A stretch of 64,000 nucleotides of DNA from Coraliomargarita sp. (lineage in GTDB: Bacteria > Verrucomicrobiota > Verrucomicrobiia > Opitutales > Coraliomargaritaceae), in assembly GCA_965216325.1 (NCBI GenBank), contig OZ244160.1, positions 1,760,001 through 1,824,000 of the forward strand, in the 5' to 3' direction. Positions 1-64,000 of this stretch are shown one piece after another; position 1 is the stretch's first letter, and every line of letters begins with the position of its first letter. A program made the translations under genes and the position numbers. Below the pieces are notes generated by a model. It was given only the letters and a program-made list of their open reading frames with translations, did no database searches and had not been told where the DNA came from.

Positions 1-913
1 CCTCGGCGTCGGCCTTCTGTCCCGCAGTGTGGATGCGGAAGACCGCGATCGTATGATCGCCTCAATCGGGCCCTTCTGGGATGCCAACGAAACCTGGCTG
101 GTGCTCGGTGTCGGCCTCTTGCTCGTGGCCTTTCCGGTCGCACACGGCGTGGTGCTCACGAATCTCTACCTGCCAGTAGCCGTGATGATCATCGGTCTGA
201 TTTATCGAGGGGTCTCTTTCGACTTCCGCAAGAAAGTCGCTCCCAAACAACAGGACCGCTGGAACCGCAATTTCTTTCTCGGCTCACTGGTCGTCGCCCT
301 GAGCCAGGGCTATATGGTCGGACGCTTTATCATTGGCTTCAAGGAAGGCATCAGTGGACAAGTCTTCGCGGCCTTTTTCGGCCTGCTGGTAGTGGCGGGC
401 TACATCTTGATGGGCTCCTGCTGGTTGATTCTCAAAACCGAGGGCGAGCTTCAAACGAAAGCCGTGGGCTGGGCACGCAAAGCCATCTGGGTCATGGTTG
501 CCGGCGCGCTACTCAGCAGTCTGACCGCACCCTTCGTCGCAACGCGTATTTACGACCGCATGTTCTCCTTCCCGGAGGTGACGCTGCTCATAGCCATGCC
601 ACTGATCTCGATCATGCTGACCTTGTTGATGCACTTCATCTTGGGGATTCTACCAATGAAAGATGACCGCTTGGCATGGATGCCCTTTGCGATCTCAATC
701 GGTATCTTCGTCTTAGGCTTCCTTGGCCTAGTCTATAGTTTCTATCCCTACATCATTCCGGGGCACCTGTTGATCACCGAAGCAGCCGCAGCCCCCGAGT
801 CGCTAAAAGTCATTCTCTTTGGTGCCGCTTTCGTGTTGCCTGTAATGATCGGCTACACCGCACTCGCCTACTGGATCTTCCGCGGCAAAGCCAGCGAGCT
901 TAGTTATGACTGA
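1..913 (+). CDS. cydB: cytochrome bd ubiquinol oxidase subunit II (5' truncated by window edge)
   Basis: Multi-TM protein with the CydB motif IGPFWDANETWLVL...FP and a C-terminal IGYTALAYWIFRGK. The frame runs in from the window edge. Confidence 0.92.
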   Translation, partial: LGVGLLSRSVDAEDRDRMIASIGPFWDANETWLVLGVGLLLVAFPVAHGVVLTNLYLPVAVMIIGLIYRGVSFDFRKKVAPKQQDRWNRNFFLGSLVVALSQGYMVGRFIIGFKEGISGQVFAAFFGLLVVAGYILMGSCWLILKTEGELQTKAVGWARKAIWVMVAGALLSSLTAPFVATRIYDRMFSFPEVTLLIAMPLISIMLTLLMHFILGILPMKDDRLAWMPFAISIGIFVLGFLGLVYSFYPYIIPGHLLITEAAAAPESLKVILFGAAFVLPVMIGYTALAYWIFRGKASELSYD

Positions 914-917
914 GCTC

Positions 918-998
918 TGAACGTCGAACATTGAACACCCAACTTCGAACATCGAATAATTCATTATTCTACGTTCGACGTTCGATGTTCGATGTTCA
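918..998. repeat. heptamer tandem repeats arranged as an inverted repeat
   Basis: TGAACGT-CGAACAT-TGAACAC-CCAACTT-CGAACAT-CGAATAA, followed by the reverse-complement run ACGTTCG-ACGTTCG-ATGTTCG-ATGTTCA. Confidence 0.8.
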
Positions 999-1010
999 AA
1001 TTCTGTCAGC

Positions 1011-1511
<501 letters not shown>

Positions 1512-1523
1512 AGCGTTGCCCCA

Positions 1524-2198
1524 ATGATTCGCCTGCCAATTGCACTACTTGCCACGCTACTTTGCTTAGCCCAGCAAGTGGCATCGGCAGGCAACACCAA
1601 GCTGAGCGACTTCTCCAGCCTCGAAGGCTACCTCGCTTGCCTGTTGATCAATGAAGTCGCGTTCCCCGGGGAGCAGGGCTACATCAGCGAGCAGAACTCC
1701 ATGCAGGCGATGGAGAACATCCTCCTAGTGCTGGATGCACGCATCTTCCACGTGCCCAGCCCCTACACACGATTTCAAATCGCGCAGACCAGCTCGGACA
1801 AACTCTTGGATGTGATTACCGCTGGGGGCAAAAACGGCCAAGTGCAGGGCTTCTACCGCGATGCCGAAGGTTATGCGACCATGGACTCGAGGATCCCGAA
1901 GCGCATTCACTACCTCGAAGGCATCGCCAACGACGGAGCTCCCGGGCGCTTTGCTCGGCTACTGAATCATGGGACTCAATTGTCGATCAACTACATTGCC
2001 AAGCTACGCCGCCCAGAAAACCTCTTCGTCAACCTCCGCAAGGTCAACACGACTCCAGTCACCGGGCGCGCCTATTCCTGGATGACTGATCGCCATTACT
2101 ACCATTCCGGCGGCCGCTTCGTGCGCATTCCCAACAAACTGAACGGTTCACTCGGCGGCAACCGCTTCTTCACGCTGCAAGCGATCTCCACGCAATGA
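1524..2198 (+). CDS. secreted protein, possible SleB/Hydrolase_2-like cell wall hydrolase
   Basis: Signal peptide. The pattern LACLLINE...LLDVI...GQVQGF...LGGNRFF is reminiscent of SleB-type lytic transglycosylases. Confidence 0.5.
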   Translation: MIRLPIALLATLLCLAQQVASAGNTKLSDFSSLEGYLACLLINEVAFPGEQGYISEQNSMQAMENILLVLDARIFHVPSPYTRFQIAQTSSDKLLDVITAGGKNGQVQGFYRDAEGYATMDSRIPKRIHYLEGIANDGAPGRFARLLNHGTQLSINYIAKLRRPENLFVNLRKVNTTPVTGRAYSWMTDRHYYHSGGRFVRIPNKLNGSLGGNRFFTLQAISTQ

Positions 2199-3028
2199 AA
2201 GCCCTCACCTCCAGCCTACTTCTCCTCTTGAGCTTGGCACCTCTGAGTGCTCAGCCCTTTGAGCAAAGCTATGCCTACGAGTTGTTTCGCTACCTATATC
2301 GCTGGCACATGGACGATGCCATTCTAGGCGAAACATTCGTCAATATGGGCGACGTCGAAGTCTACTACCGTAGCGTCGAGCCCAAGCAACGTGACCAGAA
2401 CGACCGGTCCGAGTATCTCGAACTGTGGATCCCTTGCGCGAAACTCGAAGTCAGCCTCAAGCGCGCCGACTACAAGATCCCCAAGTTGGACGTCGAGATC
2501 AGCGACCAACACTACAAGGTCCTCTCCGCACAGCACTACAAGTCCGCCGAATTCGACCCAAGGCAGTTCAAGAAAGTCGTTTATGCGCACGACGCGCTCT
2601 TCGATCATCTCGACAAAACACGTAACGACGCGACCTTTCCCGAAGAGGCAACCCGCGAGCGGATCAGCAAAGAAGCAACTCGCATCCTGAAAGAACGCGG
2701 GCTGTATGATCCCGCTGTAATCAACGAAGCAGTCCAGTTTGGCTACGCGGCCCCCATCTCAATTGCGTCCAACGAACTCTGGTTTTACTGGGTCAACGGC
2801 CGGAAGTTCATCCGTTTCAACGCGGATATCAGTCATGAGCATCCCTCCTTCTGGAAGCTTGCCGACGCCAGTGTCGAAGTCATCGACGTCGACACCCAAG
2901 TCATCGTCTCACCACACGAGAAATCCCCACACGGTCATTTCACTAAAGACTACATTGGCCGCGTGCTTTTCAACTGCGTGGTGCACGGCCAACATTTGGT
3001 CATTCCGCGCGAAGAAGCAGTTGACTAA
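2195..3028 (+). CDS. secreted hypothetical protein
   Basis: 277-aa ORF with a signal peptide and an ATGA overlap with the upstream gene. Confidence 0.75.
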   Translation: MKALTSSLLLLLSLAPLSAQPFEQSYAYELFRYLYRWHMDDAILGETFVNMGDVEVYYRSVEPKQRDQNDRSEYLELWIPCAKLEVSLKRADYKIPKLDVEISDQHYKVLSAQHYKSAEFDPRQFKKVVYAHDALFDHLDKTRNDATFPEEATRERISKEATRILKERGLYDPAVINEAVQFGYAAPISIASNELWFYWVNGRKFIRFNADISHEHPSFWKLADASVEVIDVDTQVIVSPHEKSPHGHFTKDYIGRVLFNCVVHGQHLVIPREEAVD

Positions 3029-3648
3029 GCTTCCAGTGCTTCGGCCAAGTCGCAAAGCACCTCAGTCGCTTGCTCGAAGCGCTCACGAGTCTTGTCGTCT
3101 GCAATCAGACCGAGTTCGACCATCGAAAGCACACCCTTGCCGAGATAGAGTGTGGCCTTCGAGTTCTTCATCAAACCGAGCAAAGCGCGCTGCTCGGCCT
3201 CACCAAGAATCATCGCCAAGCGCACGCCATCGTTGGTGCGCACATCCACTGCGGCGTCAAATGCGTTGTCCCCACTCACCCAGCGGTTTTTCTGTCCGCT
3301 ATCGCGCTGTTGCATCTTGCCCAACAGGCCCGTGCTGGTCATCTGCATGCTGAGCTCGCTTTCAGCCAGCTGCAACTTGATCATGGTTTCACTTTGGCGG
3401 GTATTTTGCAGCCCCTGCCCCGGAGCCGAAATCGACAACTCGCGCCCACGGTAAGTCCCATGCACAAAGGGCTCCGGACGAAGAAACCCGCCCATCGATG
3501 GCTCCGGCACAGTGAGCTCCAACTCAAAGCGCTCTGACAACTTTTGGTATTGGTCGGCAATCTTCTGCGCAGATGCACGCAACATCCACCAAAACAGACC
3601 CGTGACACCCGCTGCCAGCAACACTGCGATAAGGATTTGAAAAAGCAT
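3025..3648 (-). CDS. membrane-anchored hypothetical protein
   Basis: 207-aa ORF with an N-terminal TM helix; it fills the gap between flanking genes. Confidence 0.7.
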
Positions 3649-3757
3649 ACCTTATGCTTGCTGACTCGATCAACGACTTGCGAGTTCTTTCTTCCTCAGC
3701 AAAGCAAGAGTAAGGGATTGCTCCACTCGCAAAAGAAAACATGCTCAGCCAATAACG

Positions 3758-4189
3758 ATGCTCAATTTGATGAAAGTTCTCCTGCTCACCGCCCTGCTCG
3801 GCACTGCCATTTTGGCAGGCTGTGCCAGCACCAAGAGCTCGCAGATGAGCCCGCAGGATCAGGCATTATTCAACGCTTACAGCCCACAGGAGCGCTATCT
3901 CATTCGATCGGGGAAGATTGATATCGGCTTTGACCAGGATCAGGTGCGCATGGCTTGGGGTGAGCCGGACAATGTGCGCTCATCAACCAACGCGAGTGGC
4001 ACTGCGCTCGTCTGGGAATACCACGAGCTCGAGCCCAACTACCGTGCCATCAGCGGTGCTGGTGCGACCATCAACCGTGGCTTCGATGCCGGTGTTGGTG
4101 TGGTCGGCAATCCCGTCAAACCGACCCTGCGCAAACGCGTTTATTTTGACCGGAGCACCCATGAAGTCTCCAAGTTTGAAACCTTTTAA
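3758..4189 (+). CDS. lipoprotein (weak SmpA/BamE-like segment)
   Basis: Lipobox ILAG-C and the segment [16 protein letters not shown]. The start may be at 3770. Confidence 0.7.
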
Positions 4190-4191
4190 CT

Positions 4192-5121
4192 ATGTCTGAC
4201 CAACGTCGCTACAGCAAAGAAGATTTCCTCACCCAGTTACACTGGGATGCACTGGACGCCGATTACCTGCGCCAACTCGTAGGCCTCGCCAAGATCGAAG
4301 ACCTCGCCGGAGCGGGTCTCGCCAAACGCCCCGAGCGACTGGGCGATGTGACCACCGCACTCATGCCCGAAGGCACAATGGGCAAAGCACTGCTCAAAGC
4401 CCGCGAGCCAATGGTCATCTGCGGACTCGGCATCATCCCCATCGTTCTAGATACCTACGGCGCAGGTTGTGAATTCGAAGCCACAGTAAGCGATGGCACC
4501 GATGTGCTGCGCGACGATGTGCTCGGCACCCTAAGCGGCCCATCCGAAGCACTGCTGCAAGCCGAGCGTGTGCTACTCAACTTCATCCAACATCTTTCCG
4601 GCATCGCAACCGAAACCCGCCAATACGTTGACGCCCTCGAGGGCAGCGAAACCGCATTGCTGGACACCCGTAAGACTCACCCCGGCTACCGTGCCTTGCA
4701 GAAATACGCCTTTGCCTGCGGTGGCGGTTACAACCACCGCATGGGCCTCTTCGACCGCGTCATGCTCAAAGACAATCATCTGGCGGTCGCCGGTGCAACC
4801 GGTGGCGAGCGCCTGACCGACACCGTTGCCATCGCACGCGCTGCCTGCGAGACACTCGCGATCGAGGTCGAAGTCGACAGCCTGGACCAAATTCCACCCG
4901 TGCTCGAAGCCGGCGCCGACATCATTCTGCTCGACAACTTCACCCCCGAAGAACTCAGCGAAGCGGTCGAACTGATCGATGGCCGTGCTTGCACCGAAGC
5001 CAGCGGCGGCGTGACCATCAACACCCTCCACCGCCTCGGCGACCTGGGACTCGACTTTATTTCAACCGGTGCCCCCGTGCACCAAAGCCGCTGGAAAGAC
5101 ATCGGCCTCGACTGGCAATAA
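4192..5121 (+). CDS. nadC: carboxylating nicotinate-nucleotide diphosphorylase (quinolinate phosphoribosyltransferase)
   Basis: Motifs AERVLLN, LDTRKT, HRMGL.D..MLKDNH, IEVEV, LLDN and EASGG. Confidence 0.96.
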
Positions 5122-5135
5122 GCAATCCTCCCATC

Positions 5136-5198
5136 GTAGGGGCGAGCCTTGGCACGCCCGCTATTCGACACCCTGGGCGCGTCAAGTCGCGTCCCTAC
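5136..5198. repeat. REP-like GTAG...CTAC doublet
   Basis: GTAGGGGCGAGCCTTGGCACGCCC ... GGGCGCGTCAAGTCGCGTCCCTAC. The right arm is shared with the copy at 21296-21399. Confidence 0.75.
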
Positions 5199-5203
5199 AG
5201 ACA

Positions 5204-6229
5204 ATGACCGCAACAGACCAAGAATACAGCCAAGTCATTTGCTCGGACGACGAGTTTATCATCCTCAAAGCACTGCTCGAGGCCAAGGGCGAGTTCGTCT
5301 CCGGTAGCCTCCTGTCGGAGCAGCTCGGCGTTTCACGTCCTGCGGTCTGGGGCAAGCTGGAGAAGCTACGCACCAAAGGATTCGAATTTGAGGCCGTGCG
5401 TAACCGCGGCTACCGCCTCACCAAGCAGCCCGAAATTTTTCATCCGGCACTGTTCCGCTATGCACAGGAGCAACTCGGCAATCACACTGACCTCCTCTAC
5501 TTCCCGGTGATCGACAGCACCAACAACGAAGCGGATCGCCAGATCTCTTACCAACGGAAGAGTCCCTTTGCCGTCGCCTCCAGCTGCCAGACGAAGGGCC
5601 GTGGACGCCTCGGCCGCGAGTGGTATAGCGCCTCCGCCGATAACCTCTACCTCTCGGTGCTATTTGAGCCAAACTTGCCGCCGCCACTACTCCAGCATTT
5701 CACCCTGTGGGCCGGCATCACCATCTGCCGCGCGCTACAAAGCTTCGTGCCGAAAGCACCGCTCAAAATCAAATGGCCAAACGACCTGCACTGCGACGGG
5801 CGCAAGTTTGCCGGCATGTTAACTGAAGCTAAAATGGACGCCGATGGCCTCAAAACCATCGTCTTCGGCATCGGCATCAACCTGAACAGCAACCCGAACG
5901 AGTATCCCAAAGAACTGCGCAAACTGGCGACCAGCCTCTATGCAGTGAACGGTGAAGAGCTCCCACTCAACGAAGTAACCGCAGCAGTCCTCAATGCCAT
6001 CGAAGGTGCTTACGAACACTGTATCAATAATTCCGATACGTCTTCACTCAGCAAAGCGTGGGCTCCACTGGATGCACTGGATGGCCAACAAGTCACTGCA
6101 CGTATGGGCGATAAAGAAATTTCCGGTATAGCCAGTGGCATCGACGACAGCGGCGCGTTGCTACTGAGCCAGGCAGACGGCACGCTCGAAGCCGTGCGCG
6201 CGGGTGATGTCACTTTGAAGAAACGCTAG
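5204..6229 (+). CDS. birA: bifunctional biotin operon repressor / biotin-[acetyl-CoA-carboxylase] ligase
   Basis: N-terminal HTH ([18 protein letters not shown]) plus [19 protein letters not shown] and KFAGML. Start placed at ATG 5204. Confidence 0.95.
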
Positions 6230-6230
6230 C

Positions 6231-7001
6231 ATGAACATTCTCTGCATCGACGTTGGTAACACCAGCACCCATTACGGACTCGTAAAGGGACAAGCGGTCT
6301 CTGAAACCGGCGACTTCCGAACCAACAGCTTTCGCGATGGCCCCTCGCCGGAATTTGCCAAGCTCCTCGCAGACTCATTGGAACAAGCCGATGGCATCGC
6401 CTTTTGCTCCGTCGTGCCCAAGATCAACGATAACCTCCGCTCCAGTCTCAGCCATTCCGGTAAACGCATCTTTCACCTAACCTGCGATAGCTGCCCGGGC
6501 CTCGACCTTGCCTATCCCAAGCCAGAAGAGATCGGCCAAGACCGCATCGCCAACGCCATTGCGGCTCAGGAATACCATGGCGTGCCCGCGATCATCATCG
6601 ACATGGGCACCGCAGTGACCTTCGACATCGTCACCAGCCAAGGCTACGAAGGCGGCATTATCGCCCCCGGCCTCAAGGTCATGACCCGTTACCTGCACGA
6701 ACAAACCGCACTGCTTCCTGAGCTCGCCACTGAAGACCTCGTCGACGTCGAGGGAGCCATCGGTAAATCGACGGTGCATGCAATGAAGCTCGGGGTGGCA
6801 GTCGGTTTTTCCGGTATGATCGATGCGCTGCGCAAGCGAGTAGTTGCCGAGCTCAACGAACGCGGCGAACAAGACGCTGTGGTGCTTTCAACCGGTGGCA
6901 GTATTGCCAACCTCACCCAAGACTGGGCCGACAAAAGTGAGTTCGTCGAAAACCTCACCCTGATGGGCCTCGCGGTCGCCTTTGAACGCCAACATGGCTG
7001 A
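6231..7001 (+). CDS. coaX: type III pantothenate kinase
   Basis: Motifs [28 protein letters not shown] and TGG. Confidence 0.94.
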
Positions 7002-7281
7002 ACCAACAGCAGTCGTTCATCAGCCGGAGCAGGCGCGCTTCATCATCCAACTCGAGGGTGAGCTCGCTCACTTGGACTACGCTTTGAATGGCAGTGTGAT
7101 GGACATCCATCACACCTTTGTGCCGCCCGCACTGCGCGGAAAAAATATTGCGGGGCAACTTGCCAAGGCCGCCTTCGATTATGCTGGGGGACAAGCGCTA
7201 CAGGTCATTCCCAGTTGCAGCTATATCACCCGCTACGCCGAGCGATACCCCGAAGCCGGCGCGTTGATTCAACAATCGTAG
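6994..7281 (+). CDS. small GNAT family N-acetyltransferase (YjdJ-like)
   Basis: [17 protein letters not shown] and IPSCSY. Confidence 0.88.
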
Positions 7282-7354
7282 GGGCTTCGCTTGCGGAGCC
7301 CACTCCAGCAGAATCGTTCACCCGACTTGCGGGCTTCGCAAGCAAAGCCCCTAC
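7278..7354. repeat. REP-like GTAG...CTAC doublet
   Basis: GTAGGGGCTTCGCTTGCGGAGCCC ... GGGCTTCGCAAGCAAAGCCCCTAC, near-identical to 22246-22308 and 29338-29397. Confidence 0.85.
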
Positions 7355-7396
7355 ACCTTTCTGAGCACACTACTTGCGTTAGCCCCAGTCCCGAGC

Positions 7397-8278
7397 ATGA
7401 TGAGCCGGATGTTAAAAGCGCTGTCTGCACTCCTTCTGGTTCTTACCCTATTACCGGCATCCCTTCTCGCCCAAAGCTCGGTTTGGAAAGTTTCCAAGGG
7501 CGATCAGTCACTGTATCTGGGCGGCACTTGCCACCTACTCCGTAAATCGGACTACCCGCTGCCGGCAGAGTTCGATCTGGCCTATGCGGCATCCGACACG
7601 CTGGTCTTTGAAATCGACCCTGCCGCTGCCGCCGATCCGACTTTCGGCATGATGCTCTTAGGCGCAGCAACCTACACCGATGGCCGCAGTCTGAAGTCCG
7701 TGCTCTCCGACGACGCCTATACCGCACTGGCCGAACAGGGTGCCGAGTCCAACCTCCCCGTCCAAGTCCTCAATAACATGAAGCCCGGTATGGCGGTCAT
7801 GATGATCACCATTCAAGAACTCACGAAGCTCGGGATCTCTGAGGAGGGCGTCGATATGCACTACGCCATGCAGGCGAAGCAAGACAACAAGCCAATCCTA
7901 GCCCTTGAGACGCCAGAGTTTCAAATCGACCTATTGGCCAACATGGGCGAAGGCTACGAGAGCGAGCTGGTCCTCTACAGTTTGAAAGACCTCGATAAGC
8001 TCGAGGAGTTCTTCGACCAACTCCTGCTCGCGTGGAAAGACGGCAATGTCACCCAACTGGAGAAACTCTTTGTCGACGACATGAAGGACTATCCGCAGCT
8101 CTATAAAGACATGCTGGTTGACCGAAACCAAAATTGGATTCCCAAGATCGAAGCCTATTTGCAAAGCCCCGAAACCGAATTCATCCTCGTCGGAGTCGGC
8201 CATGCTGCAGGCGACGATGGCCTCTTAGCACTGCTTAAAAACAAGGGCTACTCAGTCCAGCAAGTCGCCAAACCATAG
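7397..8278 (+). CDS. TraB/GumN family protein
   Basis: Signal peptide; WKV..G...YLGGTCH, GVD, LET, LVDRN..W and VGVGH. Confidence 0.9.
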   Translation: MMSRMLKALSALLLVLTLLPASLLAQSSVWKVSKGDQSLYLGGTCHLLRKSDYPLPAEFDLAYAASDTLVFEIDPAAAADPTFGMMLLGAATYTDGRSLKSVLSDDAYTALAEQGAESNLPVQVLNNMKPGMAVMMITIQELTKLGISEEGVDMHYAMQAKQDNKPILALETPEFQIDLLANMGEGYESELVLYSLKDLDKLEEFFDQLLLAWKDGNVTQLEKLFVDDMKDYPQLYKDMLVDRNQNWIPKIEAYLQSPETEFILVGVGHAAGDDGLLALLKNKGYSVQQVAKP

Positions 8279-8283
8279 AAGAA

Positions 8284-8350
8284 TGGAGGGACGACGTCCT
8301 CGTCGTCCACAACTAGACCTGATTCGGACCGCGAGGACGCGGTCCCTCCA
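8284..8350. repeat. REP-like inverted doublet
   Basis: TGGAGGGACGACGTCCTCGTCGTCC ... GGACCGCGAGGACGCGGTCCCTCCA between convergent genes. Confidence 0.7.
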
Positions 8351-9551
8351 CCAAATCAGAGCTCTTCACCACCAAGCCACTGCAGAAATAAGCCAGCGGC
8401 ACCGCCGTCATCAACGCCAGTAGCGCCCAAAAACCAGCCCAATTTGGCTCAGCCTCCACAATCTGCCACTGATAAATCAGTTCACACCCAAAGGCACCGA
8501 TTACACCCGCGACACTCACGGATAAAAAGGCATGAAGTGCCTGACCTTGCCCGCGCATCTCCTTCGGCACCCGCTTATCCAAAAACATGCGACCGGTCAC
8601 CATCATAAAGGCATAGATCGGCCCGTGCAGTGCGATCCCCAGCCAGATAATTTCAATCATACTGACTGCACCGGCCAAGGCAAACAGGCTAAAACGGGCT
8701 ACCCCCAGCGCCATCGCAACCACTAGGAACCAACGGATTCGAAAGCGCCCAGCGACCAAGCTGAGAAACAGCATCGCCAGGATCTCCGAACTCTGCCCCA
8801 GAGTCATCTGCCCCGACGGAAAACTACTGCCAAACTCCTTTAGCATCGTGGGTACCATCATGTAGAAGGCCACACAAGGAGCCGCAAACATCGCCGACGC
8901 GAGATAGAAGGCACGCAGCTCGCGATCCTTCAGCAATCCAAACGCATTCAAGCCCAAAGCAGCCCGCCAACCGCGGCTCTTCGAATCCGCCGGCGGTGTG
9001 GACGGCATCAAGAAGCACACAAAGCCCATCATCAAACGCACCGCCGCAGCGATCAAACCGGTCTCGGCCGAGGCATCCAGCGCGAGGAGACTCACCGTCC
9101 AACCTCCAGTGATCCAACCAATCGTCCCACACATCGAATACAGTGGAAAGCTCTTCTCCGCATTCGGTAAATTCGCCAACTTGATCTTCGTGATCAGCGG
9201 GAACATCGGCGCTGAGATAAAGGCATTGCAGCCCTGAAAAAATAAATACCAGCCCGGATGCCAGCCCCACTGCAGTGAGGCAAAGGCCAACCACAAAAAG
9301 CCGGCACCTGATATGGCAAGTATTCCCAGTAAAGTCTGCGCCTCCATTCTACGGTCTGAAAGCGCGCCAAAAAACAAGGCCGAGAACATCGCCAAAAATG
9401 GGCCAAGCGCCGTCGTATACGGTAAGACCCAGCGCGCATCATACGCTTCCAGTATATTCGGCAACGCCGGCAACCACATGCCCGGCGGAATGAACATCGC
9501 AAACATGACCACCCCCATCAGGTAGCGGCGGTGCTGGAGCGTCATGTTCAT
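8313..9551 (-). CDS. MFS transporter, nucleoside:H+ symporter (NupG/YegT-like)
   Basis: About 12 TM segments; FFGALSDRR, GTIGWI, MTLGQSSEI and GIALHG. Confidence 0.82.
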   Translation of the reverse strand: MNMTLQHRRYLMGVVMFAMFIPPGMWLPALPNILEAYDARWVLPYTTALGPFLAMFSALFFGALSDRRMEAQTLLGILAISGAGFLWLAFASLQWGWHPGWYLFFQGCNAFISAPMFPLITKIKLANLPNAEKSFPLYSMCGTIGWITGGWTVSLLALDASAETGLIAAAVRLMMGFVCFLMPSTPPADSKSRGWRAALGLNAFGLLKDRELRAFYLASAMFAAPCVAFYMMVPTMLKEFGSSFPSGQMTLGQSSEILAMLFLSLVAGRFRIRWFLVVAMALGVARFSLFALAGAVSMIEIIWLGIALHGPIYAFMMVTGRMFLDKRVPKEMRGQGQALHAFLSVSVAGVIGAFGCELIYQWQIVEAEPNWAGFWALLALMTAVPLAYFCSGLVVKSSDLVEGPRPRGPNQV

Positions 9552-9611
9552 TAGCCGCGTTCTAAGTCCACAGAAGTTAATGGCAAGCAGGCAGACTTTT
9601 TACTTTAAAAT

Positions 9612-9629
9612 AGTGAACATATTTATACT
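9612..9629. promoter_or_regulatory. putative SOS-like operator upstream of dinB
   Basis: Imperfect palindrome AGTGAACATATTTATACT; a similar site lies upstream of recA (62439-62456). Confidence 0.45.
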
Positions 9630-9653
9630 TAAAGTTGTCTCTTATCTTAACAG

Positions 9654-9730
9654 CTAGCGCAGGCGCGTCCCGCGCCGCACCGATCAAACAAGCATGGACT
9701 CAATGCGGAGCGTGGACGCTCCTACGCTAC
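9654..9730. repeat. REP-like doublet
   Basis: CTAGCGCAGGCGCGTCCCGCGCCGCA ... TGCGGAGCGTGGACGCTCCTACGCTAC. Confidence 0.6.
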
Positions 9731-9837
9731 CAACAGGACAGCACACCCTCATTTGGTCCGGTTCGCTACGCGCCCGGTCTTGTCGTCGCTTCGCTCCTCG
9801 GAACACTTTTCACCATCACTCTCACCTTCACTTCCGC

Positions 9838-11076
9838 GTGTCCCTTCGCTACATCTTTCTCGATTTCGACAGCTTCTTCGCCTCCGTCGAACAGCAACAC
9901 CGCCCGGAACTGCGCGGCAAACCGGTCGGCATCGTCCCATCACTAGGTGTTGACACAACTTGCTGTATCGCGGCCAGCTACGAGGCAAAAGCCTATGGGG
10001 TAAAAACCGGCACGGCGGTGCGCGAGGCTCGTTATCTGTGTCCCGACATTCAATTCGTCGAAGGCAACCATCGGCGCTACATCCGCACCGCTAACACGAT
10101 CCATGAGGTCATTCACCAAATCGTCTATATCGACAAGATCGCCAGTATCGACGAAATGTATGGGCGCCTCCCGCCACACTGGCAGCCGCCCGCAGTCGCC
10201 AAGCGCAAGGGCGAGGAAATCAAAACCGCCCTCTCCCAAGCCATCGGCCCCCACATCACGGTTTCCATCGGCCTCGCCCCCAACCGCTTTTTAGCCAAGC
10301 TCGCCAGTAAGCTGGAAAAGCCCAATGGCCTCACCACGCTCGATTTCGACGAGCTGCCCGACAAGCTCTACCGCTTCGACCTCGACGACATCACCGGTAT
10401 TGGGCGTAGCATGCAGCGGCGCCTTCACACCGCCCGCATCCTCGACCTGCCTGCACTCTGTGCCGCCAGCCGACGCAAACTCCACAAGATCTGGGGCTCG
10501 GTTGAAGGGGATCGCATGTGGTATCAGCTCCGTGGCATCGATCTTCCCGAAATTGAGACCAAGACGCAGACCATCGGACACTCCCACGTGTTGCCGCCAC
10601 GCCTACGCACCTTCCACGGCGCCCACGCCACCCTCCACCGCATGTTGCAAAAGGCCTGCCGCCGACTACGAGCCGGTAAGTTCTTTACCGGCCACCTGTT
10701 CGTGCAAGTCAAGTTCGGCTTCGATCTACGCTGGCGGGCAGAGGCACATTGCTTCCCTACTCAAGACAGTGTCACTCTTGGGAGACTTTTAAACTCGCTT
10801 TGGGAAGCTCATCCCCGCGACGCCGACAAACCAACTAAAGTCGCCGTCACCCTCACTCACCTGGAACACCTCAACAGTCATACCCCCTCCTTATTCGAAG
10901 CCGACAACCAAACGCGCCGCATGCAGCTCCAGCACGCAATGGACCAAGTCAACAAGCAGCACGGCGGCCGCACACTGTATTACGCCGATGCCATGGAAGC
11001 GCAACAAAGCCAAGAAGCCGCCCCCATGCGCATCGCCTTCACCCACATCCCCGATTTGGAGCTGGAGGATGGTTAA
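9838..11076 (+). CDS. dinB: Y-family DNA polymerase (DNA polymerase IV/DinB-like)
   Basis: LDFDSFFASVEQ, IAASYEAK.YGVKTG, SIDE, SIGLAPN..LAKLAS...KPNG. GTG start at 9838 is likely. Confidence 0.9.
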   Translation: MSLRYIFLDFDSFFASVEQQHRPELRGKPVGIVPSLGVDTTCCIAASYEAKAYGVKTGTAVREARYLCPDIQFVEGNHRRYIRTANTIHEVIHQIVYIDKIASIDEMYGRLPPHWQPPAVAKRKGEEIKTALSQAIGPHITVSIGLAPNRFLAKLASKLEKPNGLTTLDFDELPDKLYRFDLDDITGIGRSMQRRLHTARILDLPALCAASRRKLHKIWGSVEGDRMWYQLRGIDLPEIETKTQTIGHSHVLPPRLRTFHGAHATLHRMLQKACRRLRAGKFFTGHLFVQVKFGFDLRWRAEAHCFPTQDSVTLGRLLNSLWEAHPRDADKPTKVAVTLTHLEHLNSHTPSLFEADNQTRRMQLQHAMDQVNKQHGGRTLYYADAMEAQQSQEAAPMRIAFTHIPDLELEDG

Positions 11077-12243
11077 CTAACTCCGCCTCAAGAAATCATC
11101 GAAGAGCGGCACCGTAAACGCTAGCTGCCCATATTTTGGGCTATAGATCATGCCCTTATGAATAAGCTTGGCTCGGCGTGGACTGAGGCTTTTCGGTTGG
11201 ACCTGCATCGCTTTGGCAATCTCAGTCATCCGATACGGCCCTGAGCCCAGACGCGCCATCGCGAAGAGAAAGGCCTTTTCGCTATTCGCCAATCGATCGA
11301 AACGCACGCGAAAGAAGTTTTCATCCAGTCGTTTGAGCGCCTGCGCACGCGCCTGCTCCACATCGTTCAATGTGATCGGTGACGCCTCTGCCACATTCCA
11401 TGACATATAGCCCAGCTCTTGAATGAAGTAGGGGTAGCCGCGGGTCAGCTCGACGATGGCTTGCACCGCATCGGGCTCAATCGCTGCGCCTTCTTCCTGA
11501 ATCGGTAGTTCTATTGCCTTGGCGGCATCCTCCGGTTCCAGCGCGGCGATAATCGGAAACTGAAACAGTCGCTCGGCATAGCTTTTCGAATTACCCGCCA
11601 AACGAGGCAGAATCGGCAAGCCCGCACCGATCAGCACTAGCGGCAAGCAGCGCTGCTGCATGCGGTGCATCGCCATAATCAGCGCACTGAGTTCCTTTTC
11701 ATTAAAATACTGGAGTTCATCAATCAGCAGCACGACCTCGACACCGCGCTCCTTCGCAGCCTTTGCAACGACTTCCAAAAGATCCGGCAAATCGAGCTCC
11801 AAATCACCCGAGTCCGCAGTGCCTGCTTCCGGCTCAATATCCAAACCGATCGGCATCTCATCGACCGTGAGCTTCACAGAGCGAATAAAACTCTTCAGCA
11901 CCGCCAAGCCACGACGGATCTGCAACTTCGCACCCTCCATCCGATCCAGCTTGTGTAACAACGCACGCAAATGCGGGGCGAGTAGCACCGCCAAGGATTT
12001 ATCCTCATGCGCTTCGATGAAAATGGTCCGGCACTCTGCCGCTTCCGCTAAATCCATCATTCGATTCAACAGCACCGTTTTGCCCACACCACGTAGGCCG
12101 GTCAGCAGCAGGCTTTTTTCCGCCCGCCCCTGCTGCACTCGCGCAAACAAAACCTGCGCATCCTCCAAGATGCTCTCACGACCAACCAATTCGGGGGGCT
12201 GTGAACCAGCGCCAGGAGAAAAGGGGTTGCGAATCTTATCCAT
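11077..12243 (-). CDS. AAA family ATPase with C-terminal winged-helix-like region
   Basis: NPFSPGAG..PPELVGR, Walker A GLRGVGKT, Walker B LLIDELQ, GYPYFIQ; C-terminal LSPRRAKLIHKGMIYSP. Confidence 0.88.
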   Translation of the reverse strand: MDKIRNPFSPGAGSQPPELVGRESILEDAQVLFARVQQGRAEKSLLLTGLRGVGKTVLLNRMMDLAEAAECRTIFIEAHEDKSLAVLLAPHLRALLHKLDRMEGAKLQIRRGLAVLKSFIRSVKLTVDEMPIGLDIEPEAGTADSGDLELDLPDLLEVVAKAAKERGVEVVLLIDELQYFNEKELSALIMAMHRMQQRCLPLVLIGAGLPILPRLAGNSKSYAERLFQFPIIAALEPEDAAKAIELPIQEEGAAIEPDAVQAIVELTRGYPYFIQELGYMSWNVAEASPITLNDVEQARAQALKRLDENFFRVRFDRLANSEKAFLFAMARLGSGPYRMTEIAKAMQVQPKSLSPRRAKLIHKGMIYSPKYGQLAFTVPLFDDFLRRS

Positions 12244-12435
12244 CGATACGACTGAGCCCTACCAAAACCTACCAAAATGCCAATAGTTTTTAATAGAATT
12301 TGGTAGAAATTTATAGCTGAGAACGGGCTTCAAATTAAAGCGACTCAAGGCTGCCAACAACTACACAGAACTACCAATGTTTTATTAGATTTAAGTAGTA
12401 TTGAATAGAAGCATGCCCCAGCCGTAGCGTAAAAG

Positions 12436-15069
12436 CTACATCGCATCAAGATCGACCATGATCTCGCGTGGGCTGGAGCCATTTTCGGGACCAACGATAC
12501 CGCGTTCTTCGAGCTCTTCCATTAGGCGGGCTGCACGGTTGTAGCCGATGCGCAGGCGCCGCTGCAGCATGGAGGTGGAAGCGCGCTTCGTGCTACGCAG
12601 CACATCGATTGCGTCACCAAGTAGTTCGTCGCCACCCTCAGCTCCGCCGGCACCACCACCGCCTTCGTCGCCTCCGGCGTCGATTTGGTTTTGGATTTCT
12701 TCGGCAAAGTTTGGCGGATCGTTGTGTTCCTTGAGATAGTCGACCACGCCATTGATTTCGTCATCCGAGACGAAGGCACCCTGCGCACGCACCAAGTTCG
12801 AGGTGCCTGGCGGAATGAAGAGCATGTCACCCTTACCGATGAGGGCTTCCGCGCCACCACCATCGAGAATCGTGCGGGAGTCCACCTTGGAGGCGACCTT
12901 GAAGGAGATACGGCTCGGCAAGTTGGCCTTAATCACACCGGTGATGACGTTCACCGATGGACGCTGCGTTGCGAGGATCAGGTGAATACCTGCCGCACGC
13001 GCAAGCTGGGCGAGGCGAGCGATACCCGTCTCGATATCGGCCGGTGCCACCATCATTAGGTCGGCGAGCTCGTCGATAATACAGACGATATAAGGCAGCT
13101 TCTTGCGTGGAATTTCGAACGCATCGTCATCACGCGGCACTTCCATCTTGCTCACCGCAGCGCGCTCTTCCGGGGTCATCTCGGCGTTAAGCTCGGCTTC
13201 CATTTCGGCTGCCTTCTCCTTCTCTGCCTTGGTCTTGGCAATCTTGGCATTGAAACCGGCGATATTACGGACGTTCTCGGTAGCAAAAATTTGGTAGCGG
13301 CGCTCCATCTCGGCAATCAGCCACTTGAGTGCGCCAGGCACCTTCTTCGCCTCCGTCACCACTGGAATCAGCATGTGCGGCAGCGCATTATACATCTGCA
13401 TTTCGACCACTTTCGGGTCGACCATGATAAAGCGAATGTCTTCAGGTCCGGAGTGATACAGTAGCGAGGCAATGATCGCATTGATACAGACGGTCTTACC
13501 GGAACCGGTGGAACCGGCGATCAAAACGTGCGGCATCTTGGTCAGGTCGGTGACCATTGGCTTACCGGTCACATCCTTACCGAGCACGATTGGAATCTCT
13601 GCATTGGCGTCGGCCCATGCTCTGGACTCGACGATGTCACGCATACAGACGGCCTGTGCGATCTTATTCGGCACCTCAATACCGACCGTGCCCTTACCCG
13701 GAACGGGCGCGAGAATACGAACGGACATCGCCTTCAAGCCGAGGGCAATGTTCTTGTCGAGATTGACGATCTTCTCAACACGCACACCTGGCGCAGGCTT
13801 CACCTCATAGCGAGTGATCACCGGACCTGTGTGGATCTCTCCCGGGATGACTTTCACCCCGAATTCTTCAAGCGTGCGAACCAAGGCCTCCATGGTTTCC
13901 GCATGGTCCTCCGGCGACTCGTGCGACATATCCGGTGCTTCAGACAGAAGATTGATCGGTGGGAATTTGTAATCGCCGCGCTGTTCAGGAATCGTGGCCG
14001 CTGCCTTTTCGGTCTTTTCACCGGAAATGATCTTAATCGTCGCGGGATCGAGCTTTGGCTTGGCCGGTGCCGGCTCTTCAACCACCTCAGGCTCTGGCTC
14101 GGGCGTCTCAACCGGTGGCTCCGGCTCATCCATCAGCGGCTTGGCTGGCTTTTTCTTTTTCGAGTTCGCGGCAGCCTTTTTGGCAAGCTTCTCATCCGCA
14201 CGCTTAAGCCCCGGAGGCGGACCCACCGGTGCCTTCAACAAAGATGGGCGTGAATCGCCCTCATCCTGATCATCGATTGCATCGTCAGGCTCCTGCTCTT
14301 CCAGCTCAGGCTTTTCGGCCTTAGCTGCTTTGCGGTCAGCCTTAGCCTGTGCTTTGGCTTCGGCACGTTCACGCTTGGCCTCGATCTTCGCCAAGCGTTT
14401 GGCTTCGGCACGCTCAGCCTTGAGCTTTTTGCGCTCCTCCTTCGACGCAGAGCGATCGGCGACGAGCTTATGGTAACTGTTCTGCAGGTGGTCGAGTAGT
14501 GCGCCTAGATTATCCGAGAAAATAACAATCGATCCGAGCATGAAGCCCATCAGTAAGAGCATGAAGCTACCGAAAGAGCCAATGATCGGTTCCATATTTT
14601 GCGCCACAAATGCACCAAAGATGCCCCCGACACCTTCCATCAGCTGGTGCTCAAACATGCCGCCTTCCATTTTCATCGTCCCAGTCGACTGTAACATCGC
14701 GGCCAAACCGGACGCACAGAGCACCGAGGCCATTATGGCCAATATCGTAACTAAGCGCTTCTTATGCGGCTGTTGGAGAAGAAAGCGAATCCCCAGCCAA
14801 AAGATAAAGACCGGGCAGAGCCAAGTCGCGACACCGAAGACATAAAAGGCCCAGAAACTGCCCTCCGCACCAATCCAACCGACCAAATTCGCCTCCGGCT
14901 CCGTCTGCACCTGCATGGACTGGCTCTTCTCAAAGTCCCAAATGGCGACAAAGCAGCAGACCGCGATGAAAAACAAGAACAACGCGGTAACTGGTCTGGA
15001 GGGTGCTTTGCGGGGCTGCTGAGATACAACCTTTTTACGGGTCGCTCGCTTCTTCTTTGGTCTCGCCAT
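12436..15069 (-). CDS. ftsK: DNA translocase FtsK
   Basis: N-terminal TM domain, charged/Pro-rich linker, PHVLIAGSTGSGKT, IIDELADLMM, ATQRPSV and gamma domain STSMLQRRLRIGYNRAAR. Confidence 0.97.
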   Translation of the reverse strand: MARPKKKRATRKKVVSQQPRKAPSRPVTALFLFFIAVCCFVAIWDFEKSQSMQVQTEPEANLVGWIGAEGSFWAFYVFGVATWLCPVFIFWLGIRFLLQQPHKKRLVTILAIMASVLCASGLAAMLQSTGTMKMEGGMFEHQLMEGVGGIFGAFVAQNMEPIIGSFGSFMLLLMGFMLGSIVIFSDNLGALLDHLQNSYHKLVADRSASKEERKKLKAERAEAKRLAKIEAKRERAEAKAQAKADRKAAKAEKPELEEQEPDDAIDDQDEGDSRPSLLKAPVGPPPGLKRADEKLAKKAAANSKKKKPAKPLMDEPEPPVETPEPEPEVVEEPAPAKPKLDPATIKIISGEKTEKAAATIPEQRGDYKFPPINLLSEAPDMSHESPEDHAETMEALVRTLEEFGVKVIPGEIHTGPVITRYEVKPAPGVRVEKIVNLDKNIALGLKAMSVRILAPVPGKGTVGIEVPNKIAQAVCMRDIVESRAWADANAEIPIVLGKDVTGKPMVTDLTKMPHVLIAGSTGSGKTVCINAIIASLLYHSGPEDIRFIMVDPKVVEMQMYNALPHMLIPVVTEAKKVPGALKWLIAEMERRYQIFATENVRNIAGFNAKIAKTKAEKEKAAEMEAELNAEMTPEERAAVSKMEVPRDDDAFEIPRKKLPYIVCIIDELADLMMVAPADIETGIARLAQLARAAGIHLILATQRPSVNVITGVIKANLPSRISFKVASKVDSRTILDGGGAEALIGKGDMLFIPPGTSNLVRAQGAFVSDDEINGVVDYLKEHNDPPNFAEEIQNQIDAGGDEGGGGAGGAEGGDELLGDAIDVLRSTKRASTSMLQRRLRIGYNRAARLMEELEERGIVGPENGSSPREIMVDLDAM

Positions 15070-15323
15070 GGATTCGTCTTAAAAATAGCTGAAACAAGAG
15101 GTAAAACAAGATTCGATTCGATCCCGCAACCCCGAAAAACAAGGGGATCGCAGGAATTTGTATGGGGTAGCAACAAACTACGCAAAAGACGCAGACAATC
15201 CTGAGGCGGAGACCTGATATGACTGCGGCCTTGAATTCTTAAAATTTTTGCCCACACTGCCGCGCTCACTTTTGAAACAGATCGGCTCCTTTGCGGTCTG
15301 TGGATCAACATTTTATAAAAAAC

Positions 15324-15911
15324 ATGACAGACAAGAAGACAGAAACCTCCGAAGAAGTGGAAGCCAAGACCAATGACGAAGCAGAAGCCGTCGTTGAAGA
15401 AACACCTGAGGTCGTCGAAGAGCAGGCCAACGAGCCTGTGCTGACCGATCTTGAGAAGGCACAAGCCGAAGCTGCTGAAATGAAGAGCCGCTACCTACGC
15501 TCGGTAGCCGACATGGAAAACTACCGCAAGCGCATCGGCCGCGAAAAGCAGGACATTATCCGTAGTGCGGCTGCAGGCGTGATCGAATCACTTCTGCCCG
15601 TCCTCGACAACATGAAGCTTGGCCTGCAAGCCGCGGACAACCATCCAGAAGCTAAGGATGTAACCATCGGCTTTAAGATGGTCGACGATCAGCTCAAGAA
15701 GACGCTTTCCGAGCAAGGCCTCGAAGAACTGATCCCGGACGGCGAGATCTTCGACCCGAACCTCCACGAGTGCATCGCGCACCAGCCTTCCGACGACGTC
15801 GAAGAGGACAAGGTGATCCAAACCGTGCGTGCGGGCTACCGTCTGAACGAGCGCCTCATCCGTGCAGCGAACGTAATCGTCTCCAGCGGCCCAGCCAAGG
15901 AAGACGCTTAA
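15324..15911 (+). CDS. grpE: nucleotide exchange factor GrpE
   Basis: [24 protein letters not shown] and [14 protein letters not shown]. Confidence 0.95.
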
Positions 15912-15922
15912 CCATACTATTT

Positions 15923-15982
15923 CAGATGTCAGAAGACAGAGCTCACTCTAATTCAGCTTCTAACTACTGACTCCTAACTTCT
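15923..15982. repeat. degenerate heptamer repeats forming an inverted repeat
   Basis: CAGATGT-CAGAAGA-CAGAG ... TTCTAAC-TACTGAC-TCCTAAC-TTCT between grpE and dnaJ. Confidence 0.55.
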
Positions 15983-15994
15983 CTTTTAAGGATA

Positions 15995-17146
15995 ATGTCC
16001 AAAGCCGATTACTACGAAACCCTGGGAGTCTCCCGCGATGCAACTGCGGATGAGATGAAAAAGGCCTACCGCAAGCTCGCGGTGAAATACCACCCGGACA
16101 AAAACCCGGGCGACCAAGCTGCCGAGGCCAAGTTCAAGGAAATCTCCGAAGCCTACGACATCCTCAAGGACGAGGAGAAGCGTGCAGCGTATGATCGCTA
16201 CGGTCACGCAGCCTTCCAAGGCGGCATGGGTGGACGTGGAGCCGGCGGCGGCTTTAGTGGACACGACCCATTTGATATCTTCCGCGAAGCCTTCGGTGGT
16301 CGCGGTGGTGGCGGTGGCGGCATCTTCGAAGAGTTCTTCGGTGGAGGCGGCGGTGGTGGCGCAGGCGGCGCCCAACACGGCTCGGATCTACGCTACGACC
16401 TGGAGATCACCCTTGAGGAAGCCTCCAAGGGCACCGAGAAGGAGATTCGCTACAAGCGCGCAACCAGCTGTAAAAAGTGCAGTGGCTCCGGCGCCGAGCC
16501 AGGCTCCAAGAAAGTGACCTGCCAAACCTGTGGCGGTGTGGGCCAAGTCAGTTCAAACCGCGGTTTCATCAGCTTCCGCCAAGTGTGCCCAACCTGTCAG
16601 GGTGCGGGCCAACAAATTGAAAAGCCCTGCACCGAGTGCCGTGGCGAAGGCCGCGTTATGGAAACCAGCACGGTCAAAGTGCGTATTCCAGCCGGTGTCC
16701 ACACTGGCTCCAAGCTCCGCTCTGCGGGCAAGGGCGAAGCCGGCCACATGGGCGGTCAAGCAGGCGACCTCTACATCATCATTCACGTCAAGGAGCACGA
16801 GCTGTTCGAGCGCCACGACGATGACCTGTTCTGTGAAATCCCCATCAAGTTCACCCTCGCAGCGCTCGGTGGTGCTATCGATGTGCCCACTTTGTTTGGC
16901 AAGGGTAGCCTGAAGATTCCATCCGGCACCCAAAGTGGCACAACCTTCCGCCTGCGTGGACAGGGCATGCCTCACCTGCGTGGTAACGGCAAGGGCGACA
17001 TGCTCGTGCGCGTTCACGTCGAAGTGCCAACCAAACTCAACAGCGACCAAAAGGCCAAGCTGGAGGAATACGCCGAAGCCTGTGGCGATCCCTCCAACCC
17101 GGTGAGCGAGTCCTTTGTCGAGAAGGCCAAGAAGTTCTTCAAGTAA
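15995..17146 (+). CDS. dnaJ: molecular chaperone DnaJ
   Basis: J-domain with HPD, G/F-rich region and four CxxCxGxG repeats. Confidence 0.98.
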
Positions 17147-17173
17147 TTCACCATCACTTTAATTTCACTTACT

Positions 17174-17770
17174 GTGGCTTATCCAATCGTCATTCTCGGC
17201 TCCGGCCGCGGCAGCAACGCCGAGGCTCTGTTAAAGGCTGAAGCATCCAAGAAGCTCGGCGCTGCGAGCATTGCCGCAGTCATCAGTGACAATGAGGAGG
17301 CGGGTATTCTCGCCCTGGGGCAGAAGTTCAAAGTGCCGGCGATCTACATCGATCCTCAGCGCAAGGGTGGATATCTCTCAGAAGAAGCCGAGCAGGCCTA
17401 CATTGAGCGCATCGAAAAGTTCTCGCCCAAGCTCATCGTGCTGGCTGGCTTCATGCGCATCCTGCGTGCACCTTTCATCGAGGCCTTCGGCGGGCGTGTG
17501 ATCAACTTGCACCCAAGCCTGCTTCCAAGCTTTAAGGGAGCGAATGGGATCCAAGACGCCTTCGACTACGGAGTGAAGGTCACTGGCTGCACCGTGCACT
17601 GGGTCACTCCGGCACTCGATGCTGGACCGATCGTCGACCAGAAGGAAGTGCGCATCGACGACTCGGACAGTGTCGAAATGCTCGCCAAGAAGGTCCACAT
17701 TGCGGAGCATCAACTACTCCCCGATGTGGTCGCACGCCTCAGTAAGGGCAAAATCAAAGAGCCAAAGTAG
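17174..17770 (+). CDS. purN: phosphoribosylglycinamide formyltransferase
   Basis: [30 protein letters not shown] and LDAGPI. Confidence 0.95.
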
Positions 17771-17826
17771 TACAGGCTTCCAGCCTGTTTCCTATAGTTG
17801 ATCAACAGGCGAGACGCCGGTTCTAC
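17767..17826. repeat. REP-like GTAG...CTAC doublet
   Basis: GTAGTACAGGCTTCCAGCCTGT ... ACAGGCGAGACGCCGGTTCTAC, related to 24483-24544 and 33014-33076. Confidence 0.7.
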
Positions 17827-17829
17827 GAC

Positions 17830-18831
17830 TTACCGACTCAACACGATCCGATAGCGCGCCTTGCCACTGTGTAAGTGCTCCATCGCCTCGTTGACCTCTT
17901 CAAATTTGAAGTGCTCGGTCACTGGCTTGAGCTCATGCAACACCGCAAAGTCCAACATCTTTGCGATAGTTGCCGGACTGCCAACCGGTGAGCTTGAGAC
18001 ACTGAGCTGCCCAAACAGCATCGGCATCAAACTCAGGTCCAACGGATCAACAGTCACCCCGAGGAAGTGCAGTCGGCCTTTGGGCTTAAGTGTATTCAGA
18101 TAGGCATTCCAATCCAGCTTCACGTTTACCGTGGACAGAATCATGTCGAAACTGTGCGCGGCAGCTTCGAGTTCAGCCGGATCGCGAGAATTCAGCGTTT
18201 TGTGTGCCCCCAACTCCAGTGCTTCCGTGCGCTTTGCTTCACTAGAGGTAAAGGCGGTGACCTCACAACCCCAGGCATTCAGGAAGCCCAAAGCAATATG
18301 CCCAAGGCCACCGATCCCGATCACTGCAACTTTTGAAGTCGGCTTGATATCGAACTGTATCAGTGGGTTAAATACCGTAATCCCACCACAGAACAAGGGT
18401 CCCGCCGATGGAACATCGATCCCCTCTGGCAGTGGAATCGCACTCATTGCCTGCGCACGCACCTTATCCGCAAAGCCTCCATGGTTACCGACAATGGTTT
18501 GTTGGGGGCTAACGCACAGATTATGGTCCCCATCCAAACAGGACGGGCAGGTCTGGCAGTAGCCCGAATGCCAACCAAGTCCAACACGCTGCCCAACTTG
18601 TAGGTGAGTGACATCTTCACCAAGAGCTCCAATGGTGCCCACAACCTCGTGACCTGGGACAAATGGATAGGTGGTGATCCCCCAATCGTTGTTGATCATG
18701 CTGAGATCACTGTGACAGATACCACAGTGCTCGACATTGATCTCCACTTGATCCCGCCCGAGTGGTCCGGGGTCATATTCAAAGGGTTCCAGTTTTCCAC
18801 CGGGCTCGTGTGCTGCGTAGGCTTTGATCAT
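17830..18831 (-). CDS. zinc-dependent NAD(P)H aldehyde reductase/alcohol dehydrogenase (Ahr/YjgB-like)
   Basis: CGICHSD, GHEVVG, CQTCPSC.......C, GIGGLGH and GKARYRIVL. Confidence 0.92.
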
Positions 18832-18849
18832 GATCTTTGGAGTTAATGG

Positions 18850-19377
18850 TTATTGTCCGTAGGTGCCGCGAATCGGGTAGTCGTTCTCCTGAATCCAAAT
18901 GACTGTATCGAGCAATTCGACTAGATCGGAGCGGTTAAAGGGTGTGTTGGATTGGTCAATCAGCTGAATCTTACCGTCCGTATTAATCGCGAAGAGTGCC
19001 GGTTCCGCGAAGGGGCGGTCCGTTTCGTCATCCGAACGCGGCTCTGAAATCCAGAGCCCCAGTGATTGCATTTGCTCGATACTCAAACCATAGGCCACTT
19101 GGAGGCTTAATCCCTCCTGCTCGACCATCGCTGTAGCCCGTTCCTCAGGATCGCCCGATGCCACGATGATCTCAGCCTTAGCGTCGAGGAAGTCGGCCTT
19201 CAGTGAGTCCAACTTCTTCAGATATTGATGACAAATCGGGCAGTGTAAGCCGCGATAGATAAACACCAGACGCCAATTTAAAGCATGGTCCGCCTGGCCC
19301 AGTGTGGCTTCTCCCCCGCCAACGAGCGGAAGTGTGATTTCAGGGAGCGTTCCACCGGACGGTAACTTGCTGGTCAT
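18850..19377 (-). CDS. AhpC/TSA-like redoxin domain protein
   Basis: [11 protein letters not shown] motif and PFAEPALF. Start placed at ATG 19377. Confidence 0.85.
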
Positions 19378-19481
19378 GCATCTGAAGCTTAAGAGCCGTC
19401 CATCCACTGTCAAAAAAACAACCCATTTTAGTCGAAAGCCCCGCTTGATCCCCAAGGTCGAGACTGTATACATCAGCCCAT

Positions 19482-20378
19482 ATGAGCACTCAATTTGAAC
19501 TTCGCGCCATCGTGCCTTCCGAACTCGCCGACGAGTTGGAAGCTTACTTCTTTGAAACCGAGACTGCCCACTGGGGCGTGATGCAGAAGGAGCGCGGCGA
19601 TCCCTACGAAGTATTCGGCTTCTTCCCGGACGAAGCAACCGCCGACAAGGAACTCGAAATCCTACGCGCAGAGTTCAAGGACCTACCCGAGGACTTTGAG
19701 CTCACCACCATTCACGACGAAGATTGGCAGAACGCCTACAAGGAATTCGTAAAGCCTTGGAACGATCGTCAACTTCACTGGATCCCACTCTGGGAGCGTG
19801 AAAACATCACTCCCCCCGAGGGCTCCACAGTGGTTTACCTTGATGCCGGCATGGCCTTCGGCACGGGTGCTCACGAAACGACACGCCTCTGCGCCCGCCG
19901 TCTGCTTGACTACCTTGACGCCAACCCCGACAAGACCGAGACCATCGAGCTGGTCGATGCCGGCTGCGGCTCTGGCATTTTGGCACTTTCCGCATCGGGC
20001 CTCGGCTTCAAAAACGTGCGAGGCTTCGACTTCGATCCGCTGGCCATTGAAGTCTGCGCAACCAACCTCATTGAAAATAGCCATATACCAAAGGTAGCTT
20101 TCGAAGTCGCCGATTTGGAGCAGGGTCTCGTGGATCGCCCGCAAGTTGAACTGATGCTCGCCAACATCCAGACCGATGTGCTCATCCCGCACTCCGATCC
20201 AATCGTGATGGCAATCAAAGACGGCGGCACGCTTGCACTCAGCGGCATCCTCACCAAGGAACTCGATCAAGTGCGCGATCACTACAAGGCTCGCTTCGCT
20301 GACCTGCGTGGCGTCGACGTCAAAATTGACAGCCGTGAAGATGGCGAATGGGCCGACCTATTGATCGAGCTAAGCTAA
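19482..20378 (+). CDS. prmA: ribosomal protein L11 methyltransferase
   Basis: [32 protein letters not shown] and LSGIL. Confidence 0.94.
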
Positions 20379-20443
20379 GTCACTGTCACCGCGCGATTCA
20401 TGCTTGCGGTTGCAATTAAAGGACTTCAGAAAATCTAACATAC

Positions 20444-21286
20444 ATGACCATTGGGGAACGACTAGAAGAAGCACGTAAACGTAAGGGCATTTCTCTGCGC
20501 GAAGCCTCCGAGGCCACCAAGATCCGCAGTGATTTCCTCGGTAGCATCGAGCAAAACAAGTTCGATTTCGACCTGCCCGACATTTACAAACGCGGCTTCA
20601 TCAAAAACTACGCACGTTACCTCAAGATCGATCCGGAAAAAGCTCTGACCGATTACAATGCGCAGATGCTGGGCGCTAACCGCCTGACCAAGAAGGCGGG
20701 TTCCGAATGGTTTGGAAAAATGGAGATCAAGTCTGCGGCTCAAGAACAAGCCGAAGCACTTGAAGATATTCCTGAGCGTCCAAGCTACGGCAGCATGAGT
20801 GCGCAGCCGAACAGCGACGAGGCTGCGGCAAACAATGGCGAGCCAGAGGAAGACAATGACAAGATCTTCTACATGAAGGCAGGTCTGATCTTCGTTGGCG
20901 TCATTGCTTTGGTCTTCGTGCTCTTCGGTCTCGTTAAGGCCATCCTTGGTAGCTCCGGTGATGATGAAGCGCCGCTCCGCGATGAAGCTGCGATCACAGC
21001 TCCGGTTGAAGCGCCGAGCGCTCCGGTTGAGACTCCTGAGCTTGCTCCGACAACCGATGATAGCGTCACTTTGATCGCCACTGGCACCGTCTATGTGATC
21101 GTGAAGCAGCGTGACAATGGTGAAGAAATCTACCGTGGCACGCTTGCAGCTGACCAAACTGTTCCTCTGAGCAAGCAAGGCCCAGTCGACATTCTATTTA
21201 CTGCGGGCGAAAATCTCGTGATTGAGAGTAACGGCGAGCGCATGCGTCCTAGCACAGCAGGCACCGCCAAGATTACTATTCCTTAG
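20444..21286 (+). CDS. RodZ-like HTH membrane protein
   Basis: [22 protein letters not shown]...[11 protein letters not shown], a single TM helix and a C-terminal periplasmic domain. Confidence 0.82.
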
Positions 21287-21295
21287 AATATGATC

Positions 21296-21399
21296 GCAGG
21301 GGCGCGTTGCTTGCCGTTTCGACTGGCTCACGGCCCCGAGTCTGTCAAGGGGCGACGCCCGCGGCCCTTCTAGTCGGGCGCGTCAAGTCGCACCCCTAC
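21296..21399. repeat. REP-like element overlapping the prmC 3' end
   Basis: GCAGGGGCGCG ... GGGCGCGTCAAGTCGCACCCCTAC; the right arm matches 5136-5198. Confidence 0.65.
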
Positions 21400-22237
21400 A
21401 AACGAAAAAGAATCGCGGGCGCCCAGAGAGGTCCTCTTGGCTTTGACCATTCGTCAGACCTGCACTTTGGGCCAGTTCGGCAAGCACCTCGTGCTGCGCA
21501 ATACCGGTTTCGACGGCAAGCAAGCCGCCCGCATTCAGATAGCTCGGTGCCTCCGCGAAGATGATACGTAGATCGTCCAAGCCGTCTGCTCCGGAGACCA
21601 AGGCATTCTCTGGCTCATACTCAACCACTTCCGGCTCAGCAGTCGTCATTTCTGCTTCGGTCAGATAAGGCGGATTGGAAACGATCAAATCGAACTGCGC
21701 ACTCTCTGGCACTGAGCTAAACCAGCTGCCTTCAAGAAAGCGCACACGGCCCATGAGGCCAGTGCGTTCAGCGTTCTCCTGCGCGAGCGCCAAAGCGTCT
21801 GCACTGAGATCCACCGCCGTGACTTCAGCATCGGGATATTTGCTCGCCAAGGCCAGAGCGAGTGCACCCGTGCCGGTGCCCAGATCGAGAATGCGCCGCG
21901 GAGCCTCATCCAGCCGCGCACCAATATATTCGACCAACTCCTCGGTCTCTGGACGCGGAATCAGCGCGCGCGGGTCCACTTTTAAAGTGAGATCACAAAA
22001 CTCCACACTGCCGAGGATGTATTGCAGGGGCTCACGGTTGGCTCGGCGCTTTACCAAGGGACGCAGCGCATCGAGCTGCGCCTCAGTCAGCGGGCGCTCC
22101 AAATCCAAATACAACTCAAGTCGCTTCACTCCAAGGGAGTGGGCGATCAACAAGTCGGTATCCAGCTTCGCATTCGGCACCCCCTTTGATTCGAAGAAGC
22201 CAACCGTGCGCTGCTGAATGTCGCGGATACTTAGCAT
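21383..22237 (-). CDS. prmC: release factor glutamine methyltransferase
   Basis: [27 protein letters not shown] and SNPPY; lies downstream of prfA. Confidence 0.96.
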
Positions 22238-22245
22238 ATAAAAAC

Positions 22246-22308
22246 GTAGGGGCTTCGCTTGCGGAGCCCGATCAGAGCAGAAGCGGGCGTCGCAAGCAAG
22301 GCCACTAC
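22246..22308. repeat. REP-like GTAG...CTAC doublet
   Basis: GTAGGGGCTTCGCTTGCGGAGCCC is identical to the left arm at 7278. Confidence 0.85.
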
Positions 22309-22310
22309 CA

Positions 22311-23399
22311 TCAGGAAGACTGGGCCTTCAAGAGGTTTTCAATGCGCGCTTCGTAGTCCACATTGTGCAGACCATCGATCAGCTCATCGAGCCCACCATC
22401 AATCACACCGGGGAGGGAAAGATTCATCCCGATGCGGTGATCCGTCAGGCGACCCTGTGGATAATTGTAAGTGCGGATGCGTTCCGAGCGGTCACCAGTG
22501 CCGATTTGGCCCTTACGCTCGGCTGCATATTTGGCGTTTTCCTCGTCGACCTTCGCTTGCAGGAGACGCGAGCGCATAACCGTCAATGCCTTCGCACGGT
22601 TCTTAATCTGCGAACGTTCGTCCGCACAGTAAACAGTCACGCCAGTCGGCTTGTGCACCATCATCACTGCAGAGTCCGTGGTGTTCACGTGCTGACCGCC
22701 CGCACCCGATGCGCGCATGGTAGAGATCTCCAGATCGTTCGGGTTGATCTCAATGTCGACTTCTTCCGCTTCTGGAAGCACCGCCACCGTCGCGGTCGAG
22801 GTATGGATGCGACCTTGAGTCTCCGTCACTGGCACACGCTGCACACGGTGCACACCACTCTCAAACTTGAGGTGCTTGTAGGCGTCTTCACCACTGATGT
22901 TGAAAATGATTTCGCGGTAGCCGCCGGTTTCCGCCGGACTGGTGCTCATGACCTCGACACGCCAGCCCTTTGCCTCCGCATAGCGGCAATACATACGATA
23001 CAAGTCGCCGGCAAAGATATTGGCCTCGTCACCGCCCGCACCGCCGCGGATTTCCATCACCGAGTTACGGCTGTCGGTTGCATCGGGCGGCACCATCGCA
23101 CGCAGCACGGCAGTTTCCAAGTCATCCATCTGCCCCTTCAGCTCTTCAACTTCCTCGGCAGCCATTTCGCGCAGCTCCTCTTCGACCGAGCTATCTGCCA
23201 TCAAGGCTTCGTTTTCTTCGATCTGGGTTTGTGCACTGTGATAGGCTTCAAACTTCTCGATCAGACTGCTGATACGCTGGTGCTCACGCGAGACCTCAGC
23301 CGCCTTGCGCTGGTCGGAGTAAAAGTTCGGCTCGTTCATTTGCGCATCCAGCTCGGAGAGCTTGTCGCGGAAGGGAGCGATATCAGGAATCTTTGCCAT
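22311..23399 (-). CDS. prfA: peptide chain release factor 1
   Basis: PVT stop-recognition motif (QRVPVTE), GGQ motif and [12 protein letters not shown]. Start placed at ATG 23399. Confidence 0.97.
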
Positions 23400-23457
23400 G
23401 TTTTGAAAATGCGTTGCAGTAAAGGCGCCACGACATAACAGTTGTGGCTTACCTGCA

Positions 23458-24480
23458 ATGACGAAAAAGACCCTCCACCGCCAAAACATCGTCGCCTGTG
23501 TCTGGGATTTCGACAAGACGCTCATCCCCGGCTACATGCAGACTCCGATCTTCAAAGCCTATGGGATCGACGAGGAAGCCTTCTGGAAAGAGGTCAACGC
23601 CCTGCCCGCCATCTACGCCGAGCGCGGCACCCGTATTTCGCAGGACACCATTTACCTGAACCACCTGCTCAGCTTCGTGAAGAACGGCGAACTCAAGGGC
23701 CTGACTAACGCCCGCCTGCGCGAACTCGGTAAGGACCTGGTCTTCTATCCCGGTATCATCGAACTGTTTGACCGACTCAAGAACGTCGCCGAATCGAAGC
23801 CCGAATATCAGAAGCACAACATCAAGCTGGAGCACTATATCATCAGCACCGGTCTGGCGGAGATGATCCGGGGCAGCGCAATCGCTCCACACGTGGATGG
23901 TATTTTCGGCTGCGAGTTCATTGAGGCGCCGCTGCCACCGCATTATTCGCGACAGGATGAACTGCCACTGCACATGGAGTTCGAGATCAGCCAAATCGGC
24001 ACCATCGTCGATAACACGATCAAGACTCGCTTCATTTTTGAAATCAATAAGGGCAGCAACAAGAACCCGAAGATCGATGTGAATGCGTCAATGGAGCGCA
24101 GTGATCGCCGCGTGCCAATTGACCGTATGATTTACACCGCGGACGGCCCGAGTGACGTGCCAGTATTCTCCGTAGTTAAAAGCAATGGCGGCAAAGCCTA
24201 TGCCGTCTTCAACCCAGACAGCGAGGCCGAGTTCGCGCAGAATGACGCGCTCCTACACGCAGGCCGCATTCACGCATACGGTCCGGCCGATTATACAGAG
24301 AAAAGCACTTCCGCCAAGTGGCTCCGTATGCACGTGCGCCAAATCTGCGACACCATCGTCGAAGAGTGCGAACACGCCCTGGCCAAAAACGTGCGCAGCG
24401 CACCGCGCCATCTGCACGACGATGATGAGCCCGTACCGGAAGCGCTAGAGCAGGACGTGCCGCAAAAGGAATTGTTTTAA
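23458..24480 (+). CDS. HAD-like hydrolase
   Basis: WDFDKTL (motif I), IISTG and ADGPSDVP. Confidence 0.82.
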
Positions 24481-24482
24481 AA

Positions 24483-24544
24483 GTCGCGTAGGCGTCTCGC
24501 CTGCGCACTACAAAGTAGATGAACAAGCAAGATGCCTGTTCTAC
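24483..24544. repeat. REP-like doublet
   Basis: GTCGCGTAGGCGTCTCGCCTGCG ... ACAAGCAAGATGCCTGTTCTAC. Confidence 0.6.
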
Positions 24545-24616
24545 ATCGCTTAACTTTTCGCTCCTCCGACTTTAAGTTTCTATAAGCTGTGCTAACGTAT
24601 CTTGGTAGACACTCTT

Positions 24617-25067
24617 ATGGGAACATTTGCTGCCATATTTTTAGGTGCGGCCTGCGGGCTGGCTGGCGCGTATGCGATGAATTTCTTCATGCGACGAGTG
24701 AGTGCGGCCTACAGTGAGCGTGTCGATATGATCCAAGCACTTGGTAGCTACTTTACCGGCAATCTCGACAATGCGCGCCAAGTCGGCACCAGCATCCGCA
24801 GGCATCCTCTTCGGAATGCTATATTTTGGGATTATGCACGCCATGGGCGCGCTCGTATTTCCCTACGCAATTTTCTTGGGTATCGGCTTCGGCTTTTTCC
24901 ACGGCTTGGTGATGAGTTATGGGCTTATGTTTTACGCCAGCGAAAATCACCCCATCGAAAAATATCGCAAAGCTACGCTAGAGGAAGGTCTGCTCCATTT
25001 GGTTGGCCACATAATCTTCGGCGGTGTCGCTGGATTGCTCGGAGCCCTATTGAGCTTTCTGTTCTAA
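24617..25067 (+). pseudogene. small membrane protein, frameshifted near 24795
   Basis: The hydrophobic N-half is in the 24602 frame (MGTFAAIFLGAACG...) and the hydrophobic C-half is in the 24741 frame (AGILFGMLY...HLVGHIIFG...). Confidence 0.7.
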
Positions 25068-25070
25068 GCC

Positions 25071-25130
25071 GATCTTAATCCTCCTCCTAATCATAATCAT
25101 GCCAGAGAGATTAGGAGTAAGAATAAGATT
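25071..25130. repeat. hexamer repeats forming an inverted repeat
   Basis: GATCTT-AATCCT-CCTCCT-AATCAT-AATC ... GATTAG-GAGTAA-GAATAA-GATT. Confidence 0.55.
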
Positions 25131-25246
25131 ACTTCCGAGAAGCGGGCCACGACAAAACCGACAGTTTACTGATCGGACCATGAAGATGAGCCCCAAAACA
25201 CTCCCTAGTCTTTACAGGATGCCTTCATGCGTTAGAACTATGCGCT

Positions 25247-26842
25247 ATGAAACGTGCTTCTTCTTTAATCACACTCTGTACGGCGTTGGCCTCAATCATA
25301 TTTACAGGCTGCGAAACCGCTCAGCCGACTCAAGCGAGCGCTCCAACCCCATCATCCGCGACCACAACCAGCAGCAATACCACGAAGAGCCAAACAGTGT
25401 GGACGGCTGTGCCGAGTGATGCTGCAAAGCCGGCGCCTACAGCCACTCCCAAGCCAGCATCACAGCCAATACCAGCGGAAAAAGCCGATGGCAGCGATGT
25501 CATCATGCGCACCGACCAGCTAAAGGTCACCAAGACAGTCATCCAACCCGGTCAAGTCGGTGAAGAAGTCCGCTATCGCATCGAGCTGTATGCACTCGCT
25601 AACGTAAAAAACGTCCGTGTCACCGAGACCCTTCCAGAGCACGTTGAGTTCATTACCGGAAAGCCAGCCGCCTCACGTGCCGGTTCCGATGTCAGCTGGA
25701 ACTTCGCTAAGATCAGTTCCGGTGAAACGCGCAAGATCGACGTCACCGTTAAGCCGCTGAAGGAAGGTGACTACACCATCGATTCAACCATCACCGTCGA
25801 TAACAATTTTGGCATCAACTTCTTCGCAGGTCAGCCCAAGCTCGAGGTCGAAAAGAAGGGCCCCGCAACCATTGAGTTGGGTGACGAAGGGATTTGGACG
25901 GTCACCGTTACCAACAACGGCTCCGCCGAGGCGACCAACGTGGTCGTCACCGACACCCTTCCCGATGCGTTCCAAGCGACCACTAGCCTCAGCCAAAACA
26001 TCGGCACGATTGAGCCAGGCCAAAGTGCAAGCGCGACTTTCACCGCCAAAGCGGTCAAGCAAGGCGAATTCACCAACAGTGCCACCGCCGATTACGAGGG
26101 CAATACCAGCGAGATCGACGGTAGCGACAGCACACCGATCCGCGTCGTGCAGTCTGGCATCCGCGTGCGCAAGCTCGGACCAGCAGAAGCTTATGTCTTC
26201 AAGCCGACCAAATTCGAAATCTCGATTGAAAATGTTGGCGACACCGATCTGCAGAACGTACGCATCACCGATCTTCTGCCAAAGGGTAGCTCAGTTTCCA
26301 GCACCGGTGGTGGTCGCAAGAGCGGCAACGCCATCGGTTGGATGATTCCAACTCTGCCAGCCGGTGCCAGCCAGTTGATCAGCACCGAAGTCGCCGCAAC
26401 CCAAAAGGGCAAAACGACCACGACTGTCAAAGTGCTCACCGCTAGCGGCCTCGAAGCCAGCGATGCGCTCGACACGAACTGGCTCGCCGTTCCGGGTGTG
26501 ACCATGTCGATCACCGACAGCAAAGACCCCATCCGCGTCGGCGACAAAACCGTCTATAGCATTGAAGTCCGTAACCAAGGCCAGTTCGAACCCGTCACCG
26601 GCACCGTAACCGTTGAGTTCACTGACAAGGTGAAGCCCATCTCCGTCGCAGGCGATGCTCAAGGGGTGATCAAGGGCCAGACCGTGACCTTCCCAAAGAC
26701 CACACTTGAAGCCGGTAAGGACATCAACCTCAGCATCACTGCTGAAGGTGCCAACATCGGCCCGGGCCGCGCAAATCTAAGCTTCAGCGCTGGCTTCCTC
26801 AACGATCCAATCGTCAGCCAGGAAGCGACCAACGTCTACTAA
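25247..26842 (+). CDS. DUF11-repeat lipoprotein, OmcB-like
   Basis: Lipobox FTG-C, Pro/Thr/Ala linker and four repeats of the type K......G....y.i.v.N.G......V.vtD.LP. Confidence 0.82.
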
Positions 26843-26865
26843 CCCCAAGTTCAGCTACGCTTTTC

Positions 26866-26895
26866 AAGCCGCCGGGTAAATCCGGCGGCTTTTTT
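26866..26895 (+). terminator. rho-independent terminator
   Basis: AAGCCGCCGG-GTAAAT-CCGGCGGCTT followed by a T-run. Confidence 0.85.
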
Positions 26896-26913
26896 GTCGG
26901 CTTGCAATTTTTA

Positions 26914-26934
26914 ATGTAATACATAGTTTTACAT
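26914..26934. promoter_or_regulatory. putative toxin-antitoxin autorepression operator
   Basis: Imperfect palindrome ATGTAATAC-ATA-GTTTTACAT, overlapping a TTGCAA...TAGTTT promoter-like stretch just before the antitoxin ATG. Confidence 0.45.
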
Positions 26935-26936
26935 AC

Positions 26937-27164
26937 ATGATCAAAAAGCTAACTAAAGTCGGCAATTCCCGTGGCATTATCTTCGATACCGCTCTCATGG
27001 AGCAGGCCCACTTGAAAGAAGGTGACGAAGTCAACGTAACCGTGCACGAAGGCGGCACGATCACATTGACACCGATTCGTAGGCGAGTGACGACTGAGGA
27101 AGTCGTCGATCTAGCCAAAGAGATCATAGATAAGAATGAAGGCCTCTTTCGCCGTCTCTCTTGA
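26937..27164 (+). CDS. AbrB/MazE family antitoxin
   Basis: KLTKVGNSRGIIF...LKEGDEV; overlaps the downstream doc-like gene. Confidence 0.88.
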   Translation: MIKKLTKVGNSRGIIFDTALMEQAHLKEGDEVNVTVHEGGTITLTPIRRRVTTEEVVDLAKEIIDKNEGLFRRLS

Positions 27165-27559
27165 TGAGCGATTACCTACATCCCTCCGTTGACCAAGTAA
27201 TCGCAATCCATGCAAACGTCATCGCCAAGAGTGGCGGTTCAGACGGTATTCGCGACAAAGGTCTTCTCGAATCTGCAGTCGCAGCACCACAAGCGACCAT
27301 ATTCGGAGAACCCATTTTCGAGGACGGAATCGAAATCGCCGCTGCATATCTCTATTATCTTGGCCAGCATCACCCCTTCATCGACGGTAACAAACTCGTC
27401 GCTCTCGCGACCTGCCTCGTCTTTCTCTCCCTCAATCGACTACTGTCGAACCTGAGTCTAGACGAAGATGTCTGGGTTGAGTTCACACTGGATGTCGCAG
27501 CGAGTAAATTTACTCGCGAAGAAATGACTATGAAACTTCGCGACTTAATCAGTGAATAG
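27164..27559 (+). CDS. death-on-curing (Doc/Fic) family toxin
   Basis: [20 protein letters not shown] and HPFIDGNK(L). Confidence 0.88.
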
Positions 27560-29332
27560 CTAAATAGCCGCGCCAACCACCGCACGCAGAAATGTCTTCA
27601 GCACCTCCAGCTGCTGCAGCTTCGCAGAGAAAGCCGTGCACCTTGCGACCATCGCTCAACTCAAGTTGGCCAAGCCCTAAAGGCTGCTGAATCGTAGAAA
27701 GAAACTCACCTAGGCTTGCTTTCGGGAAACGCCACTCTTCTGCAGCGATCGAAGTCCCCTCTGCACCCACTCGAATGATTCCGGGGCGATGTGGCGCCGG
27801 CTCCGAGAGATAGATCATCTTGTAGAACGGTGCGGTTTTCACCTCGCCGACGAACTCAGCTCCGAGGCGAAGCACTTGCTGGTTCAAAGCAAGTCCGGAC
27901 ATGTGTGCACCGAGGAGTAAGACTGAAAGGGTGTCATTAGAGGTAGGGTTCGTTATCCCTAACGAACCGCCCGTCTGCTGAGCGGCAAGATGCGGAAATC
28001 CCACCCTACCTTCGGGTCCATCTGCAGCAATCTGCACCAAGGCCTTGTCCGTATCGCGTGGTGCGATCCAAGTAATCCCAAAGGGTAATCCATCCACAGT
28101 TTCGCCTGCAGGTGTCGCGACCGCACAGAGATCCAATAAATTCATGAAATTGGTATAGTAACCCAGCTGTGAATTGGGACCGATTGGATCCGCTTCCATA
28201 TCTGCCAAAGTCGGAAAACCGCCAGCGGTCGGTGTTACAATCGCCGCAAGCCCATCCCACACAGACTCGCTCTCACGCTTCAAGGCTGCCAACTTGTAAG
28301 TCGCGGCAAATGCTTCGCATGCAGAGTTGTCCAGCCCGCCGCCAATGATACTGCGCGTGGCCGGATAGAAATCGTCGGCATTACTTTCGAGGAAGTCTTT
28401 CAGTGCCGTGGTGCGCTCCGAAACCCACGGGCCCTCATATAACAAACGCGCCGCCTTTAAAACGGTTCAAAATCGATCTCAACGATTTCCCAGCCCTTCT
28501 CCTTGAGCCGATCCAAAGCCTTCAGCCAGACGGGTTGATAATCGGCATCCCCGAAGAACAACAACTGCTCCGGCTTCGGAATACCCAACTTATTGGATCT
28601 TGGTAGCGCAACATCACGCGTCGGCTGTGAATAGGCATCCGCAGCATCAAAGCCTTCCGCGACTTTCAAAACAGCCTGTCCGTCCTCAGCGTTGAGTGTA
28701 AAAATCGATACACAGTCCAAAGTTCGGCAGGCAGGAACGACACCACTGGTGCTCAGTCGACCACAGCTCGGCTTCAAGCCCCAGAGCTTATTGAACATCG
28801 CAGGCACACGTCCGGAGCCCGCAGTGTCGGTTCCTAAAGAAAAACTCACGAGCTGCTCAGAAAGCGCTACCGCCGACCCGGAGCTCGAGCCGCCCGGAAC
28901 ACGGTCCGGAGCGATCGGGTTGCGCGGCACTCCATAGGGACTCCGCACACCAACAAGGCCAGTCGCAAATTGATCCAGATTGGTTTTACCCAGAGGAATC
29001 GCACCTGCTTGTATCAGCTTTTCCACTACAGGTGCAGATTCTTCTGGTGTATAACTATACGCCTCGCACGCAGCAGTAGTCGGCACACCCGATAAATCAA
29101 TGTTATCCTTAATTGCAAACGGTATGCCATACAGCGGCAAGTCCGCTGGATCTGAGGACTCCAAGTTTTGCAAATACGGTTCCAACTCATCCCCACTGAG
29201 TTGCGTAATCCAAATCGCAGGGTTGTCGACTTTCTGAATGCGCTCAAGCAACTCATCTATCAACGTTCGAGGCGTAAGCTCACCTGAACGATAGGCACTT
29301 AACAGGCTTTGTATCTCTAATGTCTGCATCAT
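27549..29332 (-). pseudogene. atzF: allophanate hydrolase split by a 1-nt frameshift at ~28459-28462 (may be a sequencing error)
   Basis: The N-part has the amidase signature ([41 protein letters not shown]). The C-part has [21 protein letters not shown] and GAHMSG. Adding one T joins them as [15 protein letters not shown]. Confidence 0.9.
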
Positions 29333-29337
29333 GTTTA

Positions 29338-29397
29338 GTAGGGGCTTTGCTTGCGAAGCCCGCTCGTATTCATGGGCTTCACAAGCAAAGCCCCTAC
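29338..29397. repeat. REP-like GTAG...CTAC doublet
   Basis: GTAGGGGCTTTGCTTGCGAAGCCC ... GGGCTTCACAAGCAAAGCCCCTAC. Confidence 0.85.
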
Positions 29398-29403
29398 ATC
29401 AAG

Positions 29404-32400
29404 TTAATTGGGAGTCACACCGAATAGAGCCTGCCCCGGTTGAACTGCTTGGCCCTCCTTGCACAGGCACCCGCTCAGCGTGCCCGCAACTGGTGCATCG
29501 ATCTTAATCTCCATTTTCATGGATTCGAGGACAGCCAAAGTCTCACCCGCTTCAACCGACTTGCCGACTTCACTGACTAGTATCTTCCATACGCTCCCTG
29601 CCACCGGACTCTCAACGGCTTCAGCGCCTTCAGGAAGGCCTGGCCCATCGTCCTCAGCCTGCATGATCTCTTCTTCGACAAAAGTGTCCAGGCCAGTCGC
29701 TTTCCAATGTGCACGCTCATCGTCAAAGGCTACCTGCTGTTGTGATTTAAACTCTGCGATACTCACTTCATTCTTCGCCAAGAATGCTTCGTATTCGCTT
29801 AGGCTGAAATGTCCCTCTTCGATCTTTGGCTCAAAGCGCCCTTGTGGGAAGTCTTCACGCAGCTCCAAGAGTTCCTCAGCGCTTACCGGATAGTAGCAAA
29901 TCTGGTCGAAGAAGCGCAGGAGCCATGGTTTGCCTTCCTTGAACGAAGCGGTGCTGCGATAGCGATTCCACATTTGCACCGTGCGCCCAACAAACTGGTA
30001 GCCTCCGGGCCCCTCCATGCCGTAGATGCACATGTAGGCGCCACCAATGCCCACCGCATTTTCCGGTGTCCAGGTTCGAGCGGGATTATACTTGGTCGTA
30101 ACCAATCGATGACGCGGATCGAGCGGCGTGGCAACCGGCGCACCAAGATAGACATCACCCAGTCCCAACACGACATAACGTGCATTGAAGACTACATTGT
30201 AGACATCCTTCACGGAATGCAGGCCGTTGATCCGACGAATGAACTCGATGTTATCCGGACACCATGGCGCATCCGCACGCACCGATTGCATATACTTTTC
30301 GGTCGCCAGTTCGGTCGATGGGTCATCCCAAGAGAGTGGCAAATGCACGATACGTGAAGGCACCGTAATATCCTCCAGCGCCGGCAATCGTGCATTAGTC
30401 AATTGGATCCAGGCTGCTATCGACTCCGCGCCGACTTTGCCCGGATCGAAGTGGACCTGAAGCGAACGAATGCCCGGCGTGAGATCTTCGACCGCATCAA
30501 AGGCGTCCTGCTTTAATGCCTCGTAGAGCACGTGGATGTGAAAGCGCAGTTTGAAATCGAGCACCATCGGGCCGATCTCGGCGAGCACGTAGGCATCACC
30601 CGCCTGACGAATCACGAGACGATCATCACCCACTCCTTCGTCAACTAGGATCATTTCACCCTCATCCGGAATCCGCACCTGATTCGGCACCTCTAAATCA
30701 GTTTTCAAGGTCAGGATGCTCTCTTCATGAATGCTTCGTAGGATCTCTGCCTGCTCACGAGTTACACACCGAAAGCGCACCTTATCGCCCGGCTTGAGCT
30801 GCCCCATCTTCCAGAGTTCGCTTTGAATTATTGTCGCTGAGCAAACAAAGCCACCGAGACTAGGCCCATCGGGACCAAGGATCACCGGCATGTCACCGGT
30901 AAAATCAATCGCACCGATCGCATAGGCATTGTCGTGGATATTAGATGGGTGCAGGCCAGCTTCACCTCCATCAGCACGCGCCCACTCAGGCTTCGGTCCA
31001 ATCAAGCGTACACCCGTGCGGGCTGAGTTATAGTGCACCTCCCACTCGGCTTCGAAGAAGTCTTGAATGTCGTCTGGCTTAAAGAAATCAGGCGCACCGT
31101 GCGGACCATAGAGCACAGCGATATCCCAAGTATGAGTGAGCACGGGCTGCTGATCAGCCTCCAGGACGTATTGCTCAGCACCTTCGGGTTCCTCACCAAT
31201 GTGCAAGATATCGGCAACTCGTAAGGCCCGTCCGCCGTGGCCACCAAACTGGCCCAAGCTGAAGGTCGAACGGCTCCCCAAATACTTCGGCACATCGATA
31301 CCACCTAAAACACTTAGATAGCTGCGCACCCCAGCGCCGGTTGTCTTGCCAATATCCAGGATGGCCCCGGCCGGCACTTCAAAGGGCTTGTAGAAATCGA
31401 CCGATTCCCCATCGAGAGTGGCGTCCATTGCGGCACCCGTCAGCACGACTGTACATGTAGCGAAAAACTGGATACGCGGACCATTTGCAGTGATCTCCAG
31501 TCCAGCCGCATCGAGATCATTTCCCAGCAGGCGATTACCTAGACGGAACGCAAACAGGTCCATCGGCCCCGAAGGTGGCACACCCACTTCCCAATAACCA
31601 ACTCGCCCGGGGTAATCCTGCACCGTAGTCATCGTGCCACCACGCAGAATTTCAAAGCTGCGCGGTTCGAATTGGTGATCCGCCAACGACTTGGTTAAAA
31701 TGCGACCTTCGCGATACATCTCCGAATCGACGATGGAGCGGAGGTAATAAAGATTCGTTTCAATGCCATCCAGACGAGTTGCAGCTAATGCTGATTCAAT
31801 CGCTTTTACCGCTTGTTCGCGATCCTCAGCATAGACCTGAAGTTTCGCGAGCAATGGATCATAATACGGGCTCACGTCCATGCCTGACTCCAACCAGTGG
31901 TCGCAGCGAACGCCTTCCGGAAAATCGACATTGGTCAACAAGCCACTCGAAGGCTGAAAATTCTTGTTCGGGTCCTCTGCATACAGACGTGTCTGGATTG
32001 CATGCCCCTTCTGCGGCACAATCTTGGTCTCGGATGAAAGCGTCATATCGCCCGCAGCCATCTGCACCATCCAACTAACCAAGTCGACCCCGGTAACCAG
32101 CTCCGTGACGCCATGCTCAACCTGTAGGCGCGTGTTCACCTCGAGGAAGTAATAGTCACCAGTCGAATTGTCATAGACGAACTCAACAGTGCCAGCAGAG
32201 CGATACTTCACAGCCTTAGCGAGATTGAGCGCTGCTTCCTGCAAACCATCAATCACGGCATCCGCGACATTCACCGGCGGCGTCTCTTCGATGACCTTCT
32301 GATTGCGGCGCTGTGCGGAACAATCGCGCACCCCCAGAGAGACGACATTTCCCTGCCCATCACCAAAGATCTGCACTTCAAGGTGACGTGCTTGCTGGAC

Positions 32401-33003
32401 ATATTTTTCCAGGAAGATTCCACCTTGGCCGAAATGGCTTTTACTCAGGCGTTCGACACTTTCAAAGGCATCTACCAGTTCCGCTTCGTCGGCACACACT
32501 TGCATGCCGATACCACCGCCACCCGCAGTGCTCTTCAGCATCACCGGATAGCCAATGCTCACTGCAATCGTGGTAGCCTCTTCGACACTCTGAAGCAGTG
32601 GACTACCCGGCACCAGAGGAACCTGATTCTCTTCCGCGATTCTCCGTGCTTCATGCTTCAGACCGAAAGAGATCATCTGCTCCGGAGTCGGACCGATGAA
32701 GGCCATACCTGCCGCCTCGCAGGCCGCAGCAAAGTCTGCATTCTCACTCAGCAAACCATAGCCGGGGTGAATCGCTTGCACATGACGGTCATGGGCAATC
32801 TCGAGAATCTTATCAGCCTGTAGATAACTCTCGCTCACCGGAGATGGACCAACAGAGAAGGCCTCCGTCGCCATCGCTACGTGCGGCGCATTCTTATCGG
32901 CTTCCGAGTAAATCGCAACCGATTGAATACCAAGTTGATCGAGTGTGCGAATAACCCGACAGGCAATCTCACCTCGATTGGCAATAAGAACTTTAGAAAA
33001 CAT
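29404..33003 (-). CDS. uca: urea/guanidine carboxylase (biotin-dependent)
   Basis: Biotin carboxylase domain ([24 protein letters not shown]), carboxyltransferase domain ([23 protein letters not shown]) and biotin carrier ESMKME. Confidence 0.96.
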
Positions 33004-33013
33004 GAGTGGATAC

Positions 33014-33076
33014 GTAGCACAGGCATCTTGCCTGTGTATTAATAACTGTGATGCGCAGACTAGATGCCTACGCTAC
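33014..33076. repeat. REP-like GTAG...CTAC doublet
   Basis: GTAGCACAGGCATCTTGCCTGTG ... CGCAGACTAGATGCCTACGCTAC. Confidence 0.7.
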
Positions 33077-33077
33077 T

Positions 33078-33713
33078 TTAATCCCAGATGAGAGCTTCAA
33101 CTGGTGTTGGGTTATAAGCGTTACAGGGGTTGTTGAGCTGTGGGCAGTTTGAGATCAGACACATAACATCACGCTCAGCTCTGAGTTCAACATAGCGCCC
33201 AGGCGCGGAGATTCCATCGGCGAACGTCAGTTTCCCTTCAGGTGTGACGGGCACATTCATGAAGAAATTAATATTACAGGTAATATCACGCTTACCAAGA
33301 TCAGGACCCCAGTGTTGGACACCGCAAATAAAGCTATCACGGCAGGCGTGCATGTGCTCCTTATCATGTGCATAGCGCATCGTATTACTTTCTCTTGAAC
33401 AGGCTCCGCCAAGCGTATCATGGCGGCCACATGTGTCAGCTACAATTCGTAGCAAAACATCGCCCTGTGTTGAAATAAGCTCCGTTCCAGTGGTCAAGTA
33501 GAGCGCTTGCTGTCGTTGAATCGTATCAGCCGCGCTATAGCGGTTTTCTGCGTCATGTGCATCGTAGAACAGTGTATCCGCTGCCTGATTTCCTTCGAGA
33601 TCAAGTATGCGCAGTGTCTGACCCTTCTTGATTTCATGTAGCCAGAAGTCTCCGGCCAAAATCACTTCACGATAAACGGCTGTTTCAGGATTGAGTGTGC
33701 TTTCGGTTAACAT
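33078..33713 (-). CDS. cgdB: urea carboxylase-associated protein 2 / carboxyguanidine deiminase subunit B (DUF1989)
   Basis: [34 protein letters not shown] and [12 protein letters not shown]. Confidence 0.9.
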
Positions 33714-33725
33714 GGTGCTCTAGTC

Positions 33726-34475
33726 CTAAAATCTAAGTGTGTTATAATCTTCTGTATTCTCGAACGCTCGGACGTTTTCTGGTCGACAAATTCGGCACGG
33801 ATCCTCTGCCGTAGCCCGTTCATTCTTGAAGACCTCGAGTTTCACATGTCCGGGGTCATAGTCTGGATTGGGGTCCAGTGGATGTTGGCAGGTGTTGAGC
33901 ACTACAAGTGTATCCAATTCAAAGCGCAAGTCGACATAGCTCCCCGCCTTTGAGGCTCCACTCACATAACTAAGTTTACCTTCTTCATCAGATACAACTT
34001 TGCTAAACCAATTCAAATTCGGCACCAAGTCACGTTTACCAAGGCCCCACTTTGCAAGCTCGATCAAGAATGCGCGCTGTGCATCTCGGTGGCAATCATT
34101 GCGTGCTTCCTGATAATTTTTAACGCCATACTTAGCTTCTATCAGTTTCTCATCAGAGCAACCACACACAGTATCATGCCAGCCCATAGTATCTGCAGTG
34201 ATCGAACAAAACAAACGGCCCATATCTGAATGCACACAGTAAGGTGCAGTTAAATAGAAGATGTGCTGCCCCTTCAAGGTATCGGGCATATTGTAACGCT
34301 CATGCTTCTCATAAGCATTGTAGAGGAGCATACTGACATTGGCTTTGCCTTCGATATCAGTCATTCGCAGCGTCTTGCCGCGACCGATCACTTTGGACCA
34401 CATCGTCGCACCATGCAATTTCGTTTCGTATATTTTCTCGGTAGCACCAAGCGGATTGGGTATTTTTGTATTCAT
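33726..34475 (-). CDS. cgdA: urea carboxylase-associated protein 1 / carboxyguanidine deiminase subunit A (DUF1989)
   Basis: [34 protein letters not shown] and CQHPLDP. Start placed at ATG 34475. Confidence 0.9.
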
Positions 34476-34498
34476 CTTTCGGATACGTTTGCAGAAAG

Positions 34499-35917
34499 TT
34501 AATATAGCCGCGCGTATTGATTGATCTCCCACTGGCTGATGCGCTGGTGGTATTGGCGCCACTCTTCAGATTTATATGTGATGAACTCATTGCGTAATTC
34601 ACTGCCAAGCACCTCCTCAACAAATGGGTCTGTGGCAAAAGCATGCACTGCTTCATCAAGACTCCGTGGCAGCTCACTGATACCACGCTCAGCGAGCTGA
34701 GCAGGTGACAGCTCGTAAAGATTGTCTTCTTGCGGATCACCCGGATCCAGTTGCTCTTTGATTCCCTGTAGGCCCGCGGCAAGCGCGAGTGCAGCCGCCA
34801 AGTATGGATTACAGGCCGCATCTGCATTACGCGATTCAACACGCCCGCCTGCCATCGGCACACGGAGCGAGTTGGTGCGGTTGTTACTACCATAGGAATT
34901 GAATACCGGAGCCCATGAGTAGTAGGGCATCAAGCCACGGCGCACCAAGCGCTTGTAGCTGTTGACCGTCGGGGCGAACGTCGCACACAAGGCTGGTCCA
35001 TGCTTCAATATACCGGCGCTGAACTGATAGCCCAAGTCTGTGAGCCCGAGGCCGCGTGGATCCTCCTCCTTTGAACATTTGAACAAGTTCTTCCCTGTCT
35101 TCTTGTCGTAGAGCGACATGTTGAAGTGCGCCCCACTGCCGGTCTTATCCGCAAACGGCTTCGGCATGAAGGTAGCAAGCAAACCTTCTTCCGCAGCATA
35201 ATGCTTAGCCATGTAACGGAAGAAGACAAAGCGGTCACACATGGTCAATGCATCGGCATATTTGAAGTCGAACTCAAACTGTGAATTTGCATCTTCATGA
35301 TCAAAGGAATACAACTCCCAGCCTAGATCATCGATAGTCGTTGCCATCTTATCGAGCCAGTCGTAACGATCCATGAATCGCTTAAAGTCGTAGCAGCTTT
35401 TCTCCAGATTATCGTCGCTATTCGGGATCTCGAGTTGCCCATCTTCGGTATGGCGGACCACGAACACCTCGCACTCGATGCCAAGATTCATACCGAAGCC
35501 CATTTCCTCTGCTTCCTTAAGAACCTTCTGCAGCACAACACGTGCATTCACCTCGTAAGGTTCTCCATGCAAAATGTTATCGGCTGGAATCCACGCCATC
35601 TCAGGGTTCCACGGCAGGGGAATGATCATTCCCAAGTCCGGAACAGAGGCGATTTCATCATCATTCGGACGCTGACCTAGACCATCTAAGGCATAGCCCG
35701 TGTAGAGCTCGGATCCATGAGCAAACTCTTCAAAGTGACTGAGTGGCACCACTTTGCCCTTAGGCACACCATGAATATCCACATAGTTGCCCGCACAATA
35801 CTTAACCCCAAGCTTTTCAAGTTCCGACTGAATCGCTCGGATCTGCTCGTCACTCCAGCGCTCCTCGCTGTAGAGATTACCCGCTGCTGTATTGTATTTG
35901 GCGTAGAATTCTTTCAT
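34499..35917 (-). CDS. type III glutamine synthetase-like gamma-glutamyl ligase (GlnT-type)
   Basis: [25 protein letters not shown]...[30 protein letters not shown] and CNPYL. Confidence 0.88.
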
Positions 35918-35930
35918 TTGTATTCAGATC

Positions 35931-36707
35931 TTAGATACGTTGAAAATACGATGTAGCGAGTGGTGCTTTCTCCACCAATCCTGCTTCAATACGTGTTGCT
36001 AGTTCGGTGACTATCTGCTCGAAGAGTCGTTCGCCTGCGCTCTGAGTTGCTTCACTTGGTTTGCCAGTCACACCATTTGTACTGGTGCGGTTAACCGGAT
36101 GCGCGAACACACAGTCAGCGGTTCGATCAGGATCATCCGAGCACTTTAGGAAATCAGGACGCACCATGCGTGGCGCAAGGGACATCATCAGGCTGGTTTC
36201 GGCAGCATTCGCATGCCAATCGTCACCATCTGTTGTGAAGGCAGCTTCTATTTCCGGCGAAAGATCACCATCATTAAAGGCTGCGATCATCAAATCATCA
36301 TACCGGCAGCGCATTGTGTCTAAAGCGCAGCGAACTGCAGCGGCATTGCCCACATGGCAATTAACCATGAACCATCGGCGGATACCAGCCTTATAGAGCC
36401 AATCACCAATATCGCAAAGAACCGCGATCATCGTTGTTGGGCTCAACGCCAAAGTCCCAGGCCAGCGGTGCGAATGACCAATCGAGCAGCCATAACCGAG
36501 GGTTGGTAACATTGGCACATTGGTGCGCTGTGCGACTTCACGGCACAGCTTATCAGCGAGGACACTATCCATGCCTGTTCCCAGATGAGGACCATGTTGC
36601 TCGGTCGCTCCCAGCGGCAGAATCGCGGCATCACAGCCACTCTTGATGGCATCAAGAATCTCTGGCCATGTCATCTCACTCCACTGACTGTTCATAAGCT
36701 CGGCCAT
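35931..36707 (-). CDS. creatininase/creatinine amidohydrolase family protein
   Basis: [30 protein letters not shown]...ETS and NGVTG.P. Confidence 0.9.
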
Positions 36708-36709
36708 GT

Positions 36710-37609
36710 TTATTCAACATCATCGTTCGCACTCGTCATACGCACCATTGGCAAGGCATGATCTTCGGCGTCTGTCTTTGGGTGAATTAAATCTTCGAGA
36801 CGTTGCTTGGTCGCAAGAAACTCGGGACTCAGCATACAGTCGGGTGTGCGTGGTCGTGGCACCGGCACTTCGATGAACTCGTGAATCTCGCCCGGGTTCG
36901 CCTTCAAAACCAAGATCCGGTCGGAGAGATAGATTGCTTCGTCCAAATCGTGTGTGACGAACATGATCGTGACGTCGACATTGCGCCAGATCTGCAGCAA
37001 GTGGGATTGCATCTGGCAGCGTGTGTGCGGATCCAACGCACCAAAAGGCTCATCCATAAAGAGAATCTGCGGCTGGTTTGCTAACGCACGGGCAATCGCA
37101 ACGCGTTGCTTCATACCTCCTGAGAGCTGACTAGGATACTTCTCAGCCGCATGTGCGAGGCCAACAAGTTCGATCCACTGCAGCGCTTCTTGCTCAACGG
37201 CGGTGCCGGAACGTCCGTTGACTTCTAGGCCAAACATTACGTTCTTTTTCACACTCAGCCATGGAAAGAGTGTATAGCCCTGGAAGACCATACCACGGTC
37301 CGCACCCGGGCCGCTTGGCTCTTCACCATCGAGAAGGAAACTACCACCTGAAAGCGTTTCCAAACCAGCAAGCATACGAATCAGTGTCGACTTACCGCAA
37401 CCCGACGGTCCAATCACCGAAATGAACTCGCGGCGATGCATGTTAAATTCAATCGGGCTGAGCACATCGACGGTGCCCTTGGCAGTGGTGAAGCTCTTGC
37501 TAACACCTTTAACCTCCAGCTTTATTGGTCGCTTGTATATCTCGGCGAACCGTGCACGGACGGCTTCGCTTTGCTCTTTGTAGCTCGGTAGTTCGATTAC
37601 ATCGTTCAT
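36710..37609 (-). CDS. NitT/TauT-family ABC transporter ATP-binding protein
   Basis: [36 protein letters not shown] and VTHD. Confidence 0.95.
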
Positions 37610-37612
37610 TGC

Positions 37613-38998
37613 TTATGCCTTTCCGTTAACAGGTGAGTCGTAGACCTTGCGGTCGAAAATCCAGAAGAAGAATCGTCCAATCAAACCGTGCTTCTTTTCA
37701 GAGGCTTCCGGTGTCCATGGGAAGAGATACTTTCGCAGGGATGAGAGGATTTGGTCGGTCGTGAAACCGGTGATACCAATTAGAATGATGATCGGGAACA
37801 CACTATCGAAGTTGCGCCAGCGGCCTTGCGTCTCGAGGAACTCAGTCAAACCACTCTTCACACCAATGAGCTCCGCAATCACCAGCCAAGTCCAAGCCCA
37901 GCCGAGCAAGATTCGTAGGTCATTAAATAAATTCGGCGTAATCCCCGGTAAAATAACACGACGAATAAGTGTCATGTTCTTCGCGCCGAGTGTTTGGGCG
38001 GCTTCAATCAGAGAGGCATCGAGTTGACGCGTTGTATTCGCGACCACCAGCACGAGTTGGAAGAAGGTGCCGACAAAGACCAAGGCGATCTTGGGTGCGT
38101 CATGCGCGAGAAAGATTGCAACCAAGAGCGTGCTGAACGCCGGTGCTGGCATATAGCGGAAGAAATCGATAAAGGGCTCAAAGAGACGAGAAAAAAAATC
38201 AAAGGTCCCACAGAGAACGCCAAGTGGCACACCGAACAAAGCCGCCATCAAGAAACCGAGGAAGACGATCTTCAGCGAGTGTTTATAGCGCTCAAACATG
38301 GATGGCTTGTCCCCATCCGAAGTGAAGGTGAAATCGTCGATACCCTTGAGCATTACCTCGTGTGGTGCAGGTAGATAAACTGGATTGGCCGACTTTCCTT
38401 GCGGAACCAACTTTTCAAGTGGTGTTTCTGGTAGCAACTTCGAGGCAAACTCCGGCGAACGCTCCGACATCAAGACCCAGTTGCGCTCGATGATCGAACG
38501 GTTCTCGTCGGTGAACTTGACCTTCGTTTCCTCCAGTTCCCCTTCAGCAACATCACGCCAGACATAATAAAGTAATTCATCCTGATCCTTTTCATCCTTG
38601 GTTAGCCACCCATTGGCCACTGCAACTGATGAGATGTGTCGCATCTTCTTAACATTTGCACGGCGGATTCGCGAAGCGCTGCCTTCGACCTCATCGGACT
38701 GACGGGCTTCTAGGATGGCCGTGTTATCGGATTGAATTGCAGCGACAAACTCTGGGAAATAATCCTTCGATAAGTGATCTCCCGAAGTGAATACAGTCGT
38801 TACATCCTCACGATCTGCAGAGATCTGCAACTTTACATCTGGATGCCAAATAAATGGTGTGTAGCTAACAAATGCCCAAACAAGCAATGGCAGCATAAAC
38901 GACAAGATTGTCAGGAGAGTGCGGCGTTTCGCACTGAGCTCTTTGCGTATGGCAAACCAAGATGGCTGAGCTTTCTTACTGTTTTTTGCGATACTCAT
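37613..38998 (-). CDS. NitT/TauT-family ABC transporter permease with a large extracytoplasmic insert
   Basis: [22 protein letters not shown] (EAA loop) and WTWLVIAE; 461 aa. Confidence 0.92.
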
Positions 38999-39034
38999 GC
39001 AGAGATTGTTGCAGATCAGTCCTTACTTTTGGGC

Positions 39035-39066
39035 AAAAAGAAGGCGGGCCGGGTCCGGCCCGCCTT
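39035..39066 (-). terminator. intra-operon terminator/stabilising hairpin after the substrate-binding protein gene
   Basis: AAGGCGGGCCGG..CCGGCCCGCCTT followed by CTTTTT on the minus strand. Confidence 0.75.
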
Positions 39067-39106
39067 GAACACTAACTAACCAATAGGTTAAAAAAGGGTA
39101 AGTGGA

Positions 39107-40108
39107 TTACTTGAGCGACTCTGCGTATTCGAGCACCAGACTTGGGTCCAGATACTTGTCGGTATCGAGGTTTTCCTCGTAAACGCCCTGGTCGACATTG
39201 AACTGGTCAGCGATTACAGTGGAACCGTAAACCGAACCGAGGCCTTCAGCCTTCTTCCAAATTGGAAGCGCTTCTTCGAGACTCAGGATGTATGTGCCTT
39301 CGAAGAAGGGTTCGTATTCTTCAGGTGAAATTTCAACACGTGCTGCAAGGATCTCGAGTGCCTCATCGAGGTTGTCTTCATCCTTGAGGAAATCGACGAT
39401 CTTATACCAGACCTTCACGACCTTCGCCCAATCATCGCGACGCTTTTCAAGGCTTTCTGGGTCAACCGAAAGCAGATCGTAAATGATACCCGGTGCGTCC
39501 GCAGAGGTCAGCACAGGTGTGGAACCTGGAACCGTCTTGAGCGCTTGACCGGAGTTTGGCTGCCATGCACCAATGGCGTCGACCGCGCCAGATGCAAGCA
39601 CCTGTGGTGTTTCGTTGGTTGGAACGTTGACGATTTCAAACTCGGAAGGATCGATACCTGCGAGCTCAGCACCCTTAAGAAGTAGAAGATGAATCACGAA
39701 ACCTTCTTCGAGGCCAATCTTCTTACCCTTGAGGTCTGCCAGTGTTTTGATACCCGGCGCTGCAACGACCATGTCGTTACCATTTGAGTAGTCGTTGATG
39801 ATAATGCCGACCGAAGGCTTACCAGTACCTCCGGTAACGAGTGCATCACCATTGGTCATCGTCACTGCATCAATAAGGCCAGCGGCGTAAGCATCCATCG
39901 ACGCGACATAGTCCATCCATTGAAATTCGACCGCAATGCCTTCTTCTTCAAACCAGCCCTTATCGATACCGATTTGCCAAGCGACCCATCCCGGCCAGTC
40001 GCTGTAGCCGATCTTAAGTGGTTCTTTGGCGGACAGTGCAGAGCCGACGAAGAGGCTCGTAACACAGAGGAGAGTAGCCTTGAAGGCCGAGGTCTTGATT
40101 TTGAACAT
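39107..40108 (-). CDS. NitT/TauT-family ABC transporter substrate-binding protein
   Basis: Signal peptide; [24 protein letters not shown] and VDAIGAWQP. Start placed at ATG 40108. Confidence 0.92.
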
Positions 40109-40195
40109 GATCAATTTCCTTAGATGTGTAGCTAGTAAGTCTTTCTCGTAGAGAACACGTCCTTCGACAGATCGGCCGAAGACAGGCACAGGATT

Positions 40196-40212
40196 TGCAG
40201 AAAGCATGCCAA
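40196..40212 (-). promoter_or_regulatory. sigma54 (-24/-12) promoter for the ABC-uca operon
   Basis: The minus strand reads TTGGCATGCTTTCTGCA, i.e. GG-N10-GC, about 90 nt upstream of the start codon. Confidence 0.65.
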
Positions 40213-40233
40213 CCCTCGAAAAGTGTTGAAAAA

Positions 40234-40261
40234 GTAATATGAATAAACCTGAAAGTATTAC
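40234..40261. promoter_or_regulatory. NikR-type operator
   Basis: Perfect GTAATA-N16-TATTAC palindrome with the same geometry as the E. coli NikR site GTATGA-N16-TCATAC, between the operon and the divergent regulator. Confidence 0.7.
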
Positions 40262-40287
40262 GATTTTCTAAACTCACAGCTATTCGT

Positions 40288-40743
40288 ATGACGATGGACA
40301 AAAATGATCATAAGGCGACTGCCGCCCGTATCAGTGTTTCGCTACCTCCACAGCTTGCCGCAGCGCTTGACAGGATGATTGAAGAGCGTGGCTTCCATAA
40401 TCGCTCGCAAGCGATTGCGGATATGATTCAGCAACAGCTAATTGAGCATCAGCAGGAGAAAAGCGATGCGGTCATGGCTGGCACGATCACGCTCATCTAC
40501 AATACTGCCAAGCCTGAACTCTTACAGAAGCTAACGCGTATTCAGCGTGAGCACATCCAAGAATGTATCAGCAGCCAGCATGTGCAGTTGGAAGGCGATT
40601 ACATCATGGAAGTTGTCTTGGTCCAAGGCCCGGTGCAGCGACTTCGTGAGATCACCGACCGTATGATCACCTGTAAAGGCGTCAGTTTCGGACGGCTGAC
40701 GCTCACAGATAAACTGATTCCGCAGGTGCACGGCCGCGGATAA
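40288..40743 (+). CDS. NikR-fold ribbon-helix-helix transcriptional regulator
   Basis: RISVSLP..L...LD.MIEERGF.NRSQAI.D (RHH) plus an ACT-like C-terminal domain GTITLIY...HV.L....MEV....G. Confidence 0.88.
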
Positions 40744-40928
40744 TTGCGCATTTCTGCAAATGCTTTTCATATTATGCAGTATTCCTCGGAAACAACTTGG
40801 CGTAAATTTGGATCTTTTAACGCGCTTCATCCGATGCATGACTGTATTTCACCCTATCAAATAGAGTCGGCACTTGCGTTTGGAAGCGGATCACATTTTT
40901 TCGGCAAATCACTAACCCACAGAATACT

Positions 40929-42434
<1,506 letters not shown>

Positions 42435-42478
42435 TTCGATGTAACGGCGGGCGCCCCATGGCACGCCCCTAATTTTTC

Positions 42479-42507
42479 AAAGCCTCCCGGAAACGGGGGG
42501 CTTTTTT
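42479..42507 (+). terminator. rho-independent terminator of gnd
   Basis: AAAGCCTCCCG-GAAA-CGGGGGGCTTT followed by a T-run. Confidence 0.85.
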
Positions 42508-42639
42508 CGTATCAGAATTCCTTTAGATCAGCTGTAAAATGCGTGCAGGCGATCAGCATCTCAAGCTAGACAATGTGATCGCGTATTAGTGCCCTCGCAT
42601 TCAAAGATCAATAAACTCAGCGAACTAACAAATTATCAG

Positions 42640-43524
42640 TTAGGATACCGACTTCCCGAAGTAGGACAACAGCCACATTTCTTTCCACAGACGATAACGG
42701 CCATTGTAGGTAATCTGTCCCTCTTCTTCCTGATGCATACGGTGCACCAAAAAGCCGTAATCCGTATTTAACCGCTCCAAGATCCGTTGCTGCTCATTGA
42801 TTTCCTCAAGCGGTGTATCTTCGAAAGGAATCGATATCATATTCGACTTAAGCAGGCGCTTGTAATGATAATTAAGCAATCGTGGCAGACGGCCTATTAG
42901 CGGCTTCCTAGACTGATTCCAGGCCTCTGGATAGTAACCACCAAAGGGCAAGAAATGATTGTCGGTAATCAGGCGCTGTCCGTCCTCACCAATCGTGCTA
43001 ATTGTATAACAAGCAGCGGCGTCTCCCTTACGTTTCGGAACAAAAAGCACCTGAATACGGGTTAACTGATCATCGCTTTCGTAAACCGAAGCACGTAAAA
43101 ATGTATCTTCAAAAAGCTCAGCCTTAAGCGCACAGACAGGCTTAAAGTCCTGCTTTCGCAACCAATCCTTTAATTCGATAAGCTCCTTATCGACAGGCCA
43201 TTCATCCCCATCATGGTTCACTCTAAAACTCGGAAACAATGGTAGATCGCTATTGCTGAGTGCTTTGATCGCAATCCAGTTGTAGCCAGTCTCCAACAAA
43301 AACCAAATACACAGTCCAGTGACAAAATGCACCCAATCCGGCCGCAAGGATAGTTCTGTAGCACGCAGAATAAAGGCAAAGATCGCTGCAAATAAAAACC
43401 AACGCATCCAGCGTGCGAGCACGTTCAACACTGGAAGTTGCACACGCCCACCGAGAATGGGTAAGAAAATCGCAAGCAAGGCACAGGCTAGAAGCAGGTA
43501 TTCGACTGTAGTTTCGTTAAGCAT
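42640..43524 (-). CDS. hypothetical membrane protein
   Basis: 294-aa ORF with three N-terminal TM helices, downstream of dnaN. Confidence 0.75.
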   Translation of the reverse strand: MLNETTVEYLLLACALLAIFLPILGGRVQLPVLNVLARWMRWFLFAAIFAFILRATELSLRPDWVHFVTGLCIWFLLETGYNWIAIKALSNSDLPLFPSFRVNHDGDEWPVDKELIELKDWLRKQDFKPVCALKAELFEDTFLRASVYESDDQLTRIQVLFVPKRKGDAAACYTISTIGEDGQRLITDNHFLPFGGYYPEAWNQSRKPLIGRLPRLLNYHYKRLLKSNMISIPFEDTPLEEINEQQRILERLNTDYGFLVHRMHQEEEGQITYNGRYRLWKEMWLLSYFGKSVS

Positions 43525-43530
43525 TTAATG

Positions 43531-43559
43531 AAAAAGGACGACCACTCAGGCCGTCCTTT
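43531..43559 (-). terminator. terminator after dnaN
   Basis: AAAGGACGG...TCGTCCTTTTT on the minus strand. Confidence 0.6.
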
Positions 43560-43589
43560 GGAAAATGAACAGTGAACGGAGTTCCCTAA

Positions 43590-44717
<1,128 letters not shown>

Positions 44718-44755
44718 GGTGAGATTTGTCGGGTTTTTACGGAGTTGTGGCAATC

Positions 44756-44986
44756 CTTATATAATAGATACCTTTTTAATTAATTAATCTCTCAGTAACA
44801 GTATATGTGGTGAACGGTGAGGAAAACTCATCAAGTATTTGCGGGCAAGTTATTTAGAGCAGATTTTTGGTGTGAAGAAGGTGGTTAAGAAAATGTGGCG
44901 GAGGTGAATGATGGGAATAAGTTTTTTTACGTTCACAGTAAGTTCACGACAGTTCACGTTCTATTCACAGCTTACTCACACTGGTT
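44756..44986. other. putative chromosomal replication origin (oriC)
   Basis: AT-rich stretch, DnaA-trio-like TACTGTTACT and clustered degenerate DnaA-box-like 9-mers directly upstream of dnaN. Strand composition changes across this point. Confidence 0.65.
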
Positions 44987-45838
44987 TTAGGCTGATTTTA
45001 GACGTTTTCGGGCGCGGTAAATTCGGAATATGTGACGCACAGGGCCGTATGCGATGTAGACGAAGAACAGGATGGCAAAGAAGAACTCCTTGAAGAAGAA
45101 GGCAGTGCCGAGTCCCAGTATGAGGCCAATAAAGGTTCTGAATTTGGTTTGGGTGTGCCAATCAACGTCCTTGAAACTTGGATACGGAATGTTACTTACC
45201 ATTAAGAACGCGATTGCCAACATGAAGGGAGGAATCAAGAGGGCTAGACCCCGCGAGTCGAAGTTGGGAGTCTCCAAACTGGTGATGACAAGGACCAGTG
45301 AAGCGATCATGCCCGCCGCTGCCGGAACCGGTAGGCCGAGAAAGTCTTTGGTGCCTTTGAGTTGCTCAGCGGGTGGTAATAACGGGCTGGTTAAGACATT
45401 GAAACGTGATAAGCGGACTGCTGCGCATAGAAGATAGATAAATCCGATCAGCCAACCAAGTTGCTGGAAAAATGGATATTCCTGAGTTGGAGAGAGGATC
45501 AGGAAAATCATCATTAATGCAGGCGCTACGCCGAAGGAGATGATGTCGGCGATCGAATCGAACTCTTTACCAAAGAGTGATTCGCGTCCACCAAGACGGG
45601 CGACTCGGCCATCCAGAGCGTCGCAAATGACGCCAAACAAAATGAACCAAACAGCCTGAGTATAATTCTGAGAAACGATCGCCGGGTCTGTTTCGTAATT
45701 GGCCTGAATACAACGCAGTATTGCTAGAAAGCCAAAGAAGAGATTACCGGCTGTGAGACTGTTGGGTAGCAAGTAAATGTGACTTGCTTCACCCGTATCG
45801 GCATATTGGTGCGGTTTTTTTTCGGGAGTGTCAGACAT
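44987..45838 (-). CDS. pssA: CDP-diacylglycerol--serine O-phosphatidyltransferase
   Basis: LPNSLT..NL, DALDGRVAR....SLFGKEFDSIAD..SFGVAPA, RLSRFN and FLGLPVP. Confidence 0.93.
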   Translation of the reverse strand: MSDTPEKKPHQYADTGEASHIYLLPNSLTAGNLFFGFLAILRCIQANYETDPAIVSQNYTQAVWFILFGVICDALDGRVARLGGRESLFGKEFDSIADIISFGVAPALMMIFLILSPTQEYPFFQQLGWLIGFIYLLCAAVRLSRFNVLTSPLLPPAEQLKGTKDFLGLPVPAAAGMIASLVLVITSLETPNFDSRGLALLIPPFMLAIAFLMVSNIPYPSFKDVDWHTQTKFRTFIGLILGLGTAFFFKEFFFAILFFVYIAYGPVRHIFRIYRARKRLKSA

Positions 45839-45866
45839 GCAAATTTAGCACATTAACAGAGAGAGG

Positions 45867-46229
45867 CTAGTCTTCCTGCTTGTGGCGCAACGAGTCCAGA
45901 TACTTCCAGAATGAGTCGTGCTGTTCGACTAGGAAGTCTTCTGTTACAGGTAGTTTGGAACGAAACACGAAATCAGCGAAGGTGTTGCGGTGCAGGATGT
46001 AGTGCGCCAGCAATGCCTCGCCTTGTGGCTCAAAGTAAATGCGAAATTCGCCCGCCCGCACACGGTAGTAAGTCTTACCGTTACGGTGGAAACAACCGAG
46101 CTCGTCGTTTGGATTGTCGAGCTGTTCCTGTGTGAGCGAACTGACGACCTCCACCAGGAGCATTTGAGAACGGGTATCGAGCTGATTGAGCTCGTGCATG
46201 CTTTGTTCGCTGAAATTGACTTGAAACAT
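45867..46229 (-). CDS. RelE/ParE-fold protein without an adjacent antitoxin
   Basis: FQVNFSEQS..EL..L ... YYRVRAGEFRIYF resembles RelE-family toxins. Confidence 0.65.
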   Translation of the reverse strand: MFQVNFSEQSMHELNQLDTRSQMLLVEVVSSLTQEQLDNPNDELGCFHRNGKTYYRVRAGEFRIYFEPQGEALLAHYILHRNTFADFVFRSKLPVTEDFLVEQHDSFWKYLDSLRHKQED

Positions 46230-46359
46230 AATAAATGTGGCAGCGCCAGAAGTTGAATGGGGCGAACATTAGAAGGCTTAGGCTCGGGTGCAACTGAAGA
46301 ATGCGGCTTTGATCGCCATGAAGTTGACCAACAGGACTTTGCCTGCGTAGTTTAGCCGC

Positions 46360-46767
46360 ATGGTAAAAATCTCCATCGATTATCAGGGACAACTACGCTC
46401 ACAAGCTTCTCACGGTCCATCGGGCACGACCCTCACCACGGACGCTCCGGTCGACAATAATGGTAAGGGCGAGAGCTTTTCCCCGACTGATCTCTGTGCA
46501 ACGGCGCTTGGCAGCTGCATGGCGACCATTATCGGCATGCAAACCGAGCGGCTCGGTATTGATCTCAGTGGTATGCGTATCGAAGTCAGTAAAGAGATGT
46601 CTAAGGACCTGCCTCGTCGTATCGTGGAGTTGGTTACTGAGATTTGGTTGCCCATTGAATTGGATGCTGAGCAGCAAAAGCTGGTTGAAAAAGCGGCTCT
46701 CACCTGTCCGGTGCATTACAGTCTGCACCCGGATATCGCTAAGCCGATTCAGTTTCATTGGAAATAA
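46360..46767 (+). CDS. OsmC family protein
   Basis: TDAPVDNNGKG..FSPTDL...ALGSC ... CPV..SL. Confidence 0.92.
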   Translation: MVKISIDYQGQLRSQASHGPSGTTLTTDAPVDNNGKGESFSPTDLCATALGSCMATIIGMQTERLGIDLSGMRIEVSKEMSKDLPRRIVELVTEIWLPIELDAEQQKLVEKAALTCPVHYSLHPDIAKPIQFHWK

Positions 46768-46769
46768 GC

Positions 46770-48500
46770 ATGAGCGATATGGATCCCAGTCAGCGAGCGG
46801 TTGCACTATTATTATTTGATACGCAGAACCGCTTGTTTTGCCCGAGTAACGATGATTTTGAGCTACAGCCTAGTATCTTTGCGGCTGACCTGGTGAGTGC
46901 GCAGAAACATGCTGAATCTCTCGTCGAAAACCTGGGAAATGTTCATGAGCTAGTTAATGTCACCTTTAAGGGACAAGAATGCGTTGTTTTTGTGAGCACT
47001 GTTTCAGCTGACCTATCGAACAGTAACTATCACAGTATTGATCAACTAGCCACGGCTAATACCTCGGCAGAGCTGAAAGCAATCCTGGACGCGATTGAGC
47101 CTCATTTGGTCCGTATACCTTACCTGGATCTTGGCGAGAACGAATACATTTATCGCTTCAGGACCGCTAAAGAGCGCAATCGAGGTGTTTATGTGGATCA
47201 GCAATCCGAAGCTTTATACCAGAGTGCACTCTGTTCAGCGATCAAGGCGGTTCGCCGAACTAAGGAGAAATCATCCGGAGTGCCGGCTGTTCTGGATTTT
47301 GGGGCAGTCCGCTATGTGATTCCGAGTCACTTTGGCTTTTGTTTAGGAGTGCAGAATGCAATCGAGCGCGCCTATGAGGCTGTTGCGACGAATCCGGGCA
47401 AGCGTGTTTTCATGCTGAGTGAGTTGATTCATAATCCATTTGTGAATGAGGACCTCCTAGCGCGTGGACTTCGCTATTTGCAAACGGACAAGGGTTTACC
47501 GCTTCGTGCTGACGGAACACCAGCTAGTGATGTGGACGATCCGGATGCATTGTGGAATCAACTGACTGGTGACGACATTGTGATCATTCCTGCATTTGGT
47601 GCGACGAATGAAGACAAGGCACGACTGATTCGCCGTGGTATTGCGATACGCGAAAATGATGCAACCTGTATGCTGGTTGAGAAGGTTTGGAAAGCTGCGC
47701 GCCGCTATGCCAAGGAGGGCTTTACCGTTCTCATTCATGGCAAGTCTGAACATGAAGAGACGAAAGCTACGTTTTCTAACAGCGCGGCACATGGTCCTGC
47801 GTTGATGATTCGGAATATGGATCATGCCGAAGCCCTTGCAAAGGTTCTCCAAGCAGAGGGACCTGAGAAGAAGCGTTTGTTTGAAGCTTCCTTTGATGGA
47901 CTTCATTCAGATGGCTTCGATGCGGAGCGTGATTTGGAAAAGATTGCCGTAGTGAATCAAACGACTCTGCTACGGAATGAAACTTTGCGGATTATTGATT
48001 ATCTGCGGGAAGTGATCGCCGCAAAATACGGTGCGGAGCAGGTCGAGGCTCACTTATGGTCCAAGGGTAAAGGAGATACACTCTGTTATGCGACTCAGGT
48101 TAATCAGGATGCTCTGCACAAAGCAGTTGAAAAATCGATTGATGCGGCGCTTGTCGTCGGTGGGCGTAACAGTTCGAATACTTATCAACTGTATCGTGTT
48201 TGTAAGGAGCGTTTTGGTGACGATGCACATTACATTCAGTCTGAATCTAATATTCTTTCGAAGGATCAGATCCGACATTATCACTTCCCTGTACACGGAG
48301 AAAAGATTAGCCAAAGCCAAACAGAAATTCGTCCATTCTTAAAAGAAAGCGACTCCGCCTTGACAATTCTGCTAACTGGTGGGGCATCGTGCCCAGATGG
48401 TATTATCCAGCAGGTAATCAATAAAATAAATAGCTTCTTTCCCGCACAAACACTGACACCAGTCGATGATATCGTAAAAACTTTTGAGTCTGAAGTTTGA
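46770..48500 (+). CDS. ispH: 4-hydroxy-3-methylbut-2-enyl diphosphate reductase with a long N-terminal extension
   Basis: FGFCLGV, ELIHNP.VN, PAFG, DATC, HEET, NQTT, LCYATQ..Q, VGGRNSSN and GGASCP. Confidence 0.92.
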   Translation: MSDMDPSQRAVALLLFDTQNRLFCPSNDDFELQPSIFAADLVSAQKHAESLVENLGNVHELVNVTFKGQECVVFVSTVSADLSNSNYHSIDQLATANTSAELKAILDAIEPHLVRIPYLDLGENEYIYRFRTAKERNRGVYVDQQSEALYQSALCSAIKAVRRTKEKSSGVPAVLDFGAVRYVIPSHFGFCLGVQNAIERAYEAVATNPGKRVFMLSELIHNPFVNEDLLARGLRYLQTDKGLPLRADGTPASDVDDPDALWNQLTGDDIVIIPAFGATNEDKARLIRRGIAIRENDATCMLVEKVWKAARRYAKEGFTVLIHGKSEHEETKATFSNSAAHGPALMIRNMDHAEALAKVLQAEGPEKKRLFEASFDGLHSDGFDAERDLEKIAVVNQTTLLRNETLRIIDYLREVIAAKYGAEQVEAHLWSKGKGDTLCYATQVNQDALHKAVEKSIDAALVVGGRNSSNTYQLYRVCKERFGDDAHYIQSESNILSKDQIRHYHFPVHGEKISQSQTEIRPFLKESDSALTILLTGGASCPDGIIQQVINKINSFFPAQTLTPVDDIVKTFESEV

Positions 48501-48531
48501 GGAACAAACAGCATTGATTAAGTTATAGGTA

Positions 48532-48876
48532 GTGCTAATCGGACTCACAGACTTTGATGGCAGCCCCGCCCCCTTGATAGATTACGCGATCGGAACGGTC
48601 GTGTATCACAAGCTCTACAATTATCGCGGTGTGGTCGTTGCACACGACCTGCAGTGTATGGCAGGCGACACGTGGTATTATGCCAACAAGACTCAGCCAT
48701 CCAAGGATCAGCCATGGTATCATGTCTTGGTGCACGATAGCGGCGGCCTTAGCACCTATGTTGCTCAGGAAAATTTAGAGATCGATGATAGTGGCGAATC
48801 GGTGAATCACCCAAGGATCGATAGCTATTTTTCCGAGTTTAAGGATGGGCATTATCTCGTGCATCCAGCTGAGTAA
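48532..48876 (+). CDS. hspQ: heat shock protein HspQ (YccV-like)
   Basis: IG.VV.HKLY.YRGVV ... QPWYHVLV ... TYVAQENL ... HP.I..YF. Confidence 0.85.
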   Translation: MLIGLTDFDGSPAPLIDYAIGTVVYHKLYNYRGVVVAHDLQCMAGDTWYYANKTQPSKDQPWYHVLVHDSGGLSTYVAQENLEIDDSGESVNHPRIDSYFSEFKDGHYLVHPAE

Positions 48877-48886
48877 GTAGCTTCAG

Positions 48887-50278
48887 TTAAACGGTTACAG
48901 CTTCGCTGCTCTGTTCTGCCTCCATACCCTCGAGAATCAATTCCCCCATGAGTGTGCTTGCAGTAGCGCTTAGTATCTTAACTGGAACCAGTTGGCCGAT
49001 CAGACGTGGGCTCGCTTTAACAATCACTTTGCGGTGGCCACGTGTGCGGCCAACAAACATGTCCTCACCACGTTTTGCCGGACCCTCAAACAGCACTTCT
49101 TCAGTCATGCCCACCAGTGATTCATTTCGCTCTAAGGAACGCTTACCGAGAATATCGAGTAGCACCTGATTGCGCTCTTCTTTGACTTCTTTCGTAATCG
49201 GATCGCCGAGTGGCTCAGCCGTTGTCCCAGGGCGCACACTGTATTTGAAGAGGTAAGCCATATCGAAGCCGATGTCTTCAAAATGTGAACGCGTCATCTC
49301 AAAGTCTTCGTCGGTCTCACCGGGGAAGCCAACGATGACATCGGTTGAGATATAAACATCAGGGCGCACGCTGCGGATTTTGTCGATAATACGGCGGAAG
49401 CGCTCGATCGTATAGGGACGTCGCATTGCTTTAAGAATGCGGTCACTGCCACTCTGCATCGGGAAGTGCAGGTATTCGCAGAGCTTCGGCATGCGGCCAT
49501 AGCATTCAATCAAGTCATCCTTGAAACCGACCGGGTGCGGGCTGGTGAAGCGGATGCGCTCAATACCATCGATTTCATGAACCTTTTCGAGCAGTTGCAC
49601 GAATGGGCTCTTCTTATCGACAAAAGGAAATTCGCGAATGCCGTATTGGTTTACAATCTGGCCGAGCAAAGTAATTTCACGAGTGCCACTAGCTGCCAGT
49701 TCTTTGACTTCCGCAACGATTTCATCCATCGGGCGGGCGCGCTCAGCACCGCGTGTCTTCGGCACGATGCAGTAGGAGCACTTCATGTTGCAGCCCTGCA
49801 TGATGCTGACAAATGCGGTTACCTGATCTTTCTCCTCAATGTGGGATTTGATCGTGTTTTGTGAGCCTTCTTCTTCTTCGAGATCAATGATGCTCTCTGG
49901 ACGTGGGCCTTGCCCTTGCAGGGTCGCGATCATATTGTCCAAGTGCTCAGGCACACGGTGAAATTTTTGTGTTCCAACAATCAGATCGAGGTCCGGCAGG
50001 CGGTCGAGCAGGTCGCTGCCACGATTTTGCGCCATGCAGCCCATCACTCCGAGAATGAAGTTCGGGTTCTTCTTTTTACGCTTGGTCAGGTGTCCGGCTT
50101 TGCCGATGGCCTTCTGCTCTGCCTGATCACGCACACTACAGGTGTTGAGAAGAACGACGTCTGCTTCCTGCTCATTGTCCACCATGGAGTAGCCCTTGCC
50201 GCGCAGCATTGCAGCAACCGCGTCGGAGTCGCGCTCGTTCATTTGGCACCCGTAGGTCTTAATATAAACCCGATTCAT
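48887..50278 (-). CDS. miaB: tRNA-i6A37 methylthiotransferase
   Basis: TYGCQMN..DS, NTCSVR, GCMAQ, radical SAM motif GCNMKCSYC and a TRAM domain. Confidence 0.97.
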   Translation of the reverse strand: MNRVYIKTYGCQMNERDSDAVAAMLRGKGYSMVDNEQEADVVLLNTCSVRDQAEQKAIGKAGHLTKRKKKNPNFILGVMGCMAQNRGSDLLDRLPDLDLIVGTQKFHRVPEHLDNMIATLQGQGPRPESIIDLEEEEGSQNTIKSHIEEKDQVTAFVSIMQGCNMKCSYCIVPKTRGAERARPMDEIVAEVKELAASGTREITLLGQIVNQYGIREFPFVDKKSPFVQLLEKVHEIDGIERIRFTSPHPVGFKDDLIECYGRMPKLCEYLHFPMQSGSDRILKAMRRPYTIERFRRIIDKIRSVRPDVYISTDVIVGFPGETDEDFEMTRSHFEDIGFDMAYLFKYSVRPGTTAEPLGDPITKEVKEERNQVLLDILGKRSLERNESLVGMTEEVLFEGPAKRGEDMFVGRTRGHRKVIVKASPRLIGQLVPVKILSATASTLMGELILEGMEAEQSSEAVTV

Positions 50279-50435
50279 AAGGAGCGCGGAGCATGTTGGC
50301 TAAGAGTGCTTTGTAAATGAAGAACTGCAGGCTCTGCCGACAGAATTGTATAAAAATTGTAAGAAAATATTTAAACTAGAGGGCTTATTTAGTGGGGCCT
50401 TGACCCCTCTATTGCGTGTAGCTTCACTGTATATT

Positions 50436-51023
50436 ATGTCTAACTCACAACTTACCCCCCGTGATATGATTCTGAATGTGGCTGGTGAACTGTTCCACCG
50501 TAAGGGCTACGGCGCCGTGACCATTCAGGATGTGATTGAAGCTTGCAACATCACCCCGGCAACTTTCCACCGTAATTTTCAAAGCAAGTCCGAACTTGGC
50601 TGTGCGTGGTTGGAGCGACTCAACCGCCGCATGGCGTCGATGCATCTGACTTTCATGGAGAAGCTCGGGGCGCGGGAAACTCGCCTTAAGAAATACTTTT
50701 TGTCCATGGGCAATTGGCTTGAAACCAATGGCTACCGTTCGTGCCAATTTGCCAATACGGCTGCCAGTATCGACGAGGCGGACCACGATATTGTGGATAT
50801 GGTCGATCAGTATAAGCGTGCGCAGCATAAGTTTTTCATCGATCTGGTGAAAACGATTGTTGGTCCGAAAGATGCTAAGAAGATCGGCACCGCAGTCTTC
50901 CTCCTATTTTCAGGTGCGATGACTGAGGCTCAGAATTTAAAAGCAAAGTGGCCGCTGGAAGATGCGCTTACTTGTGCCGAAGAGCTTTGCGAACTCCATG
51001 TCGGTATGGAAGTCGCCGTGTAA
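50436..51023 (+). CDS. TetR/AcrR family transcriptional regulator
   Basis: IL..A.ELF..KGY..VTI.DV...C.I...TF...F.SK.EL and C.FAN. Start placed at ATG 50436. Confidence 0.9.
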   Translation: MSNSQLTPRDMILNVAGELFHRKGYGAVTIQDVIEACNITPATFHRNFQSKSELGCAWLERLNRRMASMHLTFMEKLGARETRLKKYFLSMGNWLETNGYRSCQFANTAASIDEADHDIVDMVDQYKRAQHKFFIDLVKTIVGPKDAKKIGTAVFLLFSGAMTEAQNLKAKWPLEDALTCAEELCELHVGMEVAV

Positions 51024-51059
51024 GGTTTTACCCTAGCCCCCTATTATGGTCCCCGGAAG

Positions 51060-51089
51060 GCCGGCAGATGGATTTCTGCCGGCTTTTTT
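51060..51089 (+). terminator. rho-independent terminator
   Basis: GCCGGCAGA-TGGATT-TCTGCCGGC followed by a T-run. Confidence 0.8.
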
Positions 51090-51489
51090 ATGGTTCCTCG
51101 TCGATTACCGGGGAATCCTTACATGGCTGTGCGGGTTAAAGCGACGGACAGGTTCCGAGTGGAACGACAAGACCGGGCACGGAGTGGACCGGACCATGTC
51201 CGTCCTCCTTTGCCGAGACCATGTTTTCGAAAGGAGGCAGGACATTCCTGTCCTGCTCAAGTTTGCCAGTTGCCGTCGGGCTACTTGTTGTCTGTCGTGG
51301 GGCAAAGTGATCGCAGCCCGAGCATGAATCTCTGCCTTTCATCCGATTCGACGAGGAACCCCAATTAAGCACGCATTCCCCGGAAAGTAACGAAGAACCT
51401 TTTTTATGGCACATCTTGACAGAGCGCTGGTCAGTTCCAAGCTCCACAAGTTTTTCAACTACAACCGAAACCAAAATAGACAGTATAAT

Positions 51490-52017
51490 ATGATCACCGT
51501 CGGCGATTCATTCCCTCAGTTCAAAGTCAAGGCCTGCAATGGTCTTACCAACGACGATCTTATCGAGATCACCAGCGAAAGCTACGAAGGTAAGTGGAAG
51601 GTATTTTTCTTCTACCCAAAGGACTTCACTTTCGTCTGCCCAACTGAGATCGTTGAGTTCAGCAAGCAAGCTGAAGAATTTGCTGACCGTGACACAGTGG
51701 TTCTTGGCGGTAGTGCTGACAACGAGTTCTGCCACCTTGCATGGCGCAATGATCACGAAGATCTTCGTGGCCTGCAAATCCCTCTCATTGCTGCTCCGAA
51801 ACTCGCTCGTGAGCTTGGCATCCTTGACCCAGAAGAGAACGTCTGCCTGCGTGCAACTTTCATCGTCGATCCACATGGCGTCGTTCAATACGCATCTTGC
51901 AACAACCTCAGTGTTGGCCGCAATGTGAAGGAAATCCTGCGCGTACTCGACGCGATCCAGTCGGATGAGCTCTGCCCATGCAACTGGAAGAAGGGTGACG
52001 AAACCATCAAGGTCTGA
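51490..52017 (+). CDS. ahpC: peroxiredoxin AhpC
   Basis: FFYPKDFTFVCPTE, RATFIVD, GRN..E..R and LCPCNW (AhpD-coupled type). Confidence 0.95.
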   Translation: MITVGDSFPQFKVKACNGLTNDDLIEITSESYEGKWKVFFFYPKDFTFVCPTEIVEFSKQAEEFADRDTVVLGGSADNEFCHLAWRNDHEDLRGLQIPLIAAPKLARELGILDPEENVCLRATFIVDPHGVVQYASCNNLSVGRNVKEILRVLDAIQSDELCPCNWKKGDETIKV

Positions 52018-52026
52018 GTTTAATCC

Positions 52027-52557
52027 ATGGAGAATGTAGCTGAATTGCTCTCGCAGCTTCCTGATGAAGCTAAGGATATCCGTATCAACGCCAAGCGTGT
52101 GTTGGCTGCCGAAGAGTCGCTCGATAATGAGCAGACTTGGGGGACCGCACTCGCCTGCGCGTATTTCATCCGCAATGCAGAGATTACCGAGGCAGTCTTG
52201 AACGATGCTAAGGCTGCAGGTGTGAGTGAGGCTGTATTGGCTGATGCGAAAGCGGCAGCCTGTTTGATGGGACAGAATACGATCTACTATCGTTTCCGTC
52301 ACCTGATGAACAGCGAGCAATATAACCAGCGTCCAGCAAATCTGCGCATGATGCGTATGCAGCAGGTCGCGTCAACCAAGCTCAACTTCGAGCTGTTCTC
52401 GATTGGTCCAGCCGCACTCAAGGGTTGCGAGATGTGCCTTAAGGCACACGAAGCTCAAGTGAAGGCTGGCGGTCTCAATGAGGACCAAGTGCATGATGCG
52501 GTTCGCATCTCGGCCGTGCTTTTCGGTCTGGCAGTCGCTCTAGACACTGCCATCTAA
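52027..52557 (+). CDS. ahpD: alkyl hydroperoxide reductase AhpD
   Basis: LPDEAKDIRIN, N..YYRF.H and GCEMCLKAH; lies directly after ahpC. Confidence 0.92.
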   Translation: MENVAELLSQLPDEAKDIRINAKRVLAAEESLDNEQTWGTALACAYFIRNAEITEAVLNDAKAAGVSEAVLADAKAAACLMGQNTIYYRFRHLMNSEQYNQRPANLRMMRMQQVASTKLNFELFSIGPAALKGCEMCLKAHEAQVKAGGLNEDQVHDAVRISAVLFGLAVALDTAI

Positions 52558-52578
52558 GCAGCTACAGATTTTTTTACG

Positions 52579-52608
52579 AAGGGCGTTGTGTGAAACAGCG
52601 CCCTTTTT
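52579..52608 (+). terminator. rho-independent terminator of ahpCD
   Basis: AAGGGCGTTGT-GTGAA-ACAGCGCCCTT followed by a T-run. Confidence 0.8.
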
Positions 52609-52660
52609 GGTGTCTGCTTACTTGTCGTGGAGTAGAAGATGCTTTTGTTCCAGATCGACC

Positions 52661-53068
52661 ATGTCCTACGAACCACAGAGAATTTTTGTTTACGGTACCC
52701 TCCAACCGGGGGGCACTTATTGGCCACAATTTTGCGAAGGCAAAGTCAGTGATGTTGTCGCTGCAATGGCGAAGGGGCAATTGTTCGATCTCCATCAGGG
52801 TTATCCGGGAGCACAGTTTGGCGGTTCTAGCTGGATTCGAGGTTGTGTGATGTCCGTTCTATCCGAGCAGGCCTTGCTCAAGATTGATGAACTCGAAGGT
52901 TACGACGGAAGTCGTGGGTATTTAGAAAACGAATACACCCGAGTCCGGGTCGATACCTATGACGTGGCAGGAGCGTTTTTAGGCCAGGTCTGGGCTTATG
53001 AGATTAATGCGCACTATCTGCATCGCTTCAAAGGCACCCTCATGCCGGATGGCATTTGGCCGCTGTAG
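52661..53068 (+). CDS. gamma-glutamylcyclotransferase family protein
   Basis: IFVYGTL..G, GYPG, IDELEG and Y.R. Confidence 0.85.
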   Translation: MSYEPQRIFVYGTLQPGGTYWPQFCEGKVSDVVAAMAKGQLFDLHQGYPGAQFGGSSWIRGCVMSVLSEQALLKIDELEGYDGSRGYLENEYTRVRVDTYDVAGAFLGQVWAYEINAHYLHRFKGTLMPDGIWPL

Positions 53069-53114
53069 CTGATTCAACAGCAGTTGTTCGCTAACATGAC
53101 TGCTCAATTGATTA

Positions 53115-53129
53115 ATAAGCATAGCTTAT
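53115..53129. promoter_or_regulatory. palindromic regulator site upstream of pflB (LysR T-N11-A type)
   Basis: Perfect ATAAGC-ATA-GCTTAT in an AT-rich intergenic region. Confidence 0.4.
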
Positions 53130-53261
53130 ACAATACAGTTTTATCGTTAAGTTTAGTTAATCGAATTGCATTCAGGGGGAGCTGTGATAAGTAAAACTGA
53201 TTCTAATTTAATTAGAACATTCACTACACTTATCACTCAAACGTTTTAACCTACCGAAAAA

Positions 53262-55535
<2,274 letters not shown>

Positions 55536-55556
55536 ATTTGTTCTTTATAGATATGA

Positions 55557-55662
55557 CCACCCCGACCGGACAAGCCGGTCACCCCTCCTCATCAAGGAGG
55601 GGAGCTTCAGAAAGCTCCTCCCCTGCTAAGGGGAGGTCATCCGCTCGTCGGATGGGAGGGGT
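55557..55662. repeat. CCCCTCC/GGAGGGG palindromic repeat element
   Basis: CACCCCTCCTCATCAAGGAGGGGA...AGAAAGCTCCTCCCCTGCTAAG; a second copy lies at 58653-58759. Confidence 0.75.
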
Positions 55663-55813
55663 CTCTTAAAAACAGTTTAAGCCGTCGTTTCGACAATAGG
55701 ATTTTCCATCCACCCATCGGCTCCGCACCTCCCATCCCGCGGAGCCACACCGGCGCAGGGCAGCCCCCCTGTCCTGCGCCACTTAGTTTTTTCCTCACAA
55801 CCGCCTACCAGCC

Positions 55814-56608
55814 ATGTGCACACTCGCAGAACCAATCAATGACAACGCTAACGCCGCCACTTGCGCTTTCGCAAATGACGCCGATACCTTGGGTTACGTC
55901 CATTCCGTAGAGACCTGCGGAACAGTTGACGGCCCGGGCCTGCGCTATGTTCTCTTTTTGAATGGGTGCCCACTGCGCTGTATGTATTGCCACAACCCGG
56001 ATGCACAGGGTAAGCCACACGGCGAGCAAAAGAGCCCGACTGAGGTGATTGAGGATGTGGTCAAATACAAGAACTTCATCAAGGACGGCGGCTTGACCAT
56101 AAGTGGCGGTGAGCCGCTCATGCAGCCCAAGTTCGTTGAGGCCACCTTTAAGGCAGCCAAGGCCGAAGGCCTCCACACGACACTGGATACCTCTGGTTTC
56201 CTAGGCCACAAGGCGACCGACGAGCTACTCGACAACACCGACCTCGTCCTGCTCGACATCAAGAGCTGGAGCCCACTCACCTACAAGTATGTGACCGGCG
56301 TCTGCGTCGACAACACTGTCAAGTTTGCCAAGCGTCTCGACGAGCGGGGCAACAAGGTCTGGATCCGCTTCGTGCTGGTGCCTGGACTGACGGACAACGC
56401 TAAGAACGTCGAAGGCCTTGCCGAGTTCGTCGCCACTTTGGGCAACGTCGAGCGCGTTGAGATCCTCCCCTTCCACAAGATAGGCGAGCACAAATACGCG
56501 GCTGCTGGACTCGACTACAAGCTCAAGGACACGCCCACACCAACCAAGGGTGAGGTCGAAGCCGTGCAACGCATCTTCGCCAAGCACGGTATCGAGGCGA
56601 AGGTTTAG
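55814..56608 (+). CDS. pflA: pyruvate formate-lyase activating enzyme
   Basis: GTVDGPG, GCPLRCMYCHNPD, GGLTISGGEP and LPFHKIG; follows pflB. Confidence 0.96.
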   Translation: MCTLAEPINDNANAATCAFANDADTLGYVHSVETCGTVDGPGLRYVLFLNGCPLRCMYCHNPDAQGKPHGEQKSPTEVIEDVVKYKNFIKDGGLTISGGEPLMQPKFVEATFKAAKAEGLHTTLDTSGFLGHKATDELLDNTDLVLLDIKSWSPLTYKYVTGVCVDNTVKFAKRLDERGNKVWIRFVLVPGLTDNAKNVEGLAEFVATLGNVERVEILPFHKIGEHKYAAAGLDYKLKDTPTPTKGEVEAVQRIFAKHGIEAKV

Positions 56609-56737
56609 TCGAAATTGGGGTTCCGACTTTAGGCGTTTGAAGCGTTCAGTTAGTTACGAGCATTCGTGAACCTTGGGTAGGGAGGTCCAAGTTGCTTGTC
56701 CTTGCGGTTTATCGCGCTTGGGTGCATCTGCTTAGTT

Positions 56738-57376
56738 ATGTTTCTCAATGATACGACTCCGTTTAAATTGCTTTTCATCGGCGATTCGATTACGGACTGT
56801 GGCCGCGACCGTGCGTTCAATGGCGACGATCTTGGCGATGGCTATGTGCGTCAGGTTGATGCCCTATTACGTGGACATTATCCTCAATTGAATGTGAAGG
56901 TTCTGAACACGGGTATCAGCGGTAATCGGGTCGACGACCTGGAGACACGCTGGGATACTGATGTCAAGGCGCTCAAGCCTGACTATCTTTCCATTATGAT
57001 CGGGATTAATGATGTGTGGCGTCACTACGACAACCCGCACATGGACCAGATCGATGTGGAGACCTATGCGGCAAAGTTGGAAGGTCTAATCCAGAAGACA
57101 TTGCCTATGGTTAAAGGACTGGTGGTGATGTCGCCCTTCTTTCTCGAGATAAACAAGTCCGATGCGATGCGCGTTCAAATGGATGCCTACGGAGCGGCTG
57201 CTCAGGCCGTGGCCGAGCGCAATGGTCTGCCTTTTGTGGATGTGCAGGCAGCCTTTGATGCTTGGTTGGCGCACAATCCGACGCAGCAACTCTGTGGCGA
57301 CCGCGTGCACCCCAACCATGTCGGGCATAATATCATCGCTAGTGCCTTTCTGAATGCGGTCGGCTTTGAATGGTGA
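56738..57376 (+). CDS. SGNH/GDSL hydrolase
   Basis: FIGDSITD, N.GISG, IGIND and DRVHPN. Confidence 0.92.
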   Translation: MFLNDTTPFKLLFIGDSITDCGRDRAFNGDDLGDGYVRQVDALLRGHYPQLNVKVLNTGISGNRVDDLETRWDTDVKALKPDYLSIMIGINDVWRHYDNPHMDQIDVETYAAKLEGLIQKTLPMVKGLVVMSPFFLEINKSDAMRVQMDAYGAAAQAVAERNGLPFVDVQAAFDAWLAHNPTQQLCGDRVHPNHVGHNIIASAFLNAVGFEW

Positions 57377-57426
57377 GGCGAGATTTCCGTTGTCTTGGCA
57401 TTCAGTAGCGGTCAAAAGTTGAGTCC

Positions 57427-58584
57427 ATGACCGACTCTGCTGGCGCTCCAACTGTTTCCACGCCACCCCGTTCCAGCCGGATCGCAGCCATCGATTGGAT
57501 GCGCGGATTGGTCATGATTTTAATGGTCATCGACCACGTCTCGATGGCCTTCAACGGTGGTCATAATTCCAAGGATACGGTCGCTTTGGCTGATCCGACC
57601 ACAGTCTTCGAGCCCTTTGCTTTTTTGACCCGCTGGGCGACTCACCTCTGTGCCCCCACCTTTGTGTTTCTTGCAGGCACCGCGCTGGCTCTTTCAATTG
57701 AGCGTAAACTGGAGAAAGGTGCGGATTCTAAATCGATCGATCGTGGCTTGCTCACACGTGGTGCATTTATCGCTCTGCTCGATCCGACACTGGTTTCACT
57801 CTTTTCCGGCCGCTGGACGATTCAGGTGCTCTATGTGATTGGCGTCTCGATGATGTGTATGGCTGTGCTGCGACGCCTTTCGACCAAGTGGCTGCTGGCG
57901 ATTGTTGGCTTCTGGTTTGTTGCTGGCGATGCGATCACGATGTCGATTTGGGATCCGACGGACCACACGCCGTCGATTTGGTCGTCTCTGTTGTTTGTGC
58001 AATACAGCGACCCGGGTGTGATGGTGATCAAATACCCGCTGATTCCGTGGCTGATGATGATGGTGCTGGGCTGGCTCTTTGGCCGCTACCTGCTGAATTA
58101 CAACAATGGCAAGTCACAGTTGGACCCGATGAAGCTCCTTTTGTCGGGCGGCTTGGCCTTCCTTGCGGCCTTCGGTGTGATTCGCTGGCTGAACGGCTAC
58201 GGCAATGCTGGACTGCTGCGGCCCGACGATACCTGGCAATGGTTCCTTCGGGTTTCGAAGTATCCGCCCTCACTCACCTTTACGCTTCTCGAGTTGGGCG
58301 TGCTTGCTGTCCTCCTAGCATTAATGATGATTTGGGAGCGACGCTTTGGTAGTCGCCCGAATGGGGCGCTGCTGGTGTTTGGACAGACTGCGATGTTCTT
58401 TTATTTGGTCCACCGCATTGTGCTCGAGGGTCCTGCGACCTACCTCGGTTTGCGCGGCTTTGGTGATTTGGGCACGACTTATTTGATTAGCGCTCTGCTG
58501 CTAGTGGCCTTGTATCCAGTCTGTCTCTGGTATCGAGGACTTAAGCAACGCCACCGCGGAGCGGCTTGGACGACGTATTTGTAG
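57427..58584 (+). CDS. DUF1624 / heparan-alpha-glucosaminide N-acetyltransferase-like membrane protein
   Basis: RIAAIDWMRGLVMILMVIDH, TRW.THLCAPTFVFLAG and KYPPSL. Confidence 0.85.
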   Translation: MTDSAGAPTVSTPPRSSRIAAIDWMRGLVMILMVIDHVSMAFNGGHNSKDTVALADPTTVFEPFAFLTRWATHLCAPTFVFLAGTALALSIERKLEKGADSKSIDRGLLTRGAFIALLDPTLVSLFSGRWTIQVLYVIGVSMMCMAVLRRLSTKWLLAIVGFWFVAGDAITMSIWDPTDHTPSIWSSLLFVQYSDPGVMVIKYPLIPWLMMMVLGWLFGRYLLNYNNGKSQLDPMKLLLSGGLAFLAAFGVIRWLNGYGNAGLLRPDDTWQWFLRVSKYPPSLTFTLLELGVLAVLLALMMIWERRFGSRPNGALLVFGQTAMFFYLVHRIVLEGPATYLGLRGFGDLGTTYLISALLLVALYPVCLWYRGLKQRHRGAAWTTYL

Positions 58585-58652
58585 GGGTAGGACCTTTGCT
58601 GGCAGGGTTTCGTAATTCTGGGACTGCTTCGTAGTAGGCTTGTTTTGAAAAG

Positions 58653-58759
58653 CACCTCCCCGTCTCGCTTCGCGATCCACCCCTCCTCGTCAAGGAGGGG
58701 AACCGGTATCTGCTCGTCGTTTTAGAAAGCTCCTCCACTGCTAAGCGGATAGGAGGGGT
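58653..58759. repeat. CCCCTCC/GGAGGGG palindromic repeat element, copy 2
   Basis: CACCCCTCCTCGTCAAGGAGGGGA...AGAAAGCTCCTCCACTGCTAAG. Confidence 0.75.
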
Positions 58760-58767
58760 ATTTTGAC

Positions 58768-58813
58768 GGTAGACCTAATCAATGAGCGGCAGCCTCGGCG
58801 AGGCTGCCCTACC
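58768..58813. repeat. REP-like hairpin ending in CTAC
   Basis: GGTAG ... GGCAGCCTCGGCGAGGCTGCCCTACC. Confidence 0.6.
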
Positions 58814-58831
58814 TATAGGAATCTGACTGAA

Positions 58832-60596
<1,765 letters not shown>

Positions 60597-60853
60597 AACT
60601 GTCTGAAATGGTCTCTGGCGTGGAGAACTCCCGATGTGGGGTTCGTCGAACACGTTCGAGTTGGGTTTGGTTTAAAAGTTAAAAAATGAAGCCACGAGGA
60701 CTGTCAGCATTGGCAGTGGTGGCAACGGTATTCGTAACGGTGTCACGAAATTGTTACTCATGCCGTAGCGTGCAGTTTTAACAAACGCTCTCCGTGTTGT
60801 AAGTTTACAGCTGATTGGTTCGTGCTCTGTAAAGCGTTTGCTGAAGCGGCACG

Positions 60854-61507
60854 CTACGATCCTCGAAGGTGCTCAACCAGTTCGCGCAGCGAATGCACGA
60901 CGGGCGCGCCGGTCTCGGCGAGGCGTTTGGGGCAGTGGTGGCCGTGGGCCATGAGGATACAATCGGTGCCAATGGCCTCGGCGACTTCGAAATCGTGCAG
61001 GGTATCGCCAATCATCACACACTGGCTCGGCTCCCACTCGAGTTGCTCGATCCAGTGGCGGCCTTGTTCGACTTTGCCGCGGGCGTAGATGTTGTCGGTG
61101 CCGACGAGGCCTAGGAAGTGATCGCGGATGCCGTAGTGGCCGATGCCGGTCTCAAGGGCTTCTTGTTTGGCGGCTGAGAGCACGGAGTGTGTCATGCCGA
61201 GCTCGCTGAGGTGTAGGAGGGTGTTGTTTGCCTCGCTGTGGAGCACGCATTCGTCGAGCCAGCGGGCCTCGTAGTCGCCGATGAATTCCTTGCTGACCTT
61301 GTCGAAGCTGTCTACGTCGACATCAAAGCCGAGGTATTCATAGAAGTGAATGACGGGGAAGCCGAAATTTTGGCGGTAGTCGTCCTCCGAGATGGGTCCC
61401 CTGCCCCGCTTTGCGAGTAAACCGTTGAGGACTTCCACGCACAGCCAAGTGTCGTTCAGTAAGGTGCCATTCCAGTCCCAGATGGCGTGTTGGTAGCGGG
61501 CGGTCAT
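60854..61507 (-). CDS. HAD family phosphatase (Gph-like)
   Basis: IWDWNGTL, VLSA and MIGDTLHD. Confidence 0.88.
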   Translation of the reverse strand: MTARYQHAIWDWNGTLLNDTWLCVEVLNGLLAKRGRGPISEDDYRQNFGFPVIHFYEYLGFDVDVDSFDKVSKEFIGDYEARWLDECVLHSEANNTLLHLSELGMTHSVLSAAKQEALETGIGHYGIRDHFLGLVGTDNIYARGKVEQGRHWIEQLEWEPSQCVMIGDTLHDFEVAEAIGTDCILMAHGHHCPKRLAETGAPVVHSLRELVEHLRGS

Positions 61508-61932
61508 TAATCGAGTAAATCGGGTTTACGCTGAAACAGCACGACGGGCACTTGCATGAGTGCTAGGAAAATCAAGCTTCCCTCGAGTCCGGGCACACCG
61601 AGTCGTTCGCCCTGCTCGGCCATCTCCATATAAGCGAACATTACCGAGACGATCATCAAGAACACGAATCCAACCGATGCGATCGTCAAAGCGCCGAAGG
61701 CAAATTTCCAGCCACTGTCTTTGATGCGTTGAAATGGGAGGTTCACTAGGAGGCCGTAGATCAGAAAGTAGCTGCCTTTCACGGTGTCGAGTGTGTCGAG
61801 CGTGCTTGAAGTGAGTATCAGCGCCGCTGCGACCACGAGACCGATGCCCATCAGCCGCCCTGCCCAGCGGGCATACTGCAGGCCTTTGATGGTGCTCGGT
61901 GAGATGTTGCTGGCTTCGGGTGAGTCGCTCAT
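61507..61932 (-). CDS. hypothetical membrane protein
   Basis: 141 aa with four hydrophobic segments; translationally coupled to both neighbours. Confidence 0.75.
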   Translation of the reverse strand: MSDSPEASNISPSTIKGLQYARWAGRLMGIGLVVAAALILTSSTLDTLDTVKGSYFLIYGLLVNLPFQRIKDSGWKFAFGALTIASVGFVFLMIVSVMFAYMEMAEQGERLGVPGLEGSLIFLALMQVPVVLFQRKPDLLD

Positions 61933-62471
61933 TGGAACAGGCTGAGCAGATCACAGCCATCCCTGCGCTCGGCGTCAAGCAGTGCGAGCTTACGGTCTGC
62001 CCCCCAGCGGTAGTTTCCAGTCGTTCCGGAGGCGTTCACGATCCGGTGGCAGGGAATGAGTAGGCAAATCGGGTTGGCTGCGACGGCGGTGCCCACGGCG
62101 CGGGCGGCCTTCGGTTGGCCAATCTGCTCGGCAAGCTCAGCGTAGCTCTGTTTCTTGCCTGGGGGCAGCTCTAGCAATTGCTGCCACACAGATTTCTGAT
62201 AGTCGGTTCCTTCCGGAGCTAGGTAACTCCATTGAGTTGTGGGTGCGAGTTTTTGAAAGGCATTGAGCCACTTCAAAAAGGCTTCACGAAAGACACTGTC
62301 GGCCCAGCCTTCATGGCTAGGATCATCGTCAAAATAGAGGGCACTCAGGCCACGGTCACTGAATTTTGCGCAGATGGGTCCCCAACGGGTCAGCATGCGG
62401 CAGCCGACTTCTTGGGGATTCGCATAGTGAACCAATGTAGTGAACAAATTATCATTTAATATACTTGCCAT
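61929..62471 (-). CDS. ogt: methylated-DNA--protein-cysteine methyltransferase (start may be 62396)
   Basis: GT.YQ..VW, SY..LA..IG.PKAARAVG.A..ANP and active-site IPCHRI. Confidence 0.92.
   Translation of the reverse strand: MASILNDNLFTTLVHYANPQEVGCRMLTRWGPICAKFSDRGLSALYFDDDPSHEGWADSVFREAFLKWLNAFQKLAPTTQWSYLAPEGTDYQKSVWQQLLELPPGKKQSYAELAEQIGQPKAARAVGTAVAANPICLLIPCHRIVNASGTTGNYRWGADRKLALLDAERRDGCDLLSLFQ
62439..62456. promoter_or_regulatory. putative SOS-like operator upstream of recA
   Basis: AGTGAACAAATTATCATT, with an extra TAGTGAAC half-site at 62425; matches the dinB site. Confidence 0.45.
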
Positions 62472-62530
62472 GGGCTAGAGGGGAGCCTATCGAACTGTTA
62501 AACAATCGGTAACACTCAACCACTACGCAC

Positions 62531-63607
62531 ATGCCCGCTAAGACACAAATTAAAAAGGTAGAACGCTCCCCTGAAGCAGACCGCAAGAACCTCGAACTCG
62601 CGATCTCTGGCATTAATAAGCAATTCGGTCCCGGTGCGTTGATGCGCCTGGGCGAGGCCGCGCAAATGGAAGTCGATACCATTTCAACTGGCTCCATTGC
62701 GATCGATATCGCGCTCGGCACCGGCGGTCTCCCACGTGGCCGTATCTGTGAAATCTACGGTCCGGAAAGTTCCGGTAAGACAACGTTCTGTTTGAGCTGC
62801 ATCGCCCAAGCCCAGAAGCAAGGTGGCAACGCGGTTTTCATCGACGTGGAGCACGCACTGGACCCACGCTATGCGAAGGTGGTTGGTGTGGATCTCGATA
62901 ACCTGATGGTATCCCAACCCGAAAGCGGTGAAGACGCGCTCAACATTACAGAAACACTTATCCGTTCCGGTGCGGTCGACATTATCGTCGTCGACTCCGT
63001 TGCGGCACTGGTGTCCAAGAACGAGCTCGATGGCCAAATGGGTGATACCACTGTCGGCCTGCAAGCCCGTATGATGAGCCAGGCAATGCGTCGTCTCACG
63101 GGTGCGATCAACAAGACCAACTGTGTGGTGCTCTTCACCAATCAGATCCGTGAAAAGATCGGTGTCATGTTTGGCAGCCCTGAGACACAGCCGGGTGGTC
63201 GTGCGCTCAAGTTCTTTGCATCGGTTCGTATGGATATCCGCCGCACCGGACAGATCAAGGAGTCCGGTGGTAAGGTCGTTGGTAACCGCACGCGCATTAA
63301 GATCGTGAAGAACAAGGTCGCTCCCCCGTTTACCGAGAGTGAGTTCGATATTATGTATAACGAGGGAATCTCCCACTCTGGTTCGCTGGTCGATCTCGGC
63401 GTTGAGCACAAAATCCTTGAGAAGAAGGGCTCATGGGTTGCCTATAAGGGCGAGATGATCGGTCAGGGCCGTGAAGCTGCGAAGACTCACATCCAGGAGA
63501 ATCCTGAGTTGGCCGACGAGTTGACTAAGCTGATTATGGAGAAGGTCCATCCGAAGGCCGGTGAATCGCTCACTGGCGATAGCGATGACGCTGAAAGCGC
63601 AGACTAA
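62531..63607 (+). CDS. recA: recombinase RecA
   Basis: [34 protein letters not shown] and GGRALKF. Confidence 0.99.
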
Positions 63608-63662
63608 AAGCTGTGCTTAGCCTCCCTCTTTTTTGGGCTGCGCTAGGTCGATATTTTCCTGC

Positions 63663-63704
63663 TAAGGCATTGCTGTGAATGATCACGGCAATGCCTTATT
63701 TTTT
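63663..63704 (+). terminator. rho-independent terminator of recA
   Basis: TAAGGCATTGCTGTGA-ATGA-TCACGGCAATGCCTTA followed by a T-run. Confidence 0.85.
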
Positions 63705-63868
63705 GAATGCATCCGACTTTGTCGAATAGGCGTCTCGACCGTTCCCTTGTCCTGAAGACCGTGGCAAGACGCCATGCCACAATCGAAGCCAATGCTTCAC
63801 AAATGAATGTGCTTCATCGCCTTGCGCTCTTGACCTGACGCTGGAATCCGCGAAGTTAGCGGGTTCCT

Positions 63869-64000
63869 ATGCCAGCCACAGATACAATTGTCGCACTCTC
63901 CACTCCAGTCGGTGAATCTGCTATTGCAGTCATTCGTCTGAGTGGTCCTGCCTGTGCCGAACTTGGTGAAGCCGTCTTCAAGCGCGCGAAGCCACTTAAA
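63869..64000 (+). CDS. mnmE: tRNA modification GTPase MnmE (3' truncated by window edge)
   Basis: Manual translation MPATDTIVALSTPVGESAIAVIRLSG matches the MnmE N-terminus. Confidence 0.88.
   Translation, partial: MPATDTIVALSTPVGESAIAVIRLSGPACAELGEAVFKRAKPLK

Follow-up and report, generated by a model that had tools for sequence, protein, structure and literature searches.

A NikR-family protein without the nickel site as a candidate regulator of a guanidine-carboxylase operon in Coraliomargarita

A regulator gene of the NikR family stands divergently beside a predicted guanidine-carboxylase operon in the stretch of Coraliomargarita sp. DNA analysed here (64,000 nucleotides of contig OZ244160.1, hereafter the window), which raises the question of what a supposed nickel sensor does at a locus for guanidine use. 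The available text of a 2026 metalloregulator preprint (10.64898/2026.05.01.721428) regards NikR as a family specialised for nickel sensing, and that of a 2025 review (PMC12186494) names riboswitches as the sole receptors known for guanidine besides transporters and enzymes, with guanidine-binding transcription factors still to be found. In the literature outside subscription journals and supplements, we found no published description of a NikR-like regulator of a guanidine operon, and PMC12623156 makes no mention of NikR.

The regulator is encoded by the only NikR-family gene of the source genome:

40288–40743, plus strand: NikR-family regulator gene (RHH plus ACT-like NikR_C domain), 151 amino acids, assigned by Pfam, NCBIfam, an AlphaFold model and fold search

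The reading frame holds a further in-frame ATG at 40294. Pfam placed RHH_1 at residues 14–51 (E = 1.3e-7) and NikR_C at residues 64–140, covering model positions 1–77 of 77 (85.1 bits, E = 3.8e-24). The AlphaFold model (pLDDT 90.9) begins with a strand region followed by helices at residues 21–34 and 39–58, and its C-terminal domain is of the beta-alpha-beta-beta-alpha-beta type (DSSP E-H-E-E-H-E); in a PDB fold search the top matches were all NikR, with TM scores of 0.73/0.82 for 2bj1. These assignments bear out the divergent RHH and ACT-like gene that the first-pass annotation had recognised. The protein scores over the cut-offs of two NCBIfam models (NF003381, 123.7 bits against 105; NF002815, 91.4 against 83), which is why annotation pipelines call it NikR; its 80.9 bits on TIGR02793 lie under that model's cut-off of 175.45.

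The regulator shares its RHH and ACT-like build and its fold with canonical NikRs (E. coli 1q5v/2hza/2hzv, P. horikoshii 2bj1-2bj9, H. pylori 2ca9/6mrj), and its base-contacting strand reads R-x-S-x-S where that of E. coli NikR reads R-x-T-x-T. The metal site, in contrast, is largely gone. A gapless phmmer alignment with E. coli NikR (1q5v), in which the query residue equals the E. coli residue plus 11, pairs the Ni ligands H76, H87, H89 and C95 with R87, H98, Q100 and I106, so that three of the four high-affinity ligands are missing; the alignment with P. horikoshii 2bj1, also gapless, had the same outcome. An earlier alignment by eye, which read R, H, Q and I with only H87 left, is thereby reproduced. 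Further His and acidic positions of canonical NikRs are lost as well: the His pair at query positions 73/74 is absent from the clade around the regulator, and positions 41, 44 and 45 are Q/A/E there versus E/R/D in canonical NikRs. The clade has gained a PP-x-H C-terminal tail, which is specific to it and reads IPQVH in the source protein.

This loss extends far beyond one protein. The H-H-H-C ligand set was found in none of the 120 nearest database relatives of the regulator, and in a FastTree phylogeny of 154 rows a single branch (support 91) parts 87 rows, all lacking H-H-H-C, from 67 rows, 61 of which carry it. Within the clade, conservation is good in the ACT-like domain and in the PP-x-H tail; the former Ni-site positions differ among members, and no new conserved pocket is evident at that place. 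H98 and the tail His are frequent, and three operon-embedded relatives keep H-H-H-Y and may bind metal. The alignments and the model support the view that the regulator is a NikR fold without the Ni site, and it is most probably not nickel-responsive.

The neighbouring operon lies on the minus strand:

39107–40109, minus strand: ABC substrate-binding protein (NMT1/SsuA-like), by family matches; five aligned relatives share its start ATG at 40109
37613–38998, minus strand: ABC permease, by family matches
36710–37609, minus strand: ABC ATPase, by family matches
35931–36707, minus strand: creatininase-family hydrolase, a family-level assignment by family matches
34499–35917, minus strand: glutamine-synthetase (GS) type III-like ligase, a family-level assignment (TIGR03105, 618.6 bits)
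33726–34562, minus strand: DUF1989/UAAP1, CgdA-type carboxyguanidine deiminase subunit (TIGR03425, 327.2 bits against a cut-off of 205.95); the actual start probably lies downstream of 34562
33078–33713, minus strand: DUF1989/UAAP2, CgdB-type subunit (TIGR03424, 333.7 bits against a cut-off of 284.7)
29404–33003, minus strand: biotin carboxylase of the urea/guanidine carboxylase family, with Asp at both signature positions
27549–29332, minus strand: allophanate hydrolase (Amidase and AH_C domains), two ORFs in the assembly

An extra base behind 28458 is present in contigs that come from four runs on the same sample and restores a single allophanate hydrolase frame, so the split of this gene is an assembly indel. 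In the available text of PMC11410670, guanidine carboxylases are told by Asp at K. lactis positions 1330 and 1584. D700 of the carboxylase, within AIDFTGD, is paired with N at chain index 737 of 3va7, which is K. lactis 1330 when the numbering offset of 593 is taken from 5i8i, and D950 aligns to D991, K. lactis 1584. By this published criterion the enzyme, judged from its sequence, is of the guanidine-carboxylase type. The D700/D950 signature and the CgdAB pair uphold the earlier description of the operon as one for guanidine carboxylation and not for nickel uptake. For urea, the source genome has a separate urease cluster, which also contains a CbiM-family gene.

Regulator and operon travel together. 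Among 151 genomes sampled from the order, the CgdA family exceeded its cut-off in 19 and a NikR-family gene was present in 19, with both in 17, and 16 of the 20 NikR-family places lay beside or inside the operon, although the related genomes behind these counts are not independent samples. Outside the order, 20 loci selected by score, not at random, comprised 12 operon-linked copies, none with H-H-H-C, and 8 unlinked copies, all with H-H-H-C. A weak 37-residue match in an Acidobacteriaceae genome (L004), one of four loci from a single-protein contig search, was disregarded. The operon occurs without the regulator in two genomes (G105 and G148). Conversely, a ligand-less copy with operator but no operon lies beside a HupE/UreJ-family membrane protein and an amidohydrolase in G127, and the regulator of G074 is convergent with a urease-ureJ cluster; these two neighbourhoods therefore leave room for a residual metal link. 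Taken together, the gene neighbourhoods support a tight linkage of regulator and operon across the order and the phylum. With moderate confidence, we place the gene in a large NikR-derived clade that abandoned nickel sensing and provides a dedicated transcription factor of the guanidine-carboxylase operon.

The intergenic region contains a site that such a factor could bind:

40234–40261, no strand assigned: operator GTAATAT-N14-GTATTAC (= GTAATA-N16-TATTAC), an exact dyad, recurrent in relatives

It lies 26 bp upstream of the regulator start codon and, measured from its centre, about 62 bp upstream of where the operon is predicted to start. Like the E. coli NikR site, GTATGA-N16-TCATAC, it is a dyad with half-sites 16 bp apart that starts with GTA. 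With up to one mismatch allowed, GTAWTA-N16-TAWTAC turned up at two places in the window, compared with an average of 0.08 over 100 shuffles, and of the two, the one at 47035 has a mismatch; the palindrome with NikR spacing that had been described at first sight is thus exact and well above chance. Its conservation upstream of orthologous operons, proposed as a check, was found as well: GTAWTAC-N14-GTAWTAC (at least 13 of 14 positions) was present in 18 of 23 related sources, with 24 matches, all intergenic and all with a 14-bp spacer even though spacers of 13 to 15 were permitted. These matches lie upstream of the first operon gene, the regulator or cgdA. In L030, L034, L037 and L042, whose regulator gene is embedded in the operon, an operator is nevertheless at the operon start, 5–6 kb away.

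In the 3.06-Mb source genome, no intergenic sequence apart from the operator at 40234–40261 matches at 13 or more of 14 positions, so the regulon appears limited to the guanidine operon. Four other operator-like matches were set aside, as all lie within long ORFs and have G+C-rich spacers; the one at genome position 1911363 falls in a gene without a family assignment that neighbours a PilM-like gene. The urease/CbiM-family cluster has no operator-like match of at least 12 of 14, unlike the nickel regulon expected of a NikR. From the recurrence and placement of the site, the regulator is very likely operon-specific and binds this operator.

These data bear on the possibility that the regulator is still a metal sensor, acting through another site such as H98 plus the tail His and sensing nickel or another metal required by enzymes of the nitrogen-scavenging island, for instance urease or the creatininase-family metallohydrolase. 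We regard this as quite improbable. The score over the NikR cut-off of NF003381, the frequency of H98 and the tail His in the clade, the H-H-H-Y forms inside operons, the HupE/UreJ-family genes adjoining the regulator in G127 and G074, and the urease and CbiM-family genes of the source genome would fit it; set against them are the loss of three ligands, of the His pair and of E/R/D at positions 41, 44 and 45, and the lack of an operator-like site at the urease/CbiM cluster. The regulator is also kept in operons without a creatininase-family gene, and the guanidine-carboxylase route needs no nickel, according to the available text of PMC12186494.

Between operator and operon lies a promoter-like element:

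40196–40211, minus strand: sigma-54-type box TGGCATGCTTTCTGCA, GG and GC ten bases apart, conserved in relatives

The box was judged against the sigma-54 promoter consensus TGGCAC-N5-TTGCW, which it matches. A sigma-54 element 21 bp from the palindrome had been reported in the first-pass annotation; the box is present, but the gap is 22 bp. The sigma-54 pattern matched twice in the window against 0.81 expected, a number reached by 17 of 100 shuffles, and the box by itself lacks significance; it gains weight from being conserved in relatives and not from single-window statistics. Of 21 operators, 13 have a sigma-54-type box within 60 bp (15 matches against 1.3 expected), and in six close relatives the operator-box gap is fixed at 21–24 bp. 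The second match in the window (29114–29129) is inside the allophanate hydrolase gene and was taken as chance. A second sigma-54-like box facing the regulator, AGGCACAGGATTTGCA at 40184–40199 on the plus strand, was rejected, the GG being missing in a 91%-identical relative (L001), and a plus-strand scan for a sigma-70 promoter of the regulator found none. The source genome encodes the machinery that such a promoter would use, with one Sigma54_DBD match (rpoN) and three full-length Sigma54_activat matches (E = 3.9e-66 or better) for enhancer-binding proteins. Transcription of the operon is predicted to start near 40185. In more distant relatives the operator is located on the predicted start; here, at about -62, it is clear of the sigma-54 holoenzyme footprint, which makes repression less straightforward than in those relatives.

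This geometry would also suit a regulator that binds DNA ligand-free, as an architectural factor or anti-activator that regulates itself and sets a basal level or a bend while the signal arrives via an enhancer-binding protein. A position of about -62 is typical for bending proteins at sigma-54 promoters, the 21–24 bp spacing is fixed in the six close relatives, and the old Ni-site positions are variable in the clade. Nevertheless, the conserved ACT-like domain and PP-x-H tail suggest that a sensing or assembly role has been kept, and an operator on the start site in other relatives fits a switchable repressor, so that we consider ligand-free action improbable. We hold it likely that the regulator is a repressor rather than an activator.

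Downstream of the predicted start, the operon has a short leader:

40110–40185, minus strand: predicted 5' operon leader of about 76 nt, without an Rfam match or an unusual fold

Operons run by riboswitches in P. syringae, Raoultella and Klebsiella (available text of PMC12186494) contain the same ABC importer, CgdAB, Asp-signature carboxylase and allophanate hydrolase, the source operon having an additional creatininase-family gene and GS-like gene. The control element of guanidine-I/II riboswitch operons occupies a common position, upstream of the importer or, in relatives, of cgdA; it is an RNA aptamer in those operons and a candidate protein operator with a sigma-54-type promoter here. In operons of this type a guanidine riboswitch in the leader is common, though not universal. 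The suggestion that the leader holds no guanidine riboswitch agrees with all scans. Rfam at gathering score gave no match in the whole window, and a permissive scan of 39000–41000 gave four weak, unrelated matches and no riboswitch, the best at 23 bits against a cut-off of 58.7; these (L20 leader, Chloroflexi-1, mmgR and SNORD48) were rejected as far under their cut-offs. Rfam found no riboswitch in 23 related loci either, where a 5_ureB_sRNA match in L029 merely marks a urease gene. Guanidine-I riboswitches were found in none of the 151 genomes of the order sample and none of 151 from the phylum. From these counts and the 23 riboswitch-free loci, the regulator appears to replace a riboswitch in distribution, which is a different matter from demonstrated functional equivalence.

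It is very improbable that sensing falls to a leader RNA element of an undescribed kind, with the NikR-like protein acting as an autoregulator only. The leader is long enough for a small aptamer; even so, it has no Rfam match at a permissive threshold, and its folding, computed for 85 nt, is unremarkable (z = +1.20, with 180 of 200 shuffles at least as stable). Its conservation ends with the 91%-identical relative, unlike that of the operator and the sigma-54 box, and operators are located at the start of operons even where the embedded regulator gene is far away.

We therefore lean towards a repressor dedicated to this operon and blind to nickel, with guanidine as a candidate effector. Tetramer formation is a trait of the NikR family, and by homology to solved NikRs the regulator tetramer would place its two RHH dimers on the pair of GTAWTAC half-sites, two helical turns apart within 40234–40261. 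The sigma-54 promoter, its -24 box 22 bp from the operator, would drive the importer, the creatininase-like, GS-like and CgdAB proteins, the guanidine carboxylase and the allophanate hydrolase. Bound regulator may repress both divergent units, at the operon by hindering the contact of the activator with sigma-54, and in distant relatives with the operator on the transcription start by classical occlusion. A small molecule bound by the ACT-like domain would release the regulator from DNA. Such an arrangement has a parallel at the level of domain architecture in ferredoxin-like (ACT/RAM) regulators such as Lrp/AsnC, which combine a beta-alpha-beta-beta-alpha-beta domain at the oligomer interface with a small DNA-binding domain and are often specific to nitrogen or amino-acid operons; their DNA-binding domain is an HTH, as against the RHH of the regulator.

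The identity of the small molecule is the least firm part of this reading, and guanidine or a close guanidino compound is put forward tentatively. The proposal of the first-pass annotation, a repurposed NikR scaffold that senses the organic nitrogen substrate on top of sigma-54 nitrogen control, is partly supported. The regulator might instead respond to nitrogen status or to a product of the pathway, the candidates being glutamine, 2-oxoglutarate, ammonium-derived metabolites, urea, allophanate and carboxyguanidine, with the ligand as a co-repressor like Ni in NikR. ACT-like domains commonly bind amino acids, the ligand promotes DNA binding in canonical NikR, and the operon combines a GS-like ligase with a sigma-54 promoter. 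A general sensor, however, would show several loci where this genome has one intergenic operator, and sigma-54 with an enhancer-binding protein could already give nitrogen-status control. Moreover, in four loci that lack the GS-like gene (L002, L029, L034 and L035) the regulator is still found with importer, CgdAB and carboxylase. A nitrogen-status or product sensor is accordingly unlikely, if less so than the other alternatives.

For the clade, the target appears to have shifted from nickel uptake, as in canonical NikR, to a guanidine-catabolic operon with a sigma-54 promoter, and database labels of the type 'nickel-responsive regulator NikR' are a systematic mis-annotation of its members. 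The clade supplies a defined protein and a defined DNA site of 28 bp as a testable candidate protein switch for guanidine use. In its boldest form, which we advance only as a possibility, the proposal is that this is the first protein transcription factor for free guanidine (guanidinium): a NikR scaffold with its nickel site dismantled, whose ACT-like domain, with a new PP-x-H tail, is re-used for a small nitrogen compound, which holds the place of the riboswitch in the sampled Verrucomicrobiota and gates sigma-54 promoters either on the start site or, as an anti-activator, at about -62. If the guanidine response is true, it would answer the question of a protein guanidine sensor, give an example of a metal sensor turned metabolite sensor, and supply a protein-based part for guanidine biosensors.

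The regulator gene lies divergent from a minus-strand guanidine-carboxylase operon that begins with an importer gene, as listed below.

Features of the regulator and the adjoining guanidine operon
40288-40743, plus strand: regulator ORF, 151 aa; Pfam RHH_1 at residues 14-51, NikR_C at 64-140 (E 3.8e-24)
40196-40211, minus strand: sigma-54-type box TGGCATGCTTTCTGCA, GG and GC at sigma-54 spacing
39107-40109, minus strand: NMT1/SsuA-type binding protein, divergent from the regulator
Operon, after the binding protein, minus strand: ABC permease and ATPase
34499-36707 together, minus strand: creatininase-family hydrolase, then type-III glutamine-synthetase-like ligase, between importer and cgdA
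Operon, minus strand: two DUF1989 proteins (TIGR03425, 327.2 bits; TIGR03424, 333.7 bits; both above cut-off)
Operon, minus strand: biotin carboxylase, 1199 aa (TIGR02712)
27549-29332, minus strand: allophanate hydrolase, two ORFs in the assembly, break near 28458

Against NCBIfam, the regulator scored above the cut-off of the NikR equivalog NF003381 (123.7 versus 105 bits) and below that of TIGR02793 (80.9 versus 175.45 bits). This scoring explains why its relatives are named "nickel-responsive transcriptional regulator NikR" in the sources. The 3.06-Mb source genome contains one NikR-family gene. An AlphaFold model built from a 58-row alignment had a mean pLDDT of 90.9 and a strand-helix-strand-strand-helix-strand order in its C-domain, and its top matches among solved structures were NikR throughout, such as 2bj1 (TM 0.73/0.82). 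In phmmer, the regulator aligned without gaps to both E. coli NikR (1q5v; regulator residue = E. coli residue + 11) and P. horikoshii NikR (2bj1). The E. coli nickel ligands H76, H87, H89 and C95 face R87, H98, Q100 and I106, exactly the replacement (R, H, Q, I) that the first-pass annotation had read by eye.

We surveyed the ligand positions in those of 268 stored relatives that were 100-230 residues long. The full H-H-H-C set was present in 62 of these aligned relatives and in 0/120 of the nearest (P0001-P0120), which carry RHL[IV], RHQx, HHFI and similar patterns. Comparison of 80 cluster representatives without H-H-H-C against the 62 canonical NikRs demonstrated that this clade lacks the canonical His pair (regulator positions 73/74), has mostly Q, A and E at positions 41, 44 and 45, where canonical NikRs have E, R and D, and has gained M63, E92, Q113 and a C-terminal PP-x-H tail. 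In a FastTree phylogeny of 154 rows, a branch of support 91 (not starred) separated 87 rows, none with H-H-H-C, from 67 rows, 61 of them with it; an H-H-H-Y group was basal on the ligand-less side. This topology, from an unrooted tree made by a quick method, is consistent with the nickel site having been lost mainly once. Operon-embedded NikR-like genes at three related loci (L038, L041 and L042, from genomes G055, G005 and G121) keep three His, with Tyr replacing Cys; these H-H-H-Y forms may represent an intermediate stage with metal binding retained.

By the definition in PMC11410670, guanidine carboxylases carry Asp at both 1330 and 1584 of the K. lactis numbering, and urea carboxylases carry Asn at 1330. 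With an offset of 593 between chains 3va7 and 5i8i in K. lactis numbering, D700 (AIDFTGD) of the operon carboxylase faces N1330 and D950 faces D1584, which identifies a carboxylase of the guanidine type. The allophanate hydrolase is split by a single-base discrepancy within a homopolymer. Contigs from four sequencing runs of one sample (depth 380-1350) all carry one extra base behind 28458; the deposited sequence near this position is therefore probably wrong and the gene intact, and the pathway looks complete. The creatininase-family and GS-like gene pair also occurs in most related loci and is missing from four (L002, L029, L034 and L035). Two further features of the window were recorded: the 461-aa ABC permease (37613-38998) has a long N-terminal extension, its transporter domain starting at residue 256, and a 294-aa ORF flanked by gnd and dnaN (42640-43524, minus strand) has no Pfam or NCBIfam match.

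Among 151 sampled genomes of the order, a NikR-family match was present in 19 and CgdA, of the DUF1989 pair CgdA/CgdB, exceeded its cut-off in 19, with both in 17; 16 of 20 NikR-family places adjoined or lay within the operon. The non-operon places were on 5-kb contigs in genomes G150 and G006 (the latter H-H-H-C), a second copy in G073 (pattern RTHV), and G127, where CgdA is absent from the genome. In the G127 region (L027, 10001-13906), the ligand-less NikR-like gene (pattern RDLI, operator present) is preceded by genes for a HupE/UreJ_2 membrane protein and an adenine-deaminase-like amidohydrolase, and may represent a different regulon of the same clade. Complete guanidine operons at L053 (G105) and L054 (G148) yielded no NikR-like gene, operator motif or Rfam riboswitch. 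At the phylum level, 134 of 401 genomes had a NikR-family match. Outside the order, we retrieved 20 of the 24 places with the highest scores, a choice made by score and not at random: 12 copies lay within the operon directly upstream of cgdA, none with H-H-H-C, and the 8 located elsewhere all had H-H-H-C and none the tail. In genome G074 (L029, 3526-9953), the NikR-like gene is convergent with a complete urease cluster (ureABC, E, F, G, D and ureJ/hupE) and has its operator on the side of the guanidine operon. This assemblage is a nitrogen-scavenging island, and may offer a clue to how a nickel regulator ended up beside nitrogen-scavenging genes.

The perfect GTAATA-N16-TATTAC palindrome described in the first-pass annotation is exact at 40234-40261, between regulator and operon; with one mismatch allowed, 0.08 matches are expected per window. 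Its conservation at orthologous operons, which that annotation had proposed checking, was assessed with GTAWTAC-N14-GTAWTAC (at least 13/14 positions, spacers of 13 to 15 permitted) in 23 sources: the window, L001-L003 and L025-L043, L003 and L026 being one contig. The operator was present in 18 (24 matches, all with a 14-bp spacer), and none was found at this threshold in L036, L038, L039, L040 and L043. Matches lay 5' of either the first operon gene or the regulator, or separated cgdA from the importer/GS genes, with conserved half-sites and A+T-rich, unconserved spacers. Loci with an operon-embedded regulator (L030, L034, L037 and L042) have a second operator 5-6 kb away, at the start of the operon, a pattern which argues that the regulator controls the operon and not itself alone. 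At the 13/14 threshold, the source genome contained five matches with a 14-bp spacer and one with a 13-bp spacer, spacers of 12, 15 or 16 bp giving no match; the window site was the sole intergenic one. No operator-like match of at least 12/14 was found at the genome's separate urease cluster, which includes UreD and a CbiM-family gene and lies approximately 100 kb from the operon.

The sigma-54 pattern matched twice in the window against 0.81 expected, so the box alone is not above chance. It carries weight because of the boxes beside operators in relatives: with near-copies L001 and L003 excluded, 13 of 21 operators had a box scoring at least 12.5 of 15.5 no more than 60 bp away, and the 15 matches compare with 1.3 predicted from how often boxes occur across these loci. 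The source genome encodes one rpoN and three full-length enhancer-binding proteins. In the window and the close relatives L001, L002, L025, L026 and L028, a gap of 21-24 bp separates the operator from the -24 box downstream of it and puts the operator's centre near -62. In the more distant L029-L033, L037, L041 and L042, the operator begins no more than a few bases past the -12 box, at the predicted start site, a position that argues for a repressor. The -62 position in the window would suit an anti-activator or possibly an architectural role. A second sigma-54-like box, AGGCACAGGATTTGCA (40184-40199, plus strand), overlaps the first by 4 bp and faces the regulator; its GG is not kept in the 91%-identical L001, and it is probably a chance match.

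The first-pass annotation's view that the leader holds no guanidine riboswitch held up in an Rfam scan: a permissive search of 39000-41000 returned only four weak, unrelated matches, and the whole window gave none at gathering score. The 85-nt leader folded no better than shuffles (z = +1.20), and its conservation stops at the nearest relative. No riboswitch matched in 23 related loci, the fetched loci being the scope for guanidine classes II to IV. Guanidine-I was found in none of the source genome, 151 order-sample and 151 phylum-sample genomes, in a search that detected the B. subtilis control and used stricter filters in the larger scans.

Taken together, sequence and comparison establish a predicted NikR-fold protein without a nickel site, a conserved dyad of NikR geometry with adjoining, conserved putative sigma-54 boxes, an apparently strict linkage of regulator to guanidine operon, and no recognizable RNA switch. 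A literature search found no description of such a regulator, and a 2025 review (PMC12186494) calls protein guanidine sensors yet to be found. The former nickel-site positions vary within the clade, and therefore no ligand pocket can be named. Guanidine is the simplest guess for the effector, since the regulator remains associated with the importer, CgdAB and the carboxylase at loci that lack the two extra enzymes as well. The regulator tetramer would bind the operator and repress both the operon and its own gene, a small molecule in the ACT-like domain would release it, and sigma-54 would add control by nitrogen status.
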